NCBI GenBank assembly: GCA_043797125.1
Contig: JAZDPX010000013.1
Location: 73,180 to 137,179 of the forward strand
DNA from: Candidatus Omnitrophota bacterium
GTDB taxonomy: Bacteria; Omnitrophota; Gorgyraeia; JABMRG01; JAFGKX01
Length of the DNA stretch: 64,000 nucleotides
Reading direction: 5' to 3'
A model generated the notes under the pieces. The model saw nothing but the letters and a program-made list of their open reading frames with translations, ran no database searches and had not been told where the DNA came from. Both the position numbers and the translations under genes were made by a program. This document shows, piece after piece, positions 1 to 64,000 of the stretch (position 1 is the first letter of the stretch; the number at the start of each line of letters is the position of its first letter).

Positions 1-690
1 GATTAAAGGGCAGAACGGAACCCCCGGTTTAATAAAAAGCCCGCCTATGCCTTTTGGCCCGTAGATCTTGTGCCCGGAGAAGGATAAGAAATCAACGCCT
101 AATTCATCCACATCCACAGGTATCTTTCCGGCCGCCTGAACCGCGTCAGTATGCATAAGCGCGCCGTATTGATGCGCCAAATCCGTAATTGCTTTTATAT
201 CCTGAATAGTGCCGATCTCGTTGTTAGCCAACATAATAGAAACAATGGCTGTTTTATCGGAGAGCTTTTCTTTCAGCTGCCGCATATTTATCTTGCCATA
301 CTCATCAACATCTATGTAATGGATAATCAGCCCCCTGCCATGAAGGCATTTGGCTGTTTCCATGATGCAGGGGTGCTCAATCTTTGAGGTGATAATCTCT
401 TTTCTTTTCCCGTGACAGACATCGCATCCTGTCACGCAGCAGGAAATGATATTTAACACGGTGTTATTTGCTTCGGAGCCGCTTCCCACAAAAATAACAT
501 CATCACTCGCTGCTCCGATAAATGACGCGACTATCTCTCTTGCGTCCTCAATCTGCCTTTTTGCCTCTCTGCCAAAGCTGTGAAGGCTCGAGGCGTTGCC
601 AAAGACCTCCATGGCATCTTTTAAGGCAATTTTTACCTCAGGATGAAGTGGGGTCGTGGCATTATAATCCAGGTAGATTTTTTTTGGCAT
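1..690 (-). CDS. Cysteine desulfurase (NifS/IscS family), 3' end truncated by the window edge. Start codon at 690..688.
   Basis: Minus-strand translation from 690 reads MPKKIYLDYNATTPLHPEV...GNASSLHSFGREAKRQIEDARE...IFVGSGSEANN...KEIITSKIEHP. These match class-V aminotransferase/IscS motifs (GNxSSxHSFG, TSGxTESNN, HIITSxxEH). It carries an unusual Cys-rich stretch SCCVTGCDVCHG. Confidence 0.8.
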   Translation of the reverse strand, partial: MPKKIYLDYNATTPLHPEVKIALKDAMEVFGNASSLHSFGREAKRQIEDAREIVASFIGAASDDVIFVGSGSEANNTVLNIISCCVTGCDVCHGKRKEIITSKIEHPCIMETAKCLHGRGLIIHYIDVDEYGKINMRQLKEKLSDKTAIVSIMLANNEIGTIQDIKAITDLAHQYGALMHTDAVQAAGKIPVDVDELGVDFLSFSGHKIYGPKGIGGLFIKPGVPFCPLI

Positions 691-748
691 TTTGATACTC
701 CTTCTGGAAATGATACCATATAAGTATCATTTTGTCAAGAGGCGTTTT

Positions 749-1243
749 TTATAATAGGTCTTTAATGGCTTCTTCGAAAAAATCTTTATCTCTGTAACCA
801 ACTACCTTTTGGACAATGTTGCCGTTGCGATCAATTATAAATGTGGTGGGAATGCCTCTTATGCCGCCGTAAGCTGACTGAACTTCCTGTGTGCCTATAA
901 GTATGGGGTAACTTATACCGTTTTCCTGCGCAAAAGACTTGACTGCGCTTGCTCCGCCCTCATCAAGGGAAATGCCGACAACTGCAAGGCCTTTATCATT
1001 ATACTGTTTATCCAATTCAACAAAATGCGGTATCTCTTCTCTGCACGGGGGGCACCACGTTGCCCAGAAATCGAGTATAACCACCTTACCTTTGAGGCCT
1101 GATGAATCAAATGAATTGCCGTTGATATCCGTTAAGGTGAAGCTCGGGGCTTGTTCCGCGGGCTCTTCATCCAGCGCCGGCGCCTGTTGGCAGCCTGTTG
1201 CCAAGAAAATCGCGCTTAATAAAATTACTGCTATGGTTTTCAT
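749..1243 (-). CDS. TlpA/ResA-like periplasmic thiol:disulfide oxidoreductase (thioredoxin fold), lipoprotein.
   Basis: 164 aa. Lipoprotein-type signal LLSAIFLATGC. Thioredoxin active site WCPPC within ILDFWATWCPPCREEIP, typical of TlpA/ResA family. Confidence 0.8.
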   Translation of the reverse strand: MKTIAVILLSAIFLATGCQQAPALDEEPAEQAPSFTLTDINGNSFDSSGLKGKVVILDFWATWCPPCREEIPHFVELDKQYNDKGLAVVGISLDEGGASAVKSFAQENGISYPILIGTQEVQSAYGGIRGIPTTFIIDRNGNIVQKVVGYRDKDFFEEAIKDLL

Positions 1244-1261
1244 TGCATGTCTCCCTTGATT

Positions 1262-1357
1262 GTAATGGTTCAGCTCTCTGAAGCACTACCGACGTAGCGG
1301 AGGCTTAAGCCTCCGCTACGTTCTAGTCTAGATGCTTACAGTGGCTAAATTATTACC
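1262..1357 (+). repeat. Palindromic MITE/REP-like element, full-length copy 1: TIR-like ends plus a 15-bp stem and 4-nt loop core.
   Basis: Sequence gtaatggttcagctc...cgacgtagcggaggcTTAAgcctccgctacg...gcttacagtggctaaattattacc. Same architecture as the copies at 14845, 34960 (reverse), 47365 and 56826. Confidence 0.8.
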
Positions 1358-1358
1358 T

Positions 1359-2093
1359 TTATTTTGAGAATTTATAGAACACTTCCGGCGTAAACCTTGA
1401 TAGCGCGGAAAGGTTATCGGTAAATATCAGCGCGCCTACAACTATAAGAAATACGCCTGCAACAACTTCGGTCCAGCGTATAAGCTTCTTGTATTTTTCG
1501 AAAAAGCGCATAAATGCGCCCACGCTAAAACCCGTAATAATAAAAGGAATACCCAAACCTAAAGAATACATAAACAACAGAAACATTCCCTTAAGCAGCG
1601 TCTTCTGCGCAGCTGCCATAGTAAGTATTCCGGCTAAAATAGGGCCAACGCAAGGAGTCCAACCAAATGCAAAGGCAAGGCCTATTAAAAACGCGCTGAA
1701 AAGCCCAGGGGTGCGCGGCTTTACTCTAAGGCGCTTTTCATAATTAAGCCAGTTGAATTTTAAAACTCCTGTTAAGTGCAGGCCCAAAGCAACAATTACA
1801 ACACCCGCTACTTTGGTCAATATATCTATATGCTTGGTAAGCAGCTTCCCTATCAGGGAAGTCGATGCCCCTAATGATACGAAAACCAATGAGAATCCAA
1901 AAACAAAAAATATCGATGTAAGTCCGGCCTTGGTGAGGGCCCTGCGCCTTTGCCCGCCCTGGCGCAATTGCTCTATTGATACGCCTGATAAAAATGAAAT
2001 GTAGCCCGGGACAAGCGGCAGCACGCATGGCGAGAGAAAAGAAAGTACGCCTGCTAAAAACGCTACCGGGATAGAAATTTGATTTGTATCCAT
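1359..2093 (-). CDS. ccdA: Cytochrome c-type biogenesis / thiol-disulfide transmembrane electron-transfer protein CcdA (DsbD family).
   Basis: 244 aa polytopic membrane protein with the two conserved CcdA cysteines, in LSPCVLPLVPGY and WTPCVGPILAGIL. Confidence 0.8.
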   Translation of the reverse strand: MDTNQISIPVAFLAGVLSFLSPCVLPLVPGYISFLSGVSIEQLRQGGQRRRALTKAGLTSIFFVFGFSLVFVSLGASTSLIGKLLTKHIDILTKVAGVVIVALGLHLTGVLKFNWLNYEKRLRVKPRTPGLFSAFLIGLAFAFGWTPCVGPILAGILTMAAAQKTLLKGMFLLFMYSLGLGIPFIITGFSVGAFMRFFEKYKKLIRWTEVVAGVFLIVVGALIFTDNLSALSRFTPEVFYKFSK

Positions 2094-2138
2094 AAATAAT
2101 ATGCCGCCTCCATTGGCATAGAGGCGGCCTTTAAAAAA

Positions 2139-2375
2139 TTATTCCATGTTATCTAAGGCTTCTTGAATAAGCGGAAGGATAGAGGTTATCTCTTCTTTGC
2201 TTAGCCTGCCGAGTTTGGCAAATTTGTAATTTCCATCGTCATCTTTATTCTCGCGGCTGATCTGAAGTTTTTTAGCTCCCTGGTTATAGGAATAGATGCT
2301 TACAGTAAGACGGCTGGTATCATTCTCCCATGTCTTTGCAAACAGAGACTCATCTAAGCTGCTATTATACGGCAT
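2139..2375 (-). CDS. Small hypothetical protein, 78 aa.
   Basis: ORF in operon context between ccdA and the LTXXQ gene. No recognisable motif. Confidence 0.35.
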   Translation of the reverse strand: MPYNSSLDESLFAKTWENDTSRLTVSIYSYNQGAKKLQISRENKDDDGNYKFAKLGRLSKEEITSILPLIQEALDNME

Positions 2376-2395
2376 ATTTCTCTCCTTCTTTAGCT

Positions 2396-2443
2396 GTTAG
2401 TAGCGCAGGCTTAAGCCTGCGCTACTAATGTAGATAACTCAAC
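2396..2443 (+). repeat. Palindrome-only short copy of the MITE/REP-like family.
   Basis: ttagtagcgcaggcTTAAgcctgcgctactaa followed by tgtagataactc. The stem carries compensatory changes (gcgcagg/cctgcgc) relative to copies with gcggagg/cctccgc. Confidence 0.65.
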
Positions 2444-2487
2444 ATTTTAAGTAGTAATGATATAACATCTGCTAAAAAAAGGCAAGC

Positions 2488-2585
2488 GAAATCCCTCGCT
2501 TTCATCAGGATTTCGTCCCGAGCAAATGCGAGGGGAGAAATCCCTCGCTTTCATCAGGATTTCGTCCCGAGCAAATGCGAGGGAA
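2488..2585. repeat. Tandem direct duplication, 2 x 49 nt. Each unit contains two overlapping, mutually exclusive inverted repeats.
   Basis: Unit gaaatccctcgctttcatcaggatttcgtcccgagcaaatgcgagggga repeated head-to-tail. Stem A is gaaatcc/ggatttc, stem B is ccctcgc/gcgaggg, and the two share nucleotides. Confidence 0.8.
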
Positions 2586-2586
2586 A

Positions 2587-3138
2587 TTAATTTTGTTCCC
2601 CACTCATCCCCATGCCGCATTCTCCGCCTTTGCCCATTTTACCCATCTTGCCCTTTTTGCCTTTCATATTCGAGCACATTTCGGTAAACTTGTCAAATTG
2701 CTCAGACGTTAGAATAGCCTTGGTCTGCAAAATATTAGCTACTCTACCATCAACCTTCTGGGCCTGCAAGCTCTTAACTTCAGCAGCTATGCTGTTTATT
2801 ACAGCTGTGTCTGAAGTTGCGCTATCCAGCGCCTGTCGCAGGTTTTCTTCCTTTTCTTTCAGGGCCTGGCATATCTGGTCCATCTGCGTCCTATGCGCCT
2901 CGCGCAGGCTCTTAAGCTTGTCCTGCTGCTCCTGGGTAAGCCCAAGCTCCTTATCCATGCTGCTGCACATATCTTCAGGTTTTATCTCCTTGTTACAGTG
3001 CGGGCATACAATGGTTTTACCTTTACGGCTTCCATACATACCCCCATGCTCTGCATATGCCGGCATAGAAGCAATTAATAATGCTGCAATGCCCATAAAA
3101 ACTATTGCTTTCTTAAAATTTGCATTCATTGTTTTCAC
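2587..3138 (-). CDS. Periplasmic LTXXQ-motif stress protein (CpxP/Spy/ZraP family) with Gly/Met/Lys-rich C-terminal tail.
   Basis: 183 aa. Signal peptide MKTMNANFKKAIVFMGIAALLIASMPAYA. LTQEQQDKLKSLREAHRTQM matches the LTXXQ motif. C-terminal GKKGKMGKMGKGGECGMGMSGEQN suggests metal binding. Confidence 0.6.
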   Translation of the reverse strand: MKTMNANFKKAIVFMGIAALLIASMPAYAEHGGMYGSRKGKTIVCPHCNKEIKPEDMCSSMDKELGLTQEQQDKLKSLREAHRTQMDQICQALKEKEENLRQALDSATSDTAVINSIAAEVKSLQAQKVDGRVANILQTKAILTSEQFDKFTEMCSNMKGKKGKMGKMGKGGECGMGMSGEQN

Positions 3139-3191
3139 CTCCTATCATTATCTTAGACAAACAAAACCGTCAATAAGTTCCTTTAGTTCTT

Positions 3192-3236
3192 CGGTAGCGG
3201 AGCCTTAAGGCTCCGCTACACTTGTGGATAACTCGC
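3192..3236 (+). repeat. Palindrome-only short copy of the MITE/REP-like family.
   Basis: gtagcggagccTTAAggctccgctac, with a compensatory gcc/ggc variant of the stem, followed by acttgtggataactc. Confidence 0.65.
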
Positions 3237-3245
3237 CTTATCCTT

Positions 3246-3713
3246 TTACAGGAAATATTCTTCCACGGCGCTGCTAAGATTCTCATTATCCTGTTCTTCA
3301 TAATCATTTGTATTGCCATTGCCGCTGGTTAAAGAAACAAGAAATTGCGCCTGTTCCTGTAAATATACTTCGGCTGTATCGTGCCTGACAGACAGCCGCA
3401 TTATAAAAGAAAACGCTATAATCAAAACTGTTAGAATTGCCGCAGCCGCAAACGCGGGCCTTGGCATATGAAAAAAGGCAGGCTTTGGCGCGCTTTCTAT
3501 TTTATCTTTAATATTATACCAGAGCGCCTTAGGGGCGTTCTTTTTTTCTGCCTGCTTTAACGGCTCTACGGCTGTTTTGCGCATAGCTTCCTCGAAACGC
3601 TTACATTCGCTGCAGGCGCTTAGATGAAGCGTTATTTCTTTGCGCAGCCCTTCGCTAATCTCGTTATCAAGATAATCCGTGATAATTATTTCCTGAATTT
3701 CCTTACAATTCAT
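3246..3713 (-). CDS. Anti-sigma factor (zinc-finger ZAS-like, single TM) cognate to the upstream ECF sigma. The ORF track extends it to 3746; the likely start is 3713, overlapping the sigma stop by 11 nt.
   Basis: HLSACSECKRF (HxxxCxxC zinc anti-sigma motif), one hydrophobic TM segment AAAAILTVLIIAFSFIM, located immediately 3' of the ECF sigma gene. Confidence 0.65.
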   Translation of the reverse strand: MNCKEIQEIIITDYLDNEISEGLRKEITLHLSACSECKRFEEAMRKTAVEPLKQAEKKNAPKALWYNIKDKIESAPKPAFFHMPRPAFAAAAILTVLIIAFSFIMRLSVRHDTAEVYLQEQAQFLVSLTSGNGNTNDYEEQDNENLSSAVEEYFL

Positions 3714-4239
3714 TTTTACCGCCCCTTTTGCCAAATTGAGTAACAAGCGCCTCCCTGGCCCTCTTAAGCCTTGAGCGCACGGTATTTATATTAATCTTTA
3801 AGGTGTCCGCTATCTCCTGATAGCTTAGGCCTTCTATGTTTCTTAACACTATGCAGGAACGCTGCTCGGGGTTAAGCGCGGCTAACAAAGATTTAATTAG
3901 CGCTTCGTTTGGCTGCTCTTTAGTTTCGGCTGCTATATCATCGGTAAGCTCTACGAGCTTGCCTGATTCCCTGGTTCTTTTTTTACATGTATTTATGGCG
4001 GTATTAACAGCTATTCTGTAGGCCCATGTTTTAAATGACGAGCGGAATTGGAAATTTTTAAGGTTCTTATATATGTTTACAAACACATCCTGCGTAATTT
4101 CTTTGGCGTCTTCGGCGTTATTAGCCATGCGAAAAGCAAGATTATACACAAAATCAGAGCTTACATCATATATGCTCTGAAAAGCGCTCATATTGCCCTC
4201 CGATGCCTCTTTTATAATGTTATCCGGTATATCCTGCAT
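3703..4239 (-). CDS. ECF-type RNA polymerase sigma-70 factor (RpoE-like).
   Basis: 178 aa. Region-2 motif DVFVNIYKNLKNFQFRSSFKTWAYRIAVNTAIN. Region-4 HTH SYQEIADTLKININTVRSRLKRAREAL. Confidence 0.85.
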   Translation of the reverse strand: MQDIPDNIIKEASEGNMSAFQSIYDVSSDFVYNLAFRMANNAEDAKEITQDVFVNIYKNLKNFQFRSSFKTWAYRIAVNTAINTCKKRTRESGKLVELTDDIAAETKEQPNEALIKSLLAALNPEQRSCIVLRNIEGLSYQEIADTLKININTVRSRLKRAREALVTQFGKRGGKNEL

Positions 4240-4254
4240 CTTTCCTCTATTATA

Positions 4255-4290
4255 TTAGACAGCCAAACCCTCTAAAAAGTTCCGGTTAAT
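4255..4290 (-). promoter_or_regulatory. Candidate ECF-type autoregulated promoter upstream of the sigma gene.
   Basis: Minus strand reads GGAACtttttagagggtttggcTGTCTaa, i.e. GGAAC-N17-(T/C)GTC, about 20 nt upstream of the RBS aggaaag-ATG. Resembles the ECF -35 AAC / -10 CGTC architecture. Confidence 0.35.
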
Positions 4291-4305
4291 TATACCCTGC
4301 AAAAC

Positions 4306-4334
4306 AAAAAACCCCAAGCTAAATTTGCTTGGGG
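4306..4334 (-). terminator. Rho-independent terminator downstream of the 528-aa secreted-protein gene.
   Basis: Minus strand: ccccaagc-aaattta-gcttgggg hairpin followed by uuuuuu. Confidence 0.6.
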
Positions 4335-4362
4335 TGAAAATAACAATTTTTCTTGTTAATGT

Positions 4363-5949
4363 TTATGCGGCCATATTAAATCCAGCAAATATGGAATCCG
4401 AACTTTGTACTTTAAGCTTGAACATGTCCATTGACTTATCTATTTTACTATTGCCTTGAACAAGGGATAGCTTAGATATTGTTTCTATGTCATCTTCCGA
4501 TACAAGAGTAATTGGCGGTTGGATTTTGTATTCAACTTCTAATTTGCTAAATTCCGTTTGCCTATTACAACCATTAAAAAAATCTTTAGCCACAATCGCA
4601 TATATCATGCCTGATTTATCCAAGGCGAAATTTATAAGCGGGCATGGCCCAAAATATGTAAAAGTTGCACGCTCACGAAAACTGCTCTCTCCAGCGCTTT
4701 CCTGCTTATCCTTATCTTCATAAGAGCTGGTAACTATTGTTTTATCCTTACCAAAGGTGATGTTGTGTTTCATATCCGTGTCTGTGCCATCGGTCAACTT
4801 GCGATATGAGGCTTCGAATTTAATTTCTTCGCCGGAGCTTAGAGTTACAACAAAGTAATTTCTGTCAGCGCCGCCTAATTTGCGCTCCGAGTCTGATTTG
4901 TTGCGCGTTAAGTGGCCGCTGGTTTTATTTTTATAATCGTTATATATATAAAGATGATAACCCTTTTCTTGCATAATCTTTCCTAATTTTTCAAATAGCT
5001 CGGAGTAAGAAACATTTTCTACGGAGGCCATAATATCCGGACTAATCGGATATAACGCTTTTGTTTTTCCGGCTGCAGGCTCAAGTATAAACATACTCGG
5101 TTTGTTAGTCAATGAATGGCCCAATTCTGCGTTTTCATATTTTTCATAAAATTCTTTAGTTACATATGCCTTAACACATACGCCCCTATCGTTTCCAGCA
5201 TCATAAACCACCAATCCAAAACCTCTGATGGGGTTTGGGCCTTTAATCACAACGCCTTTTGAGCTTGAATAATAGCCGTCTTTTTTGTGTTGCTCCTTAG
5301 GGAAATCGATCGCGCCGATGCATTCAGAAATTTCTGCTTTATCTTTGCCAAATATAAATTCATCGCGGGAAAACAATCTTTCATTGTATTCGTCTTTTTC
5401 GGAATATGTGCGGTCTTTTGATTTTCTAAAAATCAGAGTGCCGTCTTTTTGTAAAATAATTTCGTCGGTTTCGAAATTAGTTTTGCGCACATATCTTATT
5501 CCTTCCCCGGAAGGGGCTATTTCCAGGTTAAACTTCGCACAAGGATATTGCATGTCTGATATTGCTTTTCCAATTACTAGTACTAATGCCCGGAATAGTT
5601 CAAGGTTGGGATTGACGCCTTCTTGCGGGGGTATTTCCATCCTAAAGCCCTCATGCGGAGAATACATACTTGATATTTCAACTTCAAGTTCTGGTGTTAT
5701 TTTAAAGCTGCTAATAAAGTTGCTGTTAAAGATATCTGTGAGATTAAAATCTTTCTTAGGCAACCCTCCTTCTACTATTCTGAATATTCTAAAAGAAGCA
5801 GGCCTTAATGCAGATGCATTATATTGTTTTTGATTAAAATAAGGCGTGGAATTTAAAATTTGCGTGGAAGTAAATAAAAGTGCTATTGTAGTTGATAGTA
5901 TCTTACGCATAATATTAGCCCGTTCCATATTAACAGCTGATACAGCCAT
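4363..5949 (-). CDS. Hypothetical secreted protein, about 515-528 aa. Probable true start is MRKILS at 5910.
   Basis: Long ORF co-directional with and immediately downstream of the giant gene. N-terminal signal-like MRKILSTTIALLFTSTQILNS. No recognisable catalytic motif. Confidence 0.6.
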   Translation of the reverse strand: MAVSAVNMERANIMRKILSTTIALLFTSTQILNSTPYFNQKQYNASALRPASFRIFRIVEGGLPKKDFNLTDIFNSNFISSFKITPELEVEISSMYSPHEGFRMEIPPQEGVNPNLELFRALVLVIGKAISDMQYPCAKFNLEIAPSGEGIRYVRKTNFETDEIILQKDGTLIFRKSKDRTYSEKDEYNERLFSRDEFIFGKDKAEISECIGAIDFPKEQHKKDGYYSSSKGVVIKGPNPIRGFGLVVYDAGNDRGVCVKAYVTKEFYEKYENAELGHSLTNKPSMFILEPAAGKTKALYPISPDIMASVENVSYSELFEKLGKIMQEKGYHLYIYNDYKNKTSGHLTRNKSDSERKLGGADRNYFVVTLSSGEEIKFEASYRKLTDGTDTDMKHNITFGKDKTIVTSSYEDKDKQESAGESSFRERATFTYFGPCPLINFALDKSGMIYAIVAKDFFNGCNRQTEFSKLEVEYKIQPPITLVSEDDIETISKLSLVQGNSKIDKSMDMFKLKVQSSDSIFAGFNMAA

Positions 5950-6011
5950 TATAAAAGCGGCGCTTAGGGGAAATATGTTTTCCGCTTAAGGCTGTGGCTA
6001 TCCAAGCAGAT

Positions 6012-9000
6012 TTAAGCTGCTTGCTGCAGTGCCACAGCGACTTTTTCATCAACTCTTCTTGGCAGAATCTCTTCCTTTTGATCCTTTACTTTATCGAACG
6101 TCTGTTTCCTGTACTCTTTTAAAAGCTCGAGAAATTCACTATCATCTGAAAATTTAAAAACTTTAATGTTATTACCTGAGCTGTTTCCGTTTGCATCGTT
6201 GATCTTTTTCTTGATTATCTTTATAGCATCATATCCAACCCTTACTATATCCTTTTCGCTAGCTAATCTTCTCCATTGATCCCAATATATATCAACGCCT
6301 GACCATGCTGCGCCAAGCATCATAATATCGTAAGTTACAAAACTTAGGCCTGTGCCTAATTCTTTAAAATGTTCAATATATTTATCTAAACTCAATGTAT
6401 CTGAAGGAGTAGCTATATTGATACCGACCTGCAACCCGTCCTGGCCAGGTATCAGATTCATTTCTTTCAGTATGTGTTTCCAGGCGATAACAACTGCCCC
6501 TGCCTGAGTGCCTTGCAAATCAGTAATTTGCAAGCCAAGACGCTTCTTCTGCTGAACGCCTAACTTATCGCGCGCTTCTTTAAAAGCCTGCAATTCTAAA
6601 CGATTTATCGGATAGAAATCACTTATCGCCTTAGCTGCGCCTTTTAAGCCATAATCGGGGTTAGGATTGACATCTTCAACTAAGAATGAACCCACAAGCA
6701 TATTGCTAAGTTCAGCGCAATTAAGGCTGGTTGTCGTATGGATAACAAACTCTTCTGTATTATTCTTTAAAGTATCTAGAATGTGCTGCTTAAATACTTG
6801 CCTGATAAACTCATCCGCTGTTTTGTCTTCCTGTTTGAGTAATGAAGATATGTCATTTTTAAGTTGCTTGATATATTTTTCTCTTACGGCATCCTGCTTG
6901 GGAATCTCGATGCTTTTGTTTTTTGCAATATTATTACAAATATTTTCAAGTGAAGTTTTTATGCTATCTTCCGGAAGACCTTTTATCTTTTGCATAAACC
7001 TGCCGAGTAGATCCTTTTTTTCTGATTCATCAGAAATTTTAGAAATCTTGTCTGCTTCATCATATAAATCACCGATGTGTTTATTAAATATCTCGGCAAA
7101 ATTTTTCTCAAAATTTTTCTCATCGCTGCCGTAGGCGTGTATAAGCAAAGGATGAAACTTAAATGCGCCATATGCATCATTTGCGTTTTCCCTGACAGCC
7201 AATTCTTCGTTTACAGCAGGCTCAATCTCCGGTATCGGCAGCGATCTAGGCTCTACCTTTTCTCTTTTCACTTTTAAATCGCCTTCGTAAATTTTGCCTG
7301 CCTTATAGTCTATTGTAACAAATTTACCGTTTAATTTTGTTTTTTCTTTTCCTATATTTTTCGATATTACTTTTACCCTTGTCGGAATAATACTTTTGCC
7401 TGCGTCAAATACATCCCAGTCCTCCAGGCTGACGCCTGCATCTATGATTATAGCTTTTGCATACTGCAGATCATCCCAATCAATGCCCTGCCTCTCAAGG
7501 CCTTCTGTTGTATTATCCCAGGCCTTATTCCATGCCTTTAAGATGCCACTGCGCGAGTTTTCGTCGAAGTTCATATTTTCTAATTTGTTCAAAAATTTAT
7601 CTGAAGTAATACTGTATAAATTGGCCCACACATAAACATTTTCAGAAACTTCTCTCACCAAGCCTTTCTCCAGCAGGATATTAAAATCTTTCTCCTTCAT
7701 CGTTTCTAGAAACTCTTGTTTTTGCATTAACACAAAATTTTTAGTTAAAACAACTATTTTATTATATACACTCATAGTGCTCTGCGCGCTTTCCGGGCTT
7801 TGCAATTTCATAAATTCTTTTTTCTTGGTAAGCTCATCGCCTTTAAGGCCTTTTAAACTGTTTGGCACCAAATCATCCTTATCATCTATAAAAATAATTT
7901 CACCCTTAATAACGCCTTCGTCCTGCCTAATTTCGTCACCATTTGATTTTAAATCAATTAATATGTTTCTGTCTTTGGAAGGCACGTCTATTTCTTTCAT
8001 TGCGGACATAGCATCATAACGCACCATTGATGCGAGCAGCCTTACCGACATGGTACTTACCCCAAAAGAATTAAGCAAGGCCATTACTTTGCCTGCTAAA
8101 TCATAACGGCGTATTTTAACCAGATTTGTCACTAACTCACCGCATAATTTTGTAATTATTTCATGGTTATCAGCCTCTCTTACCACAGCCTCAATAAGCT
8201 GCAATATAGTATAGGCACCCTCAAAAGCCAATGGCAGGTTCTTATTGCTTTTATCATAGTAATATCCGCTTTTAATTATTTCATCTATTGCTTGTATCGC
8301 TGCCGGGTCTTCTATTTTTAGCTTTGTTTTGTAGTCCTCCCTGCAGGCTTTTGAGGCTATATAAGTATAGTCATTGGTCCCGAATGAGAAAAAGACGGAT
8401 TCTACTCCGTATTTTTTATATTTTTCCTTAATTTGATTCAGCCTTTCGCTTATTTCAGAGATCTGCATAGCGCAACTCGGCACTTCAATCATAATGCCAA
8501 CTTCTCTTGGAAGCATACCTTTTTTACCTGCCGCCATTTGCAAAGCCCTATCCATAATTTCAAGCTCATTGGCAAATCTTATAAACACATAAAAAAAAGA
8601 CTGGTTGCGCGTATTTTTGTGAGCGTCTATAACAGCCTCTATTAAAAAAGAAAGTACTTTCTGGTCGTAATGTTCGAGCTTAATGCCTCGCAAGCCGACA
8701 AATGGATTTTTCCCGGGCTCTGCAAATATGTCGCCTATCAAGCCTCTTATTTTATCCATAGCAAAATCGTATGACCTGGCGCTTGCTTTCTGCATTGAGC
8801 CGCAGCAAAAACCCATCAGATTATAAAAATTATAGAAATTCTTCGAAAGATATTCCTGCGCCGATGCGCACCCCCCTTCTTTAATCTTTTCTTCTGTCTT
8901 TTTTATAACATATTCATTAGCTTTCATTTTTTCAATTATATTGTAGTCATAATTAAAATTTCTTTCCATTTCCCCGTAATAGTGCGCAATGAGATTTGCT

Positions 9001-12000
9001 CCCTGCTCGCCCGGCACTTGCTGAATAAATTGCCATAGCCTTCCTTGTTCAGAAGATAGTTTGGGTTTATTGTTGCCATTTTCTTCTTCTCTTATTGCAT
9101 CAAGAACCGCCAAAAGCTTTATGCCACAATCTTTTGCATATTGCTTACCAACTATATTTTTAAATTTTTGCAAAGCATCTTTTTTAAGATATCTGTAGAT
9201 TTCATCGTTAACTTTTTCTACAAAATCGGCAAACAACCTATTTTCTTTGTCTTTTTTCGATTTTTTAGACTTGCTAATGATTTCTTTGGCCGATATTCTT
9301 TTCGGAGGCTGCATTTTGCCAGCTTCTATTTGCTTGATAAGGTCATATCCATAAGCATCTGTTGGATGAATCCCTAATTTTTCTCCCAGGAACTCCGCTC
9401 GTTCTAAGGCATTGCCATCTGAATCAGCAAGTATGTGGGGCGCATTCCGCTGCACTGCTTCTTCAGCAGCTATTACAAGGCCTATGCCCGGCACTTCGAA
9501 GTCATCTTCATCCACCCATTTTACTTTTCTAAGTCCTGGTTTAATTACAACGCGCTTAACTCCGGGGATTGCATATGGTTTTAATCTCAATTTAGTAAAT
9601 TTTATAGGAATTTTGTTGTTTGGATCTATTTTAAATAAACGCCCGCTATTCGCATCTATGGTTAAACCATCGCCGGTTTTTAATGCCCTGTTATCAAGCA
9701 CAATCGGCCGTGTGCCGGTGATAGCCGGAATACACCTTTCTCTGCAGAATATCGCTGCGTGGCAAGTATCTCCTCCGTGGATTGTGACCACCGCATCAAC
9801 AAGGTTCATTATAGGATCATGGTGAGGGTCTGCTTCAGACAAATAAAGCGCTACAGGCAGTTTCTTCTCTGATTTTTCCGTGTAGTCATCGGGATTAAAT
9901 CCTAAATCTCTTATAAGTTTTCTTTCGCCATCGGTAAATTTACCTCGCTTTAATCGCTTTATTTCATCTGCATGCCAGGCAACGCTTTTTGTTGTATCAA
10001 ACGCAAGAATATAAGCATGAGTCGCGTTCTCTCCCTTTGTACCCGTAGCTATAGGCTTAATTCCATGCTTCTCAATAAAGTCTTCATCTGTTTCTGTCCG
10101 CTTAAGCACAAAATCCACTTTTGTATATTCTGCTGTATATGGCCTTGCTTGCACATTATATAAGCTGAGTTTAACCATATTTTCATTGCTGCTTATTATT
10201 TGCTCTTTTTCCTCGCCGCTAAGCTCTATAATCTCGTCATTTCTCATGCCCAAAACATTGCCTTCTTTATCCAACGCATATATACTAATCTTAGAGCCTC
10301 CTTCTGCCTTAGGATCAATCTCGATAGCAAATTCCACATCTCTTGCGTCTTTATAAAAATTGGCTATTTTTGACACCATTATGGCAACTTTCGCGGCTTC
10401 AGAATCTGATATTGAAAACGCATCTTTATGCGAATCTGTAGTCAATATATTGCAGGTAAAACTATTGTCAATTAACGACCTTATAAGATAGCTTAGATTC
10501 TTAAAGTTTCTCTCGTCAACACCTATCTTGTCTAAAATGGTTTTCTTGTCCGTATCTGGCACATCGGGTCTTTCGTTATGCCATACCCCCTTGACCATTT
10601 TGATAAAAGAATCTATATAATCATTTCCTTGTTTTTTTCTGTTGAAATATTTCTTCAAATTATTTTTGCCTTTACTGGACTTTTCTTTGGTCATTTTAAC
10701 TAAATCATATGTACCATCAACTATCTTTTTCAGGTTATCTTCATCGATGCCGCTCGCTCTGGAAGCGTCCTGTACATAAAATTTTGATTTTATATATTCC
10801 ACAACCCGACCTTTTATCTCTGCGGGATTGGTGTTGTTATCTACCCCGGATTTAAACATATCGGCAATTTTTTCCGCTTCCATCTGCAAGCGCACTTTTT
10901 TATCATTATCTGTTTCGCCTGATTCTGGTATCAAATAAGAAATACCCTGTAAATCTTTTGCTAAGATACCTTTAATCTGCTTCTGCACTTCATCGTAGCT
11001 TATAGCGTCTTTAACCATCGAAGCTATGTTGCGAATTTTGGTTTCGTCAAGGCCTTCCTTTTGTCTTAAAAATTCAAAGGCATATTCTACATCCACCATT
11101 TGTATAAATTTATCTCCTTTTTCGGACTGAACGGTAAACCAGTTATCCCCATCCAGCGTAACCATGACAAATTTATCGCCTCTTACTTTACCGCCAACAA
11201 CATTCTCTCCATACCCATGGCTTATCTCAAAGCTTACAACATTTGCCTTTGTGCTGATGATTTCGCCTTTTTCATTACGATTAACAAAAGTATCATCATT
11301 CTCATACCAGGCCTTATATAAAGCCTGGGAAACGCCGGCGAATTTGGTAGCTGGATTCACTGTAAATGCCACTCCCGCTAAACAACTTTCTACCATGCGC
11401 ATAATGACTACGGACATTCCCACCAAATCAGGATGTACAAATTCTTTTGCAGTCTCCATTAATAATTCCAAACAATGGCTTATTTCAGCGTTCTTGGGTT
11501 CGTATTCCAATATTTCTATCATGGCCTTAATTAAATTTACCGAACCTGGGTTTTGATATTTGGTAAGCGTATCTGCTATTTTTCCAAGTTGTGAATTTTT
11601 ACTAGAATATTCACGAAGTTTCTCCATTAAATTATGATATACCCTTTGCGGTTCTGTTTCTCCAAAGCCCATAGTAGCGGCAAAAATTTGGAATATGTCT
11701 CCATCCCTATAGCTTATGGCTCTGTCTGTAAATAAACTGGCACAGCAAGCCTTCCATTTATCAAGTACGTTCTTAATGCCCCTGACATTAAGATAGGTAT
11801 CTGCCTGTCCGGCCTGAGAGCCGCTTGTAACAGGGAACCAGGATTGTATTTTGCTGTCCTCGCCTCTTATGCCTGAGCTTCTTTCCGCGACAGCGACAGG
11901 AGTTTTTTTGCCGGATAAATGCGCCAGAATATTCAGGTGTCTATACATCCTGATAATCTCTTCTTCTACCTCTTCGGGGATTTTTGCGTTCATTATGGCG

Positions 12001-13799
12001 TGGCGTATTCTATCTCCTATTACATTTCTTATCTGGTCGTCTGTAGCGTCCAAAGTAGCTAATTCTTCTATGGCCTTTCTCGCTTCCTCATTAGCTTTTA
12101 CTAATGCAAAATATGCTGTTGAGGTAGCATTAACACCCCAGGGGGTAGGCGCAACGCTTTCGGTCAGCGAAAGGCTTAAGCCCTTTCCTCCGGATAATTC
12201 AAACCCGCCTGATTTCAGGAATTCCTTATATCCTTCTTTGAGGTGTTTAAGTTTGTTTTCAAGTCGGTTTTTATAAACTAACGAATCAGGGTTTTTCTTT
12301 AATTCAGATTCAATTTTACTTATATCATTTCTATATTTCTCATCTTCTTTTTCAAATAATTCTTGATGCTGCCTCTGCTCTTTAAAAGTCAGGCAATAGC
12401 GTTTCCAGGCCGGTATTTTAGCGCGTTTTAAAAAATATACATAATCATCAAGAACAAGGTCTATCGCTCCTTTTCTTTCTTTTCTTATTTCTTCTGCGTT
12501 TTCCGCAATTGCCTCAAGCGTTATTCCGCCCAGCTCCTCCGCTAACTTAACTATGCTAGTTTTCCCGGGTTCTATTCTAACATCATTATTGCTATCTTTT
12601 TTGACAATGGCTATGGGCTGTGCATTAAAGTAGAGAACATAATATTTCTCATCGGGCTTAACCTCTTCTTTAAAATATTTCCCTAACCGCCCTTTAATAT
12701 CCTTGCTATCCTTTAAGTCTATAAGCTTTTCCATATAGCTGAATGGCAATTCTTCCTTAGAATCTTTTAACTTATAAGTGTCTGTGCCTAAAACCTGCTC
12801 TAGTACCTCTTCTTTCCTGATTGCGTCAACGGATAGGGGCTTATATTGAGACAATAAAGGGGCTCGTTCAATACGCTCTTCTCTTGACAGCGTTATTTTT
12901 TGCTCTTTTTCAAGCTTGAATACATTACAAATTGTTTCTTTAAGCTCACCAATTGCTATAATAAGAGAAACGGATTGAAAGGCTTCACCTTGCTCACTAG
13001 CTATATCCTTGGCATGCTCTATACAGGACAAAGCTTCTTCCATGTTCCCTGTTATATACAGCAGATATGCGATATTCATTTCTGATATGGCTTTTCTGTT
13101 AACGCCGTAAGCCTCGTTCCATCCGACCAGCAGGGTGTTTAAAATAGACTTTTCCCTTTGGGATAATTTTCCAAATACTTTCTCAAGCCCGATAGGAAAA
13201 CCCGTTATTTTTAATTGTATTGATATTTTTTCAAATTCTTCTGTTATGATAGGAACGGGATGCAAGATAAGCGGTATTTCTGTTATTAGTAATGTCCTGT
13301 CTCCTTTTCTTAATAACTCTTCTGCAAACTTATCCATAAGGTTGCATATATGCTGCTCGTAGTTAAGGCGCGTTGTTTCAGAAGTAATATTCTGCGCTAA
13401 CTGCATAGCCTTATGCACACAAGCTAAAGCTAATCCTAACTCCTCTGCTTCATATAAAATTTTTGCAATCCCTAAGCATATTTTAGTTTTTTTCTTATCT
13501 TGCGTGCTGGGTTTTTGCCATAATAGCAAATGCGCAGTTAGTTTTGAGGCTGCTGTTTCACTTAATTTCCCAACTACCTCCAGTAGGTCAACGGGGAATT
13601 CTGCTTGTTCTAGTATTCGCTTTGTAGCCTTATCGAGCTCATCACGGAGACTGTTATCTGTCTTAGCTGTAGAAACACCGCGCAGGGCATTATTTTTTGC
13701 GGTTTGATTTGCTGCAGGCAGGTAATGAAGATTTGCGCTTTGGCAGGTAAAAATAATAGTAAATAATAGTGTTATTGTTTTTTTGTAAATACGAGCCAT
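6012..13799 (-). CDS. Giant 2595-aa multidomain protein. An N-terminal signal/anchor plus TPR-like helical region is followed by a complete PEP-synthase/PPDK-type catalytic core: PPDK_N ATP-grasp nucleotide domain, phosphohistidine swivel domain and PEP-utilizing TIM barrel. The core domains are separated by very large insertions, and there is a C-terminal extension of about 600 aa.
   Basis: Uninterrupted 7.8-kb ORF.
- PPDK_N motifs (about nt 11300-12210): SGGKGLSLSLTES...WGVNATSTAYFALV, VAVAERSSGIRGED...SGSQAGQADTYLNVRG, SVVIMRMVESCLAGVAFTVNPATK, VVSFEISHGYGENVVGG.
- Phosphohistidine motif TIHGGDTCHAAIFCRERCIPAITGT at about nt 9745-9800.
- TIM-barrel motifs IMIEVPSCAMQISE and FFSFGTNDYTYIA at about nt 8380-8520.
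- N-terminus MARIYKKTITLLFTIIFTCQSA is signal/anchor-like. Confidence 0.75.
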   Translation of the reverse strand: MARIYKKTITLLFTIIFTCQSANLHYLPAANQTAKNNALRGVSTAKTDNSLRDELDKATKRILEQAEFPVDLLEVVGKLSETAASKLTAHLLLWQKPSTQDKKKTKICLGIAKILYEAEELGLALACVHKAMQLAQNITSETTRLNYEQHICNLMDKFAEELLRKGDRTLLITEIPLILHPVPIITEEFEKISIQLKITGFPIGLEKVFGKLSQREKSILNTLLVGWNEAYGVNRKAISEMNIAYLLYITGNMEEALSCIEHAKDIASEQGEAFQSVSLIIAIGELKETICNVFKLEKEQKITLSREERIERAPLLSQYKPLSVDAIRKEEVLEQVLGTDTYKLKDSKEELPFSYMEKLIDLKDSKDIKGRLGKYFKEEVKPDEKYYVLYFNAQPIAIVKKDSNNDVRIEPGKTSIVKLAEELGGITLEAIAENAEEIRKERKGAIDLVLDDYVYFLKRAKIPAWKRYCLTFKEQRQHQELFEKEDEKYRNDISKIESELKKNPDSLVYKNRLENKLKHLKEGYKEFLKSGGFELSGGKGLSLSLTESVAPTPWGVNATSTAYFALVKANEEARKAIEELATLDATDDQIRNVIGDRIRHAIMNAKIPEEVEEEIIRMYRHLNILAHLSGKKTPVAVAERSSGIRGEDSKIQSWFPVTSGSQAGQADTYLNVRGIKNVLDKWKACCASLFTDRAISYRDGDIFQIFAATMGFGETEPQRVYHNLMEKLREYSSKNSQLGKIADTLTKYQNPGSVNLIKAMIEILEYEPKNAEISHCLELLMETAKEFVHPDLVGMSVVIMRMVESCLAGVAFTVNPATKFAGVSQALYKAWYENDDTFVNRNEKGEIISTKANVVSFEISHGYGENVVGGKVRGDKFVMVTLDGDNWFTVQSEKGDKFIQMVDVEYAFEFLRQKEGLDETKIRNIASMVKDAISYDEVQKQIKGILAKDLQGISYLIPESGETDNDKKVRLQMEAEKIADMFKSGVDNNTNPAEIKGRVVEYIKSKFYVQDASRASGIDEDNLKKIVDGTYDLVKMTKEKSSKGKNNLKKYFNRKKQGNDYIDSFIKMVKGVWHNERPDVPDTDKKTILDKIGVDERNFKNLSYLIRSLIDNSFTCNILTTDSHKDAFSISDSEAAKVAIMVSKIANFYKDARDVEFAIEIDPKAEGGSKISIYALDKEGNVLGMRNDEIIELSGEEKEQIISSNENMVKLSLYNVQARPYTAEYTKVDFVLKRTETDEDFIEKHGIKPIATGTKGENATHAYILAFDTTKSVAWHADEIKRLKRGKFTDGERKLIRDLGFNPDDYTEKSEKKLPVALYLSEADPHHDPIMNLVDAVVTIHGGDTCHAAIFCRERCIPAITGTRPIVLDNRALKTGDGLTIDANSGRLFKIDPNNKIPIKFTKLRLKPYAIPGVKRVVIKPGLRKVKWVDEDDFEVPGIGLVIAAEEAVQRNAPHILADSDGNALERAEFLGEKLGIHPTDAYGYDLIKQIEAGKMQPPKRISAKEIISKSKKSKKDKENRLFADFVEKVNDEIYRYLKKDALQKFKNIVGKQYAKDCGIKLLAVLDAIREEENGNNKPKLSSEQGRLWQFIQQVPGEQGANLIAHYYGEMERNFNYDYNIIEKMKANEYVIKKTEEKIKEGGCASAQEYLSKNFYNFYNLMGFCCGSMQKASARSYDFAMDKIRGLIGDIFAEPGKNPFVGLRGIKLEHYDQKVLSFLIEAVIDAHKNTRNQSFFYVFIRFANELEIMDRALQMAAGKKGMLPREVGIMIEVPSCAMQISEISERLNQIKEKYKKYGVESVFFSFGTNDYTYIASKACREDYKTKLKIEDPAAIQAIDEIIKSGYYYDKSNKNLPLAFEGAYTILQLIEAVVREADNHEIITKLCGELVTNLVKIRRYDLAGKVMALLNSFGVSTMSVRLLASMVRYDAMSAMKEIDVPSKDRNILIDLKSNGDEIRQDEGVIKGEIIFIDDKDDLVPNSLKGLKGDELTKKKEFMKLQSPESAQSTMSVYNKIVVLTKNFVLMQKQEFLETMKEKDFNILLEKGLVREVSENVYVWANLYSITSDKFLNKLENMNFDENSRSGILKAWNKAWDNTTEGLERQGIDWDDLQYAKAIIIDAGVSLEDWDVFDAGKSIIPTRVKVISKNIGKEKTKLNGKFVTIDYKAGKIYEGDLKVKREKVEPRSLPIPEIEPAVNEELAVRENANDAYGAFKFHPLLIHAYGSDEKNFEKNFAEIFNKHIGDLYDEADKISKISDESEKKDLLGRFMQKIKGLPEDSIKTSLENICNNIAKNKSIEIPKQDAVREKYIKQLKNDISSLLKQEDKTADEFIRQVFKQHILDTLKNNTEEFVIHTTTSLNCAELSNMLVGSFLVEDVNPNPDYGLKGAAKAISDFYPINRLELQAFKEARDKLGVQQKKRLGLQITDLQGTQAGAVVIAWKHILKEMNLIPGQDGLQVGINIATPSDTLSLDKYIEHFKELGTGLSFVTYDIMMLGAAWSGVDIYWDQWRRLASEKDIVRVGYDAIKIIKKKINDANGNSSGNNIKVFKFSDDSEFLELLKEYRKQTFDKVKDQKEEILPRRVDEKVAVALQQAA

Positions 13800-13905
13800 A
13801 GGTTTCTCTAAAGTGAAATATGTTAAGATGATATAAATGGTTAAAAAAAGTACTTAATATTATACACAAAAAAAATTCCTGTGTCAATCAAAATATTTAC
13901 GTGTG

Positions 13906-14826
13906 TTATGGCAATAATTTTACGCTAAGCAGATTAAATAGGTAGCCTGTAAAGATAATTCCAAGGGTGGTTATGCCGAAAAATATAATTACAAGCTTAA
14001 GTTTCATAGCCCGCCTTAGTATTACTGCTTCCGGAAGGCTTAAGGCAGATACAGCCATCATAAAGGCAAGGGCGGTGCCTAAGGGGACGCCTTTTCTAAA
14101 TAGCGCGACGGCAATGGGCACGATAGCGGCGCAGCTTCCGTACATTGGAACGCCTAAAAGCACTGCTATGGGCACTGAAAACGGGCCAGTCTTTGCGATT
14201 GCCCCCTGGATGGTTTCTTTTGGCACATAATTATGTATAACGGCGCCTATACCAACGCCTATTAATATCCAGGGCCATAACCTTTTTAAAATTAATTTCG
14301 CCTCGCCTACGCCAAAAAGAATTCTGTCCTTTATTGAGGTGAATTGGAGCAGCTTTTCTGTTTCGGTTTTTATCGGAAGAAAATCCCTGTCAATGTATTT
14401 ATCTAATTTCATTTTACCTAATATAAGCCCGACAAACACGCCTAAAAAAATTCCGCTTAAGACATAAAACGCGGTTATCTTCCAGCCGAAAAAACCAAGC
14501 ATCAGGACGACCAGATATTCATTGACTAAGGGCGAGGTTATCAGGAATGAAAAGGTAACGCCCAAAGGCACCCCTGTTTTTAGAAAGCCCAAAAATATCG
14601 GAATTGATGAACATGAGCAAAACGGGGTTATGGCGCCGAACATCGAGGCGTATATATTCGCGAAAAACTTTTTTTTGGCAAGCCAGGAACGCACCTTGCC
14701 CTGTGATAAATAGCTTCGCAGGAATCCCACAAAGGATATCATCACAAAAAGCAAAAGCATTATCTTTACGGAGTCGTAGACAAAAAATTGCAGCAATCCA
14801 ACTAATCCATTTTTATGATCAATCAT
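13906..14826 (-). CDS. Polytopic membrane permease, DUF318/ArsP-like family with a Cys-X-Cys motif.
   Basis: 306 aa, multiple TM segments. ITPFCSCSSIP motif characteristic of DUF318/ArsP-type permeases. Located directly downstream of the HME-RND pump. Confidence 0.55.
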   Translation of the reverse strand: MIDHKNGLVGLLQFFVYDSVKIMLLLFVMISFVGFLRSYLSQGKVRSWLAKKKFFANIYASMFGAITPFCSCSSIPIFLGFLKTGVPLGVTFSFLITSPLVNEYLVVLMLGFFGWKITAFYVLSGIFLGVFVGLILGKMKLDKYIDRDFLPIKTETEKLLQFTSIKDRILFGVGEAKLILKRLWPWILIGVGIGAVIHNYVPKETIQGAIAKTGPFSVPIAVLLGVPMYGSCAAIVPIAVALFRKGVPLGTALAFMMAVSALSLPEAVILRRAMKLKLVIIFFGITTLGIIFTGYLFNLLSVKLLP

Positions 14827-14844
14827 ATCAAGCCCTTTAGCTTT

Positions 14845-14940
14845 GGTAATAGTTCAGCTCTGGGAAGTTTTCACGACGTAGCGCAGGCTTAAGCCTGCGC
14901 TACGTCCGAGTCGAGATACTTACAATGACTGAACTGTTAC
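14845..14940 (+). repeat. Palindromic MITE/REP-like element, full-length reference copy.
   Basis: ggtaatagttcagctctgggaagttttcacgacgtagcgcaggcTTAAgcctgcgctacgtccgagtcgagatacttacaatgactgaactgttac. The ends are imperfect inverted repeats (gtaatagttcag... / ...ctgaactgttac) flanking a 15-bp perfect stem. Confidence 0.85.
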
Positions 14941-17900
14941 TAGCTTTGAAGCAGGCGGCGTTCCTGGTACCATGAATAAAGGCAGGGCACGATAAACCAG
15001 GTTATCATCTCTATAACCATACCGCCCAACGACGGAATAGCCATGGGCTGCATAACTTCCGAACCGCTTCCTTTTATAAACATAATCGGTAAAAGCGCGA
15101 CAATGGTTGTAATGGTCGTAAGAAACGCCGGGCGTATCCTGCCTAAGCCCGCGTAGACTGTGGCCTCGACCACGTCTTTTTTTGATTTTATCTTATCTTT
15201 TCTCTCCTTAAAAACATCGTCCAGATATGTAGTCATTAAAATTCCGTCATCAACAGCCACTCCGAAGAGCGCGATAAAACCGACCCAAACGGCGATGGAA
15301 AAATTATACCCTGAAAACGCCAAAAGCCATATTCCGCCAGATAAGGTAACCGGTATTGCCGTAAATATAAACAGGCTTTTTACTACGGATCTAAAATTCA
15401 TGTAAATAATCATGAAGTTCAAAAGAAGGCTTATCGGCACCAAAACCAGCAGTTTCTTTTTTGCCCTCACCTGATTTTCAAACTGGCCTGACCATTCAAG
15501 AAAATAATTTTCCGGAAGTTTGAGCTTCTCCCTTACAACGCGCGATGCCTCCTCGACAAATCCCACCATATCACGGCCACGCACGTTCATAAGCACGTAT
15601 GCCCTTAGCAGGCCGTTTTCCGAATTTATCATCGCCGGGCCTGTTACAAAATATATATCCGCAAGCTGCGTTATCGGAATCTGCTGGCCGTCCGAAGTCG
15701 GCACAAGTACGCGCCTTAAGGCATCCGGGGTATCGCGCAGTTCCCTCGGGTAGCGCACCCTGACAGGATAGCGCTCTCTGCCCTCCAGCGTGGTTGTTAT
15801 ATTTTCGCCGCCAATACCCATCTCGATAACATCCTGCACGTCGCTTATGCTTAATCCATAGCGGGCAATCTGGTCGCGTTTAATCTTAAATTCAATATAA
15901 GGTTTGCCGACTATCTTTTCCGAATATAAATCCGCCGCTCCCCTGACGCCCTTAAGGATATTCTCGACCTCCTGGGCAATATCCTGAATTTTATTTAAGT
16001 CCGGGCCGAATACCTTTACCCCGACAGATGTCCTTATGCCCGTAGCCAGCATGTCAATTCTGTTAATTATCGGCTGGGTCCAGATATTTGAAACACCCGG
16101 TATCTGAAGGCTTGAGTTCATTTCCTGGATAAGCTTGTCCTTGGTCATGCCTTTACGCCATAGGTTTTTTGGTTTAAGCGTAATTGTTGTCTCAAACATT
16201 TCTATCGGGGCAGGATCTGTGGCGGTCTCCGCGCGCCCGAGTTTTCCTACCACCATCTCAACTTCGGGAAACTTACTTATTACCTCATCCTGAATCTTTA
16301 TTATGCGGTGCGCTTCGGTAAGCGATACGGCAGGCTGCATAACCGGCATAAACAAAATACTTCCTTCATCAAGCGGCGGCATAAACTCCCTGCCTATAAA
16401 CGCGGCCGCAACCAAAGAGCCTGTTAGAACTAAGGCGGGTATCAAGAGAAATTTTTTTCGGTTAGCAAGCACCCAGCGTAGTATTTTTTCATAATATCTG
16501 TGGAGCGCGCTAACAAGAGGGTTTTCCTCGGGTTCGCGCAGGCGGCCCCTTAAGCCAAAGAAGCACAAAACCGGGGTAAATGTTAAAGCTACGGTAATCG
16601 ACGCTAAAAGGGCTAATGTCTTTGTCCAGGCAAGCGGATGAAAAAGCTTGCCCTCTTGCGCTTCAAGCGCGAAGACAGGGAAAAATGAGACTACTGTCGT
16701 AAGAACAGCTGTTAAAACAGCGCTGCCTACTTCAGAAGCAGCGCCGAAGATAACCTCAAGCCTTGTTGTTATGCCTTTTTTTATGTCTTGCGCATTGAGA
16801 ATAAGCCTTCTATAGGAATTTTCAGTCATAATTATTCCCATGTCAACAAGGGTTCCTATGGCAATGGCTATGCCTGACAACGACATAATATTGGAGTCTA
16901 TACCAAGATAATACATTGCAATGAACGCTATCAAAACCGAAAATGGAAGAGCTATGCATATTATGAAACCCGCAAATATGTGGGCCATAAACGGGACAAC
17001 CACTGCCATAGTGATAATAATCTCAAGGATCAGCGCCTCTTTTAAAGTCCCTATTGTGCGATGAATTAAACCTGTGCGGTCGTAAAATGGTATTATCTTT
17101 ATATCGGAAGGCAGGCCTGCCTGTAACTGTTTTATTTTCTCCTTAACGCCGTGTATTACCTGCATCGCGTTCTGGCCGTAGCGCATAACAACTACGCCGC
17201 CTACAACTTCTTTTCCGGCCTTATCCAATATGCCTCTTCTGAATTCAGGGCCAAGCTGCACAGAAGCTATGCTTTTAAGATATATAGGGGTGCCTTCTTT
17301 ATACCCAACAGCGATATTTTCTATATCCTCGACGGATTTGATAAATCCCAGGCCTCTTACGATATATTCCATTGCCCCTGACTCTATAACTTTCGCGCCT
17401 ATATCGATATTTGACTTTTTAACCGCTTCAAGTGTTTCCCGCAGGCTTATGTTCTGGCTTGACATCTTGTTGGGGTCAACGTCTATCTGATACTGCCTTA
17501 AAAATCCTCCGACTGTTGCAACCTCTGACACGCCTTCAACAGAATTAAGCTGATAACGGATAAACCAGTCCTGCATGCTCCTTAATTCGTCTAATGACCT
17601 GTTTTCCCCTTCTACCGTATACCAGAAGACCTGGCCCAGGCCTGTCGCATCCGGCCCAAGAACCGGCATTATACCTTGCGGAAGTTTTGTTGAGGCAATA
17701 TTAAGTTTTTCCAGAACGCGGGAACGCGCCCAATAGTAATCTATCTTATCGTGGAATATCAGGTATATTTCCGAAAATCCGAACGCTGACGCGGCTCTGA
17801 TGGTTTTAACTCCGGGAACGCCTTTAAGAGATATTGAAAGCGGGTATGTAACCTGGTCTTCCACATCTTGCGCGGAACGGCCCGGCCATTCGGTATAAAC

Positions 17901-18044
17901 AATGACCTGTTTTTCTCCTATATCCGGAATTGCGTCAATAGGAACGTTGGTAAGCGCCCATAGCCCCCAGAAAAAAACAGCCGCATATATTATGAAAACT
18001 ATAAGCGGAGTCTTCAAGCAATACGAAATTAATCTGTTTATCAT
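14940..18044 (-). CDS. cusA: Heavy-metal efflux RND transporter, CusA/CzcA (HME-RND) family.
   Basis: 1034 aa, 12-TM RND architecture. N-terminal region LKTPLIVFIIYAAVFFWGLWALTNVPIDAIPDIGEKQVIVYTEWPGRSAQDVEDQVTYPL is typical of CusA/CzcA. Confidence 0.85.
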   Translation of the reverse strand: MINRLISYCLKTPLIVFIIYAAVFFWGLWALTNVPIDAIPDIGEKQVIVYTEWPGRSAQDVEDQVTYPLSISLKGVPGVKTIRAASAFGFSEIYLIFHDKIDYYWARSRVLEKLNIASTKLPQGIMPVLGPDATGLGQVFWYTVEGENRSLDELRSMQDWFIRYQLNSVEGVSEVATVGGFLRQYQIDVDPNKMSSQNISLRETLEAVKKSNIDIGAKVIESGAMEYIVRGLGFIKSVEDIENIAVGYKEGTPIYLKSIASVQLGPEFRRGILDKAGKEVVGGVVVMRYGQNAMQVIHGVKEKIKQLQAGLPSDIKIIPFYDRTGLIHRTIGTLKEALILEIIITMAVVVPFMAHIFAGFIICIALPFSVLIAFIAMYYLGIDSNIMSLSGIAIAIGTLVDMGIIMTENSYRRLILNAQDIKKGITTRLEVIFGAASEVGSAVLTAVLTTVVSFFPVFALEAQEGKLFHPLAWTKTLALLASITVALTFTPVLCFFGLRGRLREPEENPLVSALHRYYEKILRWVLANRKKFLLIPALVLTGSLVAAAFIGREFMPPLDEGSILFMPVMQPAVSLTEAHRIIKIQDEVISKFPEVEMVVGKLGRAETATDPAPIEMFETTITLKPKNLWRKGMTKDKLIQEMNSSLQIPGVSNIWTQPIINRIDMLATGIRTSVGVKVFGPDLNKIQDIAQEVENILKGVRGAADLYSEKIVGKPYIEFKIKRDQIARYGLSISDVQDVIEMGIGGENITTTLEGRERYPVRVRYPRELRDTPDALRRVLVPTSDGQQIPITQLADIYFVTGPAMINSENGLLRAYVLMNVRGRDMVGFVEEASRVVREKLKLPENYFLEWSGQFENQVRAKKKLLVLVPISLLLNFMIIYMNFRSVVKSLFIFTAIPVTLSGGIWLLAFSGYNFSIAVWVGFIALFGVAVDDGILMTTYLDDVFKERKDKIKSKKDVVEATVYAGLGRIRPAFLTTITTIVALLPIMFIKGSGSEVMQPMAIPSLGGMVIEMITWFIVPCLYSWYQERRLLQS

Positions 18045-18045
18045 A

Positions 18046-19419
18046 TTAATGGTGAATATGTTTTGTTTCTATCTTTGGCTCTTCTTCGGCAGGCGTTTCT
18101 AATCCTGCCTCTATTTCCTGGGCGCCTGACCACAACAAGCTCGCTCCACCTGTAAGCTGGCTTTGGGAATCTATAAGAAAATTTCCTTTTGTAACAATTA
18201 CATCGCCTTCGCTTAACCCGCTTAAGACAGGGTAGAATTGAGACGCTATGCCCTCTTCTTCTGCCGATGCAAGTGAACCAATCTTTATTTCTCTTCCTAC
18301 AAATTCGCCTTCTTTGGCTTGAATATATACAATTTTTCGAACGCCCGTGTCTAACACAGCGTCTTTGGGCACAGCCAAAATCATACCATCTTCATTTTGT
18401 GTTACTGTATATATATCTTCTATAACAACATTCACATACATCTGGGGTTTCAGTTTTAGATCCGGGTTATCCACTTCTATTCTTACCCGCGCTGAACGGG
18501 TCTTTGGGTCTATGACAGGATTTATTGACACTACTGCTCCTTTGAATTCCTCGCCGGGATATGCATCGGTCGTAATTTTCGCTTCCTGGCGCGGCTTAAC
18601 CCAGCCGAGTTCATACTCATATATCTGGGCATACGCCCACATTTTATCTTGCGGCAATATTAAACTCTGGTCGGCAGTAGTCTGGTTTTGCAGGCTTGCT
18701 ATATATTCATCGCTTAAGCCAAGCAATTTAAGCCTGGTCTTTGACCTGTTTAAAATGTCATCGGCGCGCGCGATTACATCCGGGTCCGGGCTATTTCCAA
18801 CTTTTTCCCTGGTCTGAACCGCGGTTAGAAATTCCTCTTGCGCAACAGCAAGTTCCGGATCATAAGCTATGGTTCCTGACGCACGTATGAGCTTTGACAA
18901 ACTTCTCTTTTTTATCGGCTCTGTTTTTATGCCTGCAAGATCGACCTGCTGCTTATTAAGGCTGACCCTCGATACCGCTGTTTCGCCATTCTGAACTCTT
19001 AGTTTCGCCGCCTGTTCAGGCTTTATCTTTTTAAGGGGTTTTTTGCATACGGGGCAGCTCATTTGCTTATCCGCTGTGATTACAAATGAATGGCCGCCGC
19101 ATATGCATTGCGCGTCTTTTATGCCTTCGTCGCAATGCTTACAATGGCCTTGTTCTGTCACGCCGCAGCCATAATAATCCTCATTAGCCTGTACCGCTTC
19201 ATCCTGCTGCGGCTCTGCTGTTTCATAAACAGGGATTAAGTCCATGCCGCAGATGGGGCATTTGCCTTTTTTTTCAGCGTGCACGCTTGGGTGCATAGAA
19301 CATGTCCAATATGAAATCTTTTGCTCGGTGCTAGTTTTTTCTACCGCTTGTGCCACGCAAACTGTCGCAGTTAAAAGTGCTGTTAATACGACAGCCGCTA
19401 AAATTATTTTGAGTCTCAT
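18046..19419 (-). CDS. cusB: RND efflux periplasmic adaptor (CusB/CzcB-like) with N-terminal Cys/His-rich heavy-metal-binding domains.
   Basis: 457 aa. Signal peptide. YWTCSMHPSVHAEKKGKCPICGMDL is a TCSMHP...CPICGM heavy-metal-binding module. A second cluster is CKHCDEG...CICGGH...CPVCKKPL. Membrane-fusion beta-barrel/lipoyl segments follow. Confidence 0.8.
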   Translation of the reverse strand: MRLKIILAAVVLTALLTATVCVAQAVEKTSTEQKISYWTCSMHPSVHAEKKGKCPICGMDLIPVYETAEPQQDEAVQANEDYYGCGVTEQGHCKHCDEGIKDAQCICGGHSFVITADKQMSCPVCKKPLKKIKPEQAAKLRVQNGETAVSRVSLNKQQVDLAGIKTEPIKKRSLSKLIRASGTIAYDPELAVAQEEFLTAVQTREKVGNSPDPDVIARADDILNRSKTRLKLLGLSDEYIASLQNQTTADQSLILPQDKMWAYAQIYEYELGWVKPRQEAKITTDAYPGEEFKGAVVSINPVIDPKTRSARVRIEVDNPDLKLKPQMYVNVVIEDIYTVTQNEDGMILAVPKDAVLDTGVRKIVYIQAKEGEFVGREIKIGSLASAEEEGIASQFYPVLSGLSEGDVIVTKGNFLIDSQSQLTGGASLLWSGAQEIEAGLETPAEEEPKIETKHIHH

Positions 19420-19432
19420 TTATGCGCCTCCA

Positions 19433-20692
19433 TTATAAGTCAATGCCCACAGCCATTTCCAGCTCTGCTAATGCCGCCTCATGCTCAACTGTCGCCATAT
19501 AATAATCTAATTTAAATTCCAGAAGCGTTCTTTGGCTGTCAAGAAGGTTTAAGAAATCTATGGTGTTTGCCTCATAACCAACAGATGCGGATTTAAACGC
19601 CTGCTCAGCCTGCGGAATAAAAGATGTCTTATACAGAGTTGCCAATTTTTTATACGCCTCGGCTTTTGAATAAGCGTCCTTCACTTCAAGCAGGACCGTG
19701 TTCTTTTTATCCTGATACTCTGCCTCCATTGCTTTAAGCTCATTTTTCATCTGGCTTACATTAAAACTTTCTTTCTGCCAAAACCATAATGGTATGCTTA
19801 TACCCACCATGCCTGCCCAGTCTGTAAGGCGCCCGTCCCGCTCCATGCTTTCGTATTTTACCGTAAAATCAGGCAGATATTCCTGCTTTGCCAAAGAATA
19901 GATTTTCTTCGCCCTTTCAACTGCCAGATGCGACGCCATAAGCTCGGGCCTTTTTTCAAGCGTTATTTTGTTTAATTCATCAAGGGTATATTTAAGCTCT
20001 GTTTCGCCGCTTGAGGCAATGGGGCCTAGCTCAAAGCTCGGGTCCTTGTTTAAAAGTATATCCAGCCGCGCCTGCTTTGCCTGCCTTTTCTGCTCAAGCA
20101 TCAGCAGTTCATTATCCATACGCGCTATCTCTACGTGCGCTTTCAATGCGTCCTGCTGGCTTGTTTTACCAAGCGAGTACTGCGCGGATGCGGAAGAGGC
20201 CAACTGTTCCAAGAGCAGTTTGTTTTCCTTTGTTATGTCAATTGATTTATATACAAACGCAAGTTCCGAATATAACGACTTGACGCTTGAAATTATCCGC
20301 CTTTCTTTTTCCCTATATTCGCTATATGCTATCTGGGCTTCTTTCTGCGCTATCTGCGCCCTTGTCAAAAGCTTTGAAAGAAACGGCACATCCTGGGACA
20401 CCGCGTATGTGCGCATCGGAGCGGTATCGCCTTCCATAACAGCATCCATACTCGCGTTTATCTTATCATACTTAAATTCAAACTCCGGGTTGTTTAAACT
20501 TGATGCCTGGGGTATCTTATTCTTCGCTGCCTCATATCTATTCTTTGATGCTATAATTTCTGGATTGTTCCGGACGGCTTCGTCGATGAGTGTAGCTAAA
20601 TTATCTGGTTCATCGGCATACAGATGCAGAGTAGAAAAAACTGATGCCAGCAATGCCAGCAAACAAATAAATTTTATCTTTGACTTTTCCAT
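19433..20692 (-). CDS. Outer membrane efflux protein (TolC/CusC-like OMF).
   Basis: 419 aa. Signal peptide MEKSKIKFICLLALLASVFSTLHLYA. Two-repeat TolC-like coiled-coil architecture. Operon position upstream of the adaptor and RND pump. Confidence 0.75.
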   Translation of the reverse strand: MEKSKIKFICLLALLASVFSTLHLYADEPDNLATLIDEAVRNNPEIIASKNRYEAAKNKIPQASSLNNPEFEFKYDKINASMDAVMEGDTAPMRTYAVSQDVPFLSKLLTRAQIAQKEAQIAYSEYREKERRIISSVKSLYSELAFVYKSIDITKENKLLLEQLASSASAQYSLGKTSQQDALKAHVEIARMDNELLMLEQKRQAKQARLDILLNKDPSFELGPIASSGETELKYTLDELNKITLEKRPELMASHLAVERAKKIYSLAKQEYLPDFTVKYESMERDGRLTDWAGMVGISIPLWFWQKESFNVSQMKNELKAMEAEYQDKKNTVLLEVKDAYSKAEAYKKLATLYKTSFIPQAEQAFKSASVGYEANTIDFLNLLDSQRTLLEFKLDYYMATVEHEAALAELEMAVGIDL

Positions 20693-20750
20693 TTTTCGGA
20701 TTAATTATAGCACGAAACTCGCTGTTCGTACAAATATTATCGAAAACAAT

Positions 20751-20784
20751 AATAGTAGGGCAGGCTTAAGCCTGCCCTACTATT
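20751..20784 (+). repeat. Palindrome-only short copy of the MITE/REP-like family.
   Basis: aatagtagggcaggcTTAAgcctgccctactatt. The stem variant gggcagg/cctgccc preserves pairing by compensatory change. Confidence 0.65.
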
Positions 20785-20810
20785 ACATAACATGTGCCTT
20801 ACGCTAATTA

Positions 20811-22013
20811 TTAAATCGGGCGTTCGTTTAACGGCTTAAATGTGTAGCCTGAATCAGCTCCCGGCAGAGAAGCCACGGGTTCACTTAACAAAAAGTCGCC
20901 TTTCTTGATCCACTTTTTCAGTGTGTTGGCAATCTCAACCGCCTTGCTGTAACTGGAAAGGCTTCCTGTCGGAATTTCTTTGCCCTGGAATTTAATCTTG
21001 CCGCTTCTAAGCTGAGCGTAATTTACCTCGCCAAGGCTTCCTGGTATTCCTTGCGGATACGCCTTGCTGTAATCAACTACCTGCGCCCACAGGTCTTCGT
21101 CTTTAACTGTTGTATATTGGCAGATTTCCTCGTTTAATATAGGTATAGGAATGCCTATGCCAACATTGAGAGTTACGCCATAACCCTGCATAGATACTCC
21201 GACAAGCCATTCCTGCTTCATTTGTTTAAGGTCACCTATAACTGCCAAGGTTCCTGCCGGCGCCTGGGGCACACCGTTGTCTTTGCGTTTTACCGAAGGG
21301 TTATGCTGCGTTCCGTGCCAGGCCACATAGCCTATTCCGCCGCCTAAGAATATCTTTGTGCCGATACCGATAGTTTTATAATACGGGTCATTTAAAAGAG
21401 GCGAAAGCTGGCCGGCGCTACAGTAATTGGCATTGCCCAATTTTGGCCTAAGTATTCCCATATACGTATAGATGACTTTATCCGACAAGTTAACCGCTAC
21501 GTTGTAATTCTGGTAAACATTTCTTGGATTAAAAAGCACTGCCTCGTTTAAATCCTTGATGTTTATCTTGGTCTTCAGTTCTTTGCGCGGATAGCAATCA
21601 GTGCCATATGCTGTAGCTGTCAGGACTAAATCTTTACCAGCTACCAAGTCTTCTATCACGTGGGCTCCGCCGTATTTGAATTCTCCCGGGAAAACTTTGT
21701 TTCTTGGATCGTCGTCGGGCATGGCGGTTGCGCCAACATAAACATCGACTGCGGCAAATCCCGCGTAAACAGGCACGTCATTAATATATGCCCTGCCTCC
21801 GCCGATTTTTGTTTTCGGTTTGCTGTGGCCTATGTTAAAATACGCACCTGATGAGCACATCGGGCCAAAGGTACCGGTGGTAACAACATCGACTTCCTTT
21901 GCCGCTTTAGCCGCGCCTTTTTTCTTAACAATGTCAATTATCTCTTCCGCGGTTACCACTACCGCATTTCCGCTTTTTATGCGTTCGTTAATTTCTGCTA
22001 TAGTTTTTGCCAT
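20811..22013 (-). CDS. DUF39/COG1900-like protein, putative sulfur-incorporating homocysteine biosynthesis enzyme (L-aspartate semialdehyde sulfurtransferase-like).
   Basis: 400 aa. N-terminus MAKTIAEINERIKSGNAVVVTAEEIIDIV...VDVVTTGTFGPM resembles COG1900 proteins. Genomic context with cysK and an Rrf2 regulator supports a sulfur-metabolism role. Confidence 0.45.
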   Translation of the reverse strand: MAKTIAEINERIKSGNAVVVTAEEIIDIVKKKGAAKAAKEVDVVTTGTFGPMCSSGAYFNIGHSKPKTKIGGGRAYINDVPVYAGFAAVDVYVGATAMPDDDPRNKVFPGEFKYGGAHVIEDLVAGKDLVLTATAYGTDCYPRKELKTKINIKDLNEAVLFNPRNVYQNYNVAVNLSDKVIYTYMGILRPKLGNANYCSAGQLSPLLNDPYYKTIGIGTKIFLGGGIGYVAWHGTQHNPSVKRKDNGVPQAPAGTLAVIGDLKQMKQEWLVGVSMQGYGVTLNVGIGIPIPILNEEICQYTTVKDEDLWAQVVDYSKAYPQGIPGSLGEVNYAQLRSGKIKFQGKEIPTGSLSSYSKAVEIANTLKKWIKKGDFLLSEPVASLPGADSGYTFKPLNERPI

Positions 22014-22034
22014 AGTTTCCTCCGTTTTTTTAGC

Positions 22035-22955
22035 TTATTTAAACAGCCAAGTAGTTAAGTAGCGTTCGCCTGTATCAGGAAGTATAACAACGATTAATTT
22101 GCCTTTATTTTCTTTGCGCTTAGCTATTTCTACGGCCGCGTGCACTGCCGCGCCGCTTGATATACCCGCTAATATGCCTTCTTCTTTTGCCAGCCTTCTT
22201 GCCATTATGCCGGAATCTTCGTTACTAACCTGAATTATCTCGTCGATTAATTCCTTTTTTAAAACATCCGGCACAAACCCGGCGCCTATTCCCTGAATTT
22301 TATGCGCGCCCGGCTTTCCGCCTGAAAGAACAGGTGAATCTGTCGGCTCAACCGCAATTGCTTTAAATGACGGCTTTCTTTTTTTAATTACTTCTGCTAC
22401 GCCGGTGATTGTTCCGCCTGTGCCAACGCCGCTGATTAAAATATCTATTTTGCCGTCGGTATCTGCCCATATCTCCTGCGCTGTTGTCTCTCTGTGTATC
22501 TTAGGATTAGCGGGGTTTTTAAACTGCTGAGGCATAAATGAGTTTGGCGTTTCCTTAAGAAGCTCTTCTGCCCTTTTAACTGCGCCTGTCATTCCTTCCG
22601 CGCCCGGGGTAAGAACAAGCTCTGCGCCAAATACAGATAAAAGCTGCCTGCGCTCAATAGACATGGTATCTGGCATTGTTAAAATTAGACGGTAGCCTCT
22701 GGCAGCGCATACAAAGGCAAGGCCTATGCCTGTATTTCCGCTTGTCGGCTCAATTATTACAGTGCCTTTTTTAATCAGGCCTTTTTTTTCCGCGTCATCA
22801 ATCATTGAAACGCCTATTCTGTCTTTTACGCTGGACAGCGGGTTAAAGGATTCTAATTTTCCTACCAATGCCGCCTCAGATCCTTGGGCAATTTTATTTA
22901 ACCTCACCAAAGGCGTGTTGCCTACCAATTTGGTTATATCATCTGCTATCTTCAT
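22035..22955 (-). CDS. cysK: Cysteine synthase / O-acetylserine sulfhydrylase (PLP-dependent, CysK/CysM).
   Basis: 306 aa. [25 protein letters not shown]-lysine motif SVKDRIG, glycine loop [16 protein letters not shown]. Confidence 0.9.
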
Positions 22956-22990
22956 TATGTTTTCTCCGGTTTATATAGCTATTAAAAGTT

Positions 22991-23090
22991 TCACAGATAA
23001 TCACAGATTAAAAGAAACAGACTATCGCAGATTTTTTAAAATATATCTGTGATCATCTTGTATCTTTTCATCTGCGATCATCTGTGTAAT
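22991..23090 (+). repeat. Repeat family B, copy 1 (~95 nt), built from periodic ATCTG(T/C)GAT(C/T) boxes. Lies in the cysK promoter region, 3' of the Rrf2 gene.
   Basis: tcacagataatcacagattaaaagaaacagactatcgcagatttt...atatctgtgatcatcttgtatcttttcatctgcgatcatctgtgtaa. About 85% identical to the reverse complement of 54076-54172. Confidence 0.75.
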
Positions 23091-23101
23091 AAATCTCATT
23101 T

Positions 23102-23545
23102 TCATATAACATACATATGCGGGGTTTTAAGTTTTTTCTTGTGCCTTTTAACCATTTCCTCTAAAGTTACTGATTCTAAACTTTTTAATATTTTATCGCC
23201 TAATTCTTTCCATATATCGCGCGTTACGCAAATATCTATTCTATCACAAACAGCGGGCGAATCAATACATTCAACAGGTGACAATGAACCTTCAAGCGTC
23301 AAAATTATTTCCTTGAGCGTTATTTTGGATGGCGCCTTTGCCAGCGTGTAGCCGCCATGCGCGCCCCTGCTTGATTTTACAAGCCCAATAGCTTTAAGCG
23401 GCGGCACAAGATGCTCTAAATATCCTTCGGAAATATTCTGTCTTTTGGCAATATCTTTCAGCAGAACATTGCCGTTGCCATAATTAAGCGCCAGTTCCAG
23501 CATTAATCTTGCGCCATATCTTCCTTTTGTTGAAAGCCTCATCAT
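23102..23545 (-). CDS. Rrf2-family transcriptional regulator (IscR/CymR-like, three-Cys cluster ligand set).
   Basis: 147 aa. N-terminal wHTH MMRLSTKGRYGARLMLELALNYGNGNVLLKDIAKRQNISEGYLEHLV. Cys triad CIDSPAVCDRIDIC. Confidence 0.85.
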   Translation of the reverse strand: MMRLSTKGRYGARLMLELALNYGNGNVLLKDIAKRQNISEGYLEHLVPPLKAIGLVKSSRGAHGGYTLAKAPSKITLKEIILTLEGSLSPVECIDSPAVCDRIDICVTRDIWKELGDKILKSLESVTLEEMVKRHKKKLKTPHMYVI

Positions 23546-23614
23546 AAATTATGATTTCTTAACCTATTAACCTTATCATATTGGTAGGGATTATATACAA
23601 AAAAATATTTCCTG

Positions 23615-25021
23615 TCAAGGTTTTTCTTCTGTTTGCGGCGGCTGTTGCGGAGGTTCTTGCGGGGCAGCCTCTTCTTTTTTAAGATCAAGGTTTGTAAGAT
23701 TTTCAAATATATTGCTAAAAATCCCTTTTCTAATCGAAAATACGGCGTCTTTGCCGCGCAATCTTGCGATGTATGTTTCCCCTTTTTTAACAACATCGAT
23801 TGCTAAAGTGGTTGCATCCTTGTTTTCTATCTCGAACGAATACGCCAGCATATCCTTGGATGCATCCGCATAGTTCTCGTTAAAAAGAATCTTCTCAACC
23901 TCAAAACCTTTTAATTTATCGATATAGCTTGTATTTTTCTGTACCAGGGCTTCATCAAGTTTATAAACTTCGTTTTCCGCGCTAACAGATACGGATTTCA
24001 AGTTATCTTTGTTTATCTTCAGCGGGTTATCTATAAAAAATTTGGATGTATCTATATCCAGCTTATCAATTGCGTAGCTGCGCAGGATATAGGCGTATCC
24101 GTCTTGAGTCTTGGCGTATCTATCCTTGCCGTCTTTTTCGGTTGCGTTGCCCAAAATAATCTCTATCGGCTTTTCCTGGCCTTCCAGCACAACCTTAAGG
24201 TACGGTTTTTCAAAGCCCCGGCCTTCGGCGCTTTCTAGGGCAATGGCCTCTTGCGCCTTTGCCTCTGTCATGGCCTTAAGCGCATTTTTTATTTTTTCCG
24301 AATCAATGTTAAATAAGGGCTCTTGCCCGACCGCCACCCAGCGCTTAAGGTTTCTTTCCGGATCGAGTTCTTTCTTAAGATCCGCGGTTGCTATTTCAAC
24401 ATCCTGCTGCCTGCGGATTATCTTTATTGATTCTATTTTTTCGGTATCAAATTTGGCAACAGTCAAATCAATCCACGTGTCCGCATTAATGGTGGCGTCT
24501 TTGGGTTCTGTGTAAATATCAAGAAATGAATAAACATCCTTATCCGTGATATAAACTTCTTCCGAGCTTCCTATTCTCAGGAATGAGCTTCCCTCGCCGG
24601 GTTTTTCCATGCCTATAAAAAACACCTGGTATGGTTTTGAATCCTTATCAAGTATAGATATCGAAAACGCCTCGTTATCAGCAATCTTGTAATCTGAAAA
24701 GAGGTTTTTCGAATTAGAGCGCATTTCTCCCTGCAATGACGCAAGATCTGTTATAAATTTTTCTATTCTTTCGCTCTGCGCCATCATATTACCTTTGGAA
24801 GGAAGGCGCCATTGAGCGTCTTTTTTCTCAAGCGTTAAAAGGTTCTCGTTTTCGCCTTTTTTAATCTGGATTCCGTAAATTAAAGAAGGATCGATGGTAA
24901 TCTGAAGGCCCTTGTACTCCTGTTGCGCTAATTCGGGTTTCATAAAAATCTTTTTGGCGGATAATATCGCCAAAAGGGTTATTAGTATAACTCCTAAAAA
25001 TATTAAATGTTTGGTCTTCAT
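23615..25021 (-). CDS. Membrane-anchored hypothetical protein (DUF4340-like partner of GldG-type ABC systems).
   Basis: 468 aa. N-terminal TM MKTKHLIFLGVILITLLAILSA. Pro/Gln-rich C-terminus. Positioned directly after the ABC-2/GldG fusion, as is typical for DUF4340. Confidence 0.35.
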   Translation of the reverse strand: MKTKHLIFLGVILITLLAILSAKKIFMKPELAQQEYKGLQITIDPSLIYGIQIKKGENENLLTLEKKDAQWRLPSKGNMMAQSERIEKFITDLASLQGEMRSNSKNLFSDYKIADNEAFSISILDKDSKPYQVFFIGMEKPGEGSSFLRIGSSEEVYITDKDVYSFLDIYTEPKDATINADTWIDLTVAKFDTEKIESIKIIRRQQDVEIATADLKKELDPERNLKRWVAVGQEPLFNIDSEKIKNALKAMTEAKAQEAIALESAEGRGFEKPYLKVVLEGQEKPIEIILGNATEKDGKDRYAKTQDGYAYILRSYAIDKLDIDTSKFFIDNPLKINKDNLKSVSVSAENEVYKLDEALVQKNTSYIDKLKGFEVEKILFNENYADASKDMLAYSFEIENKDATTLAIDVVKKGETYIARLRGKDAVFSIRKGIFSNIFENLTNLDLKKEEAAPQEPPQQPPQTEEKP

Positions 25022-25034
25022 ATTATTTAAGCCG

Positions 25035-27509
25035 CTACGCTTGAAGGCTTTTTAAGTACAGCCACTTTGTGCGCTTTCTCATAAAAATCCTGAAAGCCCC
25101 GATAACGCACAACGCCACAGGCAATAAAAATGTCGTGAATATTCTCCACCAGGCCTTGGCTATAGTTGATATCTTTTTTGTGGAGCGGTCCACCTGCTGT
25201 TTGCTTCTTACCTCAATAAGCTGCTCGCCCAGGGTAATCGCGTCAATTGAATTGATAAAAAATCCCAATTGCCCGCCTTTTGTAAAAAGCTCTCTTGTAA
25301 ACATCATTGTGCAGCCTGTCAGCACCAATTTGCCCGGGGCAGGCGAAAGCGCCACGTTTTCCTTTGGTTTTTCATAGCTTTCTTCTTCCGCGGCCTCCTC
25401 TTTCGGCCATTCCGGGACGCCTTTGCCTTCAAACGCGTCGGGAAACTGCCCCTGCACCAGAACAGCCAGCGGAATGCTCTTTCTTTTATCAGGCGGCGGC
25501 ATATTAAAGTCGTCGTTGGTAAGCTCGCCCTGGTGAAATTCCGCCTGCCACGAATCCTCGCTTGAGGTAAAAAGTGTTTTTGAGGCAAGGTTTAATGTTG
25601 AGAGTTTCGCGGAATCGACGACAACAGCCGTGCCCCAGAGGTAAAACATGGTGGAAAGCCTTGATGTTATGGATACATCCTTGTTCATTTGGTCTGATAT
25701 AATCTTCACCTGAATAGGCAGTTTTACAGGCGCGCTAATAGGTATTACGCCGAATAACTTACTGCCCGTAAGGCTTACTATATCGACCTGGGAATCCATA
25801 AGGAAATCTTTGCTTACGCCAAGGCCCCATTTTTCAAGTATGTCTTCGACCTGCGGGTTTTTATCAACCGAAGCGACTCTTATGCCCTGCTGGGAAAACG
25901 AGCTGTATTCAAAATTGTATCTTTGAACCGCCATAAATACCGAGCCGCCGTTCACTAAAAATCTATTTATCTCGAATCTTTGGCGCTCGTTGAGGTCTCT
26001 GGGCTCTATGATAATAAGAGTATTTGTGCCTGCCGGTATCGGTTCTTCCTGCGTAAGCTTTATACGGGATACGGTGTAGCCTTCGTACTCCAGCAATTTA
26101 GGAAGAAACTCATACTCATCTTCCCTTAGCTTATCAACCTGGTCCTGGCCCAAGCTTGCCAATATCTGTTTCATAGACGGGTCAATAAACCTTTCCTCGT
26201 ACGGAGCGACCAGGGCAACGGAAGGCTTTTTAGCCAAAGTCATCTTATATATGGTTGAGATGACAATGTACTCTAAATCATATATATGGTCAGCCGTTAT
26301 TCTCGGTATGACTTCTTCGGGCTTTTCCTTATACGCTATGGATATGGCCGAATAAATAAGCTTTACGCCTAATTCGTCGGCCTCTATGCTTTGCACCTGA
26401 AACGGCCGTATGCCCTTTTTCTCGATAGATTTTTCCAGCGACTCCTCCTGGCCCTCCTGCGTAACATTGGCTGCCTCCATATGAAAAACCTTATAGTCAA
26501 AATTGCCCTTTGACGCCACCTTTAGCTCGTCGAGCTTGTCCCTGATGTCACGCTCCAGGTTTTTCATTCCTGTGGGCATCTTATCCGAGGAGGAGATAAA
26601 CAACTTCGCCGTAGCAGGCGCTTTTAAACCTTGCAGGATTTCTTTTGTCGCCTTTGATATGGTGTACATCTTTCCTTCTGTTAAATCCGCGCGGCCTATG
26701 GGCATGTCCGAGAATATAAAATTAAACAGCGCGAAAATCGCAACGCTTATAAGAACGGCTGTGGTAAAAAACGTTTTTGATTTTGGCTTTAATCTCGTTT
26801 CCAGCCAGAAAGTATTAAGCGCCAGGAATATCGCTGTCCCGATAACAATATATAATACGTCGCGGATATCTATGACTCCCTTATTAAAAGCGCTGAAATG
26901 CTGCGTAAGGCCTAACGAGCTTCTTAAGAACGATCCTAGCCCGGGTATCCAGCCATCTATGGAGCCTGCGGTGAAATCCGTGCCTAAAAGAAACAGCCCA
27001 AAACAAGCCACCATTCCTATAATCAAAGAGACAATCTGGTCTTTGCAAAACCCTGAAACAAAAATTCCTATTGAAAGGAAGAGGCTGCCCACAAGAATTG
27101 CGCCTATATATTGGCATATAATAATGCCTATGTCCGGCTTTCCAAGGATTGCGATCATTATGGGTATGGTGACTGTGGAAAGAAGCGCGGTTATATAGAA
27201 GACCAGGCTGGCTAAAAATTTACCCATTACAAGCTCCTGCGTCTTGACAGGAAACGTAAGTAAGAGTTCCAGGGTATTGCCTTTTCTGTCTTCGGCCCAT
27301 AGGCGCATTGTAACCGCGGGCAAAAACACGCAAAGTATAAGCGGTAAAGCATAAAAGAATCTTCTCATGTCGGCGATTGAAATTATGAAAAACTCCGTCA
27401 TGTATACCCCGCCTGATATAAGGAGAAATACTATTATAAATATATATGCTATCGGCGAATTAAAAAACGCCTTTATTTCGCGTTTGAATATGGTAATTAT
27501 GTTTCTCAT
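25035..27509 (-). CDS. Fused ABC-2 family permease and GldG-like (ABC-type uncharacterized transport system) protein.
   Basis: 824 aa. N-terminal about 270 aa with six TM segments (ABC-2). A large periplasmic domain and a C-terminal TM. Translationally coupled (4-nt overlap) to the upstream ABC ATPase. Confidence 0.55.
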   Translation of the reverse strand: MRNIITIFKREIKAFFNSPIAYIFIIVFLLISGGVYMTEFFIISIADMRRFFYALPLILCVFLPAVTMRLWAEDRKGNTLELLLTFPVKTQELVMGKFLASLVFYITALLSTVTIPIMIAILGKPDIGIIICQYIGAILVGSLFLSIGIFVSGFCKDQIVSLIIGMVACFGLFLLGTDFTAGSIDGWIPGLGSFLRSSLGLTQHFSAFNKGVIDIRDVLYIVIGTAIFLALNTFWLETRLKPKSKTFFTTAVLISVAIFALFNFIFSDMPIGRADLTEGKMYTISKATKEILQGLKAPATAKLFISSSDKMPTGMKNLERDIRDKLDELKVASKGNFDYKVFHMEAANVTQEGQEESLEKSIEKKGIRPFQVQSIEADELGVKLIYSAISIAYKEKPEEVIPRITADHIYDLEYIVISTIYKMTLAKKPSVALVAPYEERFIDPSMKQILASLGQDQVDKLREDEYEFLPKLLEYEGYTVSRIKLTQEEPIPAGTNTLIIIEPRDLNERQRFEINRFLVNGGSVFMAVQRYNFEYSSFSQQGIRVASVDKNPQVEDILEKWGLGVSKDFLMDSQVDIVSLTGSKLFGVIPISAPVKLPIQVKIISDQMNKDVSITSRLSTMFYLWGTAVVVDSAKLSTLNLASKTLFTSSEDSWQAEFHQGELTNDDFNMPPPDKRKSIPLAVLVQGQFPDAFEGKGVPEWPKEEAAEEESYEKPKENVALSPAPGKLVLTGCTMMFTRELFTKGGQLGFFINSIDAITLGEQLIEVRSKQQVDRSTKKISTIAKAWWRIFTTFLLPVALCVIGAFRIFMRKRTKWLYLKSLQA

Positions 27510-28249
27510 AGGGGTGTCTTTTGCTGTTTTGCGTTTTGCGCGTCTTTGGCAAGAAGCCCGATAAATGCCTTTTCCAGCGTTTCGCTGCCCTGGGTTACTT
27601 CCTTTATAGTGCCGTTGGCAATAATGCGCCCGTCATTTAGAATAACCACCCTGTCTGCCAGCGCTTCAACTTCCTGTAATATATGGGTTGAAAAAATAAT
27701 TGTTTTATTTGCAGAAAGTTTTCGGACAAGCTCTCTTATGCTGATAATCTGTAATGGGTCCAAACCGCTGGTGGGTTCATCAAGGATAAGAACATCGGGA
27801 TCGTGAATAAGCGCCTGGGCCAGGCCTACCCTCTGGCGATAGCCTTTGGATATCTCTGAAACGCCGTGTTTCCATATCCCGGATAAGCCGCAGTTTTCTT
27901 TCACCCACGTTAATCTGTCTCTTAATTTTTCGGATGAAAGGCCCCTTGCCTTTCCTATAAACGTGAGGTATTCATCCACAATCATATCGTCATACAAAGG
28001 AACTGCCTCAGGCATATAGCCTGTAAGTTTTCTTACTAAAAGAGGCTGCAGCGTTATGTCGTGGCCGTCAATTACAGCCGTGCCTTTGGTGGGATATAAA
28101 TAGGTGGTTAATATGCGCATCAGGGTGGTTTTGCCTGCGCCGTTCGGCCCAAGCAGGCCAAGGATCTTTCCCTTTTCCGCGTTGAAAGAGACTTTATGAA
28201 GGGCTACGGTCTTACCATAGTTTCTTGTTACAGACTTAACCTCTATCAC
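27506..28249 (-). CDS. ABC transporter ATP-binding protein.
   Basis: 247 aa. Walker A GPNGAGKTT, signature-like ISKGYRQRVGLAQAL, Walker B LILDEPTSGLD. Confidence 0.9.
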   Translation of the reverse strand: MIEVKSVTRNYGKTVALHKVSFNAEKGKILGLLGPNGAGKTTLMRILTTYLYPTKGTAVIDGHDITLQPLLVRKLTGYMPEAVPLYDDMIVDEYLTFIGKARGLSSEKLRDRLTWVKENCGLSGIWKHGVSEISKGYRQRVGLAQALIHDPDVLILDEPTSGLDPLQIISIRELVRKLSANKTIIFSTHILQEVEALADRVVILNDGRIIANGTIKEVTQGSETLEKAFIGLLAKDAQNAKQQKTPL

Positions 28250-28324
28250 GCTGGCTCCTTGTGTTGGCTATCTTATCTATATATATTAGAATTCTACAAA
28301 ATTTTTTAGTTTTGTCAAGTGTTT

Positions 28325-29986
28325 TCACTTATACTGTATTATTTCTTTAATTGTAAATTCTTCCGGCGTTTTAAAATCTGCTTTCAGAAGAGAATATTTA
28401 AATTGCCCGTCATGCCTTGAAAATTGCAGCTTTGATTTATGAAATTTTTCAAAAGACCCCTTTTCCAAAACTACCAGCTTCGGGCAATCTAACCTTTGCG
28501 AAAGCCTTTTTAACTTATATTCGATATTAACCCTGCTTAAATTATCCTCCATGCTCATTAAAAAACCCTTTTTTTGGGAATGAGTTGGCTCGCCTATAAA
28601 TTCTATCAAAAAAGAATAATGCGGCGGTATCTTGCGTTCAAGGCAGCAGCAGAAAAATTCCATATCAAGGCCTGTTGTTTCCCTTGCTTTGTTCATCGCG
28701 TCAATCACGTGGCTTTCATACAGCTTCTCGCCTGTCACAGATGAAACATTTTGCGCCTTCTGGATAAATTCAATAAGCGGCGTTTTGTTATATAAGCCTA
28801 CGACCCTTATTATGTCAGCTATGTTATAACGATAAAGCCCTGAAGGCGTGGTAAGATAAATGCAATACTGTTTATCTTTTTCCAGCTCGCTTACTGTTAA
28901 ATATTGCTGTTTTTCTTTTTTAATGTCTTCTTCAATCACAAATTCATAAAAATTTGAATCAATCGTAAGAATTCCTGCGTGGCCCTCATCCCAGCGCGGG
29001 ATGGAGCAGCGCGCTTCTGTTGAAAGATATCCAAAATCCCGCACCTTTGTTTTGGCCGGAAAATACTTCAGTAGCTCGTCGATAAATATGCCTACCGTTC
29101 CTCCCTTCCAGCAGTCAATCAATGCCAAATTCGGCCAGAAGTCCTTTGGCATGAGCGCGCCTGATTGCGCAAGCATGCCTTCCAGCTCTTTTGCCCTGGC
29201 AGGATTGGGCTTAAGCGTCTTTTCTATTTTTTCCCTGATATCCTCGGTGATATAAAAAGACTCTTTTAGCGTACCGTCGTTAATATCTTTGATAATATCT
29301 TTAGCGTGTCTTTCTATCTTTTGAAAAAGAATGAGTATGGTTAAAGGGTTCATGGTTGCGATGGTGGTAACATCATGCTCAAGCCCGAGCCGCAAAATCG
29401 TGTAATAACGCGCGTCGTAGTTTTCTATGCAAAAGACTTCGTAAGGCAAAATATACTTGCTGCGTATAATCCATGGTAAATTTTTATACGCATGCCCGGA
29501 CTCCGAACCATAGGGCATGCCGGACGCTGTATAACCTTCTGTTGCAGAGTTTACAATTGCCAGCACCTTGCCGTTGAACATATCGGGGTGATCTGCGTTG
29601 GCGTAATAAAGCCATATGTTCATTACCTTTGCTCTTTTTTTGCTGGAATATTCTGTTACAGGGATAAACTTTGGTCTGTTCGTAGTGCCCGAGGTAATAC
29701 CAAAATACAGGGGTTTGTCTTTTATTAATATGTTTTTTTCTTTCCTTAGCATCCTCCTGATAAAGGGTAGCAGGGTTTCATAGGTATTGACAGGCACTTT
29801 TTGCTGGAAATCTTTAATGCTTTTTATTGAAGAAAAGTTGTATTTTTTGCCGAAGGCTGTATCTTTATTTTTTCTTAAAATATTAAAGAGCACCGTTTCC
29901 TGCGCTTTGGCCGGGTTTTTTGTTTTTAATTCAAAGCGCGCGGCTTCAAGAGCAAACGACTTCATTATAAGGTTTATGATATTCAT
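28325..29986 (-). CDS. GH3-family acyl-acid amido synthetase-like (adenylate-forming) protein.
   Basis: 553 aa. N-terminal GH3 motif YFGITSGTTNRPKFIPVT, matching the F/Y-x-x-SSGTT-x-G-x-x-K-x-IP consensus. Size and layout consistent with bacterial GH3 homologues. Confidence 0.55.
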   Translation of the reverse strand: MNIINLIMKSFALEAARFELKTKNPAKAQETVLFNILRKNKDTAFGKKYNFSSIKSIKDFQQKVPVNTYETLLPFIRRMLRKEKNILIKDKPLYFGITSGTTNRPKFIPVTEYSSKKRAKVMNIWLYYANADHPDMFNGKVLAIVNSATEGYTASGMPYGSESGHAYKNLPWIIRSKYILPYEVFCIENYDARYYTILRLGLEHDVTTIATMNPLTILILFQKIERHAKDIIKDINDGTLKESFYITEDIREKIEKTLKPNPARAKELEGMLAQSGALMPKDFWPNLALIDCWKGGTVGIFIDELLKYFPAKTKVRDFGYLSTEARCSIPRWDEGHAGILTIDSNFYEFVIEEDIKKEKQQYLTVSELEKDKQYCIYLTTPSGLYRYNIADIIRVVGLYNKTPLIEFIQKAQNVSSVTGEKLYESHVIDAMNKARETTGLDMEFFCCCLERKIPPHYSFLIEFIGEPTHSQKKGFLMSMEDNLSRVNIEYKLKRLSQRLDCPKLVVLEKGSFEKFHKSKLQFSRHDGQFKYSLLKADFKTPEEFTIKEIIQYK

Positions 29987-29987
29987 A

Positions 29988-31097
29988 TTATTTAATTAAT
30001 TGGCTTTTCTTCGTGTATTTTCTTAAAACTTCTTCCTTTATTGTAACCCCCAAGCCGGGATTAGTCAATGCTCGCGCAATGCTGTTTTTGGGGGTTAAAT
30101 CCTCTACGATAATATCCTCTTTTAAAATAAACCTTGCGTATGAGCCTTCTAAAAATTTAAAGCCGTTGACAGCCCCTGCCAGGTGCCTGCCTGCAGCCGA
30201 TAAAACGCCTGTTTCTCCTACGTGGCAGCCAATCTGAAAACCGATATTATAATCCTGCGCGATTTTTATAATATCAAGACTGCCGAAAATGCCGCCGCAT
30301 TTAGAGAGCCTTATATTAAACATATCGCAAGCCTTCATTTGCGCCAGTTTTAACGCGTCGGCTTTAGTGCACACTGACTCATCCGCTATAATCGGCTCAT
30401 CGCAGGCATCCGCAACTTCCTTAAGACAAGTAAAATCGTTCTTCGGCGTAGGCTGCTCTATGCAGGATATATTAAATTTTCTAAACTTTTCTATCATCTC
30501 CAGCGCCTTATATTTATCCCAGGCGCCGTTTGCATCCACCCTTAAATCAACGGCCTTTAACAGGCTTCTGCATAGCCTAAGCCTTAGAAAATCGTTTTTC
30601 AATCCTACTTTAAGTTTCACAAACTCGCATTTGTGTCTTTTTGCGAGCAGGCTTATCAAGGCTACTTTAAGGGGCGCCTCTCCCGATATAACAGCGCTAT
30701 AAACAAATTTGGTTTCCTGCGGGCCTCCTAAAAGCTCATATACGGGTTTGGTAAAAACTTTGCCAAGGCAATCCAAAAACGCTATTTCTGTTGCGCAGCG
30801 CGCTTCAGCTTCTGTAATTTGTATATTTTTTATAAACCGCGTTGAAGCGTCTTGATCTTTTATTTCCACGCCTATAAGCCTTGGCGAAAACGCGGTTAAG
30901 CTGTCAAAAACCATGCCTTGCGTATTGCCTGTCACATAAGGCCTTGGTAAAGATTCTCCGAATCCTGTTATCTTATTATCCAGTTCGATTTTAACAAATA
31001 TACTTTCGCTTATGGTGCGCTTTTTTAGCGAATGTTTAAAAGCGCTTTTAAGCGGGATATCGGCTTTAAATATTTCTACCTGCGATATGCGTGCCAT
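29988..31097 (-). CDS. Enolase-superfamily MR/MLE enzyme: dipeptide epimerase, o-succinylbenzoate synthase or N-acylamino-acid racemase-like.
   Basis: 369 aa. KxK motif FVKLKVG, metal ligands in LRVDANGAWD and CIEQP, capping domain MARISQVEIFKADIPLKSAF. Confidence 0.7.
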   Translation of the reverse strand: MARISQVEIFKADIPLKSAFKHSLKKRTISESIFVKIELDNKITGFGESLPRPYVTGNTQGMVFDSLTAFSPRLIGVEIKDQDASTRFIKNIQITEAEARCATEIAFLDCLGKVFTKPVYELLGGPQETKFVYSAVISGEAPLKVALISLLAKRHKCEFVKLKVGLKNDFLRLRLCRSLLKAVDLRVDANGAWDKYKALEMIEKFRKFNISCIEQPTPKNDFTCLKEVADACDEPIIADESVCTKADALKLAQMKACDMFNIRLSKCGGIFGSLDIIKIAQDYNIGFQIGCHVGETGVLSAAGRHLAGAVNGFKFLEGSYARFILKEDIIVEDLTPKNSIARALTNPGLGVTIKEEVLRKYTKKSQLIK

Positions 31098-31102
31098 TCT
31101 TT

Positions 31103-31936
31103 TTAGGTTATCCTTACCTTTATCCAGTCAACAATATACTGCATAATTTCTTCGGGGCGCTCTTCGAATAAAATAATATGGTGGCAGCCTTCATAAATCT
31201 TCATTGTCTTGTCATTTGAAAGGGCCTGTTGGAACCAGCTGCTTGCTGCTTTGACATCGACGATATCATCAATGCCCGCCAAAAGAAGCAAAAGCGGCAC
31301 GCTGACATTGTGGGTGGCCTCTTTAAAATCGCGGCCCATCCTGAAAATCTCAAGATAATAGCGCGCTGATACATAATGAAGCCTTAAGGGGTCATTTTTG
31401 ATAAAATCTATGTATTTTTCGTTAGCGGTAAACATATTGTCTTCGATGGGGATTTTGAACTCCTTCTGCGGCTTGAAAAGCCCAAAAAGCAAAATGCCTA
31501 ATTTTGCCAACAGGGAAAATTTTAATTTATTTCCAATTGAGGGAGAAAGCAGCACCAGGCCGTCAACCGCCCTGGGATAATATAAAAAGAAATTAACGGC
31601 AATCTTGCCGCCAAGGCACAGGCCTGCTAAAAACACCTTGGCTTTAGGGTGCTCTGTGCGCACAAGGTCCAGGAATATTTCAATATCATCAAAAAGATTG
31701 CGGTAGTTGTATACGTGGCCGCGCTGGTCCCTGTTTAGGCCTGAGCCTCGCCTGTCAAATGCATACACATTAAACCCGCCATTATTCAAAAATACAGCCA
31801 AGTTAGAAAACCAGCCCATGTGGCTCTCCAGCCCGTGTAGATAAACAACGCACGCGGCGTCTTTATCCGCCTTCCAGCTGCGGTAAAACAGTTCTAAATT
31901 GTCGTTGGTCCTGAATTTCTTTATAGCATCTTCCAT
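31103..31936 (-). CDS. Alpha/beta hydrolase (lysophospholipase/monoacylglycerol-lipase-like). Cys occupies the nucleophile-elbow position.
   Basis: 277 aa. VVYLHGLESH...FDRRGSG, nucleophile elbow G-L-C-L-G-G in place of G-x-S-x-G, C-terminal HHIILFEE histidine. Confidence 0.6.
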   Translation of the reverse strand: MEDAIKKFRTNDNLELFYRSWKADKDAACVVYLHGLESHMGWFSNLAVFLNNGGFNVYAFDRRGSGLNRDQRGHVYNYRNLFDDIEIFLDLVRTEHPKAKVFLAGLCLGGKIAVNFFLYYPRAVDGLVLLSPSIGNKLKFSLLAKLGILLFGLFKPQKEFKIPIEDNMFTANEKYIDFIKNDPLRLHYVSARYYLEIFRMGRDFKEATHNVSVPLLLLLAGIDDIVDVKAASSWFQQALSNDKTMKIYEGCHHIILFEERPEEIMQYIVDWIKVRIT

Positions 31937-31938
31937 GT

Positions 31939-33189
31939 TTAACCAAACTCTACAAACATAATATTTACAAGATCCGGCACCTGCCTATTGATAAAGAGGT
32001 CGTAAAAATGTATATAATCCCTCGCTGCCCCTGCCACGATTGCCAAGGCAATAATTGCGACCGCTATATAGAAATAGGTTCTAGAAAATTTTAGTTTTAA
32101 AAATGAAGCCATGTGCCAGGCCCCCAGGCCGCCCAATAGATAAAAAGGCCCGTATACACAGGATATATATCTTAAATTCTTAAAGTGCGCAGGCGCCGTA
32201 AGAATAATAACAAAAGCTACTATAAAAAACACAAGCCCGAAATAAAGTTTTTCATTTTGCCTCTGTAAAAACGCCGTTATAATTCCTATTAATCCAAATA
32301 CGGTGCAAACAGGGCTAAGAAGCCAAAACCCGGTTATAAAATAATACCATGGCCCGTTTTGGTATGTTACCGCGTATGTGTTGTTTTGAACAGCTCCTGA
32401 CATATGAATGAGAATTTTAAAAAAGTCTCTCGCGTCGCCTGTGGCAAGCCCGATTATCAAAATGCTCATAACTACCGATGCCATGCTTAACGCTGCCAGC
32501 AAAAATACCGCTTTTAAGGATTTTTGATTAAACCACGCAACCACCAGGATCCAAATAACCAAAAGCCCGAATATGGTAATGCTTGAACGGTCTTTTATCA
32601 GCATAGAATATATTCCAAAAATAAAAAACAGCGCATACCAGATCTTTCTTTTGTGGTTAAGCGATATCTCGCAGCAGAAATACACTAGCGCCAGGCTAAA
32701 AAAACCTACTACTCCGTCCTGCCAGACACGCCTTGCTATGGCAAGCTCAACCGGAGAAACAGCCATAAAAACAATGCTGCATAACGCTGCCCACCGATTC
32801 AAAAATCTTAAGGCCATAAACGCCAAAAGCGCAAGCGAAAGCACGCTGAAGAAAAGCGAAATATGGACAAGGGTTTTTTCGTCAGTAGAATTTAATAGTT
32901 TCATCAGGCCTGCACATAAATAGATATATCCTATTCTTATCGGGGGCGGATATATCCACATCTTTTTGTCCGCATGATTCTGCGCCACCAGCGCCTTGGT
33001 GGCGCTTAAGCCTTGTGTGGATATTGTGCTGGCATGGTAGGTATAGACGCGTTCATCCGGGGTCCTGTTCTTAGCCTCGGGGTTAAATAAACGCAAAAAT
33101 ACACCTGCGCCTAATGCGCATGCTAACAACAAAACAAAAATAATAAAGATTATTTTCTGCTTATCCATTTTTTTAGCCGGCGCTATCAA
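31939..33189 (-). CDS. Polytopic membrane GT-C-fold glycosyltransferase (ArnT/PMT-like, polyprenyl-phosphate-sugar dependent).
   Basis: 416 aa, about 11 TM segments. First extracytoplasmic loop carries RTPDERVYTYHA (DE motif). 4-nt overlap with the upstream GT2. Confidence 0.45.
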   Translation of the reverse strand: MIAPAKKMDKQKIIFIIFVLLLACALGAGVFLRLFNPEAKNRTPDERVYTYHASTISTQGLSATKALVAQNHADKKMWIYPPPIRIGYIYLCAGLMKLLNSTDEKTLVHISLFFSVLSLALLAFMALRFLNRWAALCSIVFMAVSPVELAIARRVWQDGVVGFFSLALVYFCCEISLNHKRKIWYALFFIFGIYSMLIKDRSSITIFGLLVIWILVVAWFNQKSLKAVFLLAALSMASVVMSILIIGLATGDARDFFKILIHMSGAVQNNTYAVTYQNGPWYYFITGFWLLSPVCTVFGLIGIITAFLQRQNEKLYFGLVFFIVAFVIILTAPAHFKNLRYISCVYGPFYLLGGLGAWHMASFLKLKFSRTYFYIAVAIIALAIVAGAARDYIHFYDLFINRQVPDLVNIMFVEFG

Positions 33190-33935
33190 GCGGGTTTTTT
33201 AAAAAGCTGGAAGCGGACTATTTTTGTGTGCTGGAGGATATATTTAATCATGACCCAAATGGTCTGGATTCCGTATGCCAGGCTTCTTCTGAAATTTATC
33301 GATGAGGCTTCGGGGAAATAACGCGTGGGGATGGGGATATCTCCTACCCGAAACCCGTCATATATAGCCTGCACAAGGAATTCCGTATCAAATATAAAAT
33401 CATCCGAATTATTAATATAGCTTATTTTTTCTATAACCTCTCTTTTATAGACCCTGAAGCCGGAATGAAAATCGCCTAAATTCTGGCCCAGCACCATGTT
33501 TTCCAGCGTGGTCAGAAAACGGTTGCTGATATATTTATAAACGGGCATACCCCCCTGCAACGCTTCGCGGCGAGTCCTGATTCGCGAGCCGATGATAATA
33601 TCGCATACGTCTGTGGTAATAAAACCTATGGCAAACGGTATTACCCTCGGGTCATACTGGTAATCAGGGTGAAGCATAATTATTATATCTGCGCCGGCTA
33701 AAAGAGCCTGTTTGTAGCAGGTCTTTTGATTCGCGCCATAGCCTTTGTTTTTCTCGTGCACAAAAGTTGTAATTCCAAGGTTCTCCGAGATGATTGCGGT
33801 CTTATCAACACTGCCGTCATCCGTCAGAATGATCTTATCTACAATGTTGTGCGGTATATCGTCAAATGTCCGCTTAAGCGTTTTCTCCGCGTTATAGGCA
33901 GGCATGATAACAACGATTTTTTTGCCGTCAAACAT
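33186..33935 (-). CDS. GT2-family polyprenyl-phosphate glycosyltransferase (DPM synthase/ArnC-like).
   Basis: 249 aa. VVIMPAYNAEKTLKRTFDDI, DxD-type LTDDGSVDKT, HPDYQYDP. Confidence 0.7.
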   Translation of the reverse strand: MFDGKKIVVIMPAYNAEKTLKRTFDDIPHNIVDKIILTDDGSVDKTAIISENLGITTFVHEKNKGYGANQKTCYKQALLAGADIIIMLHPDYQYDPRVIPFAIGFITTDVCDIIIGSRIRTRREALQGGMPVYKYISNRFLTTLENMVLGQNLGDFHSGFRVYKREVIEKISYINNSDDFIFDTEFLVQAIYDGFRVGDIPIPTRYFPEASSINFRRSLAYGIQTIWVMIKYILQHTKIVRFQLFKKPA

Positions 33936-34014
33936 ATTAAATCCTTTAGTTATACATAGTCTATTATAACTTCAAAAATAACAAATCCCAAGAAAAAAAA
34001 TAAATGTTTTGCCT

Positions 34015-34947
34015 TTATTTCAGGTAAGGCTGGATGATTAGTTTTTGCGAAGGTTTCTTCTGGTCCTTCGGTTTTTGGGAATTGTCTGTGTCGCCGGTTA
34101 TTTGTTCTTTAGCCGCAGGAGGACTGGTTGTCTTGATAGGTTTTGGCGGCATGGGCGGCTTGGACTTCTGCTGGGGCTTCCCCATTTGCGGCATGGCTTT
34201 TCTTTTTTCCAGCCTTCTTTCGATATTGCGCTGCATTCGTTCTTTTCTAAAATGAGCGCCCGGCTGCATCTTTCTTTTGTTTATAACATTGCGCGCGCGT
34301 TTTACAACATCGCGTTTCATCATCTGCAGCTTTTGGCGCCTTACATCAGAAAACCTCTGCGGCATTAAGGGCCTTTGGAATTTTTGTATTCTGGTTGAAT
34401 ATCCGGATGAGACTACTGTTTTATCAGGCATGGGGCTACCGTCTTGATTAAACCCTTTGACATAAACATCCCCGTCAAGAGATTCCACATCCGTACCTTC
34501 ATCGCTGACCTTTGTTGTCCATGATGTGCCTAAGACGCCCGCGACAGTCGTAGGGGTTCTTATTTCAAATGAACTTCCCTGCGGCAGGTTATCCAGTGTC
34601 GTAAACGCTTCTCCTTCGGACAGCTCTATTTTCTCGCCTTCCTCTAAAATAATAGTTGCCAGGGCGTTGGAGTCCAGGCGCAGGACGTTGTCTGCGTCTT
34701 CATCAAAGGCTAGTTCGGCGTAAGAGTTATCCGCGGTTTTTATTTTGTCGCCGGGGGAAAGAAACATATCCTCCTCGGCGTCTTCGTACGCCTGCTCGGG
34801 CGCCGGGCATACCTGCACAGAGCCTGATATTGCCACAATTTCGACCACAGGTTCCTCTGGTTTTCCTAATTCCTCCTGCGCAAAAAGAGCCCTTGAAGAT
34901 AAAAAGAATATAAATAATAAACAGGCTACTATTGTAACGTGTTTCAT
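34015..34947 (-). CDS. Secreted protein with FecR-like domain and Pro/Lys-rich C-terminal tail.
   Basis: 310 aa. Signal MKHVTIVACLLFIFFLSSRALFAQEE. LSPGDKIKTADNSYAELAFDEDADNVLRLDSNA is FecR-like. C-terminal KPQQKSKPPMPPKPIKTTSPP. Confidence 0.4.
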   Translation of the reverse strand: MKHVTIVACLLFIFFLSSRALFAQEELGKPEEPVVEIVAISGSVQVCPAPEQAYEDAEEDMFLSPGDKIKTADNSYAELAFDEDADNVLRLDSNALATIILEEGEKIELSEGEAFTTLDNLPQGSSFEIRTPTTVAGVLGTSWTTKVSDEGTDVESLDGDVYVKGFNQDGSPMPDKTVVSSGYSTRIQKFQRPLMPQRFSDVRRQKLQMMKRDVVKRARNVINKRKMQPGAHFRKERMQRNIERRLEKRKAMPQMGKPQQKSKPPMPPKPIKTTSPPAAKEQITGDTDNSQKPKDQKKPSQKLIIQPYLK

Positions 34948-34959
34948 GTTTTCTCCTTA

Positions 34960-35054
34960 GTAACAGTTCGGCCATTGTAAGCATCTCGACTCGGACGTAG
35001 CGGAGGCTTAAGCCTCCGCTACGTAGGGAGAACTTCCCGGAGCTGAACCATTAC
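34960..35054 (-). repeat. Palindromic MITE/REP-like element, full-length copy in inverted orientation.
   Basis: gtaacagttcggccattgtaagcatctcgactcggacgtagcggaggcTTAAgcctccgctacgtagggagaacttcccggagctgaaccattac is the reverse complement of the 14845-14940 architecture. Confidence 0.85.
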
Positions 35055-35140
35055 TCTCCTTGCGGCTTATGGCGTTTCTTTTTTATATTATATCTTCTGG
35101 GTTTGGAAAAAGAAAGGGAAATCCGATTATAGGTGGATAG

Positions 35141-38100
35141 TTACGCGGCAGTGCTTATTTTTTCCGATACGTCTACGGGGTCTTTAATTTCGTTCTGCTG
35201 TTTTGCCATTTCTTCGTAATAAAGTTTAACCCTGCTAAGGTAAATTAAAAATTCTATAAGGCCCTGCCTATTTTCGCTATTAGCGAGGTCTTTTGTTTTT
35301 AACATGGCGAATTCTACTTTTCTCTTAATAAACCCTTTCTGGCAACTATTGGCAAGGGCGCGGGCTATTTCATAAGAATAAAGCCCGTGTAGATATTTCG
35401 AGGTGCAGCCATCGTACGCTATTTTTCTTCCGCCTGTCTTTTTAACGGTGTCCAATGTTTTTATCGCTAAGGCTATTATCTCAAGCCCTATATCAGCCCC
35501 GCCGAAGGACTGCTGATAAGAAATATGGCCCTCTTTTGGGAATTTAGTCAATTTATCCATAATGCCGAAGTGCCTGGTGAACCGCTCTATTAACTCGAGT
35601 TCAGAATCAACATTATCATTTATGCACATGTTCACGCTTTTGCCATTGATTCTGGCATGATGCATAAGGACTACGGTTTCCTTCGCGGAATCATCGAAAT
35701 CCGAAATGTCTTTGGTTAAATCATAAAGCCTGTCCATCGCTTCCTGGATTTTCGCGTAGGCCTTGTCGCTTTTATCCCGGTACTCTTCGGTTGACTGGCG
35801 CGCCGCGGCTTTGTATTGCGCTTCCTCTACAAACAGCGAAAACAACTCGTTCACTACTTTTAATATTTTAACTTTATCTTCGTCGGTCATTGTCATGCTG
35901 TTTTTAAACTTGGGCAGGTTATTTAACTGCTCTTTGGTTATTTGGCCTGGCCCATAATTATTATTTTCATCTCTAAGGTGTATTGATTCTTTTACAAAGG
36001 CAGGGCCTTTTTCAACGTCTTTTAAGTCGTCTTCGAACATCTTATTTCTTTCTTTTTCATCTCTAACAGGCAAATCATCATCGCCAAATTTCTTGCTTCC
36101 GGAATTATACATGGTGAAAGCGGCGCCGTTTTCACCTTTTAGGAAGTCTTTGTATGCCTCAACATCCGGCTGAAGATACGGCAGATAGGTATCCGCTACC
36201 CACCTTAAATACACCTCTTCCTTTTGTATCTGGGGGTCTTTCGCTTTTCCGCTAGAAACAATTCTTCTAAAACTGTGCCTTTTCGGGTCATATTTAACTT
36301 TTCTTATATCAGCGGCAGTAAACCCGACTTTTTTGTAATAATCTTCTACCTGTTTTTTTGCCTCATCGGTAAGTTCTAAGCTGTCCGCCTTATTAAGCAT
36401 GGCGTTAAGGGTGCTGAACATCCCATACCACATTACAAAATCCTCAAAAAATTGACGTAATTTATCAAGCTCAAGTTCATCCTGCTCTCTCAATTTATAT
36501 CTTATGACTAAATTCCCTCTGGCTGTTTGCTCTTTGATGATTGCCTGTTCCGCTTCTATATCCGCCTTTGTCATATAATTATCGCTCATGATGAAATAAA
36601 CCCTGGAGCCGGGCTCATCTTTAACATATTTTAAAGCATGCACCATTTCCTGCGTAGTCGTGCAATAAGCCTGAAAACCCACCGCGTAGCCGGCAATTTT
36701 ACCTTTGCCTAAGCTTTCAGGGGCTATCTGACTTTTCCCTTCCTGGGTTCTCCCATAGGCAACCCTGCTTGGGGCAGCGATGCATAGTTTGCGCGGATTA
36801 AACAAGGTAATGAGTGCGGCGAGTTTCTTAGACGGGTTGTCATTTCCGCTTTCAAGCTGGAATTGCGCTACTTCGCTTCCTGACTCAAGCTGTTTTTCAA
36901 CATCAAAACCCATTGCGACATTATAGGCATAACCGTTCGGGCTTCCGCCCTGGAAACGGCCGCCATGATTGCCCGCCATCCACACCGTCTTAACGGGAAA
37001 GGTTTTAGCGTCATATTTTTTGGCGAATATTTTTCCTAATATATCAAAACGGCTGCCTGTCTTTTTTTCAAGATCCCCTTCTCCCGTGACAAAAATTGTC
37101 CGTTTTAACACAATAGAAAATATTCGTTTTTCTGTCTTATTCATTCTGCCGATGATATCATTATCATCATCAAACCAGGATCTGCCATTGTAAATTTTCT
37201 TAATCATGCCGTTGGCTTTGGTTGTTCCTTTGTCATCGCCATAAACATACCTAAAATACGTTTCAATAAGAGCGCTGACGCAAAGCTGGAAATTGGCCAT
37301 GGTTTCATCTGTTGTGCCTGATTTTGACCCTGCTATGACCATAATTCTCACTGCTTCTTTAATTTTTTCCAATTCTTCAAGCTTGCCTTTGTCTGTGCCG
37401 GCTTTGCTTGTGCGTAACATTGTAAGCCATTCTTTTATAAGCTTGGTATAATTTACATTTAACCTGTCAAGCGGCACCATTTTCCGGTTCGGAAAAGGAT
37501 TGCGCACGCCAACAGCCTGATAAGAACAAGCGGCTTGCCCTCCTATTCCATCGCCAATAACAATAACATCGCCTTCATAATTTTCAGAATCCCCATCCAT
37601 TAGCTGATCATTGAATTCCTTTATTATGTCAATGGCTTCATGCATGGGCGGGCCATAGCGGGGCTTTTTTTTCTTAGATATATATTTTTCATAAGGCTGA
37701 TTGATATAGCCCCCTGCCCTTGGGTCATATCTTCTTGCTGTATGAAAACTTTTTGTTGTTACCTTTACCAGGTCGGAATTTAAAAAATCTAAAACATCGG
37801 GCAAATCAACGTTATCTCCGGGATAAAATTCTAACCGCCCGCCCATGCCTTTATCAAGTTTCAACATGCCTAACAGCGGTTGAAAATTAGGAAATGCCCA
37901 TTCGGCGCCCGCCTCCATTAAGGAGGCCTTTCTGTTCAGCTCGGAAGCGATGCCGAATCCGGAAATGCCTGCGGCTTTTGCCGCTTCCATATCCCTTTCC
38001 ATATCGCCAAATAAAATTGCCTGTTCCGGAGATGCTCTGCACACATCCAAAACCCCTTTTATTGCATTACCAAGCCCCTGCTGGCCCTTAGTAAACACGC

Positions 38101-38416
38101 TTATTAATATACCTTTTTGTTTTAAATAGTCGAGCGTTTCTATTGTAGCGGGTGACTGCGCTATGGTCCGGTCTACACTAATGAACACTACCTTAATTTC
38201 TCCATTATTTATCCCGGGGATTATCTGCAGCGCGGGCTCGGCATATCCTGTTTCAAAAATCCTCTCGAATTGGATGTCGCCTGCGATTTCTAAATCTGCG
38301 GACATGCCCCTTAAGGTATCCGTTTGTATTGGCGCGGCCCAGGAAATGGAATTCGCTATTAATAATATAGATAATAATAGTGATAGTATCTTCATATAAT
38401 ATGGGTAAGCGGACAC
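35141..38416 (-). CDS. Large (1091 aa) exported hypothetical protein with an N-terminal HAD-like region and central SIS/phosphoglucose-isomerase-like motifs. Tentative.
   Basis: Signal MKILSLLLSILLIANSISWAAP. HAD-like IKVVFISVDRT...ILFGDMERDMEAAKAAGI. DVIVIGDGIGGQAA and VIAGSKSGTTDETMANF resemble PGI/SIS signatures. Confidence 0.4.
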   Translation of the reverse strand: MSAYPYYMKILSLLLSILLIANSISWAAPIQTDTLRGMSADLEIAGDIQFERIFETGYAEPALQIIPGINNGEIKVVFISVDRTIAQSPATIETLDYLKQKGILISVFTKGQQGLGNAIKGVLDVCRASPEQAILFGDMERDMEAAKAAGISGFGIASELNRKASLMEAGAEWAFPNFQPLLGMLKLDKGMGGRLEFYPGDNVDLPDVLDFLNSDLVKVTTKSFHTARRYDPRAGGYINQPYEKYISKKKKPRYGPPMHEAIDIIKEFNDQLMDGDSENYEGDVIVIGDGIGGQAACSYQAVGVRNPFPNRKMVPLDRLNVNYTKLIKEWLTMLRTSKAGTDKGKLEELEKIKEAVRIMVIAGSKSGTTDETMANFQLCVSALIETYFRYVYGDDKGTTKANGMIKKIYNGRSWFDDDNDIIGRMNKTEKRIFSIVLKRTIFVTGEGDLEKKTGSRFDILGKIFAKKYDAKTFPVKTVWMAGNHGGRFQGGSPNGYAYNVAMGFDVEKQLESGSEVAQFQLESGNDNPSKKLAALITLFNPRKLCIAAPSRVAYGRTQEGKSQIAPESLGKGKIAGYAVGFQAYCTTTQEMVHALKYVKDEPGSRVYFIMSDNYMTKADIEAEQAIIKEQTARGNLVIRYKLREQDELELDKLRQFFEDFVMWYGMFSTLNAMLNKADSLELTDEAKKQVEDYYKKVGFTAADIRKVKYDPKRHSFRRIVSSGKAKDPQIQKEEVYLRWVADTYLPYLQPDVEAYKDFLKGENGAAFTMYNSGSKKFGDDDLPVRDEKERNKMFEDDLKDVEKGPAFVKESIHLRDENNNYGPGQITKEQLNNLPKFKNSMTMTDEDKVKILKVVNELFSLFVEEAQYKAAARQSTEEYRDKSDKAYAKIQEAMDRLYDLTKDISDFDDSAKETVVLMHHARINGKSVNMCINDNVDSELELIERFTRHFGIMDKLTKFPKEGHISYQQSFGGADIGLEIIALAIKTLDTVKKTGGRKIAYDGCTSKYLHGLYSYEIARALANSCQKGFIKRKVEFAMLKTKDLANSENRQGLIEFLIYLSRVKLYYEEMAKQQNEIKDPVDVSEKISTAA

Positions 38417-38545
38417 AAACAGATTCCCTCTTGTTTTGAATTGGTTGAAGTTGATTAAATGTTTTTATATTATTTATAAATTATAACATAAAAACATTCC
38501 TTTGTCAACGCGATTTTAGATATTTTAAGACTATGGCAAGCTAGT

Positions 38546-39514
38546 TTAAACCGCTTCCATTGTTGATGGGGGCTTGGAAGCTATGTTATAGGTTACGCTT
38601 ACTACTCCCGGGACTTCCTTAAGTATCCTATCTGCTAAGCCGGTTAATGTGTTGAAGGCGAGCTTTGTAGGCGTTGCTTCCCTGGCATCGATGCTGTCCC
38701 AACATCTTATCTCGATCTGAAAGCCAAAATCCCTTTTGCCCGCGCGTATACCGGTAACTTTATCCTGATGCAGAATTGCCATATACTGGAAGGCTTCTGT
38801 TTGCGATAACTCCTCTTCAACTATGGATGTGGCTCTTCTAACCATGTCTATTTTCTCCCTGGTCGCCTCGCCGATAACCCTTGCTGAAAGCGCGGGCCCT
38901 GGAAACGGCATGCGGTTATACACAGCTTCGGGCAGGCCCAGAGCCTTTGCAACTTTTCTTACTCCGTCTTTGCGCAACTGTACAAGCGGCTCTATAATCT
39001 TATATCCGAACGCCTCCTGCGGATTTATGCCCAATTGCTCAAATACATTATGCTGCCTTTTAATTCCGGCGACAGTCTCATCTATGTCGGTCAATATGGT
39101 GCCTTGCAAAAGATAGGTTGCCTTGCTATCCCTGACGAGTTTTCCAAACACGTCCTTGTAAAAAGTCTGCGTGATTGCTTCCCTTTTTTCTTCCGGGTCT
39201 GTTATGCCTTTTAACGCGTCAAAAAATTTATCCTGGGCATTAATTATTTCAACGGTAACGTCTAATTTTTTAAATATTGACACTATTCTTTGCGGCTCGC
39301 CTTCTCTCATTATGCCGTTATCAACAAAATATGTTTTAAGCCTGTTGCCCAGAGCCTTATGCCCGAGCATCGTAACTGCGGAAGAATCAACGCCTCCTGA
39401 AAGCGCGTTGATAGCCAGGCCATCACCGACTAACTCTTTTATCTGCTGGGTCTTCTCCTTTATAAACTTGTCCGTATTTAATTGACTCTGTTTTATTTCC
39501 TTTATTGCCTCCAT
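38546..39514 (-). CDS. guaAB: GMP synthase, ATP-pyrophosphatase subunit B (two-subunit GuaA-B type).
   Basis: 322 aa. PP-loop LSGGVDSSAV. GMP-synthase C-terminal dimerisation region. No glutamine amidotransferase domain is fused, and none lies adjacent. Confidence 0.75.
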   Translation of the reverse strand: MEAIKEIKQSQLNTDKFIKEKTQQIKELVGDGLAINALSGGVDSSAVTMLGHKALGNRLKTYFVDNGIMREGEPQRIVSIFKKLDVTVEIINAQDKFFDALKGITDPEEKREAITQTFYKDVFGKLVRDSKATYLLQGTILTDIDETVAGIKRQHNVFEQLGINPQEAFGYKIIEPLVQLRKDGVRKVAKALGLPEAVYNRMPFPGPALSARVIGEATREKIDMVRRATSIVEEELSQTEAFQYMAILHQDKVTGIRAGKRDFGFQIEIRCWDSIDAREATPTKLAFNTLTGLADRILKEVPGVVSVTYNIASKPPSTMEAV

Positions 39515-39530
39515 CTTTACCTCCTTGTGG

Positions 39531-40844
39531 TTAGTACCTTATCGTTTTTCTTTCAACGCCGAGCATGGGCCTTATCCCGATTACGCTGAAAAACAGGTCA
39601 TTGCTTTTAACTTTATCGACACTCCTTACCTCCTTAAGCCTTTTCGGGATATAAACTGCTACTGCCACGCGAAGGATAGAAGATATTAAAAAAAGAGTCA
39701 GTATCTTATACCCAAAAAGCGGCGGCAGCCACGATACTAAAAAACCTCCTAAAAGCGCCCCGCAGCATAGCGCCAGGCCGTTAAGGACATTGAAATAGGC
39801 GATACAGCGCGTTCTTTTCTCAGGGCTCACCGCGTCATAAATAAAATTTGACGTGCACAGGTTAAACCCTGCCCACATAAATCCGGAGAATATCTGCGCA
39901 AGTATTAAGAAGCCCGGGTGATGATTAAAAATCCAAAAAAGCGGTATTATCCCGATTAGCGGCGAAGTTATTTTTATAATTTTTAAATTGCCCACCTTAT
40001 CCGCGTGAGCGCCCCATCTTTGCATCATGATAAAGATTGTAAGCGTCGCCGCAATTGTAATAAACGTATAAAGAAGGTAGCTAAAACGCAAATCCCTTAA
40101 CATGAAAACCGAAAAAAACGGCGATGCCAGGTTAACGGAAAAGCTCATTGCGGACACGAATAATACAAATTTCGCAAAATTGCTCTCTCTGATGCGCGAA
40201 ATAAAATCGACAAAATTAAACGTGTCTTCTTTTTTGTATATAAGCAGCGGTTCGTGCATTTTCCTTAAAAAATACCACGAGATTATCCTGAACGCAAATG
40301 CCGTAAAAAAAATAATCGCAAATCCCCAATATACGTTGAACCTTTTTGCGGTATTAAGTATAAGGCCCGCAAAAAAGGCTGCGCCGACCACTATAAACCC
40401 GAGGACCTTATTTCTGTAGCCAAAATACGCCCCTCTTTCTTTATCCGGTATAAAATCTGACATCAGGCTGCCCCACGCCGGGTTGGCAAGCGCGCCGAAA
40501 GACGTAAACAAGACTATTAATCCTATAAAATAATACGGGTTAGTTATGCGCAAAAGTGCCGCAGCCCCTATCGGCAAAAGCATAAACGCCTGAAGCAGCA
40601 CAAGCGCGTTTATGACCTTTTTTCTTGAATTAAACTTCTGCGCTATATCCGCGCTTTTAAGCTGGCTTAAGGACGCGAACAAATTGGGCAAAGCGCTAAG
40701 CATGCCGACGTGCTTTGCCGTGGCTCCCAGCAATAACAAAAACGGCGTAAAATAATCCTGCGTAAAACCAATCATAGAGCTGGCAAAGGCACCGTCTAAC
40801 ATTGAAAACTTAAAATTTTCTTTTGTCTTTTTCGCGTCCAGCAT
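39531..40844 (-). CDS. MFS transporter.
   Basis: 437 aa, 12 predicted TM segments, typical MFS loop charges. Confidence 0.7.
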   Translation of the reverse strand: MLDAKKTKENFKFSMLDGAFASSMIGFTQDYFTPFLLLLGATAKHVGMLSALPNLFASLSQLKSADIAQKFNSRKKVINALVLLQAFMLLPIGAAALLRITNPYYFIGLIVLFTSFGALANPAWGSLMSDFIPDKERGAYFGYRNKVLGFIVVGAAFFAGLILNTAKRFNVYWGFAIIFFTAFAFRIISWYFLRKMHEPLLIYKKEDTFNFVDFISRIRESNFAKFVLFVSAMSFSVNLASPFFSVFMLRDLRFSYLLYTFITIAATLTIFIMMQRWGAHADKVGNLKIIKITSPLIGIIPLFWIFNHHPGFLILAQIFSGFMWAGFNLCTSNFIYDAVSPEKRTRCIAYFNVLNGLALCCGALLGGFLVSWLPPLFGYKILTLFLISSILRVAVAVYIPKRLKEVRSVDKVKSNDLFFSVIGIRPMLGVERKTIRY

Positions 40845-40864
40845 AAAAATCTATTTCCTTTTGT

Positions 40865-42049
40865 TTACCCTGAGCGGACCCGGAGAAAATAACCCTTTAA
40901 ATACTCTGTTTCCTGTATTCCCTTAACAATGGGGTGGTCTTGGGCCTGATGGCATGTATTTAAAACTTCAAAACTTTTTTTTGCTGATTTTGCCGCGCTT
41001 TTCAATATATCGGAAAACATATCCTGCCTCATGTGATGGGAACAGGAGAACGTGCATAAAATGCCGTCTTGGGATAAAATTTTCATGGCTTGAAAGTTTA
41101 AAAACTCATAGCCTTTGGCCGCGCTTTTTATTGATTCTCTGGATTTTAAAAATGACGGCGGGTCCAGTATTACGACATCCGCGTATTCCCCGGAGCTTAC
41201 CATGTTTTCTAAAAAAGTAAAAGAATCGGATTTAATGAATTTTATTTTTTGAGAAACTCCGTTTAATTGGGCGTTTCTGGCGCTTAAGTCAAGCCACTGC
41301 TGTTTGATATCAACGGCGTATACATCTTTTGCGCCGGAAATGGCGGCGTTTATGGAGAACCCTCCTGTATAACAAAAAATGTCGAGCACCTTTTTCCCGG
41401 GAGAGATTGCCCTTGAAAGGTATCTTGATTTTCTCTGGTCCAGATAAAATCCGGTCTTGTGCCCGTTTTCTATATCTACATAAAATTTTACTTCGTTTTC
41501 AAAAATTTCTATTACGCTTGGCCCTTCTTTGCCGTGCCACCTCTTTATTGGCAGCAGCCCTTCAAGCTCTCGTATGTTGGAATCGCTTCTTTCATAGATA
41601 TATTTCGGGTTCAGCGCTTCGCTGATGCTCTTTGTAAGTGTATCTTTAAGCCTCTCCATGCCAAGCGTAAGCACAGAAAACACAGCTGTATCAGAATATA
41701 CATCCACAATAAGCCCCGGCAGACAATCGGATTCGCTGAAAACCGCCCTGAAGGCATTGGTCTGGCTTAACAGATGCCTTCTTTTTTCAAAAGACTCTTT
41801 GATTCTTCTTGTAAAAAATGCATGGTCTATCTTTTCATCGCTGAATGTCAAAAGCCTCACGGCAATCTGGGATTCAGGATTATAATAGCCGTTGCCGACA
41901 AATTTACCGTCCGGGCCTATTACTGAAACCAGAGCGCCGGGTGAGGCGGATGAACGGGCCGCGGAAATCCAGCTTTTATATATCCACGGATGGCTAGGCC
42001 TTAAGCTTACTTTTTTGCTTTTTCGAAGTTTTATGGTCCTTGTTTCCAT
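40865..42049 (-). CDS. rlmI: Class I SAM-dependent rRNA methyltransferase, RlmI/RlmK-like (PUA plus MTase). The ORF track extends to 42073; the likely start is METRTIKL at 42049.
   Basis: PUA-like N-terminus LRKSKKVSLRPSHPWIYKSWI. SAM motif VLDIFCYTGGFSINAA. DVVILDPPSF. Confidence 0.75.
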   Translation of the reverse strand: METRTIKLRKSKKVSLRPSHPWIYKSWISAARSSASPGALVSVIGPDGKFVGNGYYNPESQIAVRLLTFSDEKIDHAFFTRRIKESFEKRRHLLSQTNAFRAVFSESDCLPGLIVDVYSDTAVFSVLTLGMERLKDTLTKSISEALNPKYIYERSDSNIRELEGLLPIKRWHGKEGPSVIEIFENEVKFYVDIENGHKTGFYLDQRKSRYLSRAISPGKKVLDIFCYTGGFSINAAISGAKDVYAVDIKQQWLDLSARNAQLNGVSQKIKFIKSDSFTFLENMVSSGEYADVVILDPPSFLKSRESIKSAAKGYEFLNFQAMKILSQDGILCTFSCSHHMRQDMFSDILKSAAKSAKKSFEVLNTCHQAQDHPIVKGIQETEYLKGYFLRVRSG

Positions 42050-42052
42050 AAT

Positions 42053-42081
42053 TAAAAACCCCAAGCAAAGCATGCCTGGGG
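42053..42081 (-). terminator. Rho-independent terminator after the PG-binding lipoprotein gene. Core similar to the 4306-4334 terminator.
   Basis: Minus strand: ccccaggcaugcuuugcuugggg hairpin followed by uuuuu. Confidence 0.5.
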
Positions 42082-42109
42082 TTTTCTATGCCGATAAGCT
42101 AATCTTAAA

Positions 42110-42523
42110 TTAATTTGTTTCTTCTATTGTTAAATAAGCCGCAAGCAGGCTTTTTGTCTTTGCGCCGGCTACGCCATCGACTTTTAAACCTTTTGATTCC
42201 TGAAAAGCCTTGATTGCCTTAGTAGTCTCAGGGCCGATTGTGCCGTCTATTGAGCCGCTGTAGAAGCCTGCGTTCTTTAAAGCAGTCTGAATGTCTTGAT
42301 TTGTCATAGAAGCTTCAACTGCGCTAACAGCTACTTCCTTCTTCTGTGTCATAAGTTCATTATAATTGCTTTCAATAACAACCTGCTTCTGCTCCAATAA
42401 ATCAACTCTTTCTCTTAAGCTGCCTAATTCGCTTTCCAAGCCCCTGATCTTCTCGTCGGAAGCCACGGTGCAGCCTGAAACCAATAGGCTCATAAAAACA
42501 AGTGCTAAAAATACCTTTTTCAT
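42110..42523 (-). CDS. Lipoprotein with coiled-coil and a peptidoglycan-binding (PG_binding_1-like) domain.
   Basis: 137 aa. Lipobox LLVSGC. Coiled coil LGSLRERVDLLEQKQ. GFYSGSIDGTIGPETTKAIKAFQESKGLKVDGVAG. Confidence 0.65.
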   Translation of the reverse strand: MKKVFLALVFMSLLVSGCTVASDEKIRGLESELGSLRERVDLLEQKQVVIESNYNELMTQKKEVAVSAVEASMTNQDIQTALKNAGFYSGSIDGTIGPETTKAIKAFQESKGLKVDGVAGAKTKSLLAAYLTIEETN

Positions 42524-42607
42524 AAGCGCCTTCCTCCTTTTCTATGAGATTTATACAAACGTTAAGGTTATCCGGTGATATAACATATGAGATTGCTGAA
42601 ATATTGC

Positions 42608-42665
42608 TTGTAGGGGTTCGATTTATCGAACCCTTTTATAGGGGCGCCATAAATGGCGCCCCTAC
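42608..42665. promoter_or_regulatory. Nested perfect palindromes in the divergent intergenic region upstream of the only plus-strand gene.
   Basis: tgtagggGTTCGATttATCGAACccttttataGGGGCGCCATaaATGGCGCCCCtaca: two perfect hairpins, 9-bp and 10-bp stems, nested in an outer tgtagggg/cccctaca inverted repeat. Confidence 0.5.
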
Positions 42666-42814
42666 ATAAAGTGGCAAGCATTGGCAAATATGCGTATTAT
42701 TGTAATGAGAATAGCCCTAATTGTCAATTTAAAAATGCAGAATGGGTAGAAATGGGCCGAACGGGTTTTTCTCTTGCCCCAACGCATTGTGTTTGTTAAG
42801 ATTGTACTATAGAT

Positions 42815-44548
42815 ATGGAATCTACGCCTTTTAAAAAGCGCTCTATGCGATCCTTCAGCCCTTCGGGCTTCAGGATGAGCCCCTCGAGCAGAAAAACTCT
42901 CCGAGGGCTCATTTTAATAATAATCCTGGGGTGTATTGTCTATTTCAATTCGCTAAACGGCGCATTCCTATGCGACGATAATAACTTAATAGAAGATAAT
43001 CCAAATATAAAAAGCTGGTCCAACATAAAGAAAATCTTCACCCAGGATATAGGGCAAAATATAGGCGTGGCTGCGGGCGGAGAATATAATTTTTACCGGC
43101 CCCTGCAGATGCTCACATATATGGCGGACTATTTCTTGTGGGGCCAAAACCCAACCGGCTACCACATTACAAACAGCATATTGCACATCTTGGCAGCGCT
43201 GTCTCTTTACTGGCTGATAGGTATTCTTTTCAGCGATTGGCTTATCTCTCTTTTTTGCGCTCTTTTTTACGTAATTCATCCCGTGCACACAGAAGCTGTA
43301 TCGTATATTTCAGGCAGGGCAGACCCTCTGGCTTTATTGTTTATCCTGCTTTGTTTGGCCTTTTATATAAAATCTGCTTCCCCGGGAAAAAACCCGATAC
43401 TTTTTTTATCTGCATGCTTAAGTTTCATATTAGCGCTTTTGTCAAAAGAAAGCGCGTTAATCCTGCCGGCGTTATTACTGCTTTATCATTATGCCTTTAG
43501 AAAAAAAATAATGCTAAAGCGTTTTTTGCCGATCCTGATTATTGCATTAGCCTATATTATTCTTCGCGCAACGGTTTTGGCTTTTACGCTGCCGGATTTA
43601 TCGACACACCAACCATTTTTAAAAAGAATACCGTCTTTTTTTGCGGCTGTTGTCGAGTATCTAAGGCTTTTGTTTCTGCCTCTAAACCTGCACATGGAAT
43701 ACGGCAACGGCAATTTCAGTTTTTATGACCTTAAGGTAATCGCGGGAATTATTGTAACGCTGGCGGGGCTTGCCTGCATTTTACTAACGAGGAAACGCAA
43801 CGGGCTTGTCTTTTTCTCTCTAAGCTGGTTCCTTTTAATGCTTTTGCCTGTTTCAGGCATATATCCCATTAACGCATATATGGCAGAACACTGGTTATAC
43901 TTGCCGTCGGTGGGATTTTTTCTTATTCTGGCGAAATATTTAGCTTTGGCATACAAAAGAAAGGTTTTTAAAACGCTAAGCCTTGTTATTATTATAATCG
44001 CGGTGGCATTTTATTCATATTTAACCATAAGACAAAACAATTACTGGAAAGGCCCCGTAGGCTTCTACGAAAAAACTCTTGAATATGCTCCGGATAATAT
44101 TAGGGTGCTTTGCAACCTTGGCAATGAATACTGGAAAATGGGTAAGGCCAAAGAAGCCGTGCCTCTTCTTAAAAAGGCGATAGAGATAAATCCGGCTTAC
44201 GCAGAGCCGTATAATAATCTTGGCAGCGTATATGTTGATTTGGGTAGAAATGAGGAGGCCATACCCGTACTCAAGAAAGCGATAGAGATAAATCCGGGTT
44301 ATTTAACGCCGTATATCAACCTAGCCGTCGCATATTTTAATATAGGAGACAATGAAAAAGGGTTTGAACTACTAAATAAGGCTTTGGAGATAAATCCAAA
44401 CTCAGCAAACACGCATTTTACCCTGGCTGTAGCGTATTTTAAACAAAACAATTACGCATTATCGATAAAACACTGCGATATGGCAATTAAGCTTGGATAT
44501 AAAGTTGACCCTAAACTTTTGAGGGCCCTTGAACCTTTTCGCCGTTAA
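42815..44548 (+). CDS. TMTC-like protein: N-terminal polytopic GT-C/PMT-like domain plus C-terminal TPR repeats (putative protein O-mannosyltransferase).
   Basis: 577 aa. First loop FLCDDNNLIEDNP (DD motif). About 10 TM segments. Four or five C-terminal TPR units (AEPYNNLGSVYVDLGRNEEAIPVLKKAIEINP repeated). Confidence 0.6.
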   Translation: MESTPFKKRSMRSFSPSGFRMSPSSRKTLRGLILIIILGCIVYFNSLNGAFLCDDNNLIEDNPNIKSWSNIKKIFTQDIGQNIGVAAGGEYNFYRPLQMLTYMADYFLWGQNPTGYHITNSILHILAALSLYWLIGILFSDWLISLFCALFYVIHPVHTEAVSYISGRADPLALLFILLCLAFYIKSASPGKNPILFLSACLSFILALLSKESALILPALLLLYHYAFRKKIMLKRFLPILIIALAYIILRATVLAFTLPDLSTHQPFLKRIPSFFAAVVEYLRLLFLPLNLHMEYGNGNFSFYDLKVIAGIIVTLAGLACILLTRKRNGLVFFSLSWFLLMLLPVSGIYPINAYMAEHWLYLPSVGFFLILAKYLALAYKRKVFKTLSLVIIIIAVAFYSYLTIRQNNYWKGPVGFYEKTLEYAPDNIRVLCNLGNEYWKMGKAKEAVPLLKKAIEINPAYAEPYNNLGSVYVDLGRNEEAIPVLKKAIEINPGYLTPYINLAVAYFNIGDNEKGFELLNKALEINPNSANTHFTLAVAYFKQNNYALSIKHCDMAIKLGYKVDPKLLRALEPFRR

Positions 44549-45756
44549 ATGTAATTCAGGTGGACAAGTTTTGCTGGAGGGAATCCGTTAAAGTAGGTGG
44601 ACGACGCCACTGAATAAGCGCCGATGTTTTCTGCATACACTAAATCGTCGAGTTCCAGCTCGGGGAGTTCTGCTGCGAGCGTTATGGTATCCAGGGCGTC
44701 GCATGTAGGCCCGAAGACAGCTGAAATTTGCGGCTCGCCTTCTTTAAACGCCTTTACAGGATACTCGCAATGATCAAAGATTTGCCCTGAGAACGTGTGA
44801 TAAATGCCGTCGTTTATGTAGTAGCAATTTTTCCCGTTTCTGATTGCCTTGCCTACGACTTTTGCCACTAACGTGCATGCATTGGCAACCATAAACCTGC
44901 CTGGCTCCGCAAGTATCTCCATATCCTGAGGGAACAGTCTTTTTATTTCCTCGTTTAATTTCCTAGCAAGCGTCTTAAATGATTTCACCCTGGGATTATA
45001 TTTAACGGGAAAGCCGCCGCCTATGTCGAGGATTTTAATCTGTTTATTGCACCTGGTTTCCGTCTCTTTTATTATATTTGCCGAAAGGTTGAGCGCCTGA
45101 ATATAATTCTCGAAATTAGTGCACTGGCTGCCGACATGAAAGCTTATCCCCTCTACAACCAGCCCGGTATTAAATGCCTCTTCTATTAAATCAACCGCTT
45201 CCCCGGGATCCGCGCCGAACTTCGACGAAAGCTCAACCATGGAGCCTGTGTTCGGGACGCGTATGCGTAGACAAAGTCCCGCGTTGGGGGCGTGCTGTTT
45301 TATTTTTCCTAGTTCTGTAATATTGTCAAAGGTAACAAGCGGCTTATACTTATCAAGGGCCTTTAAAGTCTCAACCGGTTTAATGGTGTTTGCATAAATT
45401 ATTTTATCCCATATCCAGTCTTGTCTTTCCTTTTCCGGAAGATTCTTGATGTATTGATAAACAATCATAAACTCGGGCATTGACGCGACATCAAAGCTTG
45501 ACCCCATATCATATAAGGTCTTTACGATCTCAGGGTTTGAGTTTGCCTTTACAGCAAAATAGGCCTGCACGTCGGGGAGGTGTTCCTTAAATTCAGCGTA
45601 GTTGGCCCGTATCTTATCGTGGTCTATTATAAAAATAGGGGTTCCGTGTTCTTTCGCGAGCTCGAGAAAGAGTTTTTTTCTTTCTTCATCCATGCCTTTT
45701 AAACCGTTGATTTGAGATTTTTTAGGTTCTTTTATACCGTCTTTTATCATGGCCAT
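44545..45756 (-). CDS. PLP-dependent Orn/Lys/Arg/DAP decarboxylase (fold-type III), probable ornithine decarboxylase supplying putrescine. The ORF track extends to 45831; the likely start is MAMIKDG at 45756.
   Basis: YFAVKANSNPEIVKTL (the YAVKAN PLP-lysine motif), GGGFPV, C-terminal EPGR. Confidence 0.75.
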   Translation of the reverse strand: MAMIKDGIKEPKKSQINGLKGMDEERKKLFLELAKEHGTPIFIIDHDKIRANYAEFKEHLPDVQAYFAVKANSNPEIVKTLYDMGSSFDVASMPEFMIVYQYIKNLPEKERQDWIWDKIIYANTIKPVETLKALDKYKPLVTFDNITELGKIKQHAPNAGLCLRIRVPNTGSMVELSSKFGADPGEAVDLIEEAFNTGLVVEGISFHVGSQCTNFENYIQALNLSANIIKETETRCNKQIKILDIGGGFPVKYNPRVKSFKTLARKLNEEIKRLFPQDMEILAEPGRFMVANACTLVAKVVGKAIRNGKNCYYINDGIYHTFSGQIFDHCEYPVKAFKEGEPQISAVFGPTCDALDTITLAAELPELELDDLVYAENIGAYSVASSTYFNGFPPAKLVHLNYI

Positions 45757-45769
45757 ATTTTTATGGATT

Positions 45770-47212
45770 TTATGGGATGTATGCGAAATTTTTAAACTGC
45801 CATATGTCTTCGGTGTCGGGCTTTGCATCAAGGTTTTCCTTAAAGAACGTTTTTCTGTTCTTTAGGGGGGTCCAGTCGGATGGCATAGATACAAATTGCC
45901 CGAGATAGGGCTTTGCGGTTTTTAAAATAAAATCATGCGGCAGGTCATCGGGCAGATGGAAACCTGTTCTGGGATTTTCCAGCATCCACATCAACGCGCT
46001 TATAACTCCCATAGCAACCTGAATGGTTGTTGCGTTCTGCCCGGCGATAAGCTGGCGCGCTCTGTCTATCGTTAAGACGCTTCCTGTCCACCATGAATTA
46101 TACTCATGGCCCATTAGTAACGCGCCAAGAATATCAGCTCCGGAGGTAATATCGTCAAACATTATTCTAATCCTTGGCTGAAGTTCGTGGTTCCTGCACC
46201 TAAGCTCGTGCAGCGACGAAAGGGTTTCGTGGCATGTCATATAGGCATAATGGACCGTCGGCCGATAAATTGCCTTGCCGTTTTCCCATACTGTCCATTT
46301 GTCGGAAATGCCGAATGCTTCGCCGTGGCGTATAACCATTCCCACAATCTCTTCGTTAGGAATCCATGAACGCACCCATGTGTTCATGCCCATCTGCGAC
46401 AAGAAAATCTGATTTTTAGGCCCTGACGGCGGGACATGCGCATATTTGGGAAGTTGTTTTTCGTGCGTTCCCCAGCCCATTTCAGCCGGGGCTGTGCCTT
46501 CTTCTCTTAGGCCTTCAATACTCCATGTTCCCACAAACTCATCGACTTCCTTCGGCCTGTTTGTTATCTGCGTATCGCGCTCAGAGCAGTGAATTACCTT
46601 TATTCCTATCTCCATAGCCAACTTTCCGAATTCTTTATCTTTTATAAGGTCTTTGAGCATTTGCGGGTCTTTGGCCTTGTTGTCCGCGATTAATTGCTGC
46701 GTTATATCAACTACGCCTTGTTTGGCAAAATGCGAAATAAGCCCGGGATTTGCGCCGTGGTCTACAATGCAGGTTGTTGCGTTATTCCAACCCTCTGTAA
46801 GGTCTCTTAAAAGCATCTGCCTGTAGTATAACGACTTTTGATACGGCGAAGCTGAAAGCATTGTCCTCCTCGGGTCCCATTCTTCAACCGACGTATTTAT
46901 ATATAAAACCTCGTTCTCGTGGCACCATTTTAAAATATCACAGCATTCGATATTCCACGCAAGATCTATGCACAGGCCTCCGCGCTCAAGATATTTTGAA
47001 AGGATATCGTTTAAATTGTTTTTTGCAATCTTTTCGCAGCAGTATTTTACCCCTTTAGATATCCATTCCTTCAGGGCTTCGTGCTTATCCGCAAAATCTA
47101 TTATTGTTATGTTTTTGTAAGGAATCTCGACGTGCCTTAATAAGAGGGGAAGCGTGCATTTAGATACTGACCCGTAACCGATTATCAATACTTTTTTTTC
47201 GAATTTCTTCAT
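45770..47212 (-). CDS. hss: Homospermidine synthase (saccharopine-dehydrogenase-like, NAD-dependent).
   Basis: 480 aa. Rossmann N-terminus KKVLIIGYGSVSKCTLPLLLRHV resembling the HSS GFGSIGRGTLPLIERH. Length matches HSS (about 470-480 aa) rather than carboxynorspermidine dehydrogenase (about 400 aa). Confidence 0.6.
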   Translation of the reverse strand: MKKFEKKVLIIGYGSVSKCTLPLLLRHVEIPYKNITIIDFADKHEALKEWISKGVKYCCEKIAKNNLNDILSKYLERGGLCIDLAWNIECCDILKWCHENEVLYINTSVEEWDPRRTMLSASPYQKSLYYRQMLLRDLTEGWNNATTCIVDHGANPGLISHFAKQGVVDITQQLIADNKAKDPQMLKDLIKDKEFGKLAMEIGIKVIHCSERDTQITNRPKEVDEFVGTWSIEGLREEGTAPAEMGWGTHEKQLPKYAHVPPSGPKNQIFLSQMGMNTWVRSWIPNEEIVGMVIRHGEAFGISDKWTVWENGKAIYRPTVHYAYMTCHETLSSLHELRCRNHELQPRIRIMFDDITSGADILGALLMGHEYNSWWTGSVLTIDRARQLIAGQNATTIQVAMGVISALMWMLENPRTGFHLPDDLPHDFILKTAKPYLGQFVSMPSDWTPLKNRKTFFKENLDAKPDTEDIWQFKNFAYIP

Positions 47213-47364
47213 TTGCCCTTTGGGCCCTCCTTAGTATTATAAAATTTATTTTCAAAAAAATTATTTACTTTGTCTTTATAATCATTCTATATATAATAAA
47301 AATAAAATGCAAGAAAAAAATTTACTTTATTAAAGATTTTAGCGGAATGTTTTATTTTTGTGAT

Positions 47365-47455
47365 GGGTCAACTCTTGAAAGGTCTTTAGACGTAGCGGAG
47401 GCTTAAGCCTCCGCTACGTCTAAGTCGAGGTACTTATAATGACTGAACTACTACC
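47365..47455 (+). repeat. Palindromic MITE/REP-like element, full-length copy with degenerate left end.
   Basis: gggtcaactcttgaaaggtctttagacgtagcggaggcTTAAgcctccgctacgtctaagtcgaggtacttataatgactgaactactacc. Confidence 0.8.
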
Positions 47456-47470
47456 AACATTATTACCTGT

Positions 47471-47839
47471 TTACCTCGCTACAATTTCCGTTGCTACCTT
47501 TTGGCCTTCGGCATTTACCTGATATTTTACTGCAACGTTCTGACCGACCGTTAAATCAGTAAGGTTTATTGCGTATAGGTTCTGCTTGACAACGGTTGTG
47601 CTTGCAACTTTAATTGTAATCTTTTCCGAAGCAGGGCTGTTTTCCGCAGCTTTAGTGCTAACAACCAAGGATGACGCGTCGGAGGCGATAGAAACAACGC
47701 TGCCGACAATTTCTCCCGTTACTACCGCTGCTGCGGGAACTTCTTCTGTTAAAACTGCCACATCTTCAGAATATGCGAACTGTAATCCGCCAACCAAAGA
47801 TGCCGCCAAAAATATAATTAATCCGATATTCCTTTTCAT
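47471..47839 (-). CDS. Small secreted hypothetical protein, 122 aa, last gene of the MacAB-TolC operon.
   Basis: Signal MKRNIGLIIFLAASLVGGLQFAYS. Ala/Val/Thr-rich beta-type sequence. Confidence 0.45.
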   Translation of the reverse strand: MKRNIGLIIFLAASLVGGLQFAYSEDVAVLTEEVPAAAVVTGEIVGSVVSIASDASSLVVSTKAAENSPASEKITIKVASTTVVKQNLYAINLTDLTVGQNVAVKYQVNAEGQKVATEIVAR

Positions 47840-47919
47840 GTTATGTCACCTCCTCTCTTCTTACTTACTATATTTTGTTATTCTATGTTTTTATTGTACC
47901 TTTTGTCAAGCCTTATCGG

Positions 47920-49878
47920 TTACTCATATCTTAACGCCTCGATTGGATTAAGCTCCGATGCCTTTTTTGCGGGCCATAGCCCGAAAAACATCCCAACGGC
48001 AATTGAAAACCCGGATGCAAGAATAATGTTTGAAATTGTCACTTTGGTAGCCCAGCCGGCCAAAAACGATAATATTGCGGACGCTGCCACGCCAAGTGCC
48101 ATTCCCATAATACCGCCGCTTAAAGTCATTGCAATCGATTCAATAAGAAACTGCGTCATAATATCATTGGCCCTGGCGCCTACTGCCTTGCGCAATCCGA
48201 TTTCGCGCGTGCGTTCTGTTACAGAAACAAGCATTATGTTCATTATCCCTATGCCGCCAACCAAAAGCGATATAGCGGCGATACACCCCAAGAGAATGCT
48301 CATGGTCCGAGTCGTGCTGGTTAGCATTTGCTGAATTTCGCTCATATCGCGCATGTGGAAATAATCGTCCGGATCTTTATATATGCGGTGTCGTTTTACT
48401 ATAAGCTGCTTTATTTTATCTTGCGCTTCTTTCATCGAGTCTACATCGTTTACTTCAGCATAAATACCGCCCAAATAATCCTTACCTAGCACCCTGTACA
48501 TGGCTGTTGTTACCGGGATATAAACGACATCGTTTTGGTCGTGCCATCCGCCGGAGCCTTTTTCCGGCGCAATTCCAATTACTTTAAAATTTATGCGGTT
48601 TATTTTTATTGTCTCGCCGACAGGGTTGACATTTCCAAAAAGTTTCTCTATCACCGTCAATCCTATTATCGCTACTTTATCGCGCCGCGTTATTTCTTCC
48701 TGGGTAAACCATCTGCCGATTTTAGGTACGCTTGCGCGCATCTCGCCGTAATCATATCCCACCCCTTCAATGCTTGTATTCCAGTTTCCGTTTTTATACA
48801 CGGCTTGAGCGCTGCCATTCGCATAACCCGTTACTTTCTTCACTAAAGGTTTTAAGCCTCTGATGGCGTCGACATCTCTCCATGTAAGGCGTGTCATGGT
48901 TCCTGCGCCTTGAGATACGCCTCCGTGTCTTGCTGAGCCGCCCTCAATCGACAGAAGATTGGAGCCAAGCGTCTTAAGCCGCTCCTGAATAGATGCGCTG
49001 GCGCCTTGACCCAAGGCAAGCATCGCTATTACCGCGGCAACACCGAATAAAATACCGAGCATCGAAAGAAATGACCTGACTTTATTCGAAAAAATCGCCC
49101 TAAACGACTGGCGTATATGCTCCAGCAATTCGACTTTGCTAAAATGCGCGTGTACAGAATTGAGTATTTTACCAACCGATACCTTACTATCACCGGCTAT
49201 CCTGGCCGCTGCCTTGGTTTCATCCGAAATAATTTCTCCGTCGCGCATTTTTATAATTCTTTTTGCGTGTTGCGCTATTTCCTGCTCGTGGGTAACCATT
49301 ACGATTGTCTTGCCTTGTTCGTTTAGGGTTTTAAGGATTTTGATAATCTCTTCTTCGCTTTTGGTATCAAGGTTTCCTGTGGGTTCGTCGGCAAAGATTA
49401 TCATGGGCTCGTTAACGAGAGAGCGCGCTATGGCAACTCTCTGTTGCTCGCCTCCTGATAGCTCGCTTGGTATATGGTTTAAACGTTTTGCGAGGCCGAC
49501 TGATTCCAGCTTCTGCCGCGCCTTTTCAATTACGCTTTTTTTACCGGAATAAATAAGGGGCAGTTCTACATTTTCAAGCGCGCTGGTTCTGCGAAGTAAA
49601 TGAAATTGCTGAAACACAAAACCCGCTAATTTGTTTCTTAAATATGCAAGTTCATCGTCGGATAACTGCGAAATATCTGTTCCAAAAATTTTGTACGTGC
49701 CTCTATCCGGACGGTCTAAAAAACCTAATATGTGAAGAAGTGTTGATTTGCCGGAACCCGAAGGCCCCATTACCGCCACAAATTCACCTTGCGAAATGGC
49801 CATAGACACATTCTTTAATGCGGCAACCGAAGCCTGCTCTTTTCCATATGTCTTGGATAAATTCTTTAGCTCTATCAT
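47920..49878 (-). CDS. macB: MacB-type ABC transporter, fused ATPase and FtsX-like permease.
   Basis: 652 aa. Walker [10 protein letters not shown], signature [13 protein letters not shown], Walker [13 protein letters not shown]. Four-TM FtsX C-terminal domain with a large periplasmic loop. Confidence 0.85.
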
Positions 49879-50828
49879 CTTCTTCGTGAGGGCATAAACG
49901 GGCTGGTCTTTTCAGCTGCCCTTTTAGGCAAGTAGCCGTTACTATATATTATAACATTGTCCTGCGTTGTTAATCCCGAAAGGACTTCAACTGTCTTTTC
50001 GTTGCTTAATCCTATTGTAATGTTACGCTCGGAGGGTTTTTTGTATCCCTGCTCCACTAACACAAATTGCCGTTCGCCATCGTAATGAACTGCGTTGGAA
50101 GGTATCGTTATGACGTTGGTGCTTTCTTTTTCTACAACATCAACGCTGACACTCATGCCGGAGCGCAAAATTTCAGGCACTTCTTTAGGAAGTATATCGA
50201 CATTATATATGGTGACGTTATTTACAATCTCAGATTCATATGCTATATGGCTGACTACGCCTTCTATCTTTATGTCCGGATATGCATCCAACGTTATAAG
50301 GCTTAGCTGATTAAGCTTAACCCTGCCTATGTCTGTCTCGTCAAATTGAGCGCTTATGATAAGCCTGTCGGATAAAACTAATACAGCATCAGATGTTGTA
50401 ACGGTCTGGCCGGGCTCAAAAGCGCGCACTATTACTTCGCCGTTAATGGGAGATATGATGGGGGTCGTTTTATAAACCTGCTGCCAGTAATTTAACACTT
50501 CCCCGCCTTGCGAACGGGCAGCATCAATAAGCGCGGCCCTTTCCGTTGAACTCATCCACGCTAATATGTCACCTTCTTTAACAAGGCCTCCTTCGTTAAC
50601 CAATATGCTTTCTATTCTGCCGCCTATCGAGGGTTTAATTTCAAGGCGGTTCTGCGGCTCGACTATGCCTGTGGCGCTGACCGTCACCGCGATATCCTGC
50701 TGGACCGGATTGATTATCTCAGGCGTGCCGTTTTCCTGCTTGACGGATTTGCGCGAATAAATAAGCGCCGACGCTACCACTATTACAAAAAATAAAACTA
50801 TGGCTATTTTATATTTATTCTTCATCAT
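49875..50828 (-). CDS. macA: MacA/HlyD-family periplasmic adaptor (membrane fusion protein).
   Basis: 317 aa. N-terminal TM anchor. Lipoyl and beta-barrel segments. 4-nt overlap with macB. Confidence 0.7.
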   Translation of the reverse strand: MMKNKYKIAIVLFFVIVVASALIYSRKSVKQENGTPEIINPVQQDIAVTVSATGIVEPQNRLEIKPSIGGRIESILVNEGGLVKEGDILAWMSSTERAALIDAARSQGGEVLNYWQQVYKTTPIISPINGEVIVRAFEPGQTVTTSDAVLVLSDRLIISAQFDETDIGRVKLNQLSLITLDAYPDIKIEGVVSHIAYESEIVNNVTIYNVDILPKEVPEILRSGMSVSVDVVEKESTNVITIPSNAVHYDGERQFVLVEQGYKKPSERNITIGLSNEKTVEVLSGLTTQDNVIIYSNGYLPKRAAEKTSPFMPSRRR

Positions 50829-52095
50829 AGTCTAATGTTCCTCCTATTGCCTGTACCCAATATGCCTCTTTTGTCAGCATATCTGCCTGCGCGTTTAGAA
50901 AAGCCTTTTTGGCATTTACAAGATTATCTTCTATTATCACCCAACTATCGAAAGATATAAGGCCTGTCTCGTACTGGGCGCTTGATATCTTCGCGCGTTC
51001 TTTTGCCGCATTAAGAAACTTCTCCTGCACCGAGACATTGGCTATCGAATCCTGGAAATCTTTCCATGTTGTCTCAAGGGTGACAAGGGCGCTGTCACGG
51101 CCGCTGCGCTGGTCAGCCTGCGCCTGTTTCAATTGGGATTTCGCTTTATAAATTTGCGCTATGCTGCTCGTGCCTTCAAACATCGGGATAGAAACCCTTG
51201 CGGTTGTTGACCATTCATTATCCCGGGGCGGCCATGAGTCATCTGTTTTGCCGACGGAAGCGCCTAAATATACCTTCGGCAGAAGGTTTGCCTGCGCAGA
51301 TTGAAGGTTATAACGCGCGGCGTCTTTTCTGGCTATTAATTCTTTTAAGAAGGGTGAGTTGTCCGCAAAATATTCCAAATCAGGCTTTGCGCTGTATCCC
51401 TCGACAACAGAAAAGTCTCCGCTTACGTTTGCCTGTATCATTTTATCAAGCCCGAGTTCTTTTGATAGCTCTCTTTGCGCAAGAGAAATGTTTCTTTTGG
51501 CCTGCTCGACCTCAAATTCTGCTTTTGCCAAATCCGCCTGCGCTGTCAAAAGCGCCCCCTTATGTTCCCTGCCCGCTTCGTATCTTAATTCAATGAGCTT
51601 AAGATTCTGCTGCCTGCGTTCGGCTATTTCTTGTGTAATAAAAGTAAGTTCTTGCGTCTTTAGCAATTCGACAAAGGCGCTGCGTAGCTCGAGCCTGATA
51701 TTTGACGATACTACTAAATAATTATATTCCTGGGCGTTAATAAGCTTTACCGCATTTGATATATCGTTTGTGGTTTTAAACCCGTCGAACACCAGCTGTT
51801 CGCCTGTTACGCCAAAAGAGTAATCTTTTGTTTTTGTTTTACCGGCTGTTTTCGATTTTGTCCTCGACCTTGTCCCTGAAACGCTGCCTGTAACCTGCGG
51901 CAATATAGTGGCTATATTTATGTCCTTATCGGACTTTGCCTGTTTTACTTCTTCGGCAGCAGAAATCAAATCTGGGTGATTTTTCTTTGCCTTTTGCACG
52001 CACTCCTGCCAGGTGAGCGGGCCTTGCGCGAACGCAAGGCCTGCGCTTAGGAAATAAAACGATAAAACAAATATGCTTGATATCTTCTTATTCAT
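50815..52095 (-). CDS. TolC-family outer membrane efflux protein.
   Basis: 426 aa. Signal MNKKISSIFVLSFYFLSAGLAFAQ. Duplicated TolC coiled-coil and beta-barrel repeats. Confidence 0.75.
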   Translation of the reverse strand: MNKKISSIFVLSFYFLSAGLAFAQGPLTWQECVQKAKKNHPDLISAAEEVKQAKSDKDINIATILPQVTGSVSGTRSRTKSKTAGKTKTKDYSFGVTGEQLVFDGFKTTNDISNAVKLINAQEYNYLVVSSNIRLELRSAFVELLKTQELTFITQEIAERRQQNLKLIELRYEAGREHKGALLTAQADLAKAEFEVEQAKRNISLAQRELSKELGLDKMIQANVSGDFSVVEGYSAKPDLEYFADNSPFLKELIARKDAARYNLQSAQANLLPKVYLGASVGKTDDSWPPRDNEWSTTARVSIPMFEGTSSIAQIYKAKSQLKQAQADQRSGRDSALVTLETTWKDFQDSIANVSVQEKFLNAAKERAKISSAQYETGLISFDSWVIIEDNLVNAKKAFLNAQADMLTKEAYWVQAIGGTLDYDEE

Positions 52096-52138
52096 GGCTA
52101 CATATACTTAGACAATATAAGGTGGTAAAAAGTTGCGT

Positions 52139-54064
52139 TTATTTTAAAATAGGCAGGTCCAGGGGGGAGATATAATCGCCAAACTGCTTTTGGGCTTTAA
52201 GCAAGCGTTTACGCTGCTGTTTGAGCACCTTAAATAGGGCCTGCGGCGCGTTAAGAACGTTTTCTTTATGAAAATTCTCTACGCGGTCAATCTTGGATAT
52301 GTTTTCAGGAACGCGAATTGTAAATTGCTTTATATAATCTTCTTTTGCATAATCTTTCCGTAAAACTTGTTTAAAAAGATCGCGCAAATCATCATATACC
52401 GGTATAAGGCCTGTCGGGGTTTCTATCGCGGTTACGTCATTATGAATGCGCAGCTCCATCCATTTCACCCACGCGTGCTTGTCCCTGACGCCGTTTAAGA
52501 ATTTACCTTCTTTATCTCTCAAGAAATAATTGACGCCGAAGATAATGGGGGATTTTTTAAGCCTTTTGCCGAATTCCAGGTTATTTTGCACATACTTGCC
52601 TAAGGAAATTGCAACAAAGTCCTGTATGCTCATCAGGTTTATCTCAGGAACCCCTTCTTTGCCTATGGTTGCAAAGGTTGTCTCCGTTTCCAAAGAAGCG
52701 CCGTAAGCAATAATGCCGTGCTCCCAGTCAAAACTTTGTTGAACCGGCACATAGCTTTTTGCGTCCCTTCCGCCGTACATTATGCCGGACAATTCCACGC
52801 CCGTCGGGTTATTTAGCTGCTGGTCAACGCTATCAAGCGCCTGCAGCGCGACAGTATAGCGCGCATTTTTGTGGGCAAGGGGAATTTTATCGCCTTTTGC
52901 ATCTGTTTTGCCTTCATGCCATGCGCCTGAAAAATTTACGCCTTTTTTTGAAATATCGCCGTGCATCCCCAACCAGTACGGCTTGCCGTCCGCTACTAAA
53001 ATATTGGAGAAGATAACCTCTCCGGGGGTGGTAAGCACTTTATAAATAGCTGGGTCGTCAACCGGATTTACATTTTGAATAATTCCGAAGATTCCGGCTT
53101 CCGCATTCACTGCCCGCGCCACGCCGTTAATATTACGAAAATATGCAATGTCATCGCCGACTATTGTCTCGCCGGGAAGCATGGCGGTGGAGGTCTTGCC
53201 GCAGGCGCTTGGAAAAGCGCCGGCTAAATAGGTTTTTCTGTAATTTGGCCCGTGCACTCCCATTAAAAGCATATGCTCTGCGAGCCAGCCTTCCCTGTCT
53301 GCCTTGCGAATGGTAAGCCGTAGCGCAAGTTTCTTAAGGCCAATGGTGTTGCCGGCATATTGGGTATTTACGCTATAAATAGCATCTTCAATATAATCAA
53401 TGTAAATGCGTTTCTTATCCGCATCCGCACTAACCATATCTTCGTTCATTCTGCCTGCTGAATGCAATATACAAAATGGTTTTGATTCTGCCGTTTTTTT
53501 GGTAAACATGTTGTAGGCCGGCCTGTAAAGAAGGGACTTGCTATGAGCAACATACCACGAATCAGTACACTGCACGCAGGGAATACTAAATACAGAATCA
53601 GCAGGCCCCAGCGAAAGAAAACGCACAATCATGGTGCGGCCTTTCATGCTGGCCTTAAGAAGGCCCTTTATCTCTTTTAATCCCTCTTCTCTTTCTATCT
53701 GATTAAGGCTTTTGCTCAGGGTATCATTTTTTGGCACAAGGTATTTAGTAACTTCCCTGTCCCTGCCTTGGTCATCAATGCCGTCGAAGTGGTAAGTATG
53801 TCCCTGTGTTGCCAGAGGTTTTTCTTCTTTGTTTGAAATGGCCTGCTGGCGCACAAATGCTATATCCGCGTAAGAATCGCCGCAAATAAATATATCTTTT
53901 GGGCAACAAAGCTGGGCTGATTCCGCGATAAACCGCACAACGCTTTCAGCGCTTATTGCGGACAGCTTCTTGTAATTGGCTTCGTCTAATTTAGGTCTTA
54001 ATATTTTAGAATAATTTTCAAGCATTGCGTACATCCCATCCTTTGCGATACTGTAAAAAACCAT
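52139..54064 (-). CDS. pckG: Phosphoenolpyruvate carboxykinase (GTP).
   Basis: 641 aa. Kinase-1a FPSACGKTSTAML. EGWLAEHMLLMG. Overall length typical of GTP-PEPCK. Confidence 0.85.
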   Translation of the reverse strand: MVFYSIAKDGMYAMLENYSKILRPKLDEANYKKLSAISAESVVRFIAESAQLCCPKDIFICGDSYADIAFVRQQAISNKEEKPLATQGHTYHFDGIDDQGRDREVTKYLVPKNDTLSKSLNQIEREEGLKEIKGLLKASMKGRTMIVRFLSLGPADSVFSIPCVQCTDSWYVAHSKSLLYRPAYNMFTKKTAESKPFCILHSAGRMNEDMVSADADKKRIYIDYIEDAIYSVNTQYAGNTIGLKKLALRLTIRKADREGWLAEHMLLMGVHGPNYRKTYLAGAFPSACGKTSTAMLPGETIVGDDIAYFRNINGVARAVNAEAGIFGIIQNVNPVDDPAIYKVLTTPGEVIFSNILVADGKPYWLGMHGDISKKGVNFSGAWHEGKTDAKGDKIPLAHKNARYTVALQALDSVDQQLNNPTGVELSGIMYGGRDAKSYVPVQQSFDWEHGIIAYGASLETETTFATIGKEGVPEINLMSIQDFVAISLGKYVQNNLEFGKRLKKSPIIFGVNYFLRDKEGKFLNGVRDKHAWVKWMELRIHNDVTAIETPTGLIPVYDDLRDLFKQVLRKDYAKEDYIKQFTIRVPENISKIDRVENFHKENVLNAPQALFKVLKQQRKRLLKAQKQFGDYISPLDLPILK

Positions 54065-54075
54065 GCTGACATTTA

Positions 54076-54172
54076 TGTATACGCAGATTAGCGCAGATGA
54101 AAAGATGCAAGATGATCACAGATATAAAATCTGCGATCATCTGTATCTTCTAATCTGTGATTATCTGTGCAA
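54076..54172 (-). repeat. Repeat family B, copy 2 (~95 nt). Inverted relative to copy 1. Lies in the pckG promoter region.
   Basis: acgcagattagcgcagatgaaaagatgcaagatgatcacagatataaaatctgcgatcatctgtatcttctaatctgtgattatctgtgc. Its reverse complement aligns at about 85% identity to 22991-23090. Confidence 0.75.
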
Positions 54173-54224
54173 AAAGTCAGCAAGATTTTTGGCGTTATCT
54201 CCTTTGCGCCCCTCGCTAAATAAT

Positions 54225-55403
54225 CTATTCCTCCGGCAGCAATATCTTTGTACCAAGTATAAGCTTGTCGGGATTTTTGATATTTTCTTTGTTAAGATTG
54301 TAAATCTCTTTCCAGCGGTTACCGTCTCCTAATTGTTTCTTTGCGATTTTCCATAAGGAATCGTCTTTGGCAATAACATATGTGCGTTTTACAGAAGCGG
54401 GCGATTCCTCATCTTGCTGCTGCTGTTCAATGGGTATCATTATAACCGTACCTGCCTCTATCGCGTCCGGGTCTTTAATATTCTCCTTATTAAATTCGTA
54501 AAGATATTTCCATCTACGCTCTGCGCCTAATTGCACCTTGGCTATTTTTTTAAGCGTATCGCCCTCTTTTACAACATATTCTTTTGTTGAAACTTTAATT
54601 TCTGATTCAACATCTAAATTTTCCTCTACGGTATATTCTCCGTCGCCGATAGGCGTCGCGCCCATCTCTTTAAGTTCGCCTTCGTACGGAATCATTATCT
54701 CCTCTACCTCCGCTATCATAAATTGCGCGTTTCTGTCTTTCTGCATGCCTACAAGGTCGGTTATGTGGGCGACTGCGTCTAATTTTCCGCGGCTGACTAT
54801 CTTGATACGGCCTTGTGTGATTCCGTTTTCCAGCATAAAATTTTTCACCGTTTCTCCGCGGCGCTTGCCCAGCTTCTCGTTGTACGCTTCGGTGCCGCGT
54901 ATGTCGCAATTGCCTGTTATCAGAATGCTTGTCTCGGGGTTTCTTTTTAAGGTGCCTACCGCGCCTGATAAGATTTCCGAGGCATCGTCGCGCAAATCGG
55001 CTTTATCATAGTCAAAATAGATTTTTACGTTTTTCATTATTTTCTTTATAAGCAAGGAGGGCCGAAGCTCCTGCTGTTTTGGGGCAGGGAGCTCTTCTTC
55101 CTTGTAATCAAAAATGATTTTATTCACGTAAATATAGCCTCTGTTGCCCCAGGGGCGCATTGTCCCCGGGTTTGTAGGCCACCACCAATAGCCGCTTCGT
55201 TGGTCGTCTTTCACCGGAGCTGGTGTTGCATCTGTAGGCCACCACGTAAACTGCTTTTGCTGCTGGTCGGTTTGTTTTTGCCGGCTTGCCTCTTTATCAA
55301 CCAGCAAATTCTCCCATAACGCAAAGGCATCGGATGCAGATAATAATATTATAGTTATAAGCAGGTATCTAAGAGCCGCCTTAAAATTTAGTTTTTTTGC
55401 CAT
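54225..55403 (-). CDS. OmpA-family peptidoglycan-binding protein with two C-terminal LysM domains.
   Basis: 392 aa. Signal peptide. OmpA_C motif ILITGNCDIRGTEAYNEKLGKRRGETV. Two LysM repeats, YVVKEGDTLKKIAK... and YVIAKDDSLWKIAK.... Confidence 0.8.
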   Translation of the reverse strand: MAKKLNFKAALRYLLITIILLSASDAFALWENLLVDKEASRQKQTDQQQKQFTWWPTDATPAPVKDDQRSGYWWWPTNPGTMRPWGNRGYIYVNKIIFDYKEEELPAPKQQELRPSLLIKKIMKNVKIYFDYDKADLRDDASEILSGAVGTLKRNPETSILITGNCDIRGTEAYNEKLGKRRGETVKNFMLENGITQGRIKIVSRGKLDAVAHITDLVGMQKDRNAQFMIAEVEEIMIPYEGELKEMGATPIGDGEYTVEENLDVESEIKVSTKEYVVKEGDTLKKIAKVQLGAERRWKYLYEFNKENIKDPDAIEAGTVIMIPIEQQQQDEESPASVKRTYVIAKDDSLWKIAKKQLGDGNRWKEIYNLNKENIKNPDKLILGTKILLPEE

Positions 55404-55475
55404 AACGACCTCCCTGCCTGCCGGCAGGCAGGCTTTCTTTATTCTAATAGTAATACTTCATTTTTTATTAAACTA

Positions 55476-55509
55476 AGATGTAGCGCAGGCTTAAGCCTGC
55501 GCTACATCT
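55476..55509 (+). repeat. Palindrome-only short copy of the MITE/REP-like family.
   Basis: agatgtagcgcaggcTTAAgcctgcgctacatct. Confidence 0.65.
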
Positions 55510-55551
55510 ATTACAATCTTATAGGTAAGCGAAAGACATATTAACATATAT

Positions 55552-56826
55552 CTAACTGATACTCAAGCGTAAAATTACAACCGTTTCTATATGCGGGGTA
55601 TGCGGGAAAAAATCATAACATGATATGCTTTTAAGGTTATACGCTCTAAGCAGTTTTTTTAAATCTCTTGCAAGCGTGGCCGGATTACAGGATATATAAC
55701 AAAGAGCCGGCGCTGGCTTTTCCAGTATGCTGTTTATGATAATATCTGAAAGCCCTTTTCTCGGGGGGTCCATTATCACTAAGTGCGGCCTTTTTTGCAG
55801 CAGCTCATTAATCGCTTTTTCGCAGGGGTTTTTATTAACAGCAAAATTGGGGATATTATTCAGCAATATGTTCTTTTTTAGAAAATAAACGTTTTCCCTC
55901 TGCGATTCGACCCCTGTCATGCGCTTTGCCTTATGCGCCAAAAGAATGCCGAATGTCCCTACGCCGCAATATAAATCCAGGATCTCGTGCTTAGTATCCG
56001 GCGAAAGTGAATTCTCAAGGTCGCTTGCCAGCTTCTCTAACATTGATAAATTCACCTGGAAGAAAGATTCTGCCCCGACATGGAATACTTTGCCGTTTAT
56101 GCTTTCTGTCAGGAAGCTGTCACCCCACACGCTGAATTTTTCGCCGCTCTCCTTAATAATATATACTATGCCTTTGATAAAACCGGGCGTATTATCTTTG
56201 CTTATATCAAGAAGCTGTTCTTTATTTTCCTCTTTCAATTTTCCGTAGAGCGCTAATAAAACTTCCTTTTTGCTGTTCTGGCGTATTGTAACTTCTTCTA
56301 TAAAATCAAGGCTGTTTTTTTGCATAACATCGATTAGAAAATCCATTGCGCTGTTGGTTTCTTCCGGCGCGAGAAAACATTCCTTTACCGCGCTTGGGCT
56401 TGTGTCTTCTTCAAAAGACACGTATGCAAAGCTATAAAGCCCGCCTTTACGCACAACGCGCAAAGATATCTTATTTCTGTATCCCCAGATTACCGGCGAA
56501 GGGTTAAAAATAATATTCGGCTTTTCTATTTTAAGGTCGTGGCTGAATGTTTCTCTTATTTGAGCCTCCTTAATCCTAACCTGCTCTTTGTAATCTATGT
56601 ATTGGTAGGGCGAACATATCCTGTAATGAGCGCATCGCGGCTCTATTCTGTGGACAGAGCTAAGCTTTACTGTTTTTGTCTTGGCCTCTGTGTAATTTTT
56701 TCTTTCCTTAATAACCTCGATTTCAACAGTCTCCTGCGCAAGGCCTTCATCCGTAATAATGACCTTTCCTTCCTGCCTGGAAATGCTTTTCCCGGGATAT
56801 ATAATTTTATCTATCTTGATATCCAT
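55552..56826 (-). CDS. rlmD: 23S rRNA (uracil-C5)-methyltransferase, RlmD/RumA family (TRAM plus Fe-S plus MTase).
   Basis: 424 aa. TRAM N-terminus. Cys cluster RCAHYRICSP. SAM motif DLYCGVGTFG. Catalytic CYISCNPATLARDL. Confidence 0.85.
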   Translation of the reverse strand: MDIKIDKIIYPGKSISRQEGKVIITDEGLAQETVEIEVIKERKNYTEAKTKTVKLSSVHRIEPRCAHYRICSPYQYIDYKEQVRIKEAQIRETFSHDLKIEKPNIIFNPSPVIWGYRNKISLRVVRKGGLYSFAYVSFEEDTSPSAVKECFLAPEETNSAMDFLIDVMQKNSLDFIEEVTIRQNSKKEVLLALYGKLKEENKEQLLDISKDNTPGFIKGIVYIIKESGEKFSVWGDSFLTESINGKVFHVGAESFFQVNLSMLEKLASDLENSLSPDTKHEILDLYCGVGTFGILLAHKAKRMTGVESQRENVYFLKKNILLNNIPNFAVNKNPCEKAINELLQKRPHLVIMDPPRKGLSDIIINSILEKPAPALCYISCNPATLARDLKKLLRAYNLKSISCYDFFPHTPHIETVVILRLSIS

Positions 56827-56911
56827 GTAATTAAAAGCCCTTCCGACGTAGCGCAGGCTTAAGCCTGCGCTACGTCTAAGTCGAGATGCTTATAATGGCT
56901 GAGCTATTAAC
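56826..56911 (+). repeat. Palindromic MITE/REP-like element, full-length copy.
   Basis: tgtaattaaaagcccttccgacgtagcgcaggcTTAAgcctgcgctacgtctaagtcgagatgcttataatggctgagctattaac. Confidence 0.8.
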
Positions 56912-57016
56912 AATTACAGGGCAGTTTAGACACCCCTGCCCTGTCATTTTACTCCTTTTGAATCAGTAGATCCCTTTTAAATAATTATCGGGAAGACTTG
57001 AAGTAGAATCTCTTTT

Positions 57017-57184
57017 TTAGCGGCCTTCGTTCTTGCGCTTTGAAAAGCAATCCTTGCAATACACAGGACGATCCCCTCTAGGTTTGAAAGGTACGTCGCA
57101 TTCCTTATTGCAGTCTGAACAGGTTGCCTTGAACATTTCCCGTGGACCCCTGTCAAATCCACCATTACCCTTTTGATATCCCAT
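57017..57184 (-). CDS. Unannotated small CxxC-x17-CxxC zinc-ribbon protein, 55 aa, below the ORF-track size cutoff.
   Basis: Minus-strand ORF with RBS ggagga.
MGYQKGNGGFDRGPREMFKATCSDCNKECDVPFKPRGDRPVYCKDCFSKRKNEGR*.
The core is about 80% nucleotide-identical to the 3' part of 58899..59390. Confidence 0.65.
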   Translation of the reverse strand: MGYQKGNGGFDRGPREMFKATCSDCNKECDVPFKPRGDRPVYCKDCFSKRKNEGR

Positions 57185-57282
57185 GCTTCCTCCGTTTTAG
57201 ATTAGGCCTTTTTTGGTTCGCCTAACCTGTGTTATCCATACAATAGGTTATTATTATACATTCACTATTGCACCATGTCAAA

Positions 57283-57567
57283 CTATTTAATATTTATATA
57301 ACCAGCTAAAGTCGGGCTCCTCTTGCTTAAGAAAACCGTTGCCTTCCAAACGATTAAGATAGCGGCCGTGATGGTTGCTCCCAATAACAAATCGCTTGCT
57401 ATGTTTTCGGAAATAAGAAATAATTCCCCGTTCCAAAGATGGTCTATTAATCCGAAAAGGGCGCCTCCATAAAGCATAAGCATCAACCACCATGTCTTCA
57501 CGTCTTTCGTTTTGCCCCACGCTATTGTTGTAACTATAGCCCCTGCCAAGGGCGCTGCATAACACAT
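57283..57567 (-). CDS. Small membrane protein, 94 aa, three predicted TM segments.
   Basis: Hydrophobic segments AAPLAGAIVTTIAW, WWLMLMLYGGALFGLI and LLLGATITAAILIVW. An alternative overlapping frame, 57287..57565, is judged less likely. Confidence 0.4.
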   Translation of the reverse strand: MCYAAPLAGAIVTTIAWGKTKDVKTWWLMLMLYGGALFGLIDHLWNGELFLISENIASDLLLGATITAAILIVWKATVFLSKRSPTLAGYINIK

Positions 57568-57613
57568 ATGTCCCTCCTTATTTGCTGGAAGTTAACACAA
57601 AGACAATATAATG

Positions 57614-57832
57614 TCAAGAGATTTTAATGACCTTATCCCTGGATTTTTCACCGGAAACGATTCTTACCTGTGATTTTTTGATATTAAAATGCTGGGCAAG
57701 GACTTCTATGAGGGCTTTATTTGCCTTTCCGTCAATTGCTGCTGCGCTAACGCGCACCTTAAGGCTGTCTGCGAATTTCTCAACGCTGTTTATTTTTGCT
57801 TTCGGGATTACCCTTATTTTAACGGTTCTCAT
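57614..57832 (-). CDS. DUF167/YggU (UPF0235) family protein.
   Basis: 72 aa. VKIRVIPKAKINSVEKFADSLKVRVSAAAIDGKANKALIEVLAQHFNIKKSQVRIVSGEKSRDKVIKI matches the YggU pattern. Confidence 0.65.
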   Translation of the reverse strand: MRTVKIRVIPKAKINSVEKFADSLKVRVSAAAIDGKANKALIEVLAQHFNIKKSQVRIVSGEKSRDKVIKIS

Positions 57833-58875
57833 TACGATTTGCTGCGCTTTAGGTATTCTTCGAATTTTATCCAGAAAGGATCTGCTTTTGGGTGCTCGAG
57901 CTTCTTTTTCTTGCCGCTATCATAAACATGCATGCCATCGGCTGTTTTAGTAATCTCTCCGACAATGCTGGCAGGGATACCTTGGTCTTTAAGCGCTTTT
58001 ACTACCTGCTTTGCCTTGTTATCTTTTACTGTTGCAAGCAATGTCCCTTCGCTAATAGCGATATAAGGGTCGATGCCAAAGCAATCGCAGGTCTTTTTAA
58101 CAGCATCCTGCAGTATTATATCCTGTTTATTGATTATCATGCCGACATTGCTATGATTAGCAATCTCGTACAAGCCCCCGAATACTCCTCCCTCGGTAGC
58201 GTCGTGCATCGCGGTAACTCCGCCTACAGAAGCTGTAATAAGCGCGTCTTTAACGCATGACATCTGAAAATAGACATCTTGCGCTTCTTTGGTCAATTTT
58301 GCGCCATATTTTTCATTTAGAAATTTCGGAAAATACGCTGCCATAAGTCCTGTTGTTTCTATGGCCGGGCCCTTGGTAACGATAATTTTATCGCCTACAC
58401 ATGCGCGGGGAATTATTAATTTTTCTTTTTTATCGACGCCGAACATCGTTGCCCCGCCCACCATCGGGAAATTACATCCTGCGTAACGCGCGGTATGGCC
58501 TGTTACCACATTTATCCCTAGGTTTTTACATTCGTCATTTACAATATCCCACATATCCAAAAATTCGCCCTCGGTCATTTCCGGAGGCAAATTCAGGTCA
58601 ACGGCTAAATATTTTGGAGCGATGCCGCTTACAGCAACATCGCTTGCCAGTATATGAACGGCAAACCAGGCTGCCTTACGCATACCCAGCTCCTTGGCAA
58701 TGTAGAAAGGGTCTGTTGACAACACGACGACAGAGCCGCCTATCTCTATTGCGCCGAAATCCACGCCGTTCTGCGGCTTTACAATAACATTTTTATTCGG
58801 TGCGCCTAATTTATGGCGTATGTGTTTATCAAAAAAATCCGGGTGGATTTTACCGAGTTCTGGCATCTTTTCCAC
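57832..58875 (-). CDS. AIR-synthase-related (PurM-like fold) protein, selenophosphate-synthetase/HypE-related group.
   Basis: 347 aa. PurM N-domain VVVLSTDPFYI...HILASDVAVSG. C-domain GDKIIVTKGPAIETTG. Stop codon overlaps the start of the DUF167 gene. Confidence 0.55.
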   Translation of the reverse strand: MEKMPELGKIHPDFFDKHIRHKLGAPNKNVIVKPQNGVDFGAIEIGGSVVVLSTDPFYIAKELGMRKAAWFAVHILASDVAVSGIAPKYLAVDLNLPPEMTEGEFLDMWDIVNDECKNLGINVVTGHTARYAGCNFPMVGGATMFGVDKKEKLIIPRACVGDKIIVTKGPAIETTGLMAAYFPKFLNEKYGAKLTKEAQDVYFQMSCVKDALITASVGGVTAMHDATEGGVFGGLYEIANHSNVGMIINKQDIILQDAVKKTCDCFGIDPYIAISEGTLLATVKDNKAKQVVKALKDQGIPASIVGEITKTADGMHVYDSGKKKKLEHPKADPFWIKFEEYLKRSKS

Positions 58876-58898
58876 GTGTCACCTCATAGGTTAAGCGG

Positions 58899-59390
58899 TT
58901 ATTTTCTGCGTCGGGGGCTTGGCTGCCTTTTTTTATAAGGCCTTTTGCCTGCGCTATTTCTTTGCTTGGGGAAATGGCTCGCCGGCATAAAAGTTGTTTC
59001 TTGCGGTTTATTATTATGGTCTTCTTTAAACGGGTTTGCGCCTTTTCGTTTTGAAAAGCATTCCTTGCAATACACGGGGCGGTCCCCGCTGGGCTTAAAA
59101 GGAACTTCGCATTCTTTGTTACAGTCTGAACAAATAACCTTGGTAAAACTTCTGTCCCTAAAGCCGTCTTCTCTGGGCCTTCTATCATCATGACGAGGCC
59201 GGTCAAAACGCTGGAAAGGCTTTGGAAAGCGCTGGCCTTCGGACTTATTTTTAAAAGACTGGCTTGCCAATGCATCGATTTTGTTTTCAATGGATGCAAG
59301 CTGCTGCTGCATCTTGCTAATCAGGTCCATTATATCCGGCTCGCTTTGCGCCTGTGTTAAGGAACCTCTGTGCCTAAAATTTTTTTTCAT
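58899..59390 (-). CDS. CxxC-x17-CxxC zinc-ribbon protein, 163 aa: coiled-coil N-terminus, Arg/Asp-rich linker and basic C-terminal tail.
   Basis: CSDCNKECEVPFKPSGDRPVYCKECFSKRK with exactly 17 residues between the two CxxC pairs. C-terminus KRPYKKRQPSPRRRK. Confidence 0.7.
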   Translation of the reverse strand: MKKNFRHRGSLTQAQSEPDIMDLISKMQQQLASIENKIDALASQSFKNKSEGQRFPKPFQRFDRPRHDDRRPREDGFRDRSFTKVICSDCNKECEVPFKPSGDRPVYCKECFSKRKGANPFKEDHNNKPQETTFMPASHFPKQRNSAGKRPYKKRQPSPRRRK

Positions 59391-59400
59391 TTCACTCCTC

Positions 59401-59673
59401 CTAAATTTTACCCATAAACATTAGTATGCCGACAATAACAAATAACGCCGCGCCGCCGTATCTTATCATGTCGGGCCGTATATATTTGCTCAAGGTCGCG
59501 CCTATTAATACGGTGATCGCCGTTACTATAAGATAAGCTGAAACAGACCCTAACCACACAGTTAGAGGCTTGCCTGATTTAGCAGACAGGCTTATCCCAA
59601 TCAATTGCGTCTTATCTGCAAGCTCCGCGAAAAAAATCGCTGAAAATGTCGCAAAAAATATTTTCCAATCCAT
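59401..59673 (-). CDS. UPF0016 (GDT1/TMEM165/MneA) family half-size cation transporter.
   Basis: 90 aa, three TM segments. Family signature E-x-G-D-K-T appears as ELADKTQL. Confidence 0.6.
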   Translation of the reverse strand: MDWKIFFATFSAIFFAELADKTQLIGISLSAKSGKPLTVWLGSVSAYLIVTAITVLIGATLSKYIRPDMIRYGGAALFVIVGILMFMGKI

Positions 59674-59706
59674 ATCTGTTATCTCCTTTTATTTGTTGTG
59701 AGCCCT

Positions 59707-61536
59707 TTAATTATTCTGTTCTTTCTTGGTGGTTCGTTTACGGTCTGTTTCCTTAAGCTCGATTTTTCGCAGACGTATGCTCTGAGGGGTAATCTCGACT
59801 AACTCATCATCCTCTATAAACTCAAGGGCAATCTCAAGAGTCATTTCTCTGGGCGGGGTAAGCTGAATAGCTTCATCAGAGCCCGCGGCGCGCATATTTG
59901 TCTGTTTTTTTTCGCGCAACGCGTTTACCACCAAATCAGCGCCTTTATTATTCGCGCCTATAATCATCCCTTCGTATATCTTATCCCCGGGCTTTATGAA
60001 AATTTCTCCCCGCGGCTGCAGATTAAAAAGCGCGTACGCGACAGCCTTGCCTTCTGCATGCGAAATAAGCACGCCCTTTTGTCGCTCGGGCATTTCTCCC
60101 TTATAGTTCTGATACTCGAGAAAATTTTGGTACATTACACCGTTTCCGCGCGTCATCAAAAGAAAATCGCTTCTAAATCCTATCAATGCCCTTGAGGCAG
60201 CGATAAATTCCATGCATATAGAGCCTGATGATGTTGTTTTGAGGCTGCGCATTTCCGCCTTGCGAAGCCCCAGCGCCTGCATAATAGTTCCCTGATACTC
60301 GCTATCCACCTCGATAACCACTTCCTCTACGGGTTCAAGTGTTTTTCCGTCTATTTCCTTCAAAATAACATGGGGCCGCGAAACTTCCATTTCATATCCT
60401 TCGCGGCGCATTGTCTCTATCAGTATTGCGAGGTGCAGTTCTCCCCGGCCTGAAACCTTAAACCGTTCGCCGCCGTCAACTTCCTCAACCTTTATCCCGA
60501 CATTTATCATGGCCTCATGCTCAAGGCGTTCGCGTATGTGGCGCGATGTCAAAAACCTTCCGCCGTCTTTGCCGGAAAGAGGGCTTGTATTATGAGAAAA
60601 ATTCATTGAAATCGTGGGTTCGTCAATTTTGACTGTAGGCAAACTCTTTGGCTCATCAACGCATGCAAGCGTATCTCCAACCTCCATGTCCTCCATGCCC
60701 GCTAGCAATACAATATCTCCAGCCATCGCCTCGCTAACTTCTACCCGTGTTAACCCGCGATATTTCATAATCTTTGTCACCTTGCCCCTAGAAACAGCGC
60801 CGTCTCGTTTTACCAGGGCAACAGGGTCTGCGGCATGTATCAGGCCGTGGAAGATGCGCCCGATTGCAATACGCCCTACATATGAATCGTAGTCAAGCAT
60901 GGTTACCAGCATTTGAAACGGCAATTCAGGATCCGCGACCGGCGGCAACACCCTGTGCAGAATAGTTTCTAAAAGAGGTTTTACAGACTCGCTCGGCTCA
61001 TCAAGGTCAAGCGTCGCGTAACCGTTTTTCGCCGAGGCGTACACAATGGGGAAATCGAGCTGCTCATCAGAAGCGTTGAGCTCGCAAAAAAGATCAAATG
61101 TCATATTAGCAACTTCATCTGCCCTGGCATTTGCGCGGTCTATTTTATTTATTACAAGAATAGGCTTTAAATGCAGCTGCAGTGACTTTTTCAATACGAA
61201 TTTTGTCTGCGGCATCGGGCCTTCAACTGCGTCGACCAAAAGAAGCACGCCCTCGACCATTTCAAGAACGCGCTCTACCTCGCTGCCAAAGTCTGCGTGC
61301 CCTGGGGTATCCACAATATTGCACTGGACCCCCTTATATTGGAAAGATGCGTTTTTGGACACAATCGTTATGCCCCTTTCTTTCTCGATGGGGTTTGAGT
61401 CCATAATGGTCGCTTCGCCTTCTTTAAACGCATAGGCGCCTGTGTATTTCAGGAGCGCGTCGACAAGGGTTGTCTTGCCGTGATCGACATGCGCGATAAT
61501 CGCGAGATTTCTTACGTCTTTTCTTCTTTTTTGCAT
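59707..61536 (-). CDS. typA: Translational GTPase TypA/BipA.
   Basis: 609 aa. G1 AIIAHVDHGKTTLVD, DTPGHADF, NKIDR. EF-G-like domains. Confidence 0.9.
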   Translation of the reverse strand: MQKRRKDVRNLAIIAHVDHGKTTLVDALLKYTGAYAFKEGEATIMDSNPIEKERGITIVSKNASFQYKGVQCNIVDTPGHADFGSEVERVLEMVEGVLLLVDAVEGPMPQTKFVLKKSLQLHLKPILVINKIDRANARADEVANMTFDLFCELNASDEQLDFPIVYASAKNGYATLDLDEPSESVKPLLETILHRVLPPVADPELPFQMLVTMLDYDSYVGRIAIGRIFHGLIHAADPVALVKRDGAVSRGKVTKIMKYRGLTRVEVSEAMAGDIVLLAGMEDMEVGDTLACVDEPKSLPTVKIDEPTISMNFSHNTSPLSGKDGGRFLTSRHIRERLEHEAMINVGIKVEEVDGGERFKVSGRGELHLAILIETMRREGYEMEVSRPHVILKEIDGKTLEPVEEVVIEVDSEYQGTIMQALGLRKAEMRSLKTTSSGSICMEFIAASRALIGFRSDFLLMTRGNGVMYQNFLEYQNYKGEMPERQKGVLISHAEGKAVAYALFNLQPRGEIFIKPGDKIYEGMIIGANNKGADLVVNALREKKQTNMRAAGSDEAIQLTPPREMTLEIALEFIEDDELVEITPQSIRLRKIELKETDRKRTTKKEQNN

Positions 61537-61572
61537 AAGTGGACGCTATAGTAGCACTTTACGAATATATGT

Positions 61573-64000
61573 TCAAGGAAATTCAGCGCAAACGCTGACA
61601 ACGCGGGTTTTTACCCAGTCATGCTTGCCCGGGTACACAAAAGCTTCATTGATGAATTCTTCCGGAATAAATTTGTCGCCTGGGGTTATTTCAGTTGTGA
61701 AATCCGCGGTTAGGGAAAGGCCGGATATTATATTCTTTTTAACTGATGCCTCGGTAAATTTAAAGCAATACTCGCCCTCTGCTTTCTTAAGCAGCGTGTA
61801 TTTAAGGCTTCTTTTTTTAAAATATCCCGAACCATCAAATTTAAACGGCGAATAGACATTTATTTTAACTCTCCCCTCCGTTCGGGAAGGGTTTAATTTT
61901 CCCCATGTTCCTAATTCAGCGTTTACTAAATTAAGAAAGCTTTTGTCTGCTAGTTTCTTTTCAAGCAGAGAAACTCCCTTTTTATCCCATCCTAATACCA
62001 CCACATCATCACCTATTATCCAGGATAATTGAGAGCTGTCTTTAGACCAGTAAGACGAAATATAAGAGCGAAAGTATGCAGCAAGAGACGGCTCTGCCTT
62101 CATTATTGCGCTGGCCAACACAATACCAAAATATTTCCTGAAAACACCCCGCCCTTTTTCACCGACAGTAACATAAAAGCGTCTTTGAACTTCATCGTTC
62201 TTTATCCGGGCAGCTCTTTCCTTGTACTGCTTAACCGTAAATTCGGGTTTTTGGATCTTTAGTTTATCCAGGCTCGCGCCCGCCTCGGTGAAATTAATAT
62301 TTTTTTCGTATATCTCCCACAAAGGCCTCCTGTCAAGGCCTGTGCTAACTTGCGCCCACGGTTTTGACATGCCCTCTTCAAACGAAAAACCTTCAAACAG
62401 TTTCTTATTTTCTATGCCTTCTTTATTCAGCGCCTTCATAAACAGAGAAAAGAAAGGTTCCCTGACAGCGTTATAATAAGTGAATCCGGAATTGTTCAGC
62501 GCGTTTAAAAGCGCCTGTTTAATTCTATCGTCCGAGGCCCTCGCCAATATCTGCGACACGGCATACTCATTTGCCCCTATCGCCTCGCGGGCTTCAAACT
62601 TGCAGCTTTTCGCCTCACGGCAGATTCTGGAAATAATTTTATCATGTATATCCGCAGAAAACGCCTTATCAAACTCCAGAGGCGTCCATGGAAATTTAAC
62701 GAGCGGCGTAATGGAAAAGATAACGCGTGTTTTAGCATAAGACTTCTCTCTTGCCTCTTGCACCGTATTTAGAAATTCGCTAAATTCAGCGAAATCAGCG
62801 TCATCCTCTAGGCCGGTGGAAAGCATAAAGATCTTTAATTCCCGCGCCTTTATCTTAAACACTGATTCCATGCTTTTGTGCAGGGTTTTATCATTAAGAT
62901 TTTTGTTAAGATATCTCCTAAGCCTGGCTGATATGCCTTCCAGGCCAAAACTAAAAGTTGATTTTCCGGCCGCATGCTCGTATTCAGCCATAGCGGGATC
63001 GGCAGCGAAAGCGTCAATTCTCTGGCTTTTAAGCGCGGTCTTCTGGAAAAATAAGGAAAAGTCCCAAAGTATTTTATAGAACTCGGTATGCATATTAAAA
63101 TTGAAGCTCGAAAGGCTGATCTGTTCTAACCCCATATGCGCCTTCATCCTGAGGGCCTTTTCTGAAAGAAAAGGTGCGTTTAATTCCTTGTAAGGCTTCT
63201 TAAGCCAGCTTTCGGCGCAAAAACTGCACGATGCCCTGCAGCCTTCGCTGATAGGGATGTACCCGTTGCCGATTTCTTCTTCCGTATACGGGACAATTCC
63301 CTTTTCTAATATTTGCGGGGCCTCGGGTGAAAGCTTTTCAGTTTTTCGCGCTTTAGCGGCGTTGTCCGTCGAGTAAAACCCTGGCAGGGATTTTAATTGT
63401 TCTAATATCTCTTTTTTGGTCCTGCCTTGTTTGCGTCCAAAAGCGCAGATTTGGAGTAATTTTTTTATTTCTAAAACGCCGCTCCCCATGAATATGCCGT
63501 CAACCCATGAGTCGTTTCCCCATATGGATGTTGTGTAAAGGCTGTTCGCTCCTCCCATGATAACAAGCGGTATATCTTCTCTTTCTAAACGCTCGTTTCT
63601 ATTTAATGGTATTGCGCTTGTCTTAAGGAACTTAGGAATATTCAGTATTTCCTGAACTATGGAATTTGAAAAACCGACCACATCGAAAGCTTTCGCGCTA
63701 AACTTTGTCTGGGTTCCTAAAAGCCACGGAATATTATCTTTTTCAAACACCTTAGCGTCGTTATGAGGAGGCAAGTAGGCAATGTCAGGGAAAACATCCG
63801 CAATAGAAGCGGCTATCTGGTAAAGTAAAGAATGTGTGAATGAAGACGCCACATCTTTATATGTCGAAAGTCTCGTGAATAAAACCCTAAACGGCCTTAA
63901 GCTGTATTCTTCGTTGGGTAGCGTATTAATTTCGCCGCCGCGAAGCCACAACCCGTAGTCGGACAACAGCGGATAAACAGCGTCATACCATTTGGAATAA
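61573..64000 (-). CDS. Large radical-SAM domain protein, 5' end beyond the window. The reading frame continues past the reported TTG at 63966.
   Basis: ISEGCRASCSFCAES (CxxxCxxC). More than 800 aa. Frame stays open upstream of 63966 (…YSKWYDAVYPLLSDYGLWL…). Confidence 0.6.
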   Translation of the reverse strand, partial: YSKWYDAVYPLLSDYGLWLRGGEINTLPNEEYSLRPFRVLFTRLSTYKDVASSFTHSLLYQIAASIADVFPDIAYLPPHNDAKVFEKDNIPWLLGTQTKFSAKAFDVVGFSNSIVQEILNIPKFLKTSAIPLNRNERLEREDIPLVIMGGANSLYTTSIWGNDSWVDGIFMGSGVLEIKKLLQICAFGRKQGRTKKEILEQLKSLPGFYSTDNAAKARKTEKLSPEAPQILEKGIVPYTEEEIGNGYIPISEGCRASCSFCAESWLKKPYKELNAPFLSEKALRMKAHMGLEQISLSSFNFNMHTEFYKILWDFSLFFQKTALKSQRIDAFAADPAMAEYEHAAGKSTFSFGLEGISARLRRYLNKNLNDKTLHKSMESVFKIKARELKIFMLSTGLEDDADFAEFSEFLNTVQEAREKSYAKTRVIFSITPLVKFPWTPLEFDKAFSADIHDKIISRICREAKSCKFEAREAIGANEYAVSQILARASDDRIKQALLNALNNSGFTYYNAVREPFFSLFMKALNKEGIENKKLFEGFSFEEGMSKPWAQVSTGLDRRPLWEIYEKNINFTEAGASLDKLKIQKPEFTVKQYKERAARIKNDEVQRRFYVTVGEKGRGVFRKYFGIVLASAIMKAEPSLAAYFRSYISSYWSKDSSQLSWIIGDDVVVLGWDKKGVSLLEKKLADKSFLNLVNAELGTWGKLNPSRTEGRVKINVYSPFKFDGSGYFKKRSLKYTLLKKAEGEYCFKFTEASVKKNIISGLSLTADFTTEITPGDKFIPEEFINEAFVYPGKHDWVKTRVVSVCAEFP

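Follow-up and report, generated by a model that had tools for sequence, protein, structure and literature searches.

The 64,000-nucleotide stretch of Candidatus Omnitrophota DNA analysed here (the window) encodes on its minus strand two proteins that share a C-x2-C-x17-C-x2-C zinc finger. One of them is a protein of 55 amino acids that is mostly finger, while the other is a protein of 163 amino acids in which the finger is one part of several. The locus raises the question of whether the short frame is a real gene, whether its similarity to the long gene results from a recent event, and what a stand-alone finger and its long paralogue might do in the cell. Coordinates of the features discussed below are collected in Table 1.

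Table 1. Positions in the window of the features of the short and long finger genes (aa, amino acids; pLDDT, AlphaFold2 score)
Feature	Position	Strand	Description and basis
Short gene	57017–57184	−	55-aa CxxC-x17-CxxC mini-protein, pI 9.1, 6.3 kDa; ATG start; ORF and family models
Finger domain, short protein	57032–57142	−	aa 15–51; Cys22, Cys25, Cys43, Cys46; HMM coordinates and AlphaFold2
Ribosome-binding site, short gene	57188–57193	−	GGAGGA; GGAGG core (57193–57189) 4 nt from ATG; sequence
Sigma-70-type promoter, short gene	57253–57281	−	TTGACA-17 nt-TATAAT, 12/12 matches; promoter scan
Terminator-like hairpin	56912–56940	−	9-bp stem ACAGGGCAG...CUGCCCUGU, then AAUUGUU; terminator scan and RNA fold
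Palindromic repeat copy	56848–56873		Core GTAGCGCAGGCTTAAGCCTGCGCTAC; between the short gene and the next gene
Long gene	58899–59390	−	163 aa, pI 10.2; helix module, inserted finger and basic tail; MFH0731715.1
Ribosome-binding site, long gene	59395–59401	−	GGAGGAG; overlaps stop codon of the upstream GDT1 gene; sequence
Amphipathic helix, long protein	59259–59342	−	aa 17–44, DIMDLISKMQQQLASIENKIDALASQ; core of helix module; AlphaFold2 pLDDT ~89
Finger domain, long protein	59043–59153	−	aa 80–116; HMM coordinates; AlphaFold2 strands 83–86 and 93–96, helix 109–116
Disordered basic C-terminal tail, long protein	58902–59042	−	aa 117–163; pLDDT <50; composition

The short gene and its expression signals

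The 55-amino-acid frame claimed in the initial annotation is present in the window and opens with an ATG. Its product matches TIGR04272 with 69.6 bits (cut-off 36; residues 15–51 on model positions 1–37) and PF23477 with 69.7 bits (gathering threshold 27; all 37 model positions), and its cysteines are arranged as C22-x2-C25-x17-C43-x2-C46. The long protein matches the same two models with 61.4 bits (TIGR04272, cut-off 36; residues 80–116 on model positions 1–37) and 60.6 bits (PF23477, threshold 27; all 37 model positions), and has the motif C87-x2-C90-x17-C108-x2-C111. Exactly 17 residues thus separate the CxxC pairs in both proteins, as had been read from the sequence, and the proposed search with TIGR04272 places both of them far above the cut-off. 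These are the only two copies of the C-x2-C-x17-C-x2-C motif in a six-frame translation of the window. Searches of both proteins against NCBIfam and Pfam gave only CxxC-x17-CxxC and treble-clef models above threshold, and scans of the whole window for Rfam families (at gathering thresholds) and for tRNAs gave no matches.

A protein search with the short protein retrieved 342 homologues, mostly of 53 to 58 amino acids and 70–85% identical, and those with a source name belong to Omnitrophota. Conservation of the short frame in relatives, on which the initial annotation had made its existence depend, is therefore seen in hundreds of orthologues of about 55 amino acids from this phylum. In the 88 short orthologues that were aligned, C25, C43, C46, V31, P32, F33, P35, R39 and Y42 are invariant and C22 is kept in at least 90%. 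Differences between the short gene and its same-length orthologues fall at codon positions 1, 2 and 3 in a ratio of about 5/4/27, with pN of about 0.1 and pS of about 0.65. This concentration at third positions indicates that selection acts on the 55-amino-acid frame, and the 55-codon frame is a real gene under purifying selection.

A competing frame of 62 amino acids (56977–57165) had been listed at the same place and dismissed as implausible. It does exist, and it is open in the window as well as, for more than 50 codons, in most orthologues examined; at one related locus (L088) the public gene call took the alternative frame, with a product of 92 amino acids, instead of the true 55-amino-acid gene. 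However, the codon-position pattern fits the 55-amino-acid frame and already contradicts the 62-amino-acid reading. The 55-amino-acid product also matches curated models with E about 1e-19, the ribosome-binding site suits its ATG, and the products of the alternative frame have no Pfam match on record. We consider the chance that the 62-amino-acid frame is the gene, or that nothing is encoded here, to be negligible. Conservation of the nucleotides keeps the alternative frame free of stops in most orthologues, and the 62-amino-acid ORF is a by-product of the conserved 55-amino-acid gene. In practice, this openness calls for caution, as it leads gene callers at times to list a spurious longer ORF where the true gene lies, which happened at L088.

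The short gene had also been described as unannotated. This is correct for the ORF list that accompanied the sequence, but not for GenBank, where the exact 55-amino-acid sequence is deposited under its family name as MFH0731711.1, 'CxxC-x17-CxxC domain-containing protein [Candidatus Omnitrophota bacterium]'. MFH0731711.1 and the identical record of the long protein, MFH0731715.1, which GenBank likewise names after the family, share one 142,993-bp contig. Their accessions are four apart, which fits the three intervening genes of the window (for a small membrane protein, a DUF167 protein and an AIR-synthase-related protein). The short gene is therefore an already annotated member of the known CxxC-x17-CxxC family.

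Signals around the short gene are strong. The good ribosome-binding site reported earlier is found directly upstream of the ATG, and the promoter with 12 of 12 consensus matches scores best among ten promoter-like sites detected over 3.3 kb. Its position implies a 5' UTR of about 60 nucleotides, the predicted fold of which is modest (z = −2.45), and a monocistronic transcript. A monocistronic transcript is also what the terminator-like hairpin, about 80 nucleotides downstream of the stop codon, suggests in combination with the gene's own promoter. The palindromic repeat beyond this hairpin, which occurs in eight copies in the window, may be a second terminator or a stabiliser. Upstream of the short orthologues, AAAGGAGG is present in almost all cases at the spacing seen in the window, and many of them have a strong −35/−10 pair of their own; the ribosome-binding site and the promoters are the sole elements that these upstream regions have in common. 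The gene is genuine and probably highly expressed, and it looks monocistronic.

Age of the duplication and fold of the finger

The initial annotation had put the nucleotide identity of the two genes at about 80% and had suggested recent duplication or gene conversion as its cause. The figure is a fair one, as we find 78% identity (78.4%) over a core of 102 nucleotides and 74% over the 111 nucleotides of the domain. It is also correct that the short protein is paralogous to the finger of the 163-amino-acid protein, both of them being matched by TIGR04272 and PF23477. At the protein level, 29 of the 37 residues are identical. The 37 domain codons differ at 29 nucleotides, and 21 of these differences are at third positions. 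A comparison of the dN/dS type, which had been proposed as a check, gave pS = 0.80, which is saturated, and dN = 0.145. The DNA identity to be expected was simulated by drawing codons for the two protein sequences at random from the codon usage of the window. The simulated identity was 72.5 ± 3.2%, so that the observed 78.4% lies about 1.9 standard deviations above the expectation and is reached in 4% of simulations. Because the simulated identity is close to the observed one, nearly all of the DNA similarity is explained by protein conservation.

Comparison with other genomes points in the same direction. The short finger of the window is on average 83% identical to the short fingers of other genomes and 71% identical to their long fingers, while the long finger is on average 88% identical to other long fingers and 75% identical to short ones. 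The two groups also differ in the eight residues before the first cysteine, for which the signature is R-E-M-H/F-K-A-T-C in short proteins and R-S/T-F/Y-T-R/K-V-I-C in long proteins. Each window copy carries the signature of its own subfamily (own against other, 83% vs 31% and 76% vs 39%), and both subfamilies are present in many Omnitrophota genomes. A recent duplication, or homogenisation of the two copies by gene conversion, could account for an identity of 78% over 102 nucleotides within one genome and for its small excess over the codon-usage expectation. However, saturated synonymous sites, an identity largely predicted by the protein sequences alone, the greater closeness of each finger to its own orthologues and the subfamily-specific signatures all argue against it, and we regard such an event as very improbable. 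As judged from these sequences, the duplication is older than the split between these Omnitrophota lineages and the paralogy is ancient.

In a treble clef, the first pair of zinc ligands is on a beta-hairpin knuckle and the second pair is at the N-terminus of a helix. In a zinc ribbon, each of the two pairs sits on a knuckle formed by a beta-hairpin in a small beta-sheet. When modelled by AlphaFold2 from the 88-sequence alignment, the short protein has a disordered Gly-rich N-terminus followed by two strands (residues 18–21 and 28–31), whose hairpin turn carries C22 and C25, an extended segment, and a helix (residues 44–53) that begins at C43/C46; pLDDT within the domain is 80–87. The arrangement in the model of the long protein is as in the short one, again with the second CxxC opening a helix. 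The name zinc ribbon, used in the initial annotation, does not suit either model; both fingers are predicted to fold as a treble clef, the name that Pfam also gives to PF23477. Zinc-ribbon models of Pfam gave sub-threshold scores only (zinc_ribbon_6, 16.9 and 20.9 bits, cut-off 27). A Foldseek search of the PDB returned nothing significant (best E = 1.8; generic GATA, LIM, RING and FusB-type fingers). Comparison of the sequence profile with PDB chains gave one weak match, to the second LIM finger of CRP1, which is not significant at E = 0.013. No solved structure of a relative was found by these two comparisons.

The helix/tail protein and its linkage to the finger

The long gene starts only 10 nucleotides after the stop codon of GDT1, and is therefore probably co-transcribed with BipA and GDT1. 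Its family comprises 681 homologues from Omnitrophota, mostly of 163 to 167 amino acids. Besides the finger, the members of this family have a basic N-terminus, a helix LINKMQQQLVSLEKKIDTLISQ, an HFSKPFQRFDR motif, an Arg/Asp-rich linker and a basic C-terminus. K37, D39 and L41 of the helix module are invariant, and the basic C-terminus is conserved across the family. In the window protein, the 47 residues of the tail include 13 K+R and 3 D+E, and the last of them read RQPSPRRRK. A coiled-coil N-terminus and an Arg/Lys-rich tail had been noticed in this protein before, and an N-terminal helix and a basic tail are borne out: helix 17–44 is predicted with confidence, and the charge of the tail is as described. 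Outside this helix and the finger, the AlphaFold2 model is disordered. The parts other than the finger match no model of Pfam or NCBIfam.

A profile of the N-terminal helix module matched 359 proteins. Among the best 120 of these, about 100 lack the finger; they are 'hypothetical proteins' of 110 to 150 amino acids and come from Omnitrophota wherever the source gives a name. As most of these best matches have no finger, the long protein is best described as a helix/tail protein with an inserted finger. The profile comparison points to a separate, undescribed family of helix/tail proteins in Omnitrophota, of which the long protein appears to be a member that acquired an internal finger.

Profile scans located the helix module in 24 fetched loci, which represent about 17 distinct arrangements (the window included). 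In all 24, a finger is encoded on the strand of the helix module, whether within that ORF or by a separate gene close to it. Each of the seven distinct finger-less helix proteins is accompanied, at a distance of at most 1.3 kb, by a stand-alone gene for a finger of about 55 amino acids on the same strand; the distance is at most 320 nucleotides in L023, L026, L028, L089/90 and L094, and 1.2–1.3 kb in L017 and L091–93. Fused long proteins with an adjacent short gene are also found (L001/2, L003, L060, L085/86 and L087/88), and all five look-ups begun from a long or helix protein led to a short finger gene within 1.5 kb. In the window, the short and long genes are 1.7 kb apart. A stand-alone finger and a helix/tail protein, whether or not the latter has a finger itself, thus form a recurrent two-gene module. 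The two are fused in some genomes and encoded by adjacent separate genes in others, a classic indication of proteins that work together. On the other hand, at many loci of the short gene no helix/tail gene is found over a distance of 6 kb, which suggests that the short protein may also act alone.

The same pairing could be read as antagonism, with the short protein as a microprotein-type competitor that occupies the target of the finger and thereby tunes or blocks the long protein. The nearly identical cores of the two fingers, the consensus promoter of the short gene as opposed to the operon position of the long one, and the conservation of the pair across loci would all suit a competitor. 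However, finger-less helix/tail proteins likewise pair with the short gene, so that cooperation, in the sense of a split form of the fused protein, fits better than competition. In addition, the short gene occurs where no helix/tail gene is near, and in archaea where no helix/tail match is found. We therefore judge a competitor to be quite improbable and retain cooperation of the two proteins as the preferred reading.

Apart from the paralogue, no conserved operon partner was found among the immediate neighbours of the gene in 80 species. These neighbours belong to 138 Pfam families, of which GTPases (7/150) and EF-Tu-type GTPases (5/150) are the commonest. Neighbours in the window include BipA and a TrmA/RlmD-like methyltransferase, and those at related loci include ABC-F proteins, a DEAD-box helicase, RlmN and pairs of cold-shock (CSD) genes. 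We considered this recurrence of RNA, ribosome and cold-shock genes as a clue to function and set it aside, as by rough estimate it is not clearly above chance. An apparent cluster of 'ABC' neighbours proved to be a mix of ABC-F proteins and ordinary transporters.

Relatives of the finger and its possible function

TIGR04272 ('cxxc_cxxc_Mbark') and PF23477 (zf_Tbcl_2, 'probable treble clef zinc finger') are families defined by sequence alone, and for this reason membership leaves the role of a protein unexplained. Both window proteins match the full 37 positions of these models, and the domain itself shows no difference from them. A full HMMER scan (E ≤ 0.001) yielded 6,694 representatives of the CxxC-x17-CxxC family at 50% identity. 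Among species-representative genomes, at least 595 stretches with the finger were found, from Omnitrophota, Patescibacteria, Chloroflexota, Desulforudis and archaea of many phyla. Representatives with the highest scores have two to five fingers in tandem, with RGG/RD/SR-rich linkers between them. In 116 of 146 representatives, the last finger is followed by a helix QFExLNxKLDKILxxL and usually then by a Lys/Ala-rich tail resembling histone H1. The few multi-finger representatives with a name come from Patescibacteria, Thermoplasmatota and Nitrosopumilaceae. Comparison of this helix with the Omnitrophota helix by hhalign gave a probability of 68% and E = 4.8e-5 over 21 columns, values that are biased towards a match because the segments were picked with a motif regular expression.

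No other genuine co-occurring domain was found by Pfam in 146 diverse representatives. A C-terminal fragment of uS3 fused to one of the homologues (P0339) looks like an assembly chimera. The models of anti-phage defence in PADLOC and of phage proteins in PHROGs (E ≤ 0.1) gave no matches for the short protein, the long protein or a finger-less helix protein. A tblastn search of phage records hit three unannotated faecal contigs at 55–58% identity, an uninformative result. Our literature search with the family identifiers found only a study of Methanosarcina mazei and papers on GATA fingers.

In M. mazei, eight small CxxC-x17-CxxC proteins have been detected with high confidence by mass spectrometry, and two of them, A00184 and A01980, were purified and bind zinc as measured by ICP-MS (PMC12704099). 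The authors suggest, by analogy with TFIIB, that these proteins may have a role in transcription (PMC12704099). A00184 and A01980 resemble our short protein in being small stand-alone proteins with this domain. They differ from it in being archaeal, in having eight paralogues per genome and in that no helix/tail partner has been reported for them. Archaeal loci, including those of Methanosarcinales, contain stand-alone proteins of similar size that are 60–76% identical to the window protein.

Zinc binding is the sole property that has been measured for this family (PMC12704099), and it may be asked whether the short protein serves chiefly to store, buffer or chaperone zinc. Its strong expression signals and the presence of several copies in some genomes (eight in M. 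mazei; tandem copies in L066 and L084) would be in line with such a function. However, one zinc ion per 55 residues makes a poor store, many surface residues that are not ligands are invariant (V31, P32, F33, P35, R39 and Y42), and neither the linkage to the helix/tail protein nor fusions through charged linkers are expected of a buffer. We regard such a function as highly improbable.

A further group of prokaryotic proteins invites comparison. The one-domain zinc-finger micro-proteins of Haloferax volcanii, C(P)XCG proteins such as HVO_2753 and HVO_0758 (PMC6562870, PMC10716476, PMC11241148), are likewise shorter than 70 amino acids and consist of little beyond a Cys4 zinc site. They differ in motif and belong to other families; no homology was detected in our searches.

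The ligand spacing C-x2-C-x17-C-x2-C is the same in the GATA-type (class IV) fingers and the C-terminal LIM fingers of eukaryotes. These fingers have the treble-clef topology in common with the predicted model and resemble it weakly in profile and fold. However, GATA fingers read a specific DNA motif by means of a basic tail, and LIM domains bind proteins with two fingers. For the window proteins, no GATA model is among the Pfam matches (E ≤ 1), and GATA structures appear in the Foldseek search only with E > 2. As regards LIM, the short protein has a single finger, Pfam gives no LIM match, and the resemblance is that to the second finger of CRP1 mentioned above.

It is conceivable that the finger is a LIM-like protein–protein adaptor, which docks on the helix/tail protein or on a translation or transcription factor and regulates it. 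Besides the LIM resemblance, the tight genetic linkage of the finger to the helix/tail protein, including their fusion, could be understood in this way. The commonest neighbours of the short gene are GTPases and ABC-F proteins, and some homologue records bear the name 'DNA-directed RNA polymerase'. However, that name, which P0084 and P0090 bear, has no support, and no model of an RNA polymerase subunit from Pfam or NCBIfam matched the window proteins; the neighbour counts are low. LIM domains also require two fingers, and the match to one of these lacks significance. Moreover, a strongly basic character marks both window proteins, and their relatives have RGG linkers and Lys-rich tails of a kind typical for nucleic-acid binders. 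We consider an adaptor function unlikely, even if less so than a competitor or a zinc store.

Binding of nucleic acid by the short and long proteins can reasonably be supposed from their sequences. Hints of it are the pI values of 9.1 (short) and 10.2 (long) and the RGG/RD-rich linkers and Lys/Ala-rich tails of relatives. The short finger would fold around one zinc ion and would offer a conserved basic and aromatic surface to nucleic acid, formed by K19, K27, F33, K34, R39, Y42, F47 and K49-R50-K51. The ligand might be RNA somewhat more probably than DNA. The helix/tail partner would oligomerise through its amphipathic helix and contribute disordered basic segments, so that finger and helix/tail protein together may form a non-enzymatic nucleic-acid chaperone or coating pair. 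The basis of this mechanism is compositional and architectural, namely charge, surface residues, RGG linkers, H1-like tails and gene linkage, and what we infer from it is which ligand is bound and how the two proteins act on each other physically. Several findings count against the mechanism: Foldseek gave a best E of only 1.8, the sole sequence resemblance to solved structures is that to a LIM finger, a protein binder, and no neighbour other than the paralogue is conserved in the 80 species. In its specific form, with a basic finger that binds nucleic acid and works with the helix/tail protein, we put it forward tentatively and with slightly more doubt than confidence. The general reading, in which an anciently duplicated zinc finger and a helix/tail partner make up a nucleic-acid chaperone or coating module, is the best explanation overall, and for it our confidence and our doubt are evenly balanced.

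For the locus itself, the outcome is mostly a correction, since the gene was already annotated and its DNA similarity to the long gene reflects strong constraint at the protein level and no recent event. What is new here is the demonstration of the ancient paralogy and the identification of the module of finger and helix/tail protein. The CxxC-x17-CxxC family is very large and apparently strongly expressed, with members in Omnitrophota, Patescibacteria and many archaea, and its link to a helix/basic-tail family for which no model exists offers experimental work two definite proteins to study jointly. It is possible, though on the whole we lean against it, that finger and helix/tail protein are the halves of a widespread and abundant uncharacterised nucleic-acid-binding system. 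These halves would be split in some Omnitrophota and fused in others, and Patescibacteria, perhaps together with certain archaea, would have them as multi-finger proteins that carry a helix and a Lys-rich tail. If this is true, the system might serve uncultivated lineages with small genomes as, for example, an RNA chaperone, a factor associated with the ribosome or one that coats the nucleoid.

A palindromic repeat between minus-strand genes

Analysis of the window reveals a perfect palindrome, GTAGCGCAGGCTTAAGCCTGCGCTAC, which is present in eight copies in 64 kb against none expected by chance. All eight are located in short gaps separating minus-strand genes. Changes among the variants are paired and keep the symmetry of the palindrome (GCGGAGGC/GCCTCCGC and GGGCAGGC/GCCTGCCC). 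A longer element, about 110 nt in length and bounded by inverted ends (GTAATGGTTCAGC ... GCTGAACTATTAC), is common to four copies. One further copy, at 56848, shares only the right half of it. The repeat looks like a REP/MITE-like or a terminator-like element, and it has no match in Rfam. The window also contains a single ORF of 2,595 codons.

Coordinates of the repeat, genes and reading frames (each fetched locus, L, in its own numbering)
Feature	Sequence	Position	Strand
Palindrome core, 26 nt each	window	1294, 2400, 14878, 20755, 34997, 47392, 55480, 56848	
ORF of 2,595 codons	window	6012-13799	-
Alternative frame over short finger gene	window	56977-57165	
Short finger gene with frameshift	L094	3505-3675	
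Tandem cold-shock-domain genes	L003	6134-6622	
Tandem cold-shock-domain genes	L094	6150-6447	
Tandem stand-alone finger genes	L066	597-1054	
Tandem stand-alone finger genes	L084	100-598	
92-aa ORF, public call	L088	8516-8794	
True 55-aa gene	L088	8611-8778	

Irregular loci and proteins of the finger family

In L094, the short finger gene adjoins the gene of a finger-less helix protein, and a frameshift disrupts its reading frame after CSDCKK. Going by its name, the contig is likely to come from a long-read assembly, so the frameshift probably reflects an error of sequencing rather than a pseudogene. In both L003 and L094, the finger/helix module (the linked stand-alone finger and helix/tail protein genes) is followed downstream, at a distance of 2-3 kb, by two cold-shock-domain genes in tandem. 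The two loci are on unrelated contigs with the same arrangement, which may be a coincidence. Elsewhere the stand-alone finger gene is itself duplicated in tandem, once in an Omnitrophota genome and once in a Methanoperedens genome.

Among 146 proteins, only one, P0339 (246 aa), combines the finger, present twice, with part of the ribosomal protein uS3 at its C-terminus (Pfam Ribosomal_S3_C, E = 4.8e-26), and it is most likely a chimera of assembly or gene calling. The 90%-identity cluster of P0084, a 55-aa finger homologue, lists P0247, a RuBisCO large chain of 423 aa, which is evidently a clustering artefact of the collection.

An alternative frame over the short finger gene

The alternative frame over the conserved short finger gene is open in most of the orthologues. 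In L088, the public gene call gives a 92-aa ORF in place of the true 55-aa gene. This ORF is spurious, and longer spurious ORFs of this kind sometimes replace the 55-aa gene in public calls. The open alternative frame is a systematic annotation trap for the finger family.
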